From assembly GCA_046563655.1 (NCBI GenBank), contig CM102289.1:5146001-5210000 (forward strand): a stretch of 64,000 bases of DNA, in the 5' to 3' direction. Shown in pieces: positions 1 through 64,000 of the stretch. A program made the position numbers and the translations under genes. The stretch's first letter is position 1. Every line of letters starts with the position of its first letter. The notes under the pieces are model-generated. The model was not told where the DNA came from. It saw only the letters and a program-made list of their open reading frames with translations, and searched no databases. Origin of the DNA: Yuukianura sp. NJ FZ-2021 (lineage: Eukaryota).

Positions 1-272
1 TACGAAGGGATTGCGGTAAACGAATTGCAACTAGGCGACAGACTCATGCAAGGGTACCGACTGCCTGCTCCCTTGTACGCTTCTGAGCAAATGTCAGTAG
101 CATCAAACTTTTTAAATGAGTCTCATTTCATTTGTCCTTTAACCTTTGACCTGTGCAAGCTTCATTTTTTTTTAGATACTCAAAAATCAAGGACTGTTGG
201 CTACAGGATCCAAGTCTCCGTCCGACTGCGGGGGATCTCAAAGAATTTTTGGAGAACCAGACAACGACTTAA
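1..272 (+). CDS. 3' end of a protein tyrosine kinase (subdomains X-XI), partial; probably receptor-type
   Basis: Exon 1-92, GT-AG intron 93-175 and exon 176-272 splice to YEGIAVNELQLGDRLMQGYRLPAPLYASEQIYSKIKDCWLQDPSLRPTAGDLKEFLENQTTT*. GYRLxxP...Y..CW..DP..RPT is the tyrosine kinase C-lobe signature. Confidence 0.8.
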
Positions 273-3200
273 AAAAACCAAAACACAAAATCCAACATAA
301 AATTCAGAAAGTTTCAGAAAAAAAATGACTGAAGTGCTAATTTCAAATGGAGCTTTAAGGAAAGAGTTTTTACTTTTTTGACTTTGATAAAAAAAAATTA
401 TTTTTGCAAGAAATTTTTTTGGCAACTTAAGACCAATTGTTCCATTTTGAGACAATAAACCTTGTATAATTACTTTTAGCTAGTTTACACATTTTGAAAG
501 ATGCTTTCCAGATTTCATTGTTTGGCTCGTCAAAATTTGTCGAAACAATTGAAGGTTGAGGGGAAATATCAATCTTCAAAGTAAATGAGAGTCAAAAGCA
601 GTTGTAAAGTTTCAAGGGCACTGCGGTACATTCCCTACCTTATGATGAACATTATGACCTTGACCTTGTCTTCGTAGTCATGACCTGTCCAAACTTACGG
701 TTTTTTTACATTCCATATCCTCCCACCATTAACAGAACCACAATTTGACTAAATATTTGACAATATGAAAATGTAAAACTTTTAAAATTGACAAATATTG
801 ACACAAAATTTCTTTTTTCAGAGACCAAATCTCTCGACGAAATGGCTTTTGTGCGTGAAATTGAAACTTTCGACATTTAGAGAGTTTCCGTTCCTTCCAA
901 GGTCACATGGTTTAATAGTAATTTTATTTTACTCTGCTCTACGTTTTACAAAAATATGTTTGTAAACGTTTGTGCATTAGTTATGCATTGGTATAAAAAC
1001 GTTTAGCTGTGTCAAAGAAAAACTTTGGTTGTTTGTCAGTGTATGACTCCGATTTTTGCAGAAAAATAGCGTCTGTTCTTACAAATTTGCACATCCAACT
1101 GAATCGTTGCATTGTTAGTTATTCAGTTGCATTGTTAGCAGTGACCTTGACCCTCCAGATGGGGACGAATGTCATGGCGTCTGTTGATGGTAAGTGTATC
1201 CATGGACTCTTCCTTGGAGCAGATGATGCGAGTCTTATGAAAGGGCAAGAGCCTCAGGAATCATGCTCCAAGTTCTGCACAAAACCTCAGTGGCAGTAAA
1301 CCCCCTCAGTTCACTCCAACATCTACACCAACACACAATTCTCAATTTCATTTTCAGTTTACATACTGCTGCTAAACTCCACATGCCAAACAAAGACAGG
1401 CACTGATCAATTCCAGCGTCAAGACTTGCATCATTACCAAAACAGTTAAGTGAACATCCAGAAAATCAGCTGATTCGACTTACGACTCACCTGGATCTAA
1501 AAATAGAATTTTGAAGAAAACCAGGTAAGCTCAAGGTTAAAAATAAAATCAATATTTAAAAAAACTTTAAAGTATTTGTGTGGGTGGAGGCCATTTTGGA
1601 TCAAGTTTTTGGCATTATGGAAATCCGGAAGTTTTCAATGAGTCTGGAAGTAAAAAACTGGTTATGGCAGAGAGTACAATGACTTGTGTAGGTGGAGAAT
1701 CTGATAAATTTGATGTTAGTACATATGAATCGTTTTATGGTTATGGTTTCAAAGGTCACTCTTGAGGTCAAATTAACAAATGATTACAAATTGGAACTTG
1801 GATTGCTTAGTTTGACACATAAGGCTAGCTATCCTAATATTTTATAGATTTGGTTAGCCTAACATCGGGCTAACCAAAACCTAACGTGAAAATTTTAGTT
1901 TTAAGATTAGTAATTAACTTTGTTTCGTAATTATGTTTGCATTAGCAGCAGCAGTTGCAAGGAAAGCGTGATTGGATTTGCGTAATGTGTGGAATGACGT
2001 GATTAATTAGACTAAAATTCAATCAAGTTTTAATTAAAGTTGACGTGAGTAACAGCTTTCACCTTTGCAAAAAAAATTGCGACTTGCAAAAAACGCTCAT
2101 GCGGTGGAAAAGTTTAGGCAACATTTGTTGAGTGAAATCTGCAATGCGGCTCAGAAAAGACGGATAACCTACCACTATTATTATGATCCCATTCTTTGCG
2201 AGTAAAAGTTTGGGGCTTTGCGAAAATCCTTTGCAATTTCTCATAAGTTTCTTTCTTGAAAGGTGATGTTGGCAAAAACGAAATCGATTTCCGATTTTGA
2301 CAATATTTTACGTAGAAAAAGGAAAGCAGTAAATCACCAAAGTCTGTTTTCCAAATGGACTTGAGTGTCCAACCCAGAAAACTTCTATTGCCCATTTTTG
2401 GAATAATGGACGCTTTCACCTCTCTATTCTGCGACAGTTTTTCATCCAAAATTTACCGATTTCAAATAAACCCGCTTTCAAGTTGTCAATTTTCGAACGT
2501 TTACCGGTTCACTGCTTGTTTTCAATCATGTATGAAGTTTGTTCGTTCAAAGCGTTGGGTGCTCGAGGTCACTAGGGGCAGAAGGTGTTGAGGTCAACAG
2601 AGGTCAAGTAGTTGTGGCTTGTCAAAAAATCTATATTTTGATCGAGTGAACTACGGATATAACTTATTTGTAGTTCCTGGGCACAAAATGACCTGAATTT
2701 GAGGGTTATATGGTTCAATTTAGTTTATGGTTTGGTGCTCGTAGTGGGACGGGCTTAAACGCTGAACGTCGTGCTCAATTTCCTTAATGGGCGGCTTGAG
2801 TTCAGTCACTGTGCAAAAAATGGCAAACTTCTTTTTGCAGAATTTGATACATGAAAGTTGGTTTGATCCTGTTTGCCAAAATTAGCAATCAACCAAATTG
2901 CAGTTACTTTTGATTTCAGGTTTCTCGATATCGGAATTCTCAATTTGCATGAATTTTTTGATGAGTGGTGAGTCATTTTTCCATGTGCAACTTTTTTTTT
3001 GCGAAAGTCAACCTTAATACCCCTCACCGGCTTTGCGATTTTTTTGCGAATTGAAGTTTTGAGTTCATTAACGTGCTGATTCAGTTCGTCGACCAGACAA
3101 AGAGAGTTGAGGTATGAGATGTCCGGCTCCCTGTGCCATTGTTGTGAATTCAAGGAGAGTGACGATCATAACAATTTTTTGCGAAGTGCAAAAATGTACA

Positions 3201-6024
3201 TTTGCAAATCTCTTGGTGCAATCTGAATCTTAGTAGGGGGAGGAGTAGATTTCACATGAACGAAATTGAGATCGAGATGCTATGTACTTATAGCTATAAA
3301 TGGCAACTGCAAGTCATTGTCTGATGCTGTCATTAAAATTTTTGAAGATTATACTCTTCAAAATGAAAGTTCAAAGAAGCTAGGAAGGGCGGCTACTTTT
3401 AAGTGCTTAAATTTGTTGCTTTTTTTCTTGTAACTTTTCTCGTTTTTGCACAAATTCAGTTCCTGGAGTTATGATGTAACGGGTAACGGCGTCGTGGCGC
3501 CGTCTTTGTTACTAAAAAGGCTTTGTTTCTAATCTGATTAAAATCAAACTACAAAGAAAGCCTACCATTTTCATTATCGATTTGAGGATTTAGGCACGAG
3601 CCAATGTTTCTGACGTTAAGAGTAATTAGAACAGGATCAATAACGTCAGTTTAGATGAAACTTTAGTTACACACGAATTTTGAAATGTTCAAAAACAAAT
3701 CTTTTCGTTTTCCAAAAACAGAACACGGACAAACATTTCTTCTAAACTCAGTCAGAACAATGTTGAAAACAAACAGCATCGCGCTAAAATTAGACCGAAA
3801 AAACATTGATCTTGCCGAAACGGAGGATATTTGGATTTTTTTTTGTAACTTTGTCAAAAGTGTAGACAAAAAATTTTTTTAAACTCTCCGTGTCACGCTC
3901 AAATGCGTCAAACTCTTGACAGCGTCAACTTTTCCAGAGAATACTTGTACGAGGACTTTTGAAAAAAAAACTTGAAAAGCTTTGTGCATCTATTTTTTTA
4001 AAGGAATTTGCGCCTGAATGAAAATCAATCACGTGATAATGGATGTGTCGAATTTGGTTTTGCAGAAAGAAGTTAAACGATTTCCAGAACTTTTTGGTTT
4101 TTGTTTGTTTTTTGTCTCAGGAGTCCAGGAGCAAATCAGGAGCACTTTGTATTTACTTTAGACTTTCGATTTGGATTGAAGTGGAAGTTGGTGGGTGATT
4201 TTAAGTAATTTAGGCAAAAGTACTTAAGTGAAGCACTTTAAGCCGCATCGTTACACTCTTCACACTTGTGATAAAAAGACAAATGGAAAGTTTCAGGGTC
4301 ACCATTTCCTGTTTCATGTCAAAGGTCATGTTATTTCAAGGCAGGGGGAACAAACTATAAGTTAACTCCATTTTTCACTTTTTTGGAAAAACAGAATTTT
4401 TGAACAAGAAAAGTTTTCCCTTCTTTGTTCAAACAGCACGATTTTGTTTAACATTCTACTTTCGAAAAAGTTTTTCCTGAAATTTCGGGCAAGGCAAAGT
4501 TTTTCTAAAGCTGCTAGCTGCTCCGCTTCATCAACACGCCTGGAAGCTTGAAGGCTTGACACGCGCTTCCAATTTTTTGCTCCTCTATTTTCAGTATAAG
4601 TATCATTTTGTCTGCTTCTGGACTAAAAAAAAACTTTTAAAAAACGCTTGTCCTGAATTTTTTGAACGCTCTACTTTGCATACTCGGCATCTCCAGATGT
4701 TAATTTCTAAAAATTAGTTTTAAATTAGTAGGTGTCTCATAACTTGACTCTACAACTCATATTTTAAAATGACATTCACAAATGTTATTTTTTTTTAAAC
4801 TTCACCCCCCGCGTGTTTGAACAAGTTTTGAACACTTAGTTTTGAAAAGTTCCTAATGGAAATGGAAAATTGACACGCAACTGAGGTTTATTTTGAAACT
4901 GTTCCGCCATCATCAACACTTTTCGGAACTTTTTTTTGAATCCCCACACGGTGAAATGCGATGGCGCAGTTAAAGGGTTAAATTAATTCTTAGCATGTGG
5001 TCAATTACTTAACACTTTCCGAAAGAGGAAACATTAAACCTCATAAACCACGACTTACAGATTACCACTTTTCAAAAAATCAAATCCCTTTTTTAACAAG
5101 GAACATGCTGTTTGAACATGTTTCAAGGAAGAGAAGATGTTGTGTGAACATTTTAAAAAAAAAGACATGACATGAAACAAAGGAGGCTAATAAGGAAGGA
5201 CAAGAGAAGAAAATGGTGTCACTGGATACGGATACCGGAATTGGGCAATAAGTGGGACGTGATGTGCCATTCATTTTAGAAGGAAACGTGTCAAACGACT
5301 ATTGTTTTCTTCTAATGAAAATTCTAGGAAATTTATAGTATACCTAGAATGAACAGATTTACAACTACCGTGAAATCCCAAAATAAGTTTTCACTTTGAG
5401 CAAGAAAAAGTAAAATTATGTTCAAAAAGTTAAATTATGTTGATGTTGCTGAAAATTGTGGCTTTGACGCAATATTCTTCCAGTGATATGAAGTCCGAAT
5501 TGCAAAATGTTAATCTAACAAACTGTCAAAACTTTTTGCTGAGTTTGAGTGACCTGGATCAAGGTCAAGGCGATGCTGGCGTGCGCAATTGGGGGTTATT
5601 AGTTTGCGTGCGAGTCATGAGACGATGATGATGAGATGGGTTTGTATGAGCTGATTTGTTAAACAAACTCTGGATAAATAAATGCCTCGGTTGCTTAACT
5701 TATTAGTGTTGACACTTGCATAAACTTTGGATCGTGGAATTTTGAAGTGAGAAAAGATGGACCATAAAGGGAGTGGCACTGCGCAAAAGGTCAAAAGTCA
5801 ACTATAATTTTAAATTTGAGACGGAAGCTCTCCTAAATCTCAAAATCCGTGTTATAAATGAGGGATTCGAATGGGCTTTTGTTCATTTTTTTCGGTTTTA
5901 TCTAAACAGAAAGTAGGTCACGTCATCCAGAGTCCACTTAAGCCAAAGCTAAGTCCACAGAAACAAAATGGCGGAAAGCGGAAATATTTCTGAACCTGAA
6001 GTTTTTGTCAACAAAGGCAAACAC

Positions 6025-6265
6025 TTATTTTTTGACGAAACAGTTTACGTCAACTTGCTCTTTAACTAATCAGTTTACGTAAAGTCCTTTTTGACCTAAA
6101 TATGACATAAAATATAAGACATAAAATTGTTATTTGACCAACTATCTTACATAAAAATTTTTTTCGACCAATCAGCTTACATAAGTTTTTTTTGACTATA
6201 CAGCTTACTTAAAATTTTTGTTTCTTGACCACTCATTTTACATAAAATTTTGTTTATGGCCAAAA
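6025..6265. repeat. Degenerate minisatellite, unit about 30 bp (consensus near TTTGACCAATCAGCTTACATAAAATTTT)
   Basis: About 7 diverged tandem copies visible, for example ttcgaccaatcagcttacataag, tttgactatacagcttacttaaaa and cttgaccactcattttacataaaa. Confidence 0.65.
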
Positions 6266-6897
6266 ACGTACCAAATATAGTTTGAGTAGAGCAAAATTCA
6301 GTATTTCTGGAACATTTAGCTGATCGTTTTTGTTTTGACGAAATTTGTGTGTATGAAATTCCACTTTCCGAAATTGAAATTGAAAACGCTTGCTTATTGC
6401 ATATTCAATAGTTTGTGGTAGGATGGTTCAACATAATACATTTTGAAGCGTATGAGAGTTGCCGTTTGTGCTAATTTAATTTGTCCATTGTGTTTGAAAG
6501 TGTGGCTTTAAAGGTTAGTTCTAACTTTGGACCAGCTTAAGGTGAAGTGGATTCCTAAGCACGTTTAACTGGATCAATTACACAGAGTTATGTTTATGAA
6601 TTATTAATTTATGAATTTCTACAAATGGAAGTTGGAGTGGCTTATCTGAAGTGGTTGACCATTTTCTGGAAGTGCTACGCTACTAACTAAAAAAGTATCC
6701 AAACAGTTCCGCTCTAGAACAAATAGGCCAATGCACGTATTGTTTCCGTTTTTATTTTTGACAAGAGGTCCAATCGATTAAGCTCATAAACCGTGTTCTG
6801 GAAGGAGATAGTGGCTCTATTACGCCACACAGATCCTTCGTTAGTGCAATTGGAAAAACAAAGTTTTTTGATGGAAGAAACTTTTTCTGTTTTTAGA

Positions 6898-7127
6898 TCA
6901 CGAGCAGGAGGCGTATACACTCTAAAGTTGTGTCACACTGTTTTCTACCTCAGTCGTAGTTTTCTTGAGTGACCTCGATGACCGCAACAAAAGTGACAGG
7001 CAGTCTGATTCTGGATTTCATTCCAAAAACTTCTTCGATTAAAAACATATTCAAAAACGAAAAATTGACTGAATGAAGGTGAAGTTTCAAGCAACTTAAA
7101 CTCGGAAACGACTGCTTTAAGTCAAAG
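6898..7127 (+). other. Probable 5' UTR exon of the OATP gene
   Basis: Acceptor ttttctgtttttag| precedes 6898 and donor aag|gtaatt follows 7127. The next acceptor ends at 7217, 3 nt before ATG 7221. Confidence 0.4.
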
Positions 7128-7220
7128 GTAATTTCGGTTTTTTAAAAAATCGGAGTAGATAAGAAAAATTAGACATCCTAAAAATTTAAAAAGAATTTTT
7201 TTCTGTTTTTTCTTTAGATA

Positions 7221-10200
7221 ATGTCGCATCGAAACAATGGATCTCGTCATAATCCCGGATTCGTGCATGCTGAGAGTCCGATGCTGGTTGGACCGATACC
7301 CGAACAGCAGTCGGCACCGGAAAAACCCACCCTGAGTTCCCCGCCTCAGGCATTTTACTACCACAATCACAGAGGACACAGAAGAGGTCACTCGTATGGT
7401 GGGCCAGTGAGCCCCACCACGTCAGCCTTCCACCATGCCCGTCTCGAAGCTCGTCCGTCACATCCAAACACGCATCATGGGTAAAAATTTTGGAATTATT
7501 TATAAATTATAAAAAATTTATTCTGTGTGATTCATTTTGTTAGCCACTTTTTTTTCAAAAGTTTTTTTTTTTTGAAAATGCTGGGAAATGTAGGCTAATG
7601 AATTATGCTGAAGTTTCCGATTATCGGTTTTTCTTGTCCTTGTCAAGGATTTGTCTCCTTTAGCTTGTTTGACACGCGTCTTTCCTTGTGTGACTTTCAG
7701 AACGCTGCCACCGCATACACAAGTGACCAACGCAGAGTTACTGAAAGGACATCGACGGGCACTGTCAGGATGTATGCCGATGATGGGTGGCATGGGTGCC
7801 GTCGCATGGTCTTCTCTCCGGGAACTCCAGTCACCTTCGGGACTCCATGCTGCTGTCCAGGGACTGCGAAGTCGCTCGCCCATTGGTTAGTTTTTGACCA
7901 ACTTCGCCCGGGAAACCCCCTGAATTTTAGAAATTTAAACAAAACAAACTATTTTGAATTCGAAAATGTTGAAGAGTTTGATTAATATTTTTATCCATTT
8001 GATATTTTAGAAATACCAGGAGAATTCCAGCCGAGTACTGGTGACGGAAAGAAGTCTTTTATTCGGCCAATGTCACCTGACCATGAACCTCCGAGACAAT
8101 CCAAACCGTCGTCAATGGACGACGTGGAATGTGGCTTCGGCCCATGCGCACTACCCGGTTACTTCAATGTCCTAGCCAACATTCGCGTTTTTGTCACCAT
8201 TCTTGCAATTCTGGTGACACTTCAGCAGGCGGTGGCTTCGGGCTATGTCAATTCTGTCATTACTACTATTGAACTGCGATTTGAAATTCCATCAAAGTAT
8301 ACTGGACTCGTAGCGTCGGCGTACGAAATGGGTAATGTCATCACCGTCCTCTTCGTGTCATACCTCGGAGCAAAAAGACATATACCTAGGTAACTCTCAA
8401 AAACTTTTATTTTTTCGAAAAAAAACTTAAATTTTGACGAAAATTGAAAAATTATGTTTGATCTGAAGATGGATAGCCGTGGGCGTTCTGGTGATGGTTC
8501 TCGGCTGCGTTATTTTTACACTACCACATTTCCTAAGTCCTCATCCTGGTAGCAGGACATCAGCATTGGCCAATGACCCATCGTCGTCCAATTCCTATCA
8601 AACAGCAAGACTGACCCAGCATGACCTCTACAGTGCAAACACTCAAAATTCTTCATTCTCATCCCCTGCTGCCCTGCGCGACGCTTTGAACGTTTCTGGA
8701 ATTGCAGCATTTGACGCATCCGCAGGCGTAACGACCCACTTGGGCAAAAATGGCGTTTGCCACTCACAGAATCCACCGCCACCTTCAAAGTTCATTTCAA
8801 CTGGAAATGAAAAACATAGTTCTGGTGCCAGCGGAGGAGAGGAAATTTCGGAATCAGCATCGGATTTTCCGCTTGTCCATCGAGAAAAGCTAACGACAAC
8901 ACGAGCTGGATGTGAAATGGAAGTGACTGAAGATGGAAGCTTGAAGAGTCTGGAGCCAGAAAGCTACGCGCATCCGTTAATACTTTTCACGCTTGCGCAG
9001 ATTCTGCTGGGCGTTGGTGGTTCTCCATTGTTCACTCTTGGAATCACTTATGTCGATGATCATGTTCCAAAGGACTCTTCTTCTGTTTTTATTGGTAAGA
9101 CTACGATGCATACGGTGCATGCGCAAACGTGGTTTAATTATTTTTGGATTTGATTTAGGTATTGTTTATGCAATGGGAGCCTTTGGTCCGGTTCTCGGAT
9201 TTTTGATTGGAGCGTGGCTGCTGACTATTCCCGCGAGTTGGGTTTCTACGCCTGTTCCTGGTAAGAAATTTTGAAGAAAGAATTTTTTTTTTGAAAATTG
9301 TATTTTTTTGAAGTTTTGTTTGAGTGACCTTTGACTTTGACAGATGCCGAGTTCATTGGAATGTGGTGGGGTGGATTTCTGATAGTTGGTCTGCTACTGT
9401 TCGTTGCCTGCTTACCGTTCTTTACATTTCCTCGCATTCTTCAGAAAACGGACAGTAAGGAAGTGGAGTTCAATATTAATGAAAGCACTGAAGAAAGATC
9501 AAGTGAAGACACATCGGACGAAACTTATGGTCAATCTATTCGGGACATTCCGCGCTCAATGTTTCGTCTCTTAAGGTGGTTACAATTTTTGAAATTCGAG
9601 ATGACGCATTTGATTTTGTTTTTTTATTTCCAAGTTTTAAAACTTCACTGATTATGATCTTGAAATTTTCAGCAACCCTGCCTATGTCATAACTTGCTTG
9701 GCCGGTTGCATGGAAATGAACATCATTTCTGGCTTCGTTGTCTTTTTACCCAAGTACTTAGAAACGCAGTTTGGACTGGGCAAGTCTGAGGCTTCCGTTT
9801 TTACTGGTGGAATTGCCATTCCAGGTTTGTCAAAATAAATTCTTGAAGTCTGGAATTTCTGTTTTGAGCATTTTGAAATTTTGTGAGTAGGTGCATTTTT
9901 TGGAATTTTGGCTGGCGGGTACATCATGAAGAGACAGCAGCTTACTCCTTCCGGCGCAGCTAAACTCGTTGTAATCGTTAACACCGTCTGTCTCCTAGGT
10001 CACGCATGCTTCTTTTTTCTTGGATGCACCAATCCAAAGTTGGCAGGAGCCACAATCCCTTATCCGGATTCACTAAATCCGCTGTGAGTTAACATCTAAC
10101 CTAATAAAACATGAAATTTAGAAAAAAATGTTTCAAACTTTTGTTTTTACACAGAGAGTACACGCCTTACAATGTCAACTTGACAAGTTTTTGTAACTTG

Positions 10201-11205
10201 GATTGCAACTGTGACTCTTCCATTGATGCTCAGTACGTCTGCGCAGGAGGAGTAACTTACTTTAGTCCTTGCCATGCAGGGTGTCTCGGGAATTTAACGC
10301 AGTGCACATGTAAGAAATACCGAATGATTCCAAAAAGTGGCCAGTAAAAAACGAGTTGTTCTGTATAGGTGCTGGAGGTGGAGACGTTACGCTCGGAGTC
10401 TGCCCAGATAGTCCATGCACAACTCTTCTACCGTTCATGATCATCCTGTTCTTCATGACAGCCACCGTAGCCATGATGCAAATGCCACTTCTCATGATTG
10501 TTCTCAGGTATAACACAGATTTAATTACTTTCATAAAACTAATTTATTAATTAATTTAATTTAAATATTGTTTTAGATCTGTTTCGGAGGAGGAGCGCTC
10601 TTTTGCCTTAGGAATGCAGTTTGTTCTCTTCCGTCTGCTGGGCTACATTCCTTCGCCAATCATTTTCGGGAACGTCATCGACTCCGCCTGTCTGTTGTGG
10701 AGCATCCGTCGCTGCTCGACGCTTCTTCCAGCCGTCAGTGGGCGTTGTCTTCGCTACGACATCTTGGATTTCCGATACAAGTACAAAAAAGAGTTGTTTT
10801 TTGAATTCTTGTAAAATTTTGATTTGTTTTTGAAAAAACAAATTATGATTCAGGTACGTGGGAATGCTGACTGGTTTTAAGCTAGTGGCCATTTCTCTTT
10901 TTATTTACAATTTCTTCCAACTGCGACGCATGGAACTGGAAGACGAGAAGGCCGAGCAAGATCAACTGGCAGCAGAAACAGAAGTACTCAAAGATACGGC
11001 CAACTCCATTGACTCATTAGACAGAAGTAAGATTTTAAAATTCAAAATTGGCGGAAACTTTCTAGATTCAAAGTTTTGTAAACGATTTTGAATAGTGTTC
11101 GAGGGTGGCGGAGATGGAGACTTGTTGGCCATTGGATTCGAAGAGGGTGAGGAGGTGCCATATTCCATTTCAATGACAACGAAGGACGCTGAGCTCAAGA
11201 CCTAA
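7221..11205 (+). CDS. Organic anion transporting polypeptide (SLCO/OATP family; Oatp30B/SLCO5A1-like), about 13 exons
   Basis: Spliced frames give [43 protein letters not shown], the OATP signature [21 protein letters not shown], Kazal-like CNLDCNC...YFSPCHAGC and [23 protein letters not shown]. Introns are GT-AG; stop at 11203-11205. Confidence 0.93.
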
Positions 11206-12548
11206 AGTAGATCTGTGACCTTTGACTCTTGGCCTAACAAAACCTTTCCAATCGTTTCCGAGTAAAATGGAAATCGACAAGTATTATAAATCCACTGTTA
11301 AATAACGCAGTGGACAACGCCCAACAACGTTAACGAATGATAATAATTTGCTCCGGCGCATGCGCATTGTAATTTTTTGTACAAATTTCGAAGCAGAAAA
11401 GGCGCTAAAGATATTTTGAACGTAGAACTGGATGCCTAGTGTACTTTTTCTTTAGTTGAATATACATTTGGGCGAAATTCATTTTTCAACGCTTGCGCAA
11501 TGAAGTTGAAAAATAACTTAAACACTAGCTGTTCTTCTTTACTTCGAAACTACACCTAGTCTTCTCAATCCTGGAAATGATACTGGAGAAACTTTATGTT
11601 TAAGTTTAACTTAAAGCTATTTAGGCGTGAAAAGGTTTAAATTGCGAACTAACATTTAAAATGTTTTTGGCGCGTAAATTCAAAAAAATGCAGCCACGCA
11701 ATTTGTCTAATGTTGCATTGAAATGTAGAACTGTTGTAAACACTGTCGTGATACAAATTGATAAACAAATCTGTGTTAATAGAAACTACTAAAAACACAC
11801 TTACTAATGGTTAGTTTAACTCTGTAGTTCCCTCTATTATTTAATTTTTAGCGCACGCAGGGTAGTGTCAACTTATTGCAATAATTTTGGCATCCATGAC
11901 CTTTGACCCCGCGCAGAAAAATATTTCTTCAATCTTACAATGCATGCTAACCTTGTTGTAGAAAAGCTCAAGTTTTTTTTCTCCAAAAACTAAACTTTTT
12001 ATTTAGTTACCATTGATCCTTTATTTCACACTTAAATTATTCAATTTTTAAACTTTTTTATACGTGTTAGTATTCAAAAATTCAAATCTGTGTTATTTTA
12101 GAAAGTGTAAAATATCTGAATTTAACTTAATTATTTTAACTTTAATTTCTAATTATACTTTTGTTCTGTATTCACATTTTCAGCTCTCTTGTTTAGTTAT
12201 TGATAGTTTAACATCCTGCTCCAAAGTTGTAATGTTTCGTAAATATTTCAGCTAGAAATGTAAAGAAATGCGCAGAAGCAGGGTTTAGAAATTATTGTGT
12301 ACCTGCGCAAATCAATGGCGTTGCCGGCGAATGTAAAAACAAATGTCGGTTATTCACTCGTGTGTACTAAAACAATATCATGGAAACATTTAGAAAAAAT
12401 AAACGCAAAATGGCAGCAGTTCGTAAAAGGACTAAAAATGTCTTTTTTATTTGATTATAATGGCAGTGCTGACTAATAAAATGGCAGTGGGTACTAGAAA
12501 AAATTTTACTCAATTTTTTTTCCAAATTGGTAATTTGTTTCAAAAAAT

Positions 12549-15500
12549 TTATCCAAACTCTCCTACACCAGGAATGTCCGGAACTTCATAGTCGGGTACT
12601 TCCGGAGGAGTGTCGGGTCTCCTTCGGGCACAAACGGAACAGCGACTGATTCTGGACTCGTGAGATGCCTTGAGTGTTTGTTGTTCTGGGCGGTTAAATT
12701 GGTTGTGTTCGCCCACTGTTGCCAGCCAATAGGAACTCGCCGTGCTGAACAAGTTACATCTTCCTTGGCCGATGCACTCGACGAATGGAACGGGTTTGAA
12801 TTTTTCTATACATGACCCTGGCGAAGCCAACGGTTGACCTCCACCTTCAGCTCCTGCGTCGGTATGCTGCAAAAACACCTCGAAAATTCAAAATTTTGAA
12901 AACTGAGTTACTTTAAAGATAATTTTTGAGTTTACCATCATAAAACTGAATCCAGTCCAAAGAGAGTACCATCCTGGAGGACAGTCTGGAATCTCAATGG
13001 TTTGACTGTGAGTTGCAATGACATGAGTAGGAGCTTCACAGACTGTGCACCGTGAAATGTAGCGTTTAATATCTAGTCCTTGAATTGGCATCATCATCAT
13101 CGGAAGGGGTTCAAAAGTAGAGAGCCAGTAGCTGTAGTCATTGCGAGAAGCGTAGTTGCAAACGTTGTTCAAATTGCAAAACAGAAATGGCATGGTGGAA
13201 AATTTTCTCAAACAGCTTCCAGGAGCACCTTAAATTGATTTTCAACAAGATTTTATTTTCCAAATATTTTCTTAGTTTTCCCTTTTATTTTGAGCTGACC
13301 TAAGTCTTGACCTCGAGCCTTCCCATCTCCGGTCAAATGAAGCAGTGAGTAGCCCGACCACATTTTGTTGCTTCCTCTTGGACAGTCAATGTCACCAGTA
13401 GATTGCGAATGGCGCGTGAAGTAGTAACCACGTGACTTGGGCGGAGGACCTGGCGGAGCAGCGTCACCTTCCATTCCTTCTCGTCCAGGAAATCTAAAAA
13501 AAAAATTAAAAAAAAAAATAAAGAAAATGATTTCAAAAGAGTGAGTGTATGATTTACACATTACCCAGCTTCACCAGGCATGCCAGGACTTCCAGTGTCA
13601 CCTTGCATTCCCTTGGATCCAGGAAGGCCTGGAAGACCGTCTCTTCCAGGAAATCCGTCATCGCCTGGTAGGCCAGCGAAACCGTCTGGGCCAGGAAGAC
13701 CAGGCTGGCCGGGTCTTCCTAAAGTAAAAAAAAATATTTTAAAAAAGTTGTCTAAAATTTTTTTTGGAACTGTAACTTGAAAAGTTGAAGTATTACCGCG
13801 TGTTCCTGGTTGTCCTTTGCCAGTTCCAGGAGAATATCCAGGAAGACCTTGGTCACCCTTCTCACCATCAAGACCTATTGAATTACAATTTTAGCAATAC
13901 TTAACTTATGTAAAAATGTTAATTAATTAATTAATTTTTAAGTTAGCCTGTGAACCTGGAAAGCCATCGTCGCCTGGAACTCCTTTTGGACCGGGCGAAC
14001 TTAATCCAGGAAATCCGTCATCGCCTCGAAATCCCTTTTCACCTATCAGTCCGGGTTGTCTAGTAATAGTTTTAAACAACAGACTTAAGTAAATAGCTCA
14101 ACAGTTGACCTTTGACCTAAGAAGGCTTACGACGTCCCGGGGTCACCTCTAAGACCTTTCAGTCCTGTAAATTCAACGCCAAAATTAAGTGCAAACAACT
14201 TTAACCACGCAGTTTTCAACTATTTTTCAACTAATAGTGTAGTATAGTTTTCAACTATTAAACAATAATTTCAACTTTCACTTCACCTGGGAATCCAGCT
14301 CGCCCAACTGGGCCTGGTTTGCCAGGAAAACCGGGCCTTCCAGGAATACCTAACAATTCAAAAAAAAATTGAATAAATTTTGAATAAAGTTTAAAACAAA
14401 CTAAAATTTCGAAATAACAAAATAGCTTTAGGATTGGCCAGCTTACCCGGTTTTCCGGGAATCCCTGCAAAACCAGGATCACCCCGTTCGCCCTTCGGAC
14501 CAGGAAATCCAAAATCTCCTAAAATTAAACAATTTGAAAATCAGTTACTTTACAGAAAACTTTTAAAATTGTATGTAGTACTTGAGATTTATTTTGAAAA
14601 AAGAAGCTAACCTGGAGCTCCCTTAGGCCCGTTAAAGCCCCACCGTCCCTGTTTTCCTTCTGGACCAATGTCACCTTCATCGCCTCTGCCCAAAAGCGGT
14701 TTTGCTAAAACAAGATTTAGTCAATATTTTTTTAAATAGTTTCAAAATACTATAAAAAATATTTCAAAATACTGAAAAGTAATTCTTCTACGACTTACGA
14801 GCTGGTACAGCTGGTTCACCCACCTCTCCTGGCGGGCCATCGTAGCCTGCACTTCCAGGAAAGCCGTCAGGACCGGGGTCACCCATTATCCCTGTTAAAA
14901 TTTAATTTCTAATTGTAGTTCACCTCTACTATTAACAGATATGATGAAATCATTTTATGATTTAATCGAACATCTTCCAATTTTTAAGGCTACTTAACCT
15001 TTTGGCCCATCCGGACCAGGGAAACCGCGGTCGCCCATGTCACCAGGAACGCCCTTTCTCCCTGTTCAACAATTTGTCGGTAATGTTGATGTTTCAGAAC
15101 CAGGGTATCTTTGGTTTAAACAGGCTGTTTTAAACGTTTTAAACACTTGTTTAAAACAAGCGGTAAATCTTGTTTTAAAAAAATGCAAAGAAATGTTAAA
15201 ATTACGTGAAGAATTGACAAAATTATAGGGAAAAGCGCTAAATTTTCAGGAATAATAAAGATAAAAAAGTTTTGGCGGAATACGTTTTACAAAACGTTGC
15301 TAAACAGGTCACAGATAGCTTTTCCAACACTTAGCGACGTTTTATGGAACACGAGTGCCAGTTATCGCACCACTTATTTTGGCGATCATATGCCTCAATG
15401 GGTTAAATGTAAAAAAAACATTTAAAACGAAAAAAGAACGTTTAAAACACACAAAAAAAACATGTTTTTTTTTTGCTTAAAAAAACATGTTTTAAGGATA

Positions 15501-18500
15501 CCCTGTTGAGAACTTCTTTCTTCAAATAAAATTTTGAAATTATTTTAACCTGGAAGACCCATTAGCCCATCGGTATTTGCATGGTCACCAGTATCTCCCT
15601 TTGGTCCTGCCAACAAATATTAGCAAGTAGTGATAGTATGTAAACACTGTGACTAATTAACAGACCTGCCAAAAATATTTTCTAAAAACCTAAGGAATAT
15701 TTATTGAAATATTGACTCAAAACTGCTGTAATATTGACGTAAATATTGACCAGCTTTTAGAAAATTTATTGAAGAAAAGAGGGAAATTATGTTGAAGAAA
15801 AACAGTTTGTACTGCACACCGCAGTTCAGTTAGCACAAATAGTTCCATATCCTCAATTTTTATAAGCTCCATCGTCTTACCAAAAATTTTAATTTGTGTA
15901 TACGAGTATTATCCTGGCTACGTTTTTTGTGTTTATATTTATACTAAATACGTTTTCAAAAACATTTTCAAAAATACAAAATGCAATTTAAATTATATTA
16001 TGTACAGGGTGGTTTCGTATATTTGTTTACCCAAGTGAGAGAAAAAGAAAGCCTCACATGCGTTTTAAATGGGAAGAGTGAGAGGAAGGGAAAAGTGGGT
16101 AAACAAATATACGAACCCACCCTGTACTTTTGAAATTGAATTTTAGCAGGAGTAAATACCATACAAAAGTCCCATCGTGAGTTGTTGCGGCCTACATATG
16201 CTACCTTGTTTTGCGCCGGAAAATGAAAAAAAATCGTATCACATCGGGGTTAAATTCTTATTTAAAGTCAATATGTGCCAGATTCCTGCTTTTTATTCTA
16301 ATTTTTAAGTAAAATTTCAAAAAAGCCGCAAATATTGAATTAAATATTTAGTTAAAGTTAAATATTTGGTATTTACCAAAAACCCTCAAATATTGAAGAT
16401 ATTTAAAATATTGATAAGAAATATTTCTGGCAGGTCTGCTAATTAATCAACGTATATTTAAGGCCATACCCGGTGGTCCCTGTTGTCCCCTGCGACCATA
16501 CAAACCAATGTCACCAGGAATACCTAGGTGTCACAGGTCAAAGGTTAACTGTAATGATCTGTGAATATTTTTTTACATGGTATACAGTAATTACCAGGTC
16601 GTCCAATTCTACCAGGATCTCCCTCCATCCCAGGTACGCCAGCAGTTCCTGATTAACATTACAATATTACATTTATATTTTTAATAGAAAATTGAAAACA
16701 ATTTATAACAATTATATGTATGGAAAATATATGACAAAAAGCTGAACCTTTAGGGCCTGGCTGTCCGGGTGGCCCGCCTTCTCCCTTCCTGCCTTTTCGC
16801 CCTGGCCAACCATCTAAACAGATAGAAATGATTTTCTGATTATAATTAGTTTATTATAATTGTATAGAAATAATAATTATTGTTATTAACTAGAATTAAC
16901 CTGTTCCGGCTTCGCCCTTGGGACCTGGGAAGCCCTCAGGTCCAAGATTTCCAGTTATACCCTGTTGAACAGAATAACCAAATTGCTAACTCTTTGAATT
17001 GAATTTTGATAATTTCAAAATTTCAACAATGAGAACCTTTGGTCCAGGAAAGCCATATCTGCCTGGCCAACCAGCTTCGCCTTGTTCGCCCTTAGCTCCC
17101 TCTGGGCCAGTCACAGATTCACCGTATTCTCCACGAAGTCCCTTTTGTCCAGGCAAACCAGGAAACCCCTTCTCACCCGGAACACCTAACAAATTAAATT
17201 TTTTGATTTTTTTTAACTTTGGTAAATTTTTAAATTGCGCTATTACATGAAAAAAATATGTCCTTACAAATAACAGGCTAAATCTAATTAGCATGAAGGG
17301 CATGGGAAAATCAATAAATAATTAGTAATATGTATCTGTAAAAAAGCCCAAGATATTGATTTCGCTAAAATTACCGGCATGGAAGCTAAATATTTTTTTC
17401 CATGTATTCATTAAGTAGCGAAATGATGAGCTACTTTATGTTTTTCGTCGAGTCTGTCTGTCTGAGTGTGATAGTGTTCTTCGTGGCACCCATGCGAATA
17501 CATAGTATGTGATAGCGTTCTCTGTCACACCCATGCCGATACATAGAATGCGATTGAAATTTTGCTACGTATGTACGGTTTACAACGGTTTATTAGATGA
17601 TCTTTTAAGAAACTACCTTGAAGCCCTTCGTCGCCTAATTCGCCGACAGGTCCAGCGAAGCCTGGGCCACCTTGTTCTCCGTCTGGCCCGGTTGGACCTG
17701 GTGGGCCACCCTCTCCCGAAATTCCCTCTTCACCCTCCTCACCTTTCCGACCGGGAAATCTATACAACACGCAAATATCAAAGTTTGCACACAACTTAAC
17801 TAATAGAAGCAATTACCATTAATTAAAATACTAAAAGGCAGATTTATTAAAGAATTTGTAATACCCGTCGCCCCCCGGTTGGCCTTTTTCTCCCGCGAAA
17901 CCTAAAAATACCAAACAAAAAGTTTCACCTTGAGCCGTTAATTTTACAGTGTCGTTGACGAAATCACTGACCTGGACTTCCAGAATCGCCCCTTTCACCC
18001 TTTGGGCCAAGGACTCCCCAAGGGCCCTTTCTGCCACTCTGACCTGGCATTCCAGGGTCACCGTCTGGGCCACGCTGGCCATTTCTACCGATGTCACCAG
18101 CTTGTCCCGGCAAACCATTAGCACCTTGAACAAAAATTGCATAGTTAACCACGAACAAACAAAATAGGATAGTTAAACTGGAGATTTGTAACAATGCGAA
18201 CATTTTCTGAAGCATTACCGGGAATTCCAATTTGTCCGGGTTCGCCCACTGGTCCAAACACACCCGGAAGTCCTGGTGCGCCAACTCTACCTGGGAAGCC
18301 AGCTAACCCTGGTCGACCTGGACGTGATGTTCCAGCAATTCCCTTAACAAATTATATGCAATAATTTACTATAATTAATTATTGATTGACTTTTCTTCTA
18401 CTGAAATATTAACCTTAGCTCCCGGAAAACCCGGTTTGCCTTTAGAGCCCTTCCGACCTTTGAACCCGAGAAACCCAGATGTACCCGGCCTTCCGTCAAA

Positions 18501-21500
18501 ACCAGCAGGACCCTCCAGGCCAGGCTCGCCCTTTTCGCCGGGGATTCCCTTTGGACCACTTTCTCCGGGCAAAATGCCCAGCCCGTTTTCACCCCGTTCT
18601 CCCTTGGCACCTAAGAAGAACATTCATGGCGGAAATTCAAATTTTGAAGATGATGCTAAAAATTAAAAAAAAGAACAAATTACCCGGGCGTCCATCGATA
18701 CCGTCAGCCCCTTTGAGACCAGGAAGACCTCTCCAACCCGGATCTCCAGCCATTCCCTAAACAGTTGACACATTATATTTAAAAAAAACAACAAAAAACT
18801 ATTGACACATTATATTTAAAAACAGACAAAAAATTTAATACTTGATTATTGACACTTACAGGATAGCCCTTAAAGCCGATGTCCCCTTGGGGTCCAACAA
18901 CCACGTCCCCCTTTTCTCCCTGTGGCCCTAAACACAAAATTTAAAATTGGCGGATTTTGATTTTTGCCGGTCAAAAGTCAATCTCACCTGGGAAGCCATC
19001 AAAACCAGCATCTCCGTCCGGACCAGGCAAACCCCTTAACCCTGCGTCAGTGGTAAAAATTTGAAGATTTAAAAAAAAAAAAGTCCCCCGCAAGGTTTTC
19101 GAAATCTAATTTCATCTTACCGCGTAAACCCATGTCACCCTGCACTCCCTTTTCTCCGATTTTCAGAAATTCGCCACTGTCTCCCGGGTCACCTACAAAC
19201 GCCGGTGGTTAAAATGAAGACGGAGAAAGTATAACGTAATAAACTTTACCTTGCAACCCACGATCTCCCACATCGCCAGGTAAGCCACTGTTTAACAAAT
19301 TTCGAAATTTCAAACATAGAAGCCACTTTCAAAATAATGAAAATATTTTACGGAAATCCTGGAACTCCTCTGTCACCACGCAGGCGTTCTGGATTGTTCA
19401 GAAACTCGGATGGTTGACCTTTTTCGCCCGGCATTCTTCAAAATTAAACCAAATTTTCAAAATTACAATTTCCTTTATGCTTAGTTAGGCTCAAATCTGA
19501 AACTAAAATGAAACAACTGAAAATATTCTACCCTGGTGATCCCGGTCTAGCATCTCTGCCGGGAGTTCCAAACTGTTAATCAGAAATCGAACTGATGTAA
19601 TTTCGCAACTAATTAAATTGAGCATTAATTAACATGCACAAGTACTAACCTCGCCAGAAGCGCCTTTCTCGCCCTTGGGGCCTTGCGGCCCTTGGTCACC
19701 CGGTTTGCCAATTTTTCCGACGGAACCCCTCGGGCCATCCGGGCCAGGGTAGCCCTTGTCACCGACGAAGCCTTTAGGTCCCATGATCACTGTGATTTCA
19801 GGAAATATCACAATTCCAGCTTCGCCCTTCTCCCCGGGGGAGCCTGCCAAAAAAACAGCAACCAAAATTTTGAAAATGAAACCAGTTTTTTTGAAATTTT
19901 GATTTAAATCACCTGCCAAACCGAAAAGCCCGTCTCTTCCTGGTACACCGGCGTATCCTGCTAAACCTTGCTTGCCTCTATCACCTTTTGAAAATTTGAA
20001 AAATTCGAAATTTGAAAAAAAAATCTCTCATGCATTTGTTGAATGTTTTTCTAGCTCAAATTTGTGTGTGACCTTTGGGCCCACGTTCACCAGGAAGTCC
20101 AGGAGCACCAACTATTCCAGGAAAACCAGGAATTCCTTCATCCTTAGAATAAACAAAAATATCAGAATGGCCGTTTCAAAATTCAAAATTCAAAATCATA
20201 CTCCTCTCTCGCCCTTGATTCCTGGAAAACCAGGAAAACAGGTTCCACAGTTGTCTCCAGGTTTGCCTTTGGGTCCAGGAACTCCGTCGAGGCCGTCAAC
20301 GCCATCATAACCAGGGTCGCCGGGAAAACCTTAGAGAAAGTCATATTTTTTATTTGTTCATTAATTATTATTATTAATTAATTTTCAAATTACCGGGTAA
20401 ACCAGGTGGCCCCGGTGGTCCTATTTTGTCTACACCAATTCCGGGATAACCCTTTGGTCCTGGAATAAAATAAAATTTTTGAAAACTGATTCGAAATGGT
20501 AGAAATCTTAAAAATCTACCTTCAAACCCAATGTCACCACGTTCTCCAGGCAGACCTGAAAAAAAGTTTGTAACGTACAGCGTAACGTAATATAACCATA
20601 ACGTAACCTTAAAATTTTAAAAAATAGCCCTAAATATGTTGTCAAATAGGGTAAAGTTGTTTACCTCAAATGTTTTTAAATGGTGTTTAAAACATGGTTA
20701 AAACACTTGTTTAAAACAACAGCAAATTTTTGATTTTGAACTGACAACAAAACGAGAAAACGCTCTAAAAATTCGGAAAATTGCCAATAAAGGTACAGAA
20801 AGTTGGTGTTTTTGAGCAGTTTTTACAACAATTTTGACATTGTGCTCATAAATACAAGTCTTTTTGTTAATGTTTCTACAATAATCCTTTAGCTGCTTAA
20901 TCCGACATTGAATTAGTTCCAATTAAATTGAATTATCGATACATCTAGAAATTTCATAACGTCAGGCGATTGTTAAACTCGTTCTGGGACAAGTAAACTG
21001 GGCACTTTGCGACTTAATTGCTTATGCGTGCAATGTGCAATCGTGAAATAAAAAAAAATTAATAGAATAAAACGTTTTAAACAAAAAAAAACATGTTTTA
21101 AACAAAAAAAAACAATTTTTGTTTAATTTTGAACATAATTTTCTTAAACCCTGTTGTCAAACCTGGAAGTCCTTCGCGACCGGGAAAGCCATCCAAGCCT
21201 GGTGGACCAATGATTGTAAGACCAGGAAGTCCCTTCATTCCAGTAGGACCTCGTGGACCAGGCACTCCGGGGAAACCTTTTTTAAAAGTTTAGTTTAAAA
21301 AAACTAATCTGAAAAAAACTTAGAAGTAGAGTACTTCAAATCTAACCTGGAATTCCGTGCTTTCCTTGTAAACCACTGGCGCCCATTTCTCCCTTCACTG
21401 AGCGTCCGGGCGGGCCAGGTCTTCCGTCTTCTCCGGGAGGTCCGGGAAAACCTAGAATTAGTATATTAGAATTAAGCATTTGTTTCAACACAATTACCCT

Positions 21501-24500
21501 AAAAAAAATAAAAGTAATTCCGACCAGGTTGTCCAGGAAGTCCCCACAAGCCATCCTGTCCCTGATTGCCCTTAGGTCCTGGATAACCTTGGTAACCAAC
21601 TGGGCCTTGACGACCTTGAACCCCCTTAGGCCCCACCCCACTCTGGTTCTCTTCCTCCAGAATTTCACCGGGAAGCCCTGCAATGTGTTTTATTTACGAT
21701 ACTATTTTTAGATTTTTCTTGTTAGCCTTAGCCAGCCTAAGAGTGGGATTCGAGACTAGTGCTCACCTGTCACCCAGTGCACCCAAACACAGATGGGCAT
21801 AAATTAAATAAACTAATTTCAAAATTACTTTTAAAATTATTTAAAAATCTACAAATTACTTTTAAAATTATTAATTAAATTTAAATTAAATTTTATTAAT
21901 ATGAAATAATTTTTTGATATCGTTTTTTAGTTGTATTTTGGTTTTCACGAAAAATACAACTAAAAAAACAGTAAAAAAATTATTTCACATTAATAAAATT
22001 TAATTTAAATTTAATTAATAATTTTAAAAGCAATTTGTAGATTTTTAAATAATTTTAAAAGTAATTTTGATTTATGTTAGTAATAAATTAGTAATTTATG
22101 CCCATCTGTGTTTGGGTGCACTGGGTGACGGGTGAGCACTAGTCTGCAATCCCGCTCTTAGGCTGGCTAACAAGAAAAATCTAAAAATAGTAGTAAATTC
22201 AAAAGCAATTTACTATAGTAATTGACAGCCTGAATTTCACTCACCAGGAAATCCTTGGTCACCAGGAATACCTCTGCCTCCAGGATCGCCAGGGTCGCCC
22301 TAAGGTAAATTTTAAATAAAGTTTTACATGCGACAGTTTATATCGAATTGGTTTTTTAAATATAATTTGGTATTACAGCAGCACCGTTGCTCCCGTCTGT
22401 GCCAATGTAACCCGGGGCACCTTTTTGTCCTTTTCTAAATTGCGGGTCAAATTTGAAATTCGAAATCTGTTTGTCTTTGGCTGTTTTACTTACGCTCCGG
22501 CAGTTCCTGAATTTCCGTCACGCCCTTGCTTTCCCCTAGCACCATCGTATCTGTTCCAAAATTTAAAATGTCACTCGGTTTTATTCATAGTCAAAAATGC
22601 TACTATAGTTCTGAAACTCCTTACCCTTCGTCACCAGGAAATCCCTTGTCACCAGGCATGCTACACAAAAAGTACAAAATTCAATTTAAATCTTCAAAAA
22701 TTGGAAATCTCTGAGATCAATTTTCTTTATAATATCACCCTTCGCTGCCTGGCAATCCGTCTGGACCACGAAATCCAGGAAAACCCTGTATGCCTTTTTC
22801 TCCTACAAAATATCACCAAATTTTATCACCTAACTTGGGACAAATTTTAGTTTCAAAAATCCACCTTTCATTCCTGTTTCACCACGAGGTCCTTTAGAGT
22901 ATGTTGTGTTGCGTGGTCGGGTCGATGGCCTCAACCCTGGAGGTCCTGGAAATCAAATTTTCTCACAATCAGTTGAAATATAGTCAGCGGAGTACTATGT
23001 TGAATAACATTAACGTTAATGCTACGAATTTTTAACGTTATGCTGTCCAATGTCAGTGTAAGTAACTTACCGGGATCCCCGATGTCACCATACTCTCCCT
23101 GCAACAGTGAAAAGGTGAAGAAGTGCTAAAAAATGTAGAGGCATATTTTTACCCGTGGTCCTTTTGGACTCGGCTTCACTTCGCCAGTGTCTCCCTTCAA
23201 ACCTTCACAAAAATACATACAAAACATTGTCGTTTTTTGCATAATTCGCACAACATGTAAGATTTCTGTGCTCACCAGGAAATCCGGGTTGTCCAGCAAC
23301 TCCATCGTCACCGGGTTCACCAGGTCGACCTGTGTAAATCATTGAATTAAAAACTTCCTCTATTTTCTCTGTCAAAAAATACAAACCTTGAATTCCGAAT
23401 TGGCCACTGTATCCAGGAAAACCTCGAGCTCCTAATTTCAAAATTGAAAAAGGCTTTGACATTTTCTTCTGTTCTTGCACAACACTCGTAAATAAGAAAA
23501 TAGTTTTTTTCTTTAACAGGTTAGGGACTAAGTTTGGTTTTTTTATTGTTTTCCCAACAAAATTGAAAAGATGATAAATTAATTACGGTAGCTGTGATGT
23601 AGTAGTTGAATGCAAATTTTTAACTCAAATAAAGTCAACTACTTCAGAGTAAAATCAGTGCAAAAAATGTTCGCAACGACATTTCTGGAAAACGTGACTA
23701 ACCTGTTAAAGATAACTATTTCGTTGCTATAGGAACTATAGGTTTTTGCACATCGAATTTGTACAAATAATTTTTTCTTGACAAACCTATTCTTCCTAAA
23801 TCGCCTCTGTCTCCCTTGATTCCAGGAGAGTTTATGCCACCGTCGCTATATTAAAAAATTGACCTTTGACACAAATCTGAATTTATTAAAAGAAATTAAT
23901 GTTACCCAGCTTCTCCTTGGAGTCCTTCCAAACCTGGAGTTCCGTCTGGTCCCCTTAGAACAAAGCATAACGATAAGTTTTTCTTAAAAAAAAAGTTAGA
24001 CTAGCGCATGCGTACCTTGGTCCAGCAACTCCAGGAAACCCATCGGTACCATTGCAACCAGGAATACCTTCCAAGCCGGGCGGACCTAATCTCAGAAAAG
24101 ACAGTTTTGTGCATGATGTCTGGAGATTAACCCTGACGGCGTATGTGCTTCTATATGTTTTCCTTGATCCACTTACCAATTTCACCTTCGCTCCCGGGAG
24201 TGCCCGGAAGGCCAGCTAAAATTCAAAGCGAAAATGGGTCCATGCCATTACATCGAAAAAAAGACATCGAAGGAAAAGACATCGGAGAAAAAGACATCGA
24301 CAAGAAACACATCGAAAATATATTTGTGCGTGCAGTTTCAGTCTAAAAATGAAAACTTTAGGTTTGGCGTAGGTTAGGTAAAGCATGAATAGTGATTGCG
24401 TTTAGGTTAGGATAGTGAATGCGTGAGTAGGTTTGGCTGACTGAGGTTAGTTTTCGATGTCTTTTGTTTCGATGTGTTTGTATTTTCGATGTCTTTTCCT

Positions 24501-25834
24501 TCGATGTCTTGTTTTCGATGTAATGGCGTGCTTCGGCGAAAATTAAGAAATATATGCAGAGATTTTATAAAATAGTTTTCTCCGGCATTACCTAATCCAG
24601 CAAAACCAGGAACACCATTATCTCCCTAAAATTAAAAACGCAACATAAAAGTTAACAAATATTTTGAAAATCCTAAATATTTCAACGAGTTTCGTATGTA
24701 CCCGATATCCCTTTTCTCCGATAGCGCCGGGTGACCCGGCATCTCCCTTTTGACCGAATGGTCCCGGTGGGCCATCAAATCCTGTCCGAAATCACCAAAA
24801 AAATGGAAAACGTTAATGACTATTCGTGATTCCATTTCCAGTTACCATCGAAATACACAGAATTATAAAGTAAAACAGTGTTCCGAGGTGCTTTAAAGCA
24901 GATGCTTTTTTTGCTTTAAAAGCAAAAGCAGCAAGCAGCGATTTTCACACTTGCCTTTTTTAAACTTGCTGTTTTTGAAAGACCAATTAATTGACTTTTT
25001 TTAAGACAAATTCTTCGTTTTCTATGGTAAAACGGTCATAAACTAACTTTAGTTATATAACAAGAATAAGGTGATTTTGACGTATAATACGTCAGTTTCA
25101 CGTTAGTCGATTTTGGCCGCATTCCTTCCAGCGGCATTTACAGCAACTTTTTGCTTTTAAAGCAAAGAAAGCAAAAACAGCAAAAAAAGCTATTTACAGC
25201 AAAAAGCAAAGCATCGACTTTAAAAAAGCGTTTTTTTCGGAACACTGAGTAAAAGTACCTGTTTCTCCAGGGAAACCGTTTTGACCGAGTACCCCAGGAA
25301 TACCCCTCTCTCCACTGGCCCCCTTTTCACCCTTACAGAAGCATGGACCCGTACCACAGCCTAAACACTCCTAAAAATTGATTGACACGATTGATCCATA
25401 AACTTATTGTACAACATTTTGAGACTAACATAACACAAACATTTTAACTACCCGGTTCTAAAATTAACGTAACCAGCATCCTCACGCTCGCTCTCAAACA
25501 ACAACAGAGTGATGCTATTTCTAGAATTTGTGAGACAAAGTTTTAGTTACGAAGTGCACCTTGTGCACACCGCATGTGGAAAAACAGAGAAATGCAGTGC
25601 TTTCACTATTTTTATTTACAAAGTTTCGTGAGACAGAAGATGAACAGAAGATAACTTCAGGTTCGACGAACCGAATTCGTGTACAGCACCAAAAATGGTG
25701 TTCAAAATTTACTTTTTCTAAAAAATCAAAAATTTCAAGCTCACCGCTGCAGATGACCTGAGAAATAAAATGAGGAACAGAACCGAGAAAATCCACGTCC
25801 TCCAAACTAGTTTCCGTTTTTGGTCTAAATTCAT
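12549..25834 (-). CDS. vkg: Type IV collagen alpha chain, viking-type (alpha1-like NC1 subfamily), about 57 small exons
   Basis: Exon 1 (25834-25745) encodes the signal peptide [30 protein letters not shown]. The 7S region has [22 protein letters not shown] and [12 protein letters not shown]. Interrupted Gly-X-Y exons follow, then NC1 (RHSQ...[12 protein letters not shown]...PMMMMPIQG...[18 protein letters not shown]) and a short acidic tail. GGINS, PIQG, QQTLKA and the tail resemble Drosophila Viking (comparison from memory). Confidence 0.95.
15101..15505. mobile_element. Non-autonomous hAT-like MITE in a collagen intron
   Basis: TIRs cagggtatcttt / (rc) cagggtatcctt. Flanking 8-bp direct repeats ttcagaac and ttgagaac differ at 1 base. 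Confidence 0.8.
15661..16438. mobile_element. Non-autonomous hAT-like element in a collagen intron
   Basis: 20-bp TIRs cagacctgccaaaaatattt / (rc) cagacctgccagaaatattt. Perfect 8-bp TSD ctaattaa at 15653-15660 and 16439-16446. Confidence 0.9.
16005..16124. mobile_element. 120-bp Tc1/mariner-type MITE nested inside the hAT-like element
   Basis: 29-bp TIRs cagggtggtttcgtatatttgtttaccca / (rc) cagggtgggttcgtatatttgtttaccca, flanked by TA on both sides. Confidence 0.9.
17408..17600 (+). mobile_element. Truncated Helentron/HINE (DINE-1-like) fragment
   Basis: Starts ttaagtagc...gctactt (hairpin), then tatgtttttcgtcgagtctgtctgtctg (GTCT microsatellite) and a tandem duplication of about 41 bp. The same head occurs reversed at about 26530-26610. 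Confidence 0.6.
20647..21153. mobile_element. Non-autonomous hAT-like MITE, related to the 15101-15505 element
   Basis: Ends tagggtaaag / (rc) cagggtttaag. Perfect 8-bp TSD ttgtcaaa at 20639-20646 and 21154-21161. Shares aaacacttgtttaaaacaa with the 15.1 kb element. Confidence 0.85.
21693..22197. repeat. Foldback palindrome with arms of about 245 bp filling a collagen intron
   Basis: Left arm tactatttttagatttttcttgttagcc...cacccagtgcacccaaacacagatgggcataaatta is mirrored by taatttatgcccatctgtgtttgggtgcactgggtgac...ggctaacaagaaaaatctaaaaatagta. A short loop lies at about 21940-21950. Confidence 0.95.
23498..23721. mobile_element. Degenerate MITE-like inverted-repeat element
   Basis: aaatagtt...tctttaacaggttag at the left and ctaacctgttaaagataactattt at the right. 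No clear TSD. Confidence 0.5.
24236..24535. mobile_element. Foldback/MULE-like non-autonomous element with subterminal tandem repeats
   Basis: Inverted ends catgccattacatcgaaaa / ttttcgatgtaatggcgtg, each followed by repeats of about 15 bp containing aagacatcga. The core is rich in aggttagg. Direct repeat gcgaaaat on both flanks (24228-24235, 24536-24543). Superfamily assignment is inference. Confidence 0.8.
24876..25247. mobile_element. TIR MITE with CAGTGTTCCGA termini
   Basis: Perfect 11-bp TIRs cagtgttccga / tcggaacactg. Flanking 7-bp direct repeat agtaaaa. Internal aaaagc-rich subrepeats. Confidence 0.8.
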
Positions 25835-26284
25835 TGTATTTTCACTTTCTCTTTTAAAAATTGTTCAAAAATGTAAAATTCACACCCTCACTTAACTTTT
25901 TAGTTTCATGTTGACCATAATAAATTTGCTTGGCCAAGTCTACATGGTTGTTTGTTGTCCTCAGAATATTTTTGCAGACCGTGGTGATCCGTTGGACGAG
26001 TGAGAGTCAGGGATTTGTAGGTCTCGACCTCCGGTCACTAATCACATTTGAAGCGTCCTGGAAAGATAACTCTGCGTCTTAAGACACGACACTTGCTTAG
26101 GCTGGAATGAATGAGATCGCCAACACTCTCCAACTTCCTTTTTTGTCTCAAATTCTGAATGGATCTTCCCTAGGACCTTGTTCTAAAAAGTTCTGAAAAG
26201 AGGAGCTACAACCTCATCATCCCTTGGAACACTGCGGAGGAGGAAGGGACGTGTTCTTAGTTTTCAAGTCAAAGATGAACATGA

Positions 26285-27277
26285 AAAAATAAACTTCTTG
26301 CAAAGACGATGTAAATAAGTATCGTCAGATCAGTTATAGAAAGTTCCCGCGCAGGATATTGGTGACTAGACCTCTGATATGGTTAGAGGTCACTTGAGGT
26401 CAAAGAACATTCGGAATTTTAGTCCTCGCGTCGTCAAACATCCATCCCCGGAAACCATTTCCGCGTCGGTCCATCCGTTTCCGTATTGTAAAGAAAGCAT
26501 AACCGTGAGCGTGACCTTTGACATTATTGTGCAGACAGGCAGACGGGACAGACAGACAGACAGCCAGACTCGGAAGAAAACATAAAGTAGGTCATGCTTC
26601 CCCGACTAGGACGAGGGACGCCATTTTGCAACTTCCATCGTCTGTATCTCTGGAAACGTAGATCAAAGCTCAAGGTCATCTTTACAAAAGTTGTTCAGCA
26701 CAATGAGATACACAACTTTTGTAGAGGTCATTTTTCGATATCCGTCAATAGAGTACTTGACCTTGACCTTTGGCCCGGACCTGGACAACTTCCGGTCAAG
26801 CTGAACACTGTTTATACACCCCAGGTACATGTGAACCGCAACTGCGAAGACAGATTGAAAATCGGTCCAGTGGTTCTGGAGTTATAGACGCGAATTGCAT
26901 GAGCCACGCCATAATGCAACTTCTAAGGCCTGTATCTCCAGAGCCCCGGGTCAGAGGTCAAGGTCACCTATACAAAAGTTGTTCGTCTCGATGAGACTGA
27001 CAACTTTTATAAGGGTGACTTTCCCGATTTCCGTCAAAAATGTATTTGACCTTGACCTTTGACCCGAACCTGGACAACTTCCGGTCAAGCTGGACACCGA
27101 TTAATCATCCCTGGACAATGTCAAGTTCATCTGTAAAAACAGATTGAAAATCGGTCCAGCGGTTCCAGAGATATTGTAGCTAGTATACAGACGGACGGAC
27201 AGACAGACGGACAGACGGACAGACAGACGGACAGACGGACATTACGATCCCTATAAGTATCTGACGATACTTAATAA
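26285..27277 (-). mobile_element. Composite Helentron/HINE (DINE-1-like) element with an internal tandem duplication of about 290 bp
   Basis: Subterminal IR aagtatcgtcagat (26317-26330) versus atctgacgatactt (27259-27272), with hairpin aagtatc-tgac-gatactt. (GACG/GACA)n microsatellite at about 27187-27240. Diverged repeat units at about 26620-26887 and 26908-27176. A second microsatellite head lies at about 26530-26610. Confidence 0.75.
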
Positions 27278-27725
27278 ACGAAAACCGGATGAGCAGAATT
27301 TTCAGATAGCAAAATCCTTCTTTGGGTGTCCAACAATTTTACTGGGTGGACAAATTTTTAAGTCATGATAGCAAAAAGTTTGGTCAAAATGATTTGCGAA
27401 TTTGAAATTCTACCAAAATTTAACGGAAGTATAACAAGTGCTTGGTTCATCTTTTAAAAAATGGCGGGAGCATTCAAAGTCATCTGGACACCAGATGCCA
27501 TAGGTTGCATTCAAAACAAACTGAGAATTGGATCTTTTGGATTTGAGGGGCCCAAAACACAGGGGCCCTTAGACAGAAAGTTTAAAAAAAGTTGGTGAAA
27601 GTTGAGTTGCAAAACTGAAAATTGTGTCAACTGAACATCAAGATCCTACTAGACCGTATAGAATATAAAATATACAAACTATCCAGGATAACAAGAAGTT
27701 GAAATTAAAAGTTACAAAAAGTTAG

Positions 27726-27798
27726 CGCCCAACGCCGGGATCGAACCGGCAACCTCAAGATTAAGAGTCTTGCGCTCTACCGATTGAGCTAGCCGGGC
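27726..27798 (-). tRNA. tRNA-Lys (anticodon CTT)
   Basis: GCCCGGCTAGCTCAATCGGTAGAGCGCAAGACTCTTAATCTTGAGGTTGCCGGTTCGATCCCGGCGTTGGGCG folds into a complete cloverleaf with intact A and B boxes. A T5 Pol III terminator lies 5 nt downstream. Confidence 0.97.
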
Positions 27799-28598
27799 TC
27801 TCTACGAATGACTTGATTTAAAAGTGGTTTCAAGGGTACTGGACACCGTCCACTACGAAACTATTGAAGAAAGTAAAAACATTTCTTTTAATTTCGCACT
27901 AATCGAATTTCTTAATTGCAGTTGCAGCAATTTTCTGAATGTAAACACTCCACTTATCTAAATCGTTTGCAAATTTTTGGCGCCTGCTAGGCGAATCTAA
28001 ATGTAATCTTAATGATCGGATTCATTTTAATATAGAATGTAGATAAGGGAATGATTAATGATTAAAGGTGGCGTCATTTTCTGTTATCCAAAATTTCCTC
28101 TTCCCATTTCCAATTTAAGAGGAATCTAATATAAAATAATAATTTTTAGTAAATCTTTATATCTATAACGATTATTATAATATTGCAGGTAAGGTTATGT
28201 ACCCTCCGGGCATCAACGATTCCAATTACAAGACTCATGCGTAACAGCGTCCACTGACCTGGCGTTTACCGATTGTCCTCCGAAACACGACGAAAAATTT
28301 TACTAATTGACGATAGGTTAATTTCCATACTAAAAATACCACTTGATCTAGAAGCGTAAATCGTGAAAAATTCAAAAGCAATTAGGGATTTGTAACAACT
28401 TTTGAAAACAAAATATTTCAGACTGTAAAAATTTTAATGGAAGGATTTTTGGATAATTTAACAAAGAATAGAAACAATTATAATTGTAATTTCTAACATT
28501 TTAAAGAATGAAGTTTGATTTTGAATTTGAAGGAAAACTATTGACCTAACTTGAGAAGGTAATAATTAAATTCATGAAAAGAAAATTGTGTAGAAAAC

Positions 28599-30067
28599 TC
28601 AGTCGAGGTCGGCAATAGAATAGTCGGTCTCCGCCATCCTGTCCTCCCCTAAGCGTCTAGGCTGGAGGAGACGCTGGAAGTCCATGTTCGTGGAACAGCC
28701 CAAAGTGTCGTCAGCGATATACCCTTCAAGTCCAGCGTCAACTTCTGGTGCCCCCTTGATGTAATCGAATGTCAACCTGCCATTGGCCGTATCGATGCCA
28801 ACGACCCGGACTTCTTTGTATTCTGCTGACATACAAGGACCGTCGGCACCAAGCTCCCAGACCTGTAAAGAAACAATTAGCATTTCAATTAAAGTTAAAA
28901 CTGAACTTTGGGCATAACGACATCTCATAACATTGAATAAAAACTGGAAGTGTTACCTTGAATGCCATCAAATCGTTGAGTTTGATGTCATCAATCCGAT
29001 CGATCATTGGAAGGTTGTCGTAATCAATTGGCGCTGCCTGAACGCTGGTTGTCTCCGGAGTGGCCTGGTTTTGCAAAATCTCAGAAACGAAGCGAAATTT
29101 TCCTTCCCGGTAGAAGTCAGACCGATTCTTGAGTCGTCTAGTAGCAGATCGTAGGACACGGCGGATAGGCGAAGTGGAGCCACTCATTTCCGGAGTTTTG
29201 GGTCCAATAGGCGTTTCTTCCCCAGGAGTCTCTCCATCCCCTGCCTCGTTTTCCTTGTTTTGGCCTTCAGTGTCAGTCGGTTGGCCTCCAGGAGTCAAAC
29301 ACAGCCGCTTGACAACAGAGCGTCGGAGTCTTTCCCGACGTTTGGCAGAACGAGTAGGTTGTCCAGAGTTCTCGGGAATATCCGGCGTCTCGTTAGCACT
29401 CCGATTCTGGAAATCAACTTTCTTTGGGGCTCCCTGGACCGACTCCGGAAAACTTTGTGTCCCCATGTTGTTATGATCATGATCGTCCGGTACGTCCATT
29501 TCCTCGACTTGTTCGGATTCTTCTGCCGGACGTTTTGGTGTCTGGACTCTTTTCGTGATTTTTGGCTTCAAAAACGAAGAGGAAGCAGACTCTGTTCCGA
29601 CCCAGGAGCCAATATCATCCAAATTCGGTCTGGAACTGCTTCTGAACGGCTTTGAGACAATGGACGAGGAGCAAGTGCTGCATGAAGTTGTCATCGCACA
29701 TATTGCGTGAATGTTGAGTGTACATCTGAAAATAAGAAACAATTCACTAAAGACTAAATTCCCAGTTAAAACAGTTAATTAAAAACTTTAACAGCAAAAC
29801 TTACTCAAACACTTTGTCCTTGTTGCTGTAGAACTGGATGACCTGAATGGAGTCCCTGTCACTCAAGGCAAAAACGGAGTCAACGCATAGATCGAGGAAG
29901 GTCAACGCGTTTGCACAGAATTCTGAAGCAAGATAGAGCTTCACATCTTCAACAGTTGTACAGTTGTTTGGAATTAGTACAGCGAAATTCTTCTTGCAAA
30001 AGTACTCCGCCTTCAATTGGACGTCGGGGTGAAACTGGATCTTCATCGCGATTCCGAAGTTGGCCAT
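28599..30067 (-). CDS. coil: Coilin-like protein (Cajal body marker), 3 exons
   Basis: Exons 30067-29805, 29725-28957 and 28862-28599. N-terminal coilin-type domain (AVLIPNNCTTVEDVKLYL...LCVDSVFALSDRDSI), a disordered basic middle, and a C-terminal Tudor-like DYDNLP...MAFKVWEL...SAEYKEVRVV resembling coilin DYSLLP...IAFKLLEL...SDYKEGRIL. Confidence 0.75.
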
Positions 30068-32025
30068 CTTCTGCTGGAAGGTAGGTAGCAAAATTCAGCT
30101 TACGGAGAAGGCAAACTGCTACAAATCTGCAACAGAAAACGACAACTGGTTCAGCAGAGTCCAGCAACCGACTAAACTTTTCTGACTGAATATTTTAGCC
30201 CTTTTATACTTTTCGATTCCTTTGGTTCAAAAATATAACAATGAACGTGTTTCATATCAGTTACTGGTTTTAATCCAAATCCAAACCAAAGTAAAAACTA
30301 ATCAGTTGGAACGCAGCCTAAAATGTGATATAAACGAGGCATCGGAAATTAAGCTGCACAAGTATTTTAACCCATTCAAAAACAATGCGTTCATTTTTCA
30401 TTTACGCTCAAGATGACTTTCAATATTAGCAGGACTTTATCTACTATTCTTTGAGCAAAAACGTTTTCAAATACTCAGTAAGTCAAACTCACCTTAATAG
30501 TTCCAGCGCTTCGTTCTACTAGGCCGGCCGTCGTCGTCAATGCAATGAATTACCCGAATACCGAACTCAGATCAGGATCCGGCTATGACAGGAATTCCAT
30601 CCGTTTCTTCCATTTACACCAACGTTAATGTGAGTTAATGACCTGAATCAATTAATTTATTTCCTATAAAATTAATCAACTCTACATTTTCAACTTACTA
30701 AAACAAACACATGCTGAATTGTGACAACAATCACTTTCACTATCAGCTGGCGCTGGCACTGGCATGCACCGGCATAAACACGAAAAAGATAGTCGAAACG
30801 TCGGAGTCGCCGAAATATCCGACATATGAGGTTTGGTTAGGCGTCTCATCCTCTCATCTCATGCGAAAGTTTTAAAAAATTGAAAACGTCCAGTCCCACG
30901 CCCACCACGCATGATTGTAAAAAAGACATTCTTTATATAACATCTCGCTACTGGAAGCATAACTACTGGAAGAAAGTAACTGTAAATAATTCCATGTGTA
31001 CTATAATCAAATAAGAAACACTAACACTTGCAAAACTAGTCGTTTTCCAATTTCAAACTGCAAAGAGTTTTCGTTTTCTTGAGTTTTTACGTTTCCTCAT
31101 TGTTGTTTGGAGTTTAAAAACACACAGCAAGGGCAAGGGGTATAAAAATCAGATCAAAAGTTTAACAAAACAACATCGACTTTAGTAGGAAAGTGATAAC
31201 TCAAGGATCAACGTACCTCAAAAGATTAAATGATCTAAAAAAATTCAATCATTTTTTAATCCCAGTGTTTTACAAATTGAGGACTTGAATTGAATTTTTT
31301 ATTGAAATCCAACATTTCATTTTAAACATGTTTGTTCTGGAACAGAAAACAAAAACAAGGCGCTTAGTTTAGAGATAATGATGTTAATTTTTTTCTTAAA
31401 CAAAATCCAACCTATGATCGAAAAAACTAATTTTTCATTTTCCTTTCTTACAAGTACATCGTATAACCTTTGAAATATTGGAACAAATATTTTCCAAGGT
31501 CGCTTGTTGGCACAGAAGATGCTTTTCATTTCAAGGTCTTTGTTTTCTTCGCTGCTTCAGCATATTCTGTACCAAACCAACCATGCGCATGGCTCAATTT
31601 TTCATTCGAACTCATCTTCAACAATTCATGGGATTCTTCAACAGTACCATGAACTTTTACAAGGACTTTGCAGGTAATTAACTAAAAAGTACCGTAAAAG
31701 TTCAAATAGCCTAGGATTTCTAAATAACTGCCTCATATAAAATATAAAAAACTGACACATGTAAAATATCGTGTTCATGCGTAGCTTTGGGGCAGTACTC
31801 TTTTCTGAAAGCTCGGACCGCGGGCTGTTTATATCAATTTTGGATTTTTATTTCTACAAAAGAAAAGTACAATTGAAATTAGCAAATTTTTCGTTTACTA
31901 GGCCTATGAGAGATCTTGTAGAATCACGCTACCGTTTGTACGATCACCAAAAGACGCTTACAGGATTTGAATCACACAAATTGAATGCACTTAAGCAGAG
32001 AGAAGTACGTTGGTGGAACAAAATT

Positions 32026-35000
32026 TCAAGTTTTTTTGACGAAAATGTCAACGCTCACAAGTGCCTTTTCGTCTAAACAAGTTTGAATCCAGTTTTCATG
32101 GACAATTGGCAGCGAAGAGTTGACCGTAGAAGGAATGTCATGTCCATCCAAAATCACTAAATGTGTTGCTTCTGGAGATGTCCAGTCTTCCAGAACTTTG
32201 CCTCCGTAAAATTCCACGGCGGATTTGTATGCTTGATGAACAGTTGGGATGAACCCAATTTTGCAATTTTCAAAAATTGACCATCGCGAGAAACCTCTGT
32301 CCTCTCGTCGAAGTTGACGTTGAACGTACTTCTTTAATTTGGCAAAATCGTCTCTACCAGCCGCCTTTTTTGAGTCTCCTTGAATCACTTTTTCCAACAA
32401 TTGTTTCGTTTCCGGAACAGTAAGCTTGTGGGTATAACTGTCTCCGTAAATGTCAAAATCTTTTACAAATGATGCCTTTGTTTCTTCAGTTGCAAACAGG
32501 AGATCCAATGGGACAAAATTTTGGATTTCGTTTGAACTGATGCATCTGTCAACCCATTTCGCTCCATCCAGAACCTCCCATTTGCCAAGATTCATTTTTC
32601 GTTTGACGGGTTCAGTTAGTTTTTCAGCAACAATTGCACAAGTATCAGCAGTTGGATTCTTCACGACTTCAGCTCCATGATTTTTCAGTTTTTCTTCCAT
32701 CTGCGTTTTCCAAGTAGAAGTTCCGATAACGTTGAAAACTTTTCCCAGGAACAAATTCGATGATTCCACCTTGACAGCATTTAGACGATTACTTTCAGCC
32801 ATAACTTTTGATTCAATTTCCTTAATTTTGCTAGGAGAGATGTAGATGGCTCTAGTCTTCTTAGTAGCTGCAGTTGATGATGCATTTGGTTTTCGATGAT
32901 AGAATCCACGGCTACTTCCAGCAACTTCATCATCGGAAGATCCATGTTCAAACTTGATGGGTGGACCCCAATCAGTTTTGGGGTATTTGGAATATGAGTG
33001 ACCTGGAGCATTCCCACCTCTTTTTCCCGTGACCATTTTTCCTTGTTTGCAAGATTCACGCAACTTGTGGAACTCTGAAACTGTCATGGCCTCGTACCAT
33101 GACTTGTCTCTTCGTACTCTTGAAATTACTGGAAAGCGGAGGGCGTAGTTGATATGGTAGTCTTTGCTGGGATTAATTTCTGATGCGTTAACTTCTAAAA
33201 CGACGGACTCGTTGGGGTAAATGAGAACGTCTGGACGCTTTCCTTTGTATTTAATGGCTGGAATGTCTCGTGTTACGAAATGAGGTTCCAGAGATTCTAC
33301 TAGAGCTGCCAACTCGTGATGCTTGAGTCTTCCACAACCAACTTTAGCAATTGGGTAGACATCCTAATTTTAAAAAAATCGTTACAGACATCAGAATCGG
33401 TGTTTTATGAAAAAATTGTGAAGTGTACTACCTCTCCGTCCAGAACGCCTACGACAAGGCTAGTGATTGTTCCGCCTCTTCTGGAAGTGTCAGCATAATA
33501 TCCACCAACAATCAGCAAATCCATGTCATCCACGCGGTAGCCTTCGACATACTGCAAAGAAAAAACAAGGTCAATATATTTTTTTTTCTAAAATTTTGAA
33601 GTAGAATTACTTCGGGTTTCAGCTTGAGCCAATTAGATTTTCTCTGCCCAGGCTCGTATTGTGAATGTTGATGCTTGATCACCACGCCTTCTTCACAATT
33701 TTCAATAGCTTTGTCTAGCAACTGTATAACTCCTTCTAGGTTGTCACACTTCTGCTGATCGCTGATATAGTAAACTGATTCCTTCGGCTGAAGTACTTCC
33801 TGTAGAAGTTCCAGTCGCCTAGCCAATGGTTCATGACAGAGTGAGTCTCCGTTTAAGTAAACCAGATCCCAGGCGACATAAGCAGGACAATGTACCGTAT
33901 CACTCTCAAGTAGCGTCTTGACATCCATACTCTTTCCTTTGGCAGTGAAGCTTTTGTTCCTAAAGTTATACGCCATCATTTCCCCGTCAATTACAAACGA
34001 ATCAACTGAAGAATACGAAACGAGCTGCTTCTGGAGTCTTGGTGTCAGCGTTTCATTAAATTCTTTGTACTCGAATCCTCCTCGTGAAAAATACTTGAAG
34101 ATATGTGCTTCCCCACGACCACCACGTTGAAAATGGATCTGAAACCTCTCTCCGTCGAACTTTGTTTCAACTAAAAATGGTGGTGGAGGCAGAGTGATTG
34201 GATTCCTCTTGGATTTGCTGATGATTACTTTGTCAGCGTTCTCATTGCCCCGGCCGCTTCGAAGGTCCAGTCTGGTGCAAAGCATGGGCTTGAAATAGGA
34301 GAAGAGAAACACTTTTCCGGTTGGAACGTCAGCATTATCAGGGTCGTTGCAGACTTGACAAACCTGGAAAAATTATAAATAAGGTAGAATAACAACAGAC
34401 GCAATTAGTGTAACACTTAAGACTTCAGAAACTGTATGTTTGTGGGTACCTTATGGAGGCTCATCGTATCCAAAAGTTCCTTGGCTTTCGGGTGAAGCAA
34501 TCCGAGGATTGAGGACTCGTTTATACCCAAGTCCATTCTCTTCAAAATAATTTTTGCTAACCACTTTCCCTCCAACGCTCCCAAACGTTGGACTAAACCT
34601 TGCAGAATGGTGACTTGCATTTCTTGGGTTACTTTTGCTTCTTCGTCACCTTTGTTCTTTGCCAATTGATCCAAAACTGCGTGAAGTTCTGGAACCAAAA
34701 ACACAAACTTTGAATGTGCCAGAACCATTTTTAACGTAGCCAAAATTAGTACCCTTGCGAATAATGCCTTACCGCTTATTTTCGGACTTCTTTCGGGATC
34801 ACTATGCGAACTTCTCGTACCGAGTACTCTGAAGATTACCAAAGCTATGTCTCCTGCGGCAACCTCCCCGACGATTGCTGGGTTTTTGTAGTTGAGCAGT
34901 TGCTTTCCATCGCTATCCGTCGGACTAATCTTGTGAATTTTCGCAAACACACGTCCCATCACAACATCTTTGATTCCAAACGAAGATCGTTCGCGATCCC

Positions 35001-35341
35001 AAGTTGGACACAGCAATCGAACAATGGAGAAGATACTGTCACCCTAGAAAGATCATTACAAAAATTACTTGGTAAATTTTCACTTTACCATCTCTTTGCA
35101 ATTCATCGACATGTCAATCTTGAGCACTCAAGCATCTTACATGAGCAGCTTCAGAATCAAGGTGTCCATGTAATTCTCTGAATTTCCGACGATAGTGGTC
35201 AAAATATCTTTTGATCCTGCTGTTCTTTTCATCCCTATCTTTCGTAGTGGACACTTTCTCCAACATATTGACAAAATCGTAGAATGGAATCATTTGTGAC
35301 ACAGTTTCTTCTGCTGCATCTTCTCCGTCAACCTCCATCAT
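32026..35341 (-). CDS. LIG4: DNA ligase IV (NHEJ)
   Basis: DNA-binding domain (PFYDFVNMLEKV, DRERSSFGIK), adenylation motif ETKFDGERFQIH, IDGEMM, EEGVVIK, WLKLKPEY, OB-fold LRFPVISRVRRDK, and tandem BRCT domains with the XRCC4-binding linker DIYGDSY. Multi-exon. Confidence 0.96.
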
Positions 35342-35893
35342 AGCGTTGCGTATTCGTACCAGCACTACGTTAACCAACCTACGATCGATTCACTTTAATT
35401 AACTATGAAGATGATGATGAACTACGACTGTATGTAAGACTGGAAGAAAGTTAAAGTGCTAATCAAAATCGAAATACACAGCTGATTGAAGGGTACGTGC
35501 CTCTTGTCACTTTCACCCCCTATTGGTACACTAGCCGGGCAAGGGGCAACCCTACGAAGAAGAACAAAAGGAGGGAAACAGCAACAGCAGTCGATGATTT
35601 TAGATACGAATACGATCAGATCAGCCGCAGTTGGCTTGGCAGGCAGCCGAAGGAGCCGACTTGAGTATAACTTAAAACTTCTTCGAGTGAGTGTAAAGTG
35701 CGTGTAATAAATTGGATTCGGGATCTTTTTCTTTGATAAACCACTTTGTCGTCGGAAGGGAATGTGCATATTACATAATTCACACTTATGACGGTGACAA
35801 CAACGATAGCGGGCAAGGTGCCATCATCTGTTTGAAAGACTGCAAGTGGATTGGCTAAAGATAATTGAAATTAGATAAAGTTAAGGTGTGAAG
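35342..35893. promoter_or_regulatory. Probable bidirectional promoter/5' UTR region shared by LIG4 and MBD2/3
   Basis: The divergent start codons are only about 550 bp apart. Promoter function is inferred from geometry alone. Confidence 0.5.
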
Positions 35894-37270
35894 ATGGACA
35901 GACGGGGAATGGTAATGGGACAACCACTTCCAACTCACCTCATCCCAGAAACACCAATTAACTCCTGTGACCCAGTTCAGAACAGTCTCACCCTCCCGCC
36001 TGGCTGGAAGCGACAGGAAAACGTACGACCCACTGGACTCTCTGCGGGAAGAGTAGATGTAAACTGATCACAAATAATACTTTAACTTTCTGTCACTAAA
36101 CTTGCGTTATGCTAATATTCATAATGTATTTGTTTACAATTAACAGGTGTACTACGTCAGTCCTGACGGCAAAAAGTTTTGGACAAAGCCACAGTTAGCG
36201 AGGTACTTTGGAGATTCCGTGGATTTGGCCAATTTCGATTTCCAATCTGGACGATTTGTACAACCGCTAACAGGAAGTCTCAAGCGATCAAGGTTAAATT
36301 CATCTGCCATTGAGTACAGGTATTGCAATAACGCATCCAAAAATTAACTGCTAGATTGGATTAATATCACGTTTTCATTTATAGCACAATGAAGACTGAT
36401 ACAAGTCTGCTGCCCCCCATCCGACAAACGGCGTCCATTTTTAAACAGCCGGTGACTGTGGTTAAGACGCAAAAGAGTCGAGTGAAAATGGATTTCAAAC
36501 ATGGAGTGCAAGAAAGCCCACGACAGGTACTTTTGAGACACTAATAAACTGAATTGGATTAAGTATAATATTACGTAATCATTAACATTAATAATTTGTT
36601 GGCAGTTAATTTATGGTCGATTCACTTTAATTACAGCTGTTTTGGGAAAAACGTCTTCAAGGGCTCAGGGCCTCTGACCCCTCAGGATCTGTTCTGTCAC
36701 CGTCTGAACTTCCGCAAGGAATTGTACCAGCCGGACCTCACATTGACCCTGACACTGTACTTCACTCTATTGCGACGGCCCTGCATTTGGCAACTCACCC
36801 CATCACTGGTCAATCTGGCGACCGAGCGTCAATTGATTCAAATCCTGGTGTTTACATCAACCCAGATCAACCATTAATTCATGTAACAAATTCGCCGTTG
36901 ACTTATCATCACTGACAAGAATCATTTCTGAACAATCTTTATCTTGCTAAAATCATAGGAAATCGCTGTCAGCGAAGATGACATCCGTGCACAGGAGGAG
37001 AGAGTTGGTTTTGCTCGAAAGAAATTGGAAGAGGCTTTGCTGATGTTCTACCCCGGGTCCATTACCCGAACTGACCGTGACATCGTCACTGATCAAGACA
37101 CTGAAACCTGCAATGTCGCTGGTAAAGACAGCTACGGCACAAAATCTGATACCAGCGGCGGCGCGGGAACCATCCGTTCCACATCGAATCCTCAAAAGAA
37201 ATTGAAGCTGTGTCAACCGAGTGGTCAGACTTTGGTAGCGCCTTCATTTGGTCATTCCCAGCAGCGCTAA
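35894..37270 (+). CDS. MBD2/3: Methyl-CpG-binding domain protein MBD2/3 (NuRD subunit), 5 coding exons
   Basis: LPPGWKRQENVRPTGLSAGRVD|VYYVSPDGKKFWTKPQLARYFGDSVDLANFDFQSG, PPIRQTASIFKQPVT, PRQ|LFWEKRLQG, NPGVYINPDQPL and the coiled coil VSEDDIRAQEERVGFARKKLEEAL. Confidence 0.96.
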
Positions 37271-38613
37271 GTGAGTTAACTTTTAGTTTTTTAAACTGAT
37301 CAAAAAGCTTGTATTATTTTTGAATAATAATTTCTGTTCTTCTCTTCAGTAAAGCATCACAGTACCCAAAATCCACTTCCGAAGAGTTTCAATATCAACA
37401 CTTCTCAAGTAAACTAAAAATGAAGTCCGAAGCCCTTCGTAACTCACTTCAAATCAATCCTATTCGTAGTCGCGTACGATTTGAAGCAAGTGGATCGAAT
37501 TCGCGTTAGTACCCGTAATTATAAGTTAATAATTAGCTTTCGCCGACTCTTGTCAACTCTTAACCACGCCCCCATTTTGATTTTTGTACACGACTATCTT
37601 ATTCTACAATTTTGTATTTGAGTTGTTAGTTTTTATGTGACGTTTAGCCTTTAGACTTTGTTGTAAAACAATGTTCACTCCAATCTAAAAGTATTCTGCG
37701 CAGTTTTAATCATTCTACTTATTATCAACAACATATGACTCCGAAGACAACCACAGCCTGATCTTGTAATTAGTTGTACTAAATTTTGATTTAAAACATG
37801 TTTTGTATTCTAAAACAAAAGCGGTTTAGGTGAATGTGATTTTAGGGTTGATGATGCTGCTACGATGCCGTTGTCTTCGGCGAAAGCAGAGGAATGGCCT
37901 ACATTGGTGGTTTGGGTTATTGGATGCACGGGTCTTGGACTCGTACGGAGTGCTTGGATACGAAGTGAAAGGTTCCTCTGCTGTTGATTTGGTTTTGGTG
38001 GAAGAATTGAGGGCGAAGTTGTGTTTTGTGAATGGAAGTTTGCATTGTACTCTCTGCACCTCGTACAATCCCCGTGCAAGTGGCGCTCAACATTCCGTTC
38101 TAAGGTCACACAGACCTTGAGTCGCAGCAGCAGAACTGCCAAAGGGGCGGAGCCAACTACCGACACACCCACCCACCACACAACTATACCGTATGATTTA
38201 TTGCAATTTCTGTTTACAGATAAATAAATGCTACAGTAAATATTAATATATTTAAATAAACTAATACTTTAATTAAAGTTGACACTGTTGTTGAGTGTAG
38301 CTTGTTTTAGTAGTGAAGTAGATTAAATGTGAACTTTTAAATAGGAATTTTTTAATTTCCGGCTGCTTTCTGCCTCGCACTCTTCTCCCTCGCTTCGTGT
38401 CGATCTGCGATATAAAAATGAAGTAGTTTTCGTAACTTTTTTTTTCTTTTTTGCCTTTTTGCGTTGTAAGGTTGATGTAAAAAGGGTGAAGAAGCGCAGT
38501 CGTAAAGTATTTGGAGGGAATTTTACAGATTGTAAAAAGTGTTAAATTTAACATTGAAAGTTTGCGAGTTCGAGTTACGAGAGTTTTACTGCGATTCGGG
38601 AAAGGTTTTGATA

Positions 38614-39218
38614 ATGGCGAAAGCGAAAAAATTGAAAATACGAGGAGACGAATTTGCAGAGAGAATCAATTACTTGGCTCAGGTAAAAGTTTTCAACTAA
38701 TAAGTTAAAAAATCGTTATCGTGGTTGGTAAGTATTGTAATCGTAGTTTTACGTTTTAACAGATATCCGAGACAGTCGGCGTCAAGTATCCTGAGCTTGC
38801 CAGACACTATGGGAAGGTGCTCACGACAATTTCGGAGAAAACACTGGCTAAACTGTAAGCATTTGCGTGAATTTTGCAACACTAAAGCTTGACCTAATTC
38901 ACCAGTGCGATGTACTTCTTCTGTTGATTTCAGGGACTTTACACTAAAGCGATCAATGTGCAAGAAATGCCACAGTCCACTACTCATGCCTGGAGCCAAC
39001 GTAAGATACAGACTGAAGCGCAGAAGAGGTCGGAAAGGACGTCCTACACAGGTAAAGTCAACGTAAAGATTCTTGATTGAATCGATTAAGGAATTATTTA
39101 TCCGGATTCCCTTAATTTACAGATCATAACTTGTATGCAATGTGGAACAATCAAGAGGTTCCCTACAAACCCAAACTACAAGTTGAAAGCAGAAACTGCT
39201 GGGGAAATCATATCATAA
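38614..39218 (+). CDS. RPP21: Ribonuclease P protein subunit p21 (Rpr2/Rpp21 family), 4 exons; absent from the ORF track
   Basis: Exons 38614-38682, 38763-38854, 38934-39051 and 39123-39218 splice in phase to ...ERINYLAQ...LARHYG...LKRSMCKKCHSPLLMPG...ITCMQCGTIKRFP, the Rpp21 zinc ribbon. Confidence 0.92.
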
Positions 39219-39519
39219 CAGAACAGAATCTGTAAAAATTGACAATGAAATAATCTATTCGCGTACCGAATTCATGCGGATAACAATGTCGGGTTTTAAT
39301 ATTGATTTACATTTAAGGTTGGCATCATGGAATAATTCCAGTTCGATAATGGCACTCCGTGTGTGCTCGACTTTGTCGTCATGATTGCAAAACAGATTGA
39401 CAAGAAACGTTTAAGAAGACTCTTTACAGGAGGGTTCTCGTAGGAAGGTGATCGAAACGGGAAGTGAAATAAGTTAACATAAAGAAATGAAAATCATGGC
39501 GGTATTTAGTAGTGTGGAA

Positions 39520-41723
39520 CTAAAGCGTTTCTGGACTAAGGTTCTCATCAGATCTTTGATCGATTTGACTCTCTTGTTCAGTTCTATTCGCGTGTCTTCC
39601 CTTGGAAAACATGATTGCCTCTTCCTTGAGCCTCTCGAAACAGTCATTCATGTAATGGAACTGCAAAATAAAACTTTTACTATAATACTACTCGATTCCT
39701 TAACTTTTCGATTGTTGTCAACGTTCTTACATAGTTTGTGTAGATTCGAACCCAACGTGCAGGTTTGTCTGGTCGCTGATACTGGAATGCAAAGACCATT
39801 CCTTCGTCATCCACATCCCACTGTATAATGGATGACCAACTGAATGTGATCACTTGCGACTGGAAGCGAAATTATTTTTATATGAAGGCTTTCGTAAACA
39901 TGAGATCAGCAAATTGGTCTTACTTCAAGTGTTCCGTCCTCTTGGCAAGCGTGGAGCTCAAAACACGACGTGGAAATTGTGGCGATGACATGACCTTCCT
40001 TCCTTGAATCGCATGCGCAGTGCGGAAACACAATTCCACCGTATCCCTCGAGTTCTCTCGCTAATTTTAAGTACTCGTGCTTCCGTGTAGCATCCTGCAG
40101 GGCTTTCAGCTGGTAGAGTCTATCACCACATTTTATATGACCACGGTTAACGTCATCCACCGCCTGAAATTGAAAACGAATCGGATACGTTAGCTTATCC
40201 TGGATAATAAAGTCGACTATTAAAGGTATTCTGAAATACTGAACAAGTTTACCTGCCAAAAGAAATAGGTAGTCGCCTGTTCATCATGGGCAAGAGTCAG
40301 TTCCCTAGCAACTATGAATAGCCATTTTCTCAAGCAAATGCACGTTGATGTGGCTGTGCTGTAATTTTGAATGTACAGATTGTGTGGGAATTCGTTTGGA
40401 GCCAATTTCCGTTCTGGAAAGTAAATAACAATGCTAGTAAAGATCAGGAACTCCCCGACTATATTCAAGAAGCAATGGAAGAATGTAACTTACCAAAGTT
40501 GTATTCAACAATTTCGAAGAGAGCGAAGTAACGAAATGCTTCATCGCTCAACCCAATTTTCTGAGCAAGCGCATAATAAACTTCCTCTGTGTTGGCATTT
40601 TTTGGAACATTTACAGAAACAACTTCACGATCCGGCAAGAGAATTTTTAAATCTATTTTGTTCCTTGAACTCTGCGAAGAAGTAAAAATGAGATGTTAGT
40701 AATAAGTTGTTTCGAAATGACAAAGTAAGTAATCAGGCATTTTACCTGGTCATCATCTGTGAGAAACACTTGCATTATTTCATGTTCAGCGATTACGCGA
40801 ACGGCACACACCCTCTCCAAGTATTGCTCCAGTGTTCGTCGGCGACTGTCCAGTTGCTGTTCATTGAGACTGTACAATGAAAAAAAATTGTTTGGTAGAG
40901 TGTAAGAACTTAGTTAGTAGTCTTTTGTGTCATATTAAACTCACGCAAAGGGCCATTTGCTTGGTAATTTTGGAAAAGTAAATCCTGTGAACTCCTTTTT
41001 GAGACTCAAGTTGAGATTAGAAAACTCGCGATATCTTCTAGCACAGAGCTGCCTGCCTGCCATGTAAATATTATACACGACGTAGCGCTCTCCAGTCAAA
41101 TCGTTATACTTGTATTCGTAATCCGGTATGGAGATTGGAAGCGATCGTTTCTCACTGTAGTCATAAGATGGAAACGTTGTAGTTTCTTCGTTTGGCTCGA
41201 GTCTATCCGCTTCCTTAACAAACAGATTTATGAGTAAAAAGTCAGTTGAAATTGAAAGTTGTTAATTAACGGCAACAGTTTAAGAAGCGAAATGTTACTT
41301 GTTGAGAAACAGAAATAACAGTTAGTGTCAGCACGTCTCCTCCAGATTTGATAAGATCGACTACTTGTCGATGGGTAGCTCCTTCTACATTGACTCCATT
41401 TCTACATTAAAGAACCATACAATATCAATCTCAAGGTCACACGAACATGCAGTTAGCTAATAGCTAAGTTACTTCAAACTTCATATTGAAAAATCATACA
41501 CTTCTAAAATCCTGTCCGCTTTTTTGAGTCCAGCGACCTCAGCTGCTCCACCTTCAAGAACAGCACTGACATGTTGCAATGGTGCATAGAGTTCCCCGTT
41601 GATACTCTTCAATTGGCCACCCTCACTGACTTGACCTCTTACATTGAATCCAAAGCCTGTATCGGTCTTGACAATCTTCACCACACGAGGAGCAAAACGA
41701 TTGTCGTTATCGACATTGCTCAT
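39520..41723 (-). CDS. SNX27: Sorting nexin 27 (PDZ-PX-FERM-like)
   Basis: [58 protein letters not shown]...[13 protein letters not shown]-like [16 protein letters not shown] and [14 protein letters not shown]. Stop at 39520-39522. Confidence 0.97.
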
Positions 41724-42595
41724 GCTGAGATAGGTAAGTAATCCTTTGAAAGTCAGATCTTTATTTCGAACACCGATTCCGAACACAGAACTATCTGGAA
41801 CATCACAAATTGAGCAATGTTAATTTCCGGTAAGCAATTTAGTTGATCTGATTTTATTCAAATGCAGGGAAAGGAAAATCGGTGCATCGTCTTACCAGAA
41901 AACCAGATCAGATTGTCGTCAGTTTTCCTTCTCTTTGACCACGCACTCCCAGGAAGGAACTAACCATTACCATACAACCGCAATTCAAGACCTGTCAATT
42001 ACTTTATACAATTAACTACTTTCCTCACCTAATTTACGTGCTTCTTCCTTCTTGAGTAATGAAACGTTGAAAATTGACAATTGACTGACAAGCTAAATGG
42101 AGTGGGAGGAAGGAATCGGATCGGAGGAGGGAGTAACTTTTGAACGAAGAAAAAAAAATAAAGTTTTTAAGAAGTCTTCTTGAAACTTCCCACCTCAAAT
42201 TTCGCAAGACTTTCTCTCATCTTTTGCGTTTCACAGTAAAGTGAAAGCATTTTCTTGGTTGGTGCATCAGGTCAAAGGTCATCGTAACAAGTTTCATATT
42301 CTCATGTGAAGATCGATCAAGGCTGAAAAACAAGTTTTAACAATTAATCATATCTTTTACGAACAAAATACAAAAGTGCATAAATAATTTCACCAAAACT
42401 CTTGAATTTGTTTGTCAATTCATCACTTGGAACTTTTGTATCCAAACAATTGTTTCACCACAATTTGCTACATTTGTGATCAATTGCATATTGTTCATTT
42501 TTTTTTTCGCAAGAATTGTCAAATTTTAGTCGGAAATGGTTTCCAACTATCAATAGTTTGACGTCTGTTGTGCTTTGACGTTTCCTACCCACGCG

Positions 42596-42603
42596 TATAT
42601 ATA
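42596..42603 (+). promoter_or_regulatory. TATA box candidate for the astacin gene
   Basis: TATATATA(A) about 65 bp upstream of ATG 42665. Confidence 0.5.
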
Positions 42604-42664
42604 AGGTAAGACTTTGTAATTCTAAATCATTAACTGCAAGTGTAAAACTATTCTGCTTAACAAA

Positions 42665-44217
42665 ATGTCAAAGGTCACTTTCTTTATAATTCTTGTCACT
42701 CTGGCTCTAGTAGCCTCATACCCATCTCCAGGTACAAATAGCTTAATATTTTATGACAGTTTTACAATTTCTTAACCAAAATTGTTATTTTTTTTTATTT
42801 TTCTATTTTTTTCAAGATCCGAATCCGGATGATTCTCCAGCTTCATTGCAATCCGTCATTGAGAAAGGAACGGAAGCTTCTCAGCTCATTAGCCTCAGCA
42901 CTTTCAATGAAATTGAAAACCGTAACACAGCATAACCTTATTGAAGAATGCTTTCGTTTCTTTTCATTTTGAATTCATTTTCTAAAATTGAAAAACAGAG
43001 CCGGTTGATTACACTAAAGCCAAAACGTCTTGCACCATTCCAAATGAGGAGCATAGTATCCATAACGGAATTACGGATCCCAACGCTAGATGGTACAAAC
43101 TTCAAGACGGAAGAACCGCTGTGCTTACCCACATTCGCCCAGACTTCAGTAAATACATCTTAACTTATTAATATATATAACATCTTATAACATACATATT
43201 TAGGTTAGGTAATTAAACGTAACTTTTAATTACTCATCCAGCCCAGGAGGAACGTAACATTGTGATTACCGCCATGAATGAAATCATGCAATCGACGTGC
43301 ATTGTATTCTACGTTTACAACAACCCCAACGACGTTAACGGATGGGACTGGGTAGACATTACAAGGACTTCAGAAGGTTGCTTCTCTACTGCAATTGGAC
43401 GAGCGAGACAAGGCCGTCAGGTCAGTTACCTAAAATTTGAAACTTTTAAAAATTTCAATTAAAAATTAAGAATTTGTTTTACAATTTGAATGTAGCAAGT
43501 GAACCTCCAACCAACCGACAGTCAGGGCTTGACTTGCATGATCAAGGGAATTGCTGTCCACGAACTTCTACATGCAATGGGATTCTTTCATCAGCAAAAC
43601 ACCCCAGGACGAAACAATTACGTTAGAATTAATTGGGACAATATGATCCAGAGTAAGAAATTTTTTAAAAAGCGCAAAAATCTGAAGAAAGGCGTAAAGA
43701 AATCGCTTTTATGTGAAAAGACAGCTAAATTGAAAGAAAAGCAGAGAAAATTGAATTGAATAAGCCAATGAAGGCAAAATGGAAAGGAGAAGAATTCACA
43801 TTACGAAACTTAAGAATTTAATTTCCACTTCAGATTTTGCTCGACGCCTGCGCATGAACCGATTCACTTTTTAAAAAGCTCAGCAATTTTTTACAACAGT
43901 TCTTATTGTTTTTAGCCGACAATGTACGATATCAATTCCAAGAAATTAGTCCTTCAGATCGAGCCACCGAGTATGGAGCCCCTTATGACTATGGAAGCAT
44001 TATGCACTACGACAAATATGCCTTTACCAGAAATGGTCTTGAAACCATTACCACCCTGGTAACTAAATCAAAATATCTATCTATCTTTTAGTTTGTTAAA
44101 CAATTATTATGCTATTTTATATTCAATTTTTTTTAGAATGGAGCTGAAATTGGGCAGAGAGACCAGATCAGTTATTGGGACGTCTACAAAGTTAACCAAA
44201 TGTATCAATGCCAATAG
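42665..44217 (+). CDS. Secreted astacin-family (M12A) zinc metalloprotease, single catalytic domain, about 7 exons
   Basis: Signal peptide MSKVTFFIILVTLALVASYP, NGITDPNARW, zinc motif HELLHAMGFFH, Met-turn YDYGSIMHY and IGQR...KVNQMYQC*. AATAAA at about 44243. Confidence 0.93.
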
Positions 44218-46131
44218 TTAAAAAACATTGCTATGCTGGTTAAATAAACCCAATGTGTGTAGCATCAATCATTGAACAAAAAAAAACTCAATGTTTTTGT
44301 AAATGAAAATCATTCATAGAATTTTTAAAAGTACCTACGAAGCGGAGTCATGTTGAGTTACATGACTGATTTATCATAAGTTCAGGTCTTGTCAAAACTT
44401 TTCAAATTTCTCCCTCATGTTATTTGTCAAAACCAATTTATAAGAGTTATTAGTAGCATAAGTAGTACTGCAAGCAATTTTAGTTTTAGAATTAATCAAC
44501 GTTCAAAATCTTCTGATTGCAGCATTAATTTGACTATTGATTAATTGATTCTCATTTTACACAAGTTTAAGTCAGCCGATAGCCAATTTTCACTTTCCTC
44601 AATTTCTCTTGTCTAAAAAAAACCTTTTGCCGTTCTTGTCTGCTAAAGCCTGATTGGATTTCATTCTCGGAAAGCCAAAAGAAGGACGACGAATCTCGGG
44701 TTGCTCGTAATCCAATAACAAGAGACGCACCAGGAACATCTTCGTTCTAAAGTTCCATGTCGAGTGTAAGAAGATCCAGGAAGTGACTTTGGGAGAAGCA
44801 TTTAGGTTGTGGAGGGAAAGTGAAAGTTAATCTCAAAGTTATTTGAAACTGAGCTCCCTCATGGTCAACACACCATTGGCACCAAAATAATTAATTGATT
44901 CGTGGAAAGATTACGGAATCGGGAAAGTGCGCCAAATTCACTTTTTCTCCTCTTCCCTGCACTTTTAGCTTTCCGAACATCCCAGCTTCCTCTCCCTGCT
45001 GGTGGGCAGTGGGATTAGGATTTCACTTTCTGTTCAAACTCACTGAAAAGATAACGCTTTTCCTGGTGCACTTTTCAATTACCAACTTTCAACTTAACCT
45101 ACCACAAAACCTAACTTGACGAGCGGGTTCGATCAAACTTTACAGGAATGTAGCAAAAACAGAGAAAAGCAAAAAAAAAGGTGAAAGTTTGGTTGGGAGC
45201 ATTTTGTTTTTAGCAAATTTCTGCAAAACTAAAGTTTCAACTTTTGGTTGTAAAGTTAAAGTGTGTCTTAGGTTTTTCTAAGCATAAGGTTTGGAAAGAG
45301 GGAAAAGAAAAGTGAAAGTTAGGTTGGTGTTGAATAGGATTAAGTCAACTTCTTCACAGTTTGGCTTTCCTTTCTCTAAGGTTAGGTTTCGGTAGGTTTT
45401 GGGTGAAAAGGGAAAGTTGAATAGGAGAGACTTGAGGAGTTGAAAGTTGAGGAAAGCGGAAATTTCTCGTTTGCCGTTAAGTAGCTTATGCTTAGGTTTT
45501 GATCTTCTATAACTTTCACTTTCTTTGTTACGCAATCCTCCTTTTTGGTGCACGCAAAAGACAGGGAGCAGACTGGCGGAAAACAAAAATAGAAAAATCC
45601 TCTGGTTCTCCATATCGCTTTCTCCCTGAAATTCATTGTTTACGAGAAGCCACAACACGCACTTATACGGCCTTCCGCGCTCTTCCATAAACAGAGTTCA
45701 ACTAATTACCAAAACAAAAAATATGCTACAGCTCAACTTTCCTTTTCATGTTTCTGTTTCGTTACCAAGTTTCTAAAGTTTCTCTACCTGCGAATTTTCT
45801 GCAAACTAATGACTGATAGGCGGCAAAATAAAACTTTCAGTATAAACATCGTTCGGAGTCGGACATACCAAAATCTGCGTTCAGTAGTTTGACCATTGTA
45901 CACTTGGTATAAACTTCTTTATGTACAAAGATGAAAGCGCAAAAGAAAAACAAAAACAAACTCAGGTCCGATGATCCTTTGGCAAAATTTAACTCTAAAA
46001 GCATTATATAACATACTTAACTTTAATTACTATTTCTATTTTTTTTCGTATTACGTGAATTATTGTTTCATAGCATCCACTCGTAAACTACTTGACTTGC
46101 GTCGCAAGTTTGTGGCGCTTCATCATCCGCG

Positions 46132-46995
46132 TCAAGGAGTCCTATTGAACAAAAAAGCTTTTGCAGCACGCAACCTTAGTCCGAATTGATTAAGGTTTAA
46201 TATGGGATTTTTCTTACGAATTTCTTCTAACGGTGCGTTGCTACAACGCTGGCAAGGTTCACCTTGAACTTCATTTTCAGATTCATTTTGGGAGTCGGGA
46301 TCACCTTGTGCGGCTGAATTTCGGCTAGAAGTTGCAGCGGCGGCGCTCGCCGCAAATGCTGCACCAGCGGCCGCACCAGCCGCTGCCACCCCCGCTCGTG
46401 TTATAGGAGCCAATCCTTTTACTCCAGCGCTTTGAAGCGAAGCAAACAAGCTACGTCGAGCAACTAATCCAATCGAAGACTGCCAACCCGCTGCCACTGA
46501 TCCAGCTACAACTCCTCCTGCACCAAATCCCGCCGCTGCGATCACGATTGGGGCAGCCACAACCGCCCCGACAGCGCCAATTGTTGCCCCGACTGCCACT
46601 TTTTTCTTTGTCGACCAACCTGAAGACCCTGTGCTTTCGGCGTCGGGATTGCACTTGCCACTACAACTAGCCGGTTCTGACTCAGAATTTGCAACACCTT
46701 TAGAGTCTTCAGCTTCAGAAGTAACTAAAGCACTCGAGGCTGCAAGCGTAGTTGTTTGCGTAGTACTTGCTGCAGATTCAGTATCTGAAACTCCAGGCGT
46801 TGATGCTAAATAATTTCAAAATAGATTATGAGGTTTAATATATGTCTGTTTACTGAAATATGCTAGCTTACATTGTAAAAAGTCGGATGGGACTGTTTGT
46901 GTCCCGACACTAAGACGACGACGAGGCGTGGCTCCACTTGCGGTTGATCTGCCGCTAGATTCTACAATTCTATTTTGATTGGGCTGGTTATTCAT
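46132..46995 (-). CDS. IFI6/IFI27 (ISG12-motif)-like small membrane protein, 2 exons
   Basis: Exon 46995-46872 splices in phase to 46805-46132. Contains AGFGAGGVVAGSVAAGWQSSIGLVARRSLFASLQSAG, matching the ISG12 motif GFxxxGIxAGSxAA...SLxAxLQSxG. Confidence 0.8.
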
Positions 46996-49900
46996 GTTTT
47001 CCTCAGTGTTTCGGTTTGACAGACTTAACAAATCTAAAACTAAGGGAAATTTTGGCATAGATAAGTTGGAAATTTTAATCAGGACCGGTTCTGTATTGAT
47101 AAGAGTTTTTACATCGCTGTGTGTGGGTTGTTGATTTGTCTATTAATCTGTATCAAATTCTGAAATATTGTTCGAACTGTTATATTGCCGTAAAGTGTCC
47201 AGATTTTCCAAAGTTTTTTGATAAGTTTTTACCCGTAAGAAAAATTCGTCACAGTTTTGTTAACAAAGATGAGATGCTTTTTCGTTGTCAAAATGTTGAC
47301 AAAAGGTTAAACTTCACAAAGGAAAACGTTTTGGTCTGTTAAAGTTGGACGTCTTGTCATTCGTTTCTAAACAGAGGTGGGACATCTTGTTTTGCTTTGT
47401 AAAGTGCGGTTTTGTTTGAAAATCTCCTGAAGCCACAAAAACGTTGGATGTATATTAATTGGCATGTGGTTGCGACCCGTAAATACGGAAAGAGTAACCG
47501 CAGACAACAAAATCGAAATGTGAAGCATTACAGCAGAAAGCGGGCTGTTGTTGGTTTGGGCTCAAAGGAAAGAAAAAGTTTGTCGTTTCCGTTTCATAAC
47601 TTTTCGTTTTTTGGCGCCGTTTTTTTAACAAGGTATTTCATTTTATTGTAATATTCAAAAGGAGAAGAAAATCTACAAAAAGTCATAACTGTAAAAGTCA
47701 CAAGGAGGCAGATATGTTAGGGTCCAGAGTTAAGCGCCCTGGTGCTTTCACTTCCTTCCAGAAAGTCCATTTCCTCCTTTGGCGGGAAATGGGAAAAAGG
47801 GCTTTCAAATTTGAAATGGTCGTTCTCACCTACTGGGCTCTTTATCCAAAGTCCGGAAACTGTTCATCCTCCGTAGTCAATTCACACATACGAGTACAGA
47901 GTTGATCAGAAAGAAACTTTGTTAACAAAGAAGTTCAAGAAGTTGTTGAGACCACGATTTTCAATTTTTGAATGCAGTTGATTTTGTTGTACCACTCTGT
48001 ACAAAAAACTTCTTGGGTTCAAACCAATTTGAAAGTTTTCACCAAAAAGAGTAGGCACAATCTCATTCGATGGTTCGATTTCTTGGAAGAGTTTTTGGAA
48101 ACAGTTTACTTGTATTATATGACATTTTACTGTAACAAGAAAAAAATAATACAGTGCGTAGATACGTTGAATACCCGAACATTTGAAGTATACAGTATTT
48201 TTTTGTTGTTCTAAAAGCAGAAAGTACGGCAAAAACTTTTATTCGTTTGATTTTTGAACATTATGATATGAAACTTAACTTGCACTTTTCACCCAAATCT
48301 TTACTTCTGTAACTACTGACAATTGGGAACTTAAATTCTTACCAAACACCATTTTAAAAAACATGGAATCATTCAAACTCCGCAGTAGTAAGCAAATTGC
48401 GTGGGTAAGGCTTGGATTATGACCTGTAGTTTGCATTTTTCAATCTTTGAATTTAAAAAACGCTAAACGCAACTGAAATATTCGATTTTACCAATGACTT
48501 TAGCCGTGACTTTTCGTTAGCAATTGACGTTGGTTTTGGACGCTGGTTACAGACAATTTCACACTGCGTTTTTTCATTTTACGGAAAAAACAAATTTTTT
48601 GCCATCATGCAATGTTATTGTTAAATAATTAACTTTTATGTATCAACCGGAGTATCCGTTACAAAAATATGAACCCAATCCTTTTTTCATGTACGAATTA
48701 CTCTTTCTTTCTGAAGTCGGAAGCTTAAATTAACAGAATTCATTCAAATAAATTTGAATTATGAGTAAACTTAAGCTGAGCCGAAGGTTAACTTAATGTA
48801 AAGTAGTTAAGTTAAAGTTACTAAATTTTAGGAACGATAAAACTGTTGCCTTTGTTCACATCGTAAGATTCACCTTGACTTTTCCATTTCGGTGGCGTCA
48901 GGCGCGTGATTTGAAATCACATTTGAACAATTTGGGCATTTGAAGTTAGGAGCAGGAGAAAGCGAGAGAAAGTCTGGAAAGTTTTACTGCTCGAGACAAT
49001 TAGGACTTATTGAAGAAATGGATCCTGGGCTAGGAAAAAGTTTGAAGTCAATTTAAAAAAGTAAAGGCGGTTTTAGTCTGCTCCTTCGAAAGCCAACACA
49101 TTGTCTTCCTCCGAGGCGGAATGTAATTGGTCTCCTCTACTACTTCTGCTGGAAATTTTTGGAGGGAGCAACTACGAAAAGGAAATCTTTGGAGGGAGTA
49201 ACTATGAATCCCTGGGTGAAAGTTACACTCGGAGGAACAATGAACATGTTTTTGGTGGGAGATTCTTTAGAAACTTTCTCCGGATGCATCTCTCTCCTTG
49301 GTTCTAATCATAAACTTTTCTTTTCTGTTGACCTCTCCATCTTTTTTTGAGGTCACCAATGGTGAAAGTGAGTCCAAAACTTTTGTTGAAGCAAAAGGAG
49401 AGTCATCAAAATATGGGAAAAGAACAAGAGAAATTGGTCTTGTCGTCATCTTGCGTGTCTCTGTGTCTCATGAGTCTTTGGTTTAGTTTCCCTCCAAAGG
49501 ATCGCCCAAAAGACAAAAGAAAGTAGGAACTTACACCACCGCATGCATTTTATTACTCGTCTTCTATAAAAGTATTAACATTTCCACAAGGTTCCTCTTC
49601 TCTACTACTACACAAAGGATTAACTTCACTGACCCTCATACTACCCGCTTTCTCTCGGAACACTCCGATTTCGGTGTTATTAACTTTCACTTTGCGTTAC
49701 AAAATGTCTTGGCTCAAACCCAAATTTCCAGAGTCCAGAGCACAAATGTCCAAAAAGCAAAGTCACAATTCAATTTAGCTCTCTCCAAAAGCTATCAAGG
49801 AATTTAAATTTTCCAAAAATTTGAAAAATGTGTTCGATTCTATTCTTAACTTTAATATTTTCAGTTATATTAAGCCAGTTAACCCCTTTCAGGTTAGCTT

Positions 49901-52226
49901 GAAAACCGTTAAATCACGCTATGAAATATTCGTAACTCAAGAATTTGACTCTGATTTTATTTTAAAGAGAAAGCGAGAAGTGGGAGCTAAAGGGCCTCAT
50001 TAGATTTCGCTTTGAACAGAGAACAAGAACGAACCATTTGAGCATAGATGGGCACAGAGTGGTGCTTTTGCTAAGCGGCAAGTTTCAATTTCAGTCGATT
50101 TACTTTTATGATAACCATTTGAGGAGGGTACTTGGTCCGTTCCTTCAATCTGGACCCCCATTTTCCTGTGCTTTTCAAACTTTAGGCTAGGTTTCAACGG
50201 ACACCGAGTATACGTAAGGTCTACGAGTTCCAGATTTTGAAAAGCGGCGGGCAGAAAGAGGCGTGTGGCTAATAAGGGCCCCCTGCTCAAAAGGCCCCCC
50301 ATCCAATGAGGCCATTTAGACACAAAGGAGACAACTTTCTTTTGCTTTCTCCGGAAGATGTTCTGTGGTGTGGACCAACGTCACAGGAGGCGCATGTGCA
50401 AAGGCGGATCGATTGATGGCCCATTTTAATTGAACTTCCTTTGGAAGAGGAAGAGGGTTATTCTGCGTGTAGGAAAATTAATTAGAGCCACTGGTTGGTT
50501 AGTTGGTGTGGTTTAGGAAATGGGTCTCATCGCTCCATGCTTCCTCTACTGAAATCACTGACATTTCAATAGATTTTATATCTTCATCTTTCAAAATAAG
50601 GAAATTGGAGAGAAAATTTGAACGGAGGAAGTGGAACAAAGAAAAAATCCTTTGAAGTTACAGGATTTCCGATTCCGCTTGGTCCTTAACTTTATACCGA
50701 CAGAACAAAAACAAATACCCACCAAAATATCATTCCCAAATTCAATCTTTTCAAAATAGAACGCCGAATTCCGAGGAAAAAACGGGAATTCGCGACCGTA
50801 GCTTTTCCGGTGGCTTTGTTTTTGCAAAGTTTTGAAAAAGGTTTGTTAGTTCTCACAAAAGTGTTTTTACGTGATTTTTTTTTATCCAAAAAGTTGTCGA
50901 TCCAAAAAGGTGAAAGTTGTCGATCCGAAAAAGCGAAAGTTTTAAAATTTAAAATTTAGTGTTAATTAGTTCGTGGCTTGAAAAACTTTTTTTAAAGCAA
51001 AGTTTGAAAGTTTTTGTCAGTGAATAATGTTCTTAATACAAGTTCGCTTCTGAAAAAAAAATTTAAGAAATTCTCACTTTCTCCTTTACGCTTGTGCTCT
51101 TCTGCTGTTCTCTGTCAGAGGGATTAATAAGTTCAATTTCTTTTGCCAATAAATCAGGCTTTGGGAAAATGTTATAAATTAGTAGATTACGAAAAGTTGA
51201 CATGGGAAGCTATGGAAGGCGTCTGAAACTTGAAGCATCCTAAGACATGAAGCTTATTTGACCCTTGAAAACCTTTTGAAAACGCGCGCCAATTTTTTGA
51301 AAAAGTTCTAAACGCTGCTTAGATCAACGAATGACTTTCCCTTAAACTTATCATGTTTTCTCTTGAGAAAGTTTAATCTCCCCAAGGTCAAGAATTTGGA
51401 AGATGTCGCATTGCATCACGAAAAAGTAAACGGGGTAAACGAACCCATAAAAATTGTCTACAAGCAGAAAAAACAAATTCGAATTCTTCCACCGAAAAAC
51501 TCATCTGTAGTTTTCCCAACCTCATTTTGAAACTCGTGTTCAAAATAATACAAAGAACAAAAGAAATTTAAAGTTGAAAAGTTATTTTTCAAATGCAGAC
51601 TTTTTTGAAGTTAATAAAAGTAAGGAAGTCATTTGCGGTAGACCAAATTGCGACACTCATGGCCGCTACTAAGAAAAAAAGTTTTCGTTTGTGTTTTAAA
51701 AATAAGATTTTGAAAAATGACTTTCTCTTCTTCTTTTTCGAGCGCAAATGATGAAGATGAGCGTCACTTTAACTTTTTTGTGGTTCTATTTCTGGAAATG
51801 ACGCTTTAGTAAATTGCAGAGTGGAGTAAAAGGGGAAAGTACACATTCACAAAAAAAAAGTTGGAAGAAAGAATATGAGCTTTATAAAATTTTATGACAA
51901 AAATAAAAATACAAGATTTGTCACTACGCCTCTGCTTTCGTGAAGACTTCGTCAAACTCCTAAAACAAGTTTTCTCCCGAAATCTAATTTTCGTTTGAAA
52001 AAGTTTTATTTTTGGCACAAAGGGAAGCAGTTTTTTTCTTCAAAAACAAAAATAAGAACGAAAGAAAAACTGCACTGAAAGGCATACAAAGATTCCTTTT
52101 CAAATAAGTTTCCATTGATTTCCTAATGTTCAAAATATTTTAAATTAAGTTAAATTCCGCATACTTGTGTATAATCTGTGTACAATGGTACTCAAAAAAT
52201 TTTATGTGGAGGTCATCAACCACTAG

Positions 52227-52830
52227 AAATAAACTCAGTAGTAAATTGGAGTGTACAAAACTAGCGAAGGACAGCTTTTCCTTCGCTAACAGGTATTCAT
52301 ACCGACACATCATAGTGAACTACATCAGGAATAAAAAAAAATGAAATGTGAAAAGTCGACCTTTGTGGGAAAACAGTATTGGTAAGCCTCCAGTGGATAA
52401 GGAGGCACCATGGTCCGGTGGTCACACCGGCTACCTTACTTTTTCCTACCCCGCACCTTTCACACTGAAGGAGGTTACTTGCGGCCGTATTGCGTACGCA
52501 AAAATTGCTGGTTTCGACAAGACGAACAACTTTTGCAGACGGCATTTTCTATGTTACTGAACATAAAACCGGTTGACCTTCGACCTGGGAAGTGTTGGCC
52601 CGCCGAGATGATGTTCAACCGTCAACATTTCCGGCGGGTCACTAGGTAGCTACCGGCAAAAAAAGGTATAGGAAATGTTGAAGTTGAGCTCCTTCCGAGA
52701 TAATTGACGTGGACGGCCGCAGGCTAGACAGACAGGCAGACATACACACAGACAAGGCCGATGCATAAAGTTATTAAATGCATAATCATTGCTAATGCCA
52801 AATTATTAAGTATCTTTCGCTACTTAATAA
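52227..52830 (-). mobile_element. Helentron/HINE (DINE-1-like) element
   Basis: Terminal palindrome ttattaagta-tctttcgc-tacttaataa (52803-52830) and a (GACA)n-like tract at about 52726-52753. A matching subterminal IR lies within hairpin tagcgaagga...tccttcgcta (52262-52288). Same architecture as the 26.3-27.3 kb element. Confidence 0.7.
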
Positions 52831-55800
52831 CTGGGCGTTGAAAGTATTAAATCCATTAGGAAATAATCCTTTAAATTTCCTCCGAGTTTAGGTGAAATAC
52901 TTTTATGATATGGTATATAAACGATTTGAAAAACAGGAAACTTGGAACTAATGAGCATCAAATTTCAAAAACTCTCGGGTTGAATTGTACTTGGAAAAGC
53001 TTTTATCTTCCTAAAATCTGATCTACGGAAGTCTTAAACCGTTACTTCTAAAAGTCTGTTTGTCATGGATGAAAAAGCGCTTGTGCAGATGGAGGCTGGA
53101 AATAATTGGACACTTAATTGGAGATAAATAATTCACGCTTGAGGAGGGACGGCAGAAAGACAGGTTGTGATTTAGGCCAGTGCTGGTGGGGCGGGTGGGG
53201 AGGTTCCCTTTGCTAGCTGGAAGAGGAGGCTTTTAGGGGGGATTAGACAGGGATTAAGTTGTAGAATAATGGGGGAGGGGGGTTGTAATGAGTTTGAACA
53301 GGTGAAGGGCAGGGGGGACTGATGGGGTGGGAGAGGACCAGAAGTGCAGTGGAGGATGACTAGGGGAAATGCGGAGAAAGTCTTCTTCTGGAAATGAGCG
53401 GAGGTGAAGCGGAAAAGAAAGAGAAAGTCCTCGTTCCCTACGCAAGTAAGTTAAGGATCGCTAGTGTCAAGTCGACTGGAACGCAACCATCTTCTCCAAA
53501 GTACATTGTCTATGATGTGACAAAAGTTTCACAATCTAATTGGTTTCTATGGAAACGAATTTTCAAAATTTCCTTCCCATCCCCATAGTAACCAAAATGC
53601 AATCCGCTTGGTCCTAGACAAAACCACTTTAGCTACGATTTTTTTACTGTCTTTTTGTTTGCTTTTATCTATCAGTTCAGAGCCACTCGAACTCGTCTGA
53701 GTTGGAGTGATCTCATCGAGGATCAGGAAATTAGGGCTCTTGAGAATATTAGTCTAAGCTCTGCTTTCTAAAGTTAACAAGCGGGAAATTTGAACCTCCT
53801 CAATTTAAATCCAATTCAAAAATGAGCGCCAAAAATCAACATAACAGGATCACACGCACTTAAAATCTTGGCAGGATTAGTCAGTGAACAAACGAATGGC
53901 AAGAGCCCTTTGGTGCATTAGTATGCAGAATTTTCTTTGCAAAATTTGATGTTGCAAGATACAAAGTATCGAAGTAGGAAGTACGGAGTACGAAGAAGAA
54001 GAAAGCCGAAGTTGCATTAGATTCGTGGCGAAAGTGGAATGGAAAGCGTGTTTCTCCTTCTGCTGTGCGACGTGTGCGTGACATGACGCAGTTTCGTTTT
54101 TAGTTTAGAATCCTTGTTGCTTACGCCTCCACTTGATAAATATTTATGAGATGGTGATGCTCCTTGGTTGAAATTTTGTATGTCATTTGACAAGAAATCA
54201 GTTGTGTAGCTTGGCAAAGTGAGAAACGAACGGCGGCACTTTTTTTAAATTTTGCCTTTCTTAGATCTAAATTATACCAGGAAAAATTTTTTTGCAAAAA
54301 TAAACCCAGCTAGAAAGTTTTGACCATTTTTGTTTGTTCTCGAGAAAGAGAAAGGAGCGTGTGACGCAAATGGTAGTTTCCTATTTCAGTCTAAATTTGA
54401 ACCGATTTTGTTCCAAAAAAAAGATTCGGTATTTCAAAAAGGTTTTTCTTGAAAAACTTTTCAACTTTCCAAACTCCGCAAAAACTTGTTTGAGAGAGAA
54501 AGAGAATTGGTGACATTTGTGTTTGTTTCAACTTTCGTTCCAAAATTCTGTGTCTTAAGTTAAACAAAAAGAGAAAGTTGAGGTGAAAGTTGGTACGTGG
54601 TTCTCTTTTGGTTGAAGAACAAGAATAATTTACAACTTTGGGAATTGAAATAGAACCACTTACTGGTGACATGTGGACTTACTACCACTGGTCGTGTACA
54701 CTACTTCGACTAAGCAGTTTTAGTTTAGGCGCGGGAAGTTGGCTGGGTTTGAATTGAAATTCAAAGCTTCCCGCTCTTCCGCCGTTCCCCTCTTCATCAA
54801 GGAACTGTTTTGGGGCGACACAAACTTAAATAATAGTCCGCTGCTGCTCTTGGTCTAAATAAAAGGTTGTTCAAACCAAGAGACATACAGTAGTTTCTCG
54901 TCCTTCGGAAATAAGCGCGCGTTTTCAAATAATACAACGGAGGGAATAAATTTAGTCAAGTATTTCAAAAGCATGTTTGTGAGCCCAGTGCATGGTCCAC
55001 TTTCACTCCCATTTCCTTACCTGCTTTCTCCTCTATTTCATTCTCCTTAAAACCTTTCCTGTCTCAAACGGTTTAAATTTATTACACCCACTAAAAGACG
55101 CTCGTTTTTGCCAAAACATGCAAAGAAACTTCGAGGGAAGGGAGTTGGTAGTCAGGCGTATCAAATTAACAAAATGGAACTCTCCCGCTTTTTTCAAATT
55201 TTCAAAAATTTAAATCCTTTGTCCACTATTTATTGGTATAGAGAGTCGTCTGGGAGCAAAAGTCTTAGGAATTTGTGAAATAACAACAACCCTAAATTTT
55301 CAAAACACGCATAACACTTGACATAATTTTGAAAATTGAATTTCAACCAGCAAAAGAAAAAAGAAAATGGTTTATTGTAATCACGCGCGTCATTTGAACT
55401 TGGCATCAAGTATGAAAAAAAAAATACAAAGTAGTCTCTGAACCATAATAATTTTGGAGAGCTGTACTTTCTCATTGTCAAGAACTTGAAAAAAGGAGAA
55501 CGCTTTTGAACAGTTCTTTTCGCGCCAAGTTTTTTTTTTCGCCTTTCAAATTTTCAGTTCATTGGATTCTGCTAGAAGTGGAACCGGAGCGAACAAGGTA
55601 AAAGTTGGGCTGCCGCTAAATTTGAAAAAGAAGAGCGGAAAAAGAGTTCTTCGTTTTTTAAGTAAGAGAAAAGGAGCTGCCTGATCTCTTGGACATTCAA
55701 TTCGAACAGACATTTCCTTTCCCATTTTTCATCAGTTTGACGCTCTCCTGAGCTCGACGTACCTTTAGCTACTCATGGCTGTCCCTGGAGCGGCGGAAAA

Positions 55801-58800
55801 CTCCGTTTTTGTTCGAATTTTAAAATTCCCGGCGTATGTTCTTTAAAAAGATCAGAGGGGAGAGGAGTGAAAGCAGGAGAGCGGGAAGAATAATGGTTTG
55901 AATGAAATATGGGGAAAGTGGGCCTTTCACTTTCTTCCCGCTCTCTTTTCTTTTTCCCACTTTTCCCTCTTCCGCCAAATCCAAATTTCTTGTGTACGCA
56001 ACGTGCTTGGCTGTGTAAAATCAAGGTTTAGAAGAGCCTTTCCTTCCTCCCTTTTCCCCATTTTGAAATCTGGAGGAATTTGAAATCTTGAAATAAAATC
56101 AGTTTCAAATTTCTCCCGCTCTTTCCCTGCCTTGTCCTGTGTTACGCGAAGACTCCTTTGTAAACTTTGTTAATGACACAAAGAGCAAGGAAATAATTAG
56201 TCAATCGAGAGTGATTCCAAAGTGTTAAGTACGTTCCGCCGAATTACTTTGAGCCCGCACTTTTCTAGTCTAATTTTTATGTATCACGCTCTAATCTCCA
56301 AAAAGAAAAACCATTTTCACTTTTGGGCTAAAAACACTAAAGGAAAAAAAGAATCGACGGTAATATCGCCGAAATAAAAAGAGGAAATGATATAGCGGTG
56401 AACCTTAACAGAAATAATAATAAACAGAAAGATTTAAAGAAAGGAATTTCGGCAAAACTTTGTTCGATGCTGCTATTTTTAGTTGATAAACGCGCCAGAG
56501 TATAGAAGAATCTAAAATGACTTCAAAAATGGGCTTTGAGAAAGTAAAACAAAAGACGACGAAACTCCGAAATTTTTGAATTTTCCTTTCGAAATTAGTG
56601 AATGAACGATCGTTTGGCGCCTAGGCTAGTCCATCCGCTATGAAGGAAAATATGCTTGGAGAAAATGAAAAGAAAAGTTTTTGAAGTTTCCCTCCGCCGC
56701 CAATCTTTGGCCATTAGGAACAGAGGGAGGAGAGCTTTATGGCCGTTTGCAAGGCAGAAACAGAAGTGGAAAAGGTAATTTCATCTTTTTAGAAAGATGA
56801 CAAAGCAGGGCAAATTTTTTCTAATAGACCTGGGCACCCACAGTCCCAGCACCCCAATTCCTTATGCAAGAACACAAAGTGAAAGTCAGTGGAGCTGTAG
56901 AAAAAGCACTTTGCGCTGGGAAAACTTTTCCGCTTCTTCTTTCCCTTATTCCCTAATGGTAATTCTCCTCATTTCGACAATTCATAACTTCCCGCCGCCA
57001 CCCAAACAGCCGCCACACACCAACCCACCACCCTTCCTCTGAACAAACTTTCTATTTATGGCCATTCCCTGACTTTCTAATCCAAAAAACCTTCAAGAAT
57101 CACACTTTCCAAAAACTAACATTTCAACTACTCTTGCTAAAACTTAAAGATTTTCCAAGACAAGGCGGGTTTTTCCAAATAGCTCCGCCCTACTCCAAAA
57201 CTTTTCACTTTTAGTCAACTTTTTTTGAGCCAAGGAAATTCAAAGTTACTGAAGGCAAGTCAAAATACTAGTTGCCCATCTTATGTCAATTTGTCCAAAA
57301 AGTTTGGAAGGAAGTAGGGTGACCTTAATTTTAGTTGACCAGTTTGTGCCCAAGGGCTTCCAAAAGAGGAGGTCCCTGCCACGTGGCGGGCAGTTTCAAA
57401 AAAAAACTTTTCAGAAAAAGTTTTTTTTAGAAGTTATGAGAAGAACTGAAAAGTATGACATTGGAAAACGGAGAGTTTTAGACTTTTCAGAGGAAAAAAT
57501 GTTTCGACCATCACGAGCCTGCCGAGTTTGACTTTTTTCTTTTTCTTTTTTTTTTCAAAAAAAGTTGCTTGCTTTAACAAAAAATATGGCCCAAAGAAAT
57601 TTAAAATTGATTTTTTGCCGCCACTTTCTCCTGCCTAAGCACCCGGTTCTAACTGAGTTAACTTTCTTTTTGGAGCCTGATTTTGGTGAAAGTTCTGATC
57701 CCTTATGTTCTACGCTCCCGCGGAAAAAGCTGGCTTGATTGAAACGGACACCAAGTCAAGGATTCTTGCACAGAAGCTCATAATGTTCCACGTATTTTTT
57801 TAGAAAATGAAAATTTTTACTTTAGTTTAGAACCAACCCATTTTTCAAAAGTTTCAGAAACAAAAAAGTTTGAACTTTCGTTGTCCACATTTTTCATCTG
57901 GACTTTCTTTTCCAGATTCTCAGTTTTAATTTTGTCTCTTTCGTTTAAAAAAACAGGATGTAACTTTTGACCTTTCACTAGTACTATCTTCCAAGGGCAT
58001 TTTTAGAGGTTACGTATTTTTGTTAGTAAGTTTTACTAAAAAATGCTCTGTAGATCTCAATGTCGACTGATGAGAAAAGTCTTTCCGTCCGAGACTGAAG
58101 CTCCTGCAATATCTAATCTGGGAGCCTGAGGGCCTAATAAAAACTTTGTCCTAGTTTACCACACCGAGAGGCTGCAGAAAGTCCTTTCACGAGCTTTCAC
58201 ATTTGTGGGCCCTCCATACACGCTTCAGCTCCTTTCATCCTTCCGTAGACGCTTAAGATCCAGCGTTCAAGTAATTTGATTGTGTTTGTGACTTATTATT
58301 TATGTTAGTCCTGCCAGAAATAAATTGGTATAGGCTAAACCTAATGTAATCCTAACCCTAACCAAAGGGAGTCCCCTTCCTTGGCTTAGGGAGAAAGTGG
58401 AAGTGACGGAAGTTACAAGACATGCGGTTAATGCCTAAACTTCCTGGATTTAATCTAAAGACATTGAGAACTAGGAGGGAATAAATTGATATTGATTGGA
58501 GGCTGGGACGGAGGCGGCGCAGAAGTCGCATGGACTTTCTCCCCGACTTTCTCCTGGACTCAGTTCAGTGAGCACTGTACAGACCACGTCTGAGTCCCAG
58601 AGTTCCCTTCAAACCAATTCAGTTGCTTCTGGATCTTAGGCGTGTGAACTCAACCTTCAGTCTTTGTCGTTCAATTTTGAATTTAAAGCTATCTTTTGTG
58701 ACCAAAGTCGTGCTTCAAAGTGTTTTCCAAAACGTGAGAAGTGGAGCGCAAATTTTGTTCAAAATTTTTTTTTGTCTACGGTAACTAATTTGATTAGAAA

Positions 58801-61800
58801 ACATTAAAGTTTGGCTTCATTTTCAAAATACTGTGTTCTAAACATTGAAATTTTCGCGCTCAAAGAAAGTCTCAAATTACTGTCCTTCTGCTGACACTAT
58901 TCAAGCACGTGACTTGTTCTTCATGAAAAACTTTTGGCTGAGGCGATATGCGAAGACCATCAACATCAACCCACGCTGAAAGAAAACTCTGTAAAACAAA
59001 ATCTTCTGGAAAGATCACGTCTTGTGACCTTTGACCTCTTCAGAAGCAAGGTTCTTTTCTTAAGTGAAGCTTAAGTTGACACTTGACATTACAAGTGGTG
59101 AAAGACAAAATTTAAACTATTTGAACATCGGAAAGAATTTCATACTAAAAAGACATAAAGGAATTGATTTTCAAAATTCAAACAAACTTTTCAAAATGTA
59201 CTCTGTGACGCTTTTTGCTTGCTTTTCTCTCTGGATAACTCTAACAATTTCTGGTAAGTTGGAAACTTTCTTCTTTTAATATTTTTGTGACGCAAGGCTA
59301 GTTTGAATTTTATTGGCTTGCAATTTAGGTCAAAGACAATAATTTTGTAACCAACGCCTCCAAGTTAAACCCAATTCAGTTGATCACAGGGTTGAAGATG
59401 AAGAAAACAAATTTTCAAAATAATGGTTGGAAAAGGGTCAATTTTAGTATTTTTTTGAAAGAACTTTTTAATGCCAACTTTTTCCAACTTTGAGTTTCAT
59501 TCTCAAAGGTTTCACTTTCGTTCTTGTTTTCTCAGGGAGCTACTTTCTTCACAACTTTTTTTTCCTTGTTATACACAGCCTTCTATTTTATTTTTCCTGT
59601 CTTCGCAATGGTAAGAACCAAGGTTCTGGCTCTACTAAGAAAACTTAAAAAAAAGCATTTTTCTGAAACAATTCTTCAGATTTTTTTGGAGGAAAAAAGT
59701 TTGAAAAAAGAAAAGTACTTTCTCTTCAAAATTTTTTTTTCAAAAAAGAGTTTCACTAATCCAACTTTCTCAGTTTGGTCACGGAGTGCCAATTTAGGTG
59801 AAATCGGAAAGGTTCTTTTTCTTCAAATTCTGAAAGTTGGAGCATCGTATTGAACCATTTCCCATTTCTGTATTCAATTGGTGACAGTTTGGGAGACAAC
59901 GAGAAAAGGACATTTACTTTCAATGAAAGAACATGTTCCATTTCCTTATTTTCAAAAAACGGTTTCATGAAAAAATCTTTACGCTTTCTACGCTTAACCT
60001 TCAACCATTCAACATTGACCTTACAATAAGGACAAGTCTGAAGGTAAAGCAGAAAACTACTCTAAAGCAGAAAGTGGAAATTCGTTTTTTGAAGAAAGCG
60101 ACGACTTGAGTAAATATTCCACAGCACCAGTCAAGAAAGCTCTGCTTTCAGTTCAAAAGGGTGTGAAAATTGCAATGACGAGTTTCTGTATGATTTATAA
60201 GGCGTCTGTAGGGACACTAGATGGAGAAAGGAAGAAAAAAGCGGGAGAGGAAAATTCAAAAACCTTTTGTGAGAACATGTCAAGAATAATTCGTACAAAA
60301 AAGAAAAATTGGGACAAGAGGCGGGCGTGTGGCAGTTTGGAGAAAAAAAAAGAAAGGTTGATGGCGGTAAAAGAAAAATAAGGGCGGCGATTTTGAATTT
60401 GAGACACAAATTTGTCGTGGATTTGTTAGAGTCACGCCGTAATTTGGTTTTGGGCAGACGTGTACAAACTGTTAAGAAAAAAAAGAGGATATATGCAAGA
60501 AAAGTAGCACCACGTTTTCCTTGTTGAACAAAAACAGTTTTGGAGAAAGTTGGGAAACCTTCGAGTTTTTTCTTTCTTTTCGAAAAGATCAAAGAATATT
60601 TGGGCTGCGTGCGTCCAATTTTTTTTCCAGAACAAGAAAAAAGTTTAAGGAGACAAAACGCCAGTGCGCCTCGAACGCTCGTCGACGCTAACCCTTAAGC
60701 GTAAGCGCTAACTTTAAGCTTCATGGCTCGGTTTTGTTAGAAAAGACCTGTCCAGGAAAAAATGATCAAAGTACGTGTTTCCGCCGGCTTCCTTTCGTTT
60801 TTGAAAATGCCCGCGCTGTTCCTCTACTCTTGCTTAGTACGGACGTAGTACATAACAACTTTTCAGTTTCAGAGGGAAAAATTGGACGCCAAGGAAATGA
60901 TAATGGTGAAAGTCCATTTTCTTTCCTCTTTTCATGGACTTTGGCTTTGGTCATATTCATTTTTCCACTAAGCTTAGCTCCCATGCTCATGTCCTCCATC
61001 TTAAAACTTGGATTCCATTTTTCTTTTTTCAAATTTTCCCTCTCGTATACTTTTTTCCCTGCCCGCCTTCCCGTATAATTTACTCTCACTTTCCTTTTAG
61101 ACCTAATGCTCCGTTCAAACGTGACGAAAAAGTTACCATGGCTTAAACGACAGAAAAAGTTGCTTTCTTTTTTTTTTACTAAAAAAAGTCAAGTACTCTC
61201 CACGCAGCAGGGTGAACTTTCTCGTTTCAAGGGCTTCGCCTTAACCTGAATTTCAATTTAAAAAAGAATATTAGCTTTTCGTTCAAATTTGAGAATTAAC
61301 TCTTCAAACGATCTCAAAACGAAAAAGAAACACAAAACAGCACGCTTTTTTTAAACCGGTGCGCATGCTTTCTATTTGCGTTCAAAATGTGTAAAAATTG
61401 AAAACCTGTCAGAGGTAACTCCATACGCTAAAAAGAAGCAGAGATGAAGTTACCTTTTGTTCCTTTGTAAAACATGACTTTAATGCTTGCCCTTCGTGAC
61501 ACGAAAGGAGACACCGATGACATTCGTGTTCATTAGGGTTGTGTGGTGAGTTTTCTTTGTTAAGTTATGAAGAGGCTTCTGTGGTGGATTCTTTAGTCTT
61601 GATCATTAGACCTTCTGGAAGGTTTCTTTAGTGATTGGTGGTGGTTTCCCGGGTAGCTTCGAAGTCTCTTCATCAACAACTTGCTCAAGACGTCTGCTTG
61701 ACAGCCGCCTCAACTTTCTCCTGCCAGCTCAGCAGCAGGCACGTGGAGAGCCCAATGAACTCAGCCCTATACTTCGACTGGGCCTCAGAGTAACTCGTCT

Positions 61801-64000
61801 CTGTCTCAAAGTCCTCTCGTCCCAAATGGAAATGAAATATGGTTCCAGAGCATATCTCTGCTCCAACGCTATTCATTAACCATCAAAATGGTGGTGGTGG
61901 TGGCTCAAGAGAACCACCAAAGTGGTGGGTCCACAGGAACCATCAACATGATGGCTTCTTCTAGAGAGTCTACCATCATCCTTCTTCCACTCTTGTTTGT
62001 GTCTTTAGAGATTTCTTGAAGGGTCTGCAGGAAAAACAGAATTTGGATTTTGTCAAAATAAAATCAATTGACAAATACCTCTTGCCTTTGTGTCACATTT
62101 TCTGAGAATCCGCGACAAGACTGTACCGCAGATGAAAATTTTCTTTTCAAAGTGACATTGTTGACGTCAGAAGGCGACTTTTTGGACGTCACAAACTACA
62201 ATAGAGAAATGGAAATGTTTGGACGAAATTGTTTTCTTAGAAAACATTTGTTCCTCTCCATACCTTCTTCAAAAGTACTCTTTTTGTGTAAATATTTCAT
62301 TGCCAAAGGTGTAACTTTTATTTGTACTTTTTTCTGTGCAATGTACTTTGTAATGTATCTGCAAAAGGGATGAAACTATTTTTCAAAAGTTTTGCAATTC
62401 AAACAACCTTGCACTTTATTTTTCCAATAAACGTCCTACAGCTTGGTGTTTATATAATTGGTATTGATTAGACTGTGTCATCTCTTTCCTACACATTGCA
62501 ATTTTGTTTGTGGAAGTTTAAAAAATTTTGCGTCGATATGGTATGGGTATTACTGGCTATGGGACTTTCACCAGAAAAGTTCAAGACCATAAGCCCTCAC
62601 AGACAGCACGAACCGCTTCGGTTAGTTAATTTTGAATTTACAAAATTTTTGATTCCCAACGCCCTTACCACAAAAGAGAGAGAGCGGGTTGTCAAGCTCG
62701 GTTTGACATTTATGATCCAACTGAAAATTGGAACTCTGCGCGCGCGACCGCTTTCGTCGTTGTCACTGACAGGTCGTGCCTTTAGTTAGGTGAAAGTTAA
62801 CATATAGAAGAAGCCCTGGTTTTGGCCAGCGCAGGGATTGCAATTCATGGAGTCATTAAATGGAGATCAATTCAGCCGTCAGAGTTGGCCATAGTCATTT
62901 CGGATTATAGCTGAGCTTCACACTTTGTTTCACTTTTGGGAGTGGGGGCGAGGAGCACCTCTCCCCCTTATATTCAACCCCGCCACAAAAGTTTATGACA
63001 CGCTTCAGCATCCGCTTTTTGAAATGAAAGTTTGATGCTTGCAATGCCACGCCCTAGTTTTGCAAACGGCAAGGAATGACACAGTCGAGATTTGACTTTT
63101 GGCGCGTGAGTTTTTGTTGTTGTCGTTCATATTTCTTCCGGTTACATTACAGTTTTTGAAGCCAGGAAACAAGTCGTTGATCACCAACTTCCACTCATCT
63201 TTGACCTCATTTTCAAAACTGGCGGGAATAATATGCTCTAACCCTGGAGTAGGACGGAGGCAGGCGGGAAAATCTCAATTCAAAACTTTTGTGTACAAAA
63301 AATTTTCTCCAACGGCCATGAATTTATTTGAGCTGCTACTCTGTGGTGGCAAACCACTTTTTGAGCGCTGTTTTGCCCAAATGCTTTTAGTTATCTCAGG
63401 TTTTCAGCAGCGTTTTCCTCTTTTTTTCTGCATTTTGAATTTTCTTCAGGAAATTTTGGTGAGTCGATGTTTGTTTTTCTGCTGGATTGTGCGCATGCCC
63501 ATATTTGCATCATATTTGTTTGGGCATATTAATTTGGCACAGGAGGCCTGGTTTCCCTATTTAAAAATCATGAGGTTTGACTTTCACTTTGATTAATTTC
63601 TGGTGGAAGACGGGAGGTTTTATTTTCTGTAGGAATAGAAAGGAGGGTCATTGAAAGTTTAGAACGTGAAGGCACAGAAAGTGGACAAATGAAAAAAAGA
63701 AAGTAAAGCACTTTAGGAAATTAAGTTGATGGGAACAAAAGAGTCGAAAGAAAACGGAGTTCAGGAAATGCTATATCATGATCACCACGTTAAAGAAACG
63801 GAGAAGAGGCTATGGGGGTAACGAGTTTGAGTTTCTCAGAAGGCAGGCCTTACGCATTGCCGTCCATCAATTATGCAAAATTTGGTCCAGAAAAGGCGCG
63901 AGTTGACCTTCGTCAAAACCGTGTCCTTTTTCAAAAGCTCATTGTCAACACTAACCGTTTCTACTCAACAATCAACTTCATTCTAATTCCATTTGAACTT

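Follow-up and report, generated by a model that had tools for sequence, protein, structure and literature searches.

Introduction

MBD2/3 is the ancestral link of DNA methylation to the NuRD remodeller. The fate of the protein after the loss of 5-methylcytosine (5mC) is known mainly from flies, in which the MBD fell apart. In an MBD that is selective for mCpG, two arginines, the arginine fingers, pair with the two guanines of symmetric mCpG (PMC5240623). A role of an MBD tyrosine in methyl selectivity has also been described (PMC5240623; 10.1101/338061). According to bioRxiv 10.1101/338061, the mutation R166A in the first finger of human MBD2 abolishes mCG binding, and R166 is the major contributor to binding. 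In the same paper the mutant R188A reportedly retains comparable mCG binding, the second finger is the flexible one, and MBD domains are stated to accept TG as well, as an mC mimic. For MeCP2, a preprint describes binding to unmethylated CAC/GTG and an R111 whose rigidity is due to a salt bridge to D121. Mutants of MeCP2 R133 are described there as binding mCG and mCAC and as losing unmethylated CAC/GTG.

Springtails (Collembola) have been reported to be without DNA methylation. DNMT1 and DNMT3 were not found in seven springtails by Provataris et al., Holacanthella has neither DNMT1 nor DNMT3 and a unimodal CpG o/e (Wu et al.), and no 5mC was detected by EM-seq in Allacma fusca (2026 preprint). 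A literature search on springtail MBD2/3 or springtail methyl-CpG reader residues found no publication on this point; springtails are not mentioned in PMC8821070, and PMC8330077 contains nothing on reader residues. The MBD2/3 gene described here was found in a 64 kb stretch of DNA, referred to as the window, and encodes a tryptophan at the position normally taken by the second arginine finger.

Results and Discussion

Structure of the MBD2/3 gene and its surroundings

The gene was located at 35894-37270 on the plus strand. It consists of five exons, every exon border is AG/GT, and the frame of 345 codons is open. The exons are listed below.

35894..36058, plus strand: exon 1; the start codon is followed by an N-terminal extension and, beginning with L35 at 35996, by the first MBD half; phase 0 end at a GT donor
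36147..36319, plus strand: exon 2, 173 nt, with the remainder of the MBD, whose last residue is F91 (36252-36254), and then a linker
36385..36526, plus strand: exon 3, MBDa region (Pfam PF16564, 57.8 bits)
36637..36882, plus strand: exon 4, main part of MBD_C (Pfam PF14048, 57.6 bits)
36959..37270, plus strand: exon 5, end of MBD_C (PF14048, 29.6 bits) and coiled-coil stretch (about 36959-37039), C-terminal tail of about 75 residues, stop codon at 37268-37270

MBD, MBDa and MBD_C were found by Pfam in this order, which is the domain arrangement of the MBD2/3 group. The MBD (PF01429) is split by intron 1, and the two pieces scored separately: 18.8 bits for the exon 1 piece, below the cut-off of 21, and 26.1 bits for the exon 2 piece. 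The MBDa region of exon 3 is the p55/RbAp-binding region. The coiled-coil stretch lies within the Pfam match to MBD_C and is conserved in L013, a metagenome locus that is described below; it is predicted to bind GATAD2/p66. Judged by its domains the gene is MBD2/3, and its product would be the bridging subunit of NuRD.

The coiled coil is followed by about 75 residues of C-terminal tail (37040-37267). None of the insect MBD2/3 proteins seen has such a tail. Because it shares conserved blocks with L013, the tail is regarded as coding.

Isoforms without the second half of the MBD were seen in insects, namely in Thrips (P0002 versus P0005) and in Lycorma (P0083 versus P0089). An in-frame isoform without the tryptophan-bearing exon was considered for the window gene and rejected. 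Skipping of exon 2 causes a frameshift with a stop five codons on, and simple exon skipping therefore cannot give an isoform of this insect type in the present lineage. A word-index search with exon 2 against longer proteins resulted in 24 candidates, none of which obtained a score.

A DNA ligase IV gene is located at 32029-35389 on the minus strand, head to head with the MBD2/3 gene. The two start codons are about 0.5 kb apart, which suggests a bidirectional promoter region shared by the two genes. Collagen-like Gly-X-Y runs were observed elsewhere in the window in long open frames at 13256-13890, 19632-20027 and 21345-21708, as read from the ORF list only.

Tryptophan at the second arginine finger

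The residues of the MBD that are of importance for reading of mCpG, together with one unusual neighbouring position, were assigned as follows.

36026..36028, plus strand: Arg45 (CGA), first arginine finger, corresponding to human MBD2 R166; retained
36050..36052, plus strand: Arg53 (AGA), a position with Lys in all 38 unique full MBD segments compared; Arg in L013 too
36056..36058, plus strand: Asp55 (GAT), conserved Asp of the DVYY motif; retained
36150..36152, plus strand: Tyr57 (TAC), methyl-selectivity tyrosine; retained, versus Phe in human MBD3
36180..36182, plus strand: Trp67 (TGG), at the site of the second arginine finger (human MBD2 R188, MBD1 and MBD3 R44, MeCP2 R133); peptide GKKFWTKPQL

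In the initial annotation of the window a TGG codon at 36180-36182 and the peptide GKKFWTKPQL were reported, and both were borne out by the letters and by the translation of exon 2. The residue had also been equated with MBD1 R44 and MeCP2 R133. Phmmer searches against PDB chains aligned Trp67 with the Arg of GKKFRSKPQL in human MBD2, which is R188 (query 1-40 to 177-216 of the 411-residue chain 7ao8_C), and with residue 44 of MBD1 (query 2-40 to 34-72 of 1d9n_A). MeCP2 R133 is equated with MBD2 R188 in a preprint. These results agree with the earlier assignment of the site as the second arginine finger.

Of the sequence features of an mCpG-selective MBD, the second arginine finger is absent, with Trp67 found in its place, and the remaining ones are present: R45 with its Asp partner D55, and the selectivity tyrosine Y57. 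The earlier statement that the first finger, the Asp/Tyr and the NuRD-binding parts are intact was likewise correct, as R45, D55 and Y57 are present and MBDa and MBD_C were both detected by Pfam. Besides the Trp, only five departures from residues conserved to at least 80% were counted over 60 gapless MBD columns. The pair of changes diagnostic of an MBD3-type domain (Tyr to Phe and Lys to His) was not found, since Tyr57 is retained and the Lys is replaced by Arg53. The domain also differs from the degenerate Drosophila type: no gaps were present in the 60-column consensus alignment, and P0121, a relative with the same Trp, was modelled as folded.

Reality of the TGG codon

TGG at this position could be an assembly error or a rare allele. 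Contigs of four public runs were compared over 35850-37350, and three of the four (X1, X2 and X5) cover the site; X4 gives no cover. The X1 contigs are identical to the assembly but may be the source of it. X2 is from the same sample and represents a second haplotype, with one contig over the whole stretch and 34 other letters. X5 is labelled as organism B; its one contig spans 36011-37277 and differs in 48 letters. Among the differences listed, no change was observed at 36180-36182 in X1, X2 or X5, those particular to X5 apparently running in position order to 36338. A synonymous A>G was observed in the very next codon, at 36185, in both X2 and X5. The base of the initial annotation was thereby upheld, as neither CGG nor AGG is listed at the site for the contigs of the three runs or for L013, which carries the identical TGG. 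No point in favour of an error or a rare allele was found. The contigs for which no change is listed include those of a divergent haplotype and of an organism with another label, and such an explanation can hardly be right.

The coding differences listed were synonymous in 8 of 8 cases in X5 (organism B) and in 9 of 12 cases in X2. By this pattern, the MBD2/3 gene is under purifying selection. Introns 1 and 3 of X2 (36090-36130 and 36530-36640) showed many substitutions and small indels, with few changes in the exons, and the divergence within this one sample was about 2.3%.

Conservation of the second finger in other MBD2/3 proteins

The arginine of the second finger had been described as invariant, and this was contradicted by the library search. 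Searched exhaustively by phmmer with exon 2, the library yielded 149 hits, in which the residue at the site was Arg in 128, Asp in 6, Trp in 5, Lys in 4, Glu in 3, and Gly, Cys and Thr in one each. A residue other than Arg was thus present in 21 of the 149 hits, and in the sequences compared the arginine is highly conserved but not invariant. Among flies, Asp was found in Glossina and Musca and Glu in Anopheles, and Drosophila MBD2/3 has E71 at the site (PMC5240623). The pentatomid bugs Nezara viridula and Halyomorpha halys (P0119, P0248 and P0269) carry Asp, and the ostracod Darwinula stevensoni (P0250) carries Cys.

One of the five Trp hits, P0121, is a 107-residue MBD2/3 transcript fragment from a more distant relative; it contains GKKFWTKPQL and had a local score of 187. 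The other four were rejected as orthologues, with local scores of 61-66 compared to 187 for P0121. The Trp hit P0122 was found to be a protein of a deltaproteobacterial MAG, and not an orthologue.

A springtail clade with a variable second finger

Orchesella cincta MBD2 was the best named match of exon 4 (62%). An exon of the neighbouring DNA ligase IV gene had its best match in Orchesella dallaii DNA ligase 4 (32% identity, E 6e-55; the next match had 2e-16), and the best named matches were Orchesella species for both of the two genes tested. A careful tree was calculated from 35 MBD2/3 rows. It placed the window within arthropod MBD2/3, in a clade with Orchesella cincta MBD2 and seven environmental sequences (bootstrap 94, SH-aLRT 98), the members of the clade apart from Orchesella being environmental sequences. 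The window and L013 were joined with a support of 100/100. On these grounds the animal is very probably a springtail or one of its near allies. Eight members of the clade bear an MBD, and at the site three of them have Trp (the window, L013 and P0121), three Lys, one Leu and one Arg. The three Trp forms were joined in a quick tree (SH-aLRT 85), and the careful tree gave no resolution inside the clade. The annotated Orchesella cincta MBD2 (P0001, 162 aa) starts at the MBDa region and is without an MBD.

Metagenome contigs were scanned for further loci. The scan resulted in 26 loci, with the site readable in 14 and the motif unreadable in 12; the contig of P0121 itself was not among the 26. In the 14 readable loci the site was Arg in eight, Lys in three (all AAA), Leu in one (CTG), Glu in one and Trp in one. 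In L008 (Leu, CTG) and in L001, L006 and L011 (Lys, AAA), of the Orchesella clade, the MBD is contained in one exon, whereas that of the window gene is interrupted by an intron between VD and VYY.

It could be argued that the genome has two MBD2/3 paralogues, the Trp form and, at another place, a canonical copy with the usual function. One metagenome data set contains both the Trp-type contig L013 and the Lys-type contig L011, the positions of introns differ between the two types, and the unresolved interior of the springtail clade would leave room for two copies. L013 and L011 may, however, come from two species, and the other forms in the clade are mostly without the Arg too. No second copy was found in the searches run, and a single Orchesella cincta protein was present among the 120 matches listed. 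Furthermore, a single MBD2/3 is general in invertebrates according to PMC5240623. A pair of paralogues is considered improbable.

Age and conservation of the tryptophan

L013 was found to be a whole orthologue, with the same start, the same five exons, TGG at the site and conserved blocks in the C-terminal tail. The alignment of orthologues that had been proposed along with the initial annotation thus gave TGG in L013, and Trp in P0121. A comparison of the window with L013 over 326 codons resulted in a pS of 0.76, which is saturated, and a pN of 0.18. In the MBD 50 of 59 residues were identical and pN was 0.09, and the identities were 40 of 46 residues in exon 3 and 68 of 82 in exon 4. By these figures the MBD is as constrained as the parts of the protein that bind NuRD. 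Tryptophan has a single codon. Trp67 looks to have been selectively kept, because a site free to change would not be expected to be unchanged at saturated synonymous divergence.

The fold was studied on P0121, the Trp-bearing relative, which was folded in place of the spliced MBD of the window using AlphaFold2 and a 46-row alignment. The model had a pLDDT of 82-88 across the MBD core and fitted human MBD2-DNA structures to within 0.5-0.8 Å over 59-62 columns. The Trp-type MBD is predicted to fold like MBD2.

An explanation for the Trp could be neutral decay, in which the site would drift after the loss of 5mC, the Trp would be a functionless accident and the MBD would persist only to give the NuRD subunit a structural spacer. 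Such drift would agree with the variability of the site, which is W, K, L or R within the springtail clade and D or E in flies, and the MBD of Drosophila is known to be unstructured and without DNA binding although the coiled coil still works (PMC5240623). It is difficult to reconcile with a single-codon Trp that is identical in the window, organism B and L013 despite a pS of 0.76 and is also present in the P0121 protein. The conservation of the MBD, equal to that of the NuRD-binding parts, and its predicted fold are also against a mere spacer, and decay of this kind seems quite unlikely. At the level of sequence, the comparisons demonstrate that the change to Trp67 is real and fixed, that it arose within the springtail MBD2/3 clade, and that it has persisted from then on in an MBD of otherwise canonical sequence.

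Methylation and the role of the second finger

CpG o/e in the window was 0.88, compared to 0.98 for GpC. In 63 long ORFs, which are stop-to-stop frames and not verified genes, the mean CpG o/e was 0.86 compared to 0.95 for GpC. These values agree with a methylation-free lineage, but 64 kb cannot settle the point. The Trp had earlier been suggested to mark a lineage with lost or reduced DNA methylation. This suggestion stands in so far as it fits the best named relatives of the window, springtails, which are reported to lack DNMT1/3 and, in the case of Allacma fusca, 5mC. It does not stand as a mark of recent change, as the Trp is present in L013 at saturated pS and the clade also has K, L and R at the site. 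Nor is the link between loss of the Arg and loss of 5mC a clean one, because pentatomid bugs and Darwinula are also without the Arg.

The MBD had further been proposed to be uncoupled from 5mC by a point change, which does not follow from the replacement. Trp alone is no proof of 5mC blindness, because MBD2 R188A reportedly keeps mCG binding at a comparable level and MeCP2 R133 mutants bind mCG. By analogy to these mutants, the Trp form might still read mCG or TG.

A domain of this kind could even have remained a base-specific reader. A TpG or (m)CpG step would then be recognized by Tyr57 and by R45, held by D55, while the Trp would stack on the neighbouring base of the opposite strand, and NuRD would be aimed at TG/CA-type or asymmetric sites without 5mC. 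R45, D55 and Tyr57 are all kept, purifying selection on the MBD is strong in this presumably 5mC-free lineage, and the Trp is preserved across saturated synonymous divergence. In human MBD2 finger 1 alone reportedly carries the binding to mCG and mCA/TG, with R188A still binding (10.1101/338061), and the reported binding of TG by MBD domains as an mC mimic and of unmethylated CAC/GTG by MeCP2 is of the same kind. One shared new specificity is, however, difficult to combine with K or L in the sister lineages. The reported loss of CAC/GTG by MeCP2 R133 mutants also indicates that the second finger is needed there for the unmethylated motif, and a base-specific reader is on the whole unlikely. 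Similarly unlikely is the notion that the Trp-finger MBD is a re-tuned reader and not a relic, which, with finger 1 and Tyr57 intact and a selected Trp on the other side, would recognize an asymmetric step free of methylation, such as TpG/CpA, or another modified base. If true, NuRD would receive a sequence-based address in animals without 5mC, and the K and L forms would be alternative solutions.

The reading preferred here, with a probability of about 0.62, is that the second finger was swapped for Trp after the loss of 5mC, that the role in NuRD was kept, and that the constrained MBD has a methylation-independent role which includes the Trp. A lineage that loses DNMT1 and DNMT3, and with them symmetric mCpG, would no longer have use for the job of the second finger, which is to pair with the guanine on the opposite strand. 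Springtails could then have exchanged the finger for K, L or W and flies for D or E, and the protein would continue as a NuRD subunit. The MBD would act without methylation, with finger 1, Tyr57 and the backbone in contact with DNA or chromatin. A lineage-specific contact, now maintained by selection, would come from the Trp.

Comparison with known systems

Compared to flies, springtails would be a cleaner natural experiment on MBD2/3 after the loss of 5mC. The MBD is predicted to be folded and is constrained, and with finger 1 and the Tyr preserved, the exchange is confined to the second finger. One subclade has Trp there, which appears to have been kept by selection thereafter. Flies replace the same residue, which suggests that the second finger is lost before any other part. 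A role of the MBD without methylation is thereby made testable. The gain is modest, as both the loss of methylation in springtails and an MBD2/3 without the full set of reader residues, in flies, have already been published.

The closest described system is MBD2/3 of Drosophila melanogaster (Cramer et al. 2017, PMC5240623). It is a single NuRD MBD2/3 in a lineage without DNMT1/3, the second Arg is replaced (E71 in the fly), and the NuRD-recruiting coiled coil is kept. Unlike the window protein, the fly protein has F61 for the Tyr, a loop insertion of 20 residues and a helix deletion of 9 residues, and its MBD is unstructured and shows no DNA binding (PMC5240623). The MBD of the window aligns without gaps and has kept R45, D55 and Y57, and an MBD2-like fold is predicted for the Trp relative P0121.

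Mammalian MBD3 is also a NuRD subunit, and its methyl selectivity is weak due to point changes in an otherwise intact fold (PMC5240623; 10.1101/338061). The changes are different ones, however. MBD3 keeps both Arg22 and Arg44 and has Phe34 at the Tyr and His30 at the Lys position (10.1101/338061), whereas the window protein keeps the Tyr, has Arg for the Lys and has Trp for the second finger. In human MBD2 R188A and in MeCP2 R133C and R133A the equivalent position is mutated. These are engineered or Rett-syndrome alleles, with no Trp variant described in the text available, in contrast to the fixed natural state of the window. A likeness in function may be found in planarian MBD2/3, which according to PMC3824064 is required independently of DNA methylation.
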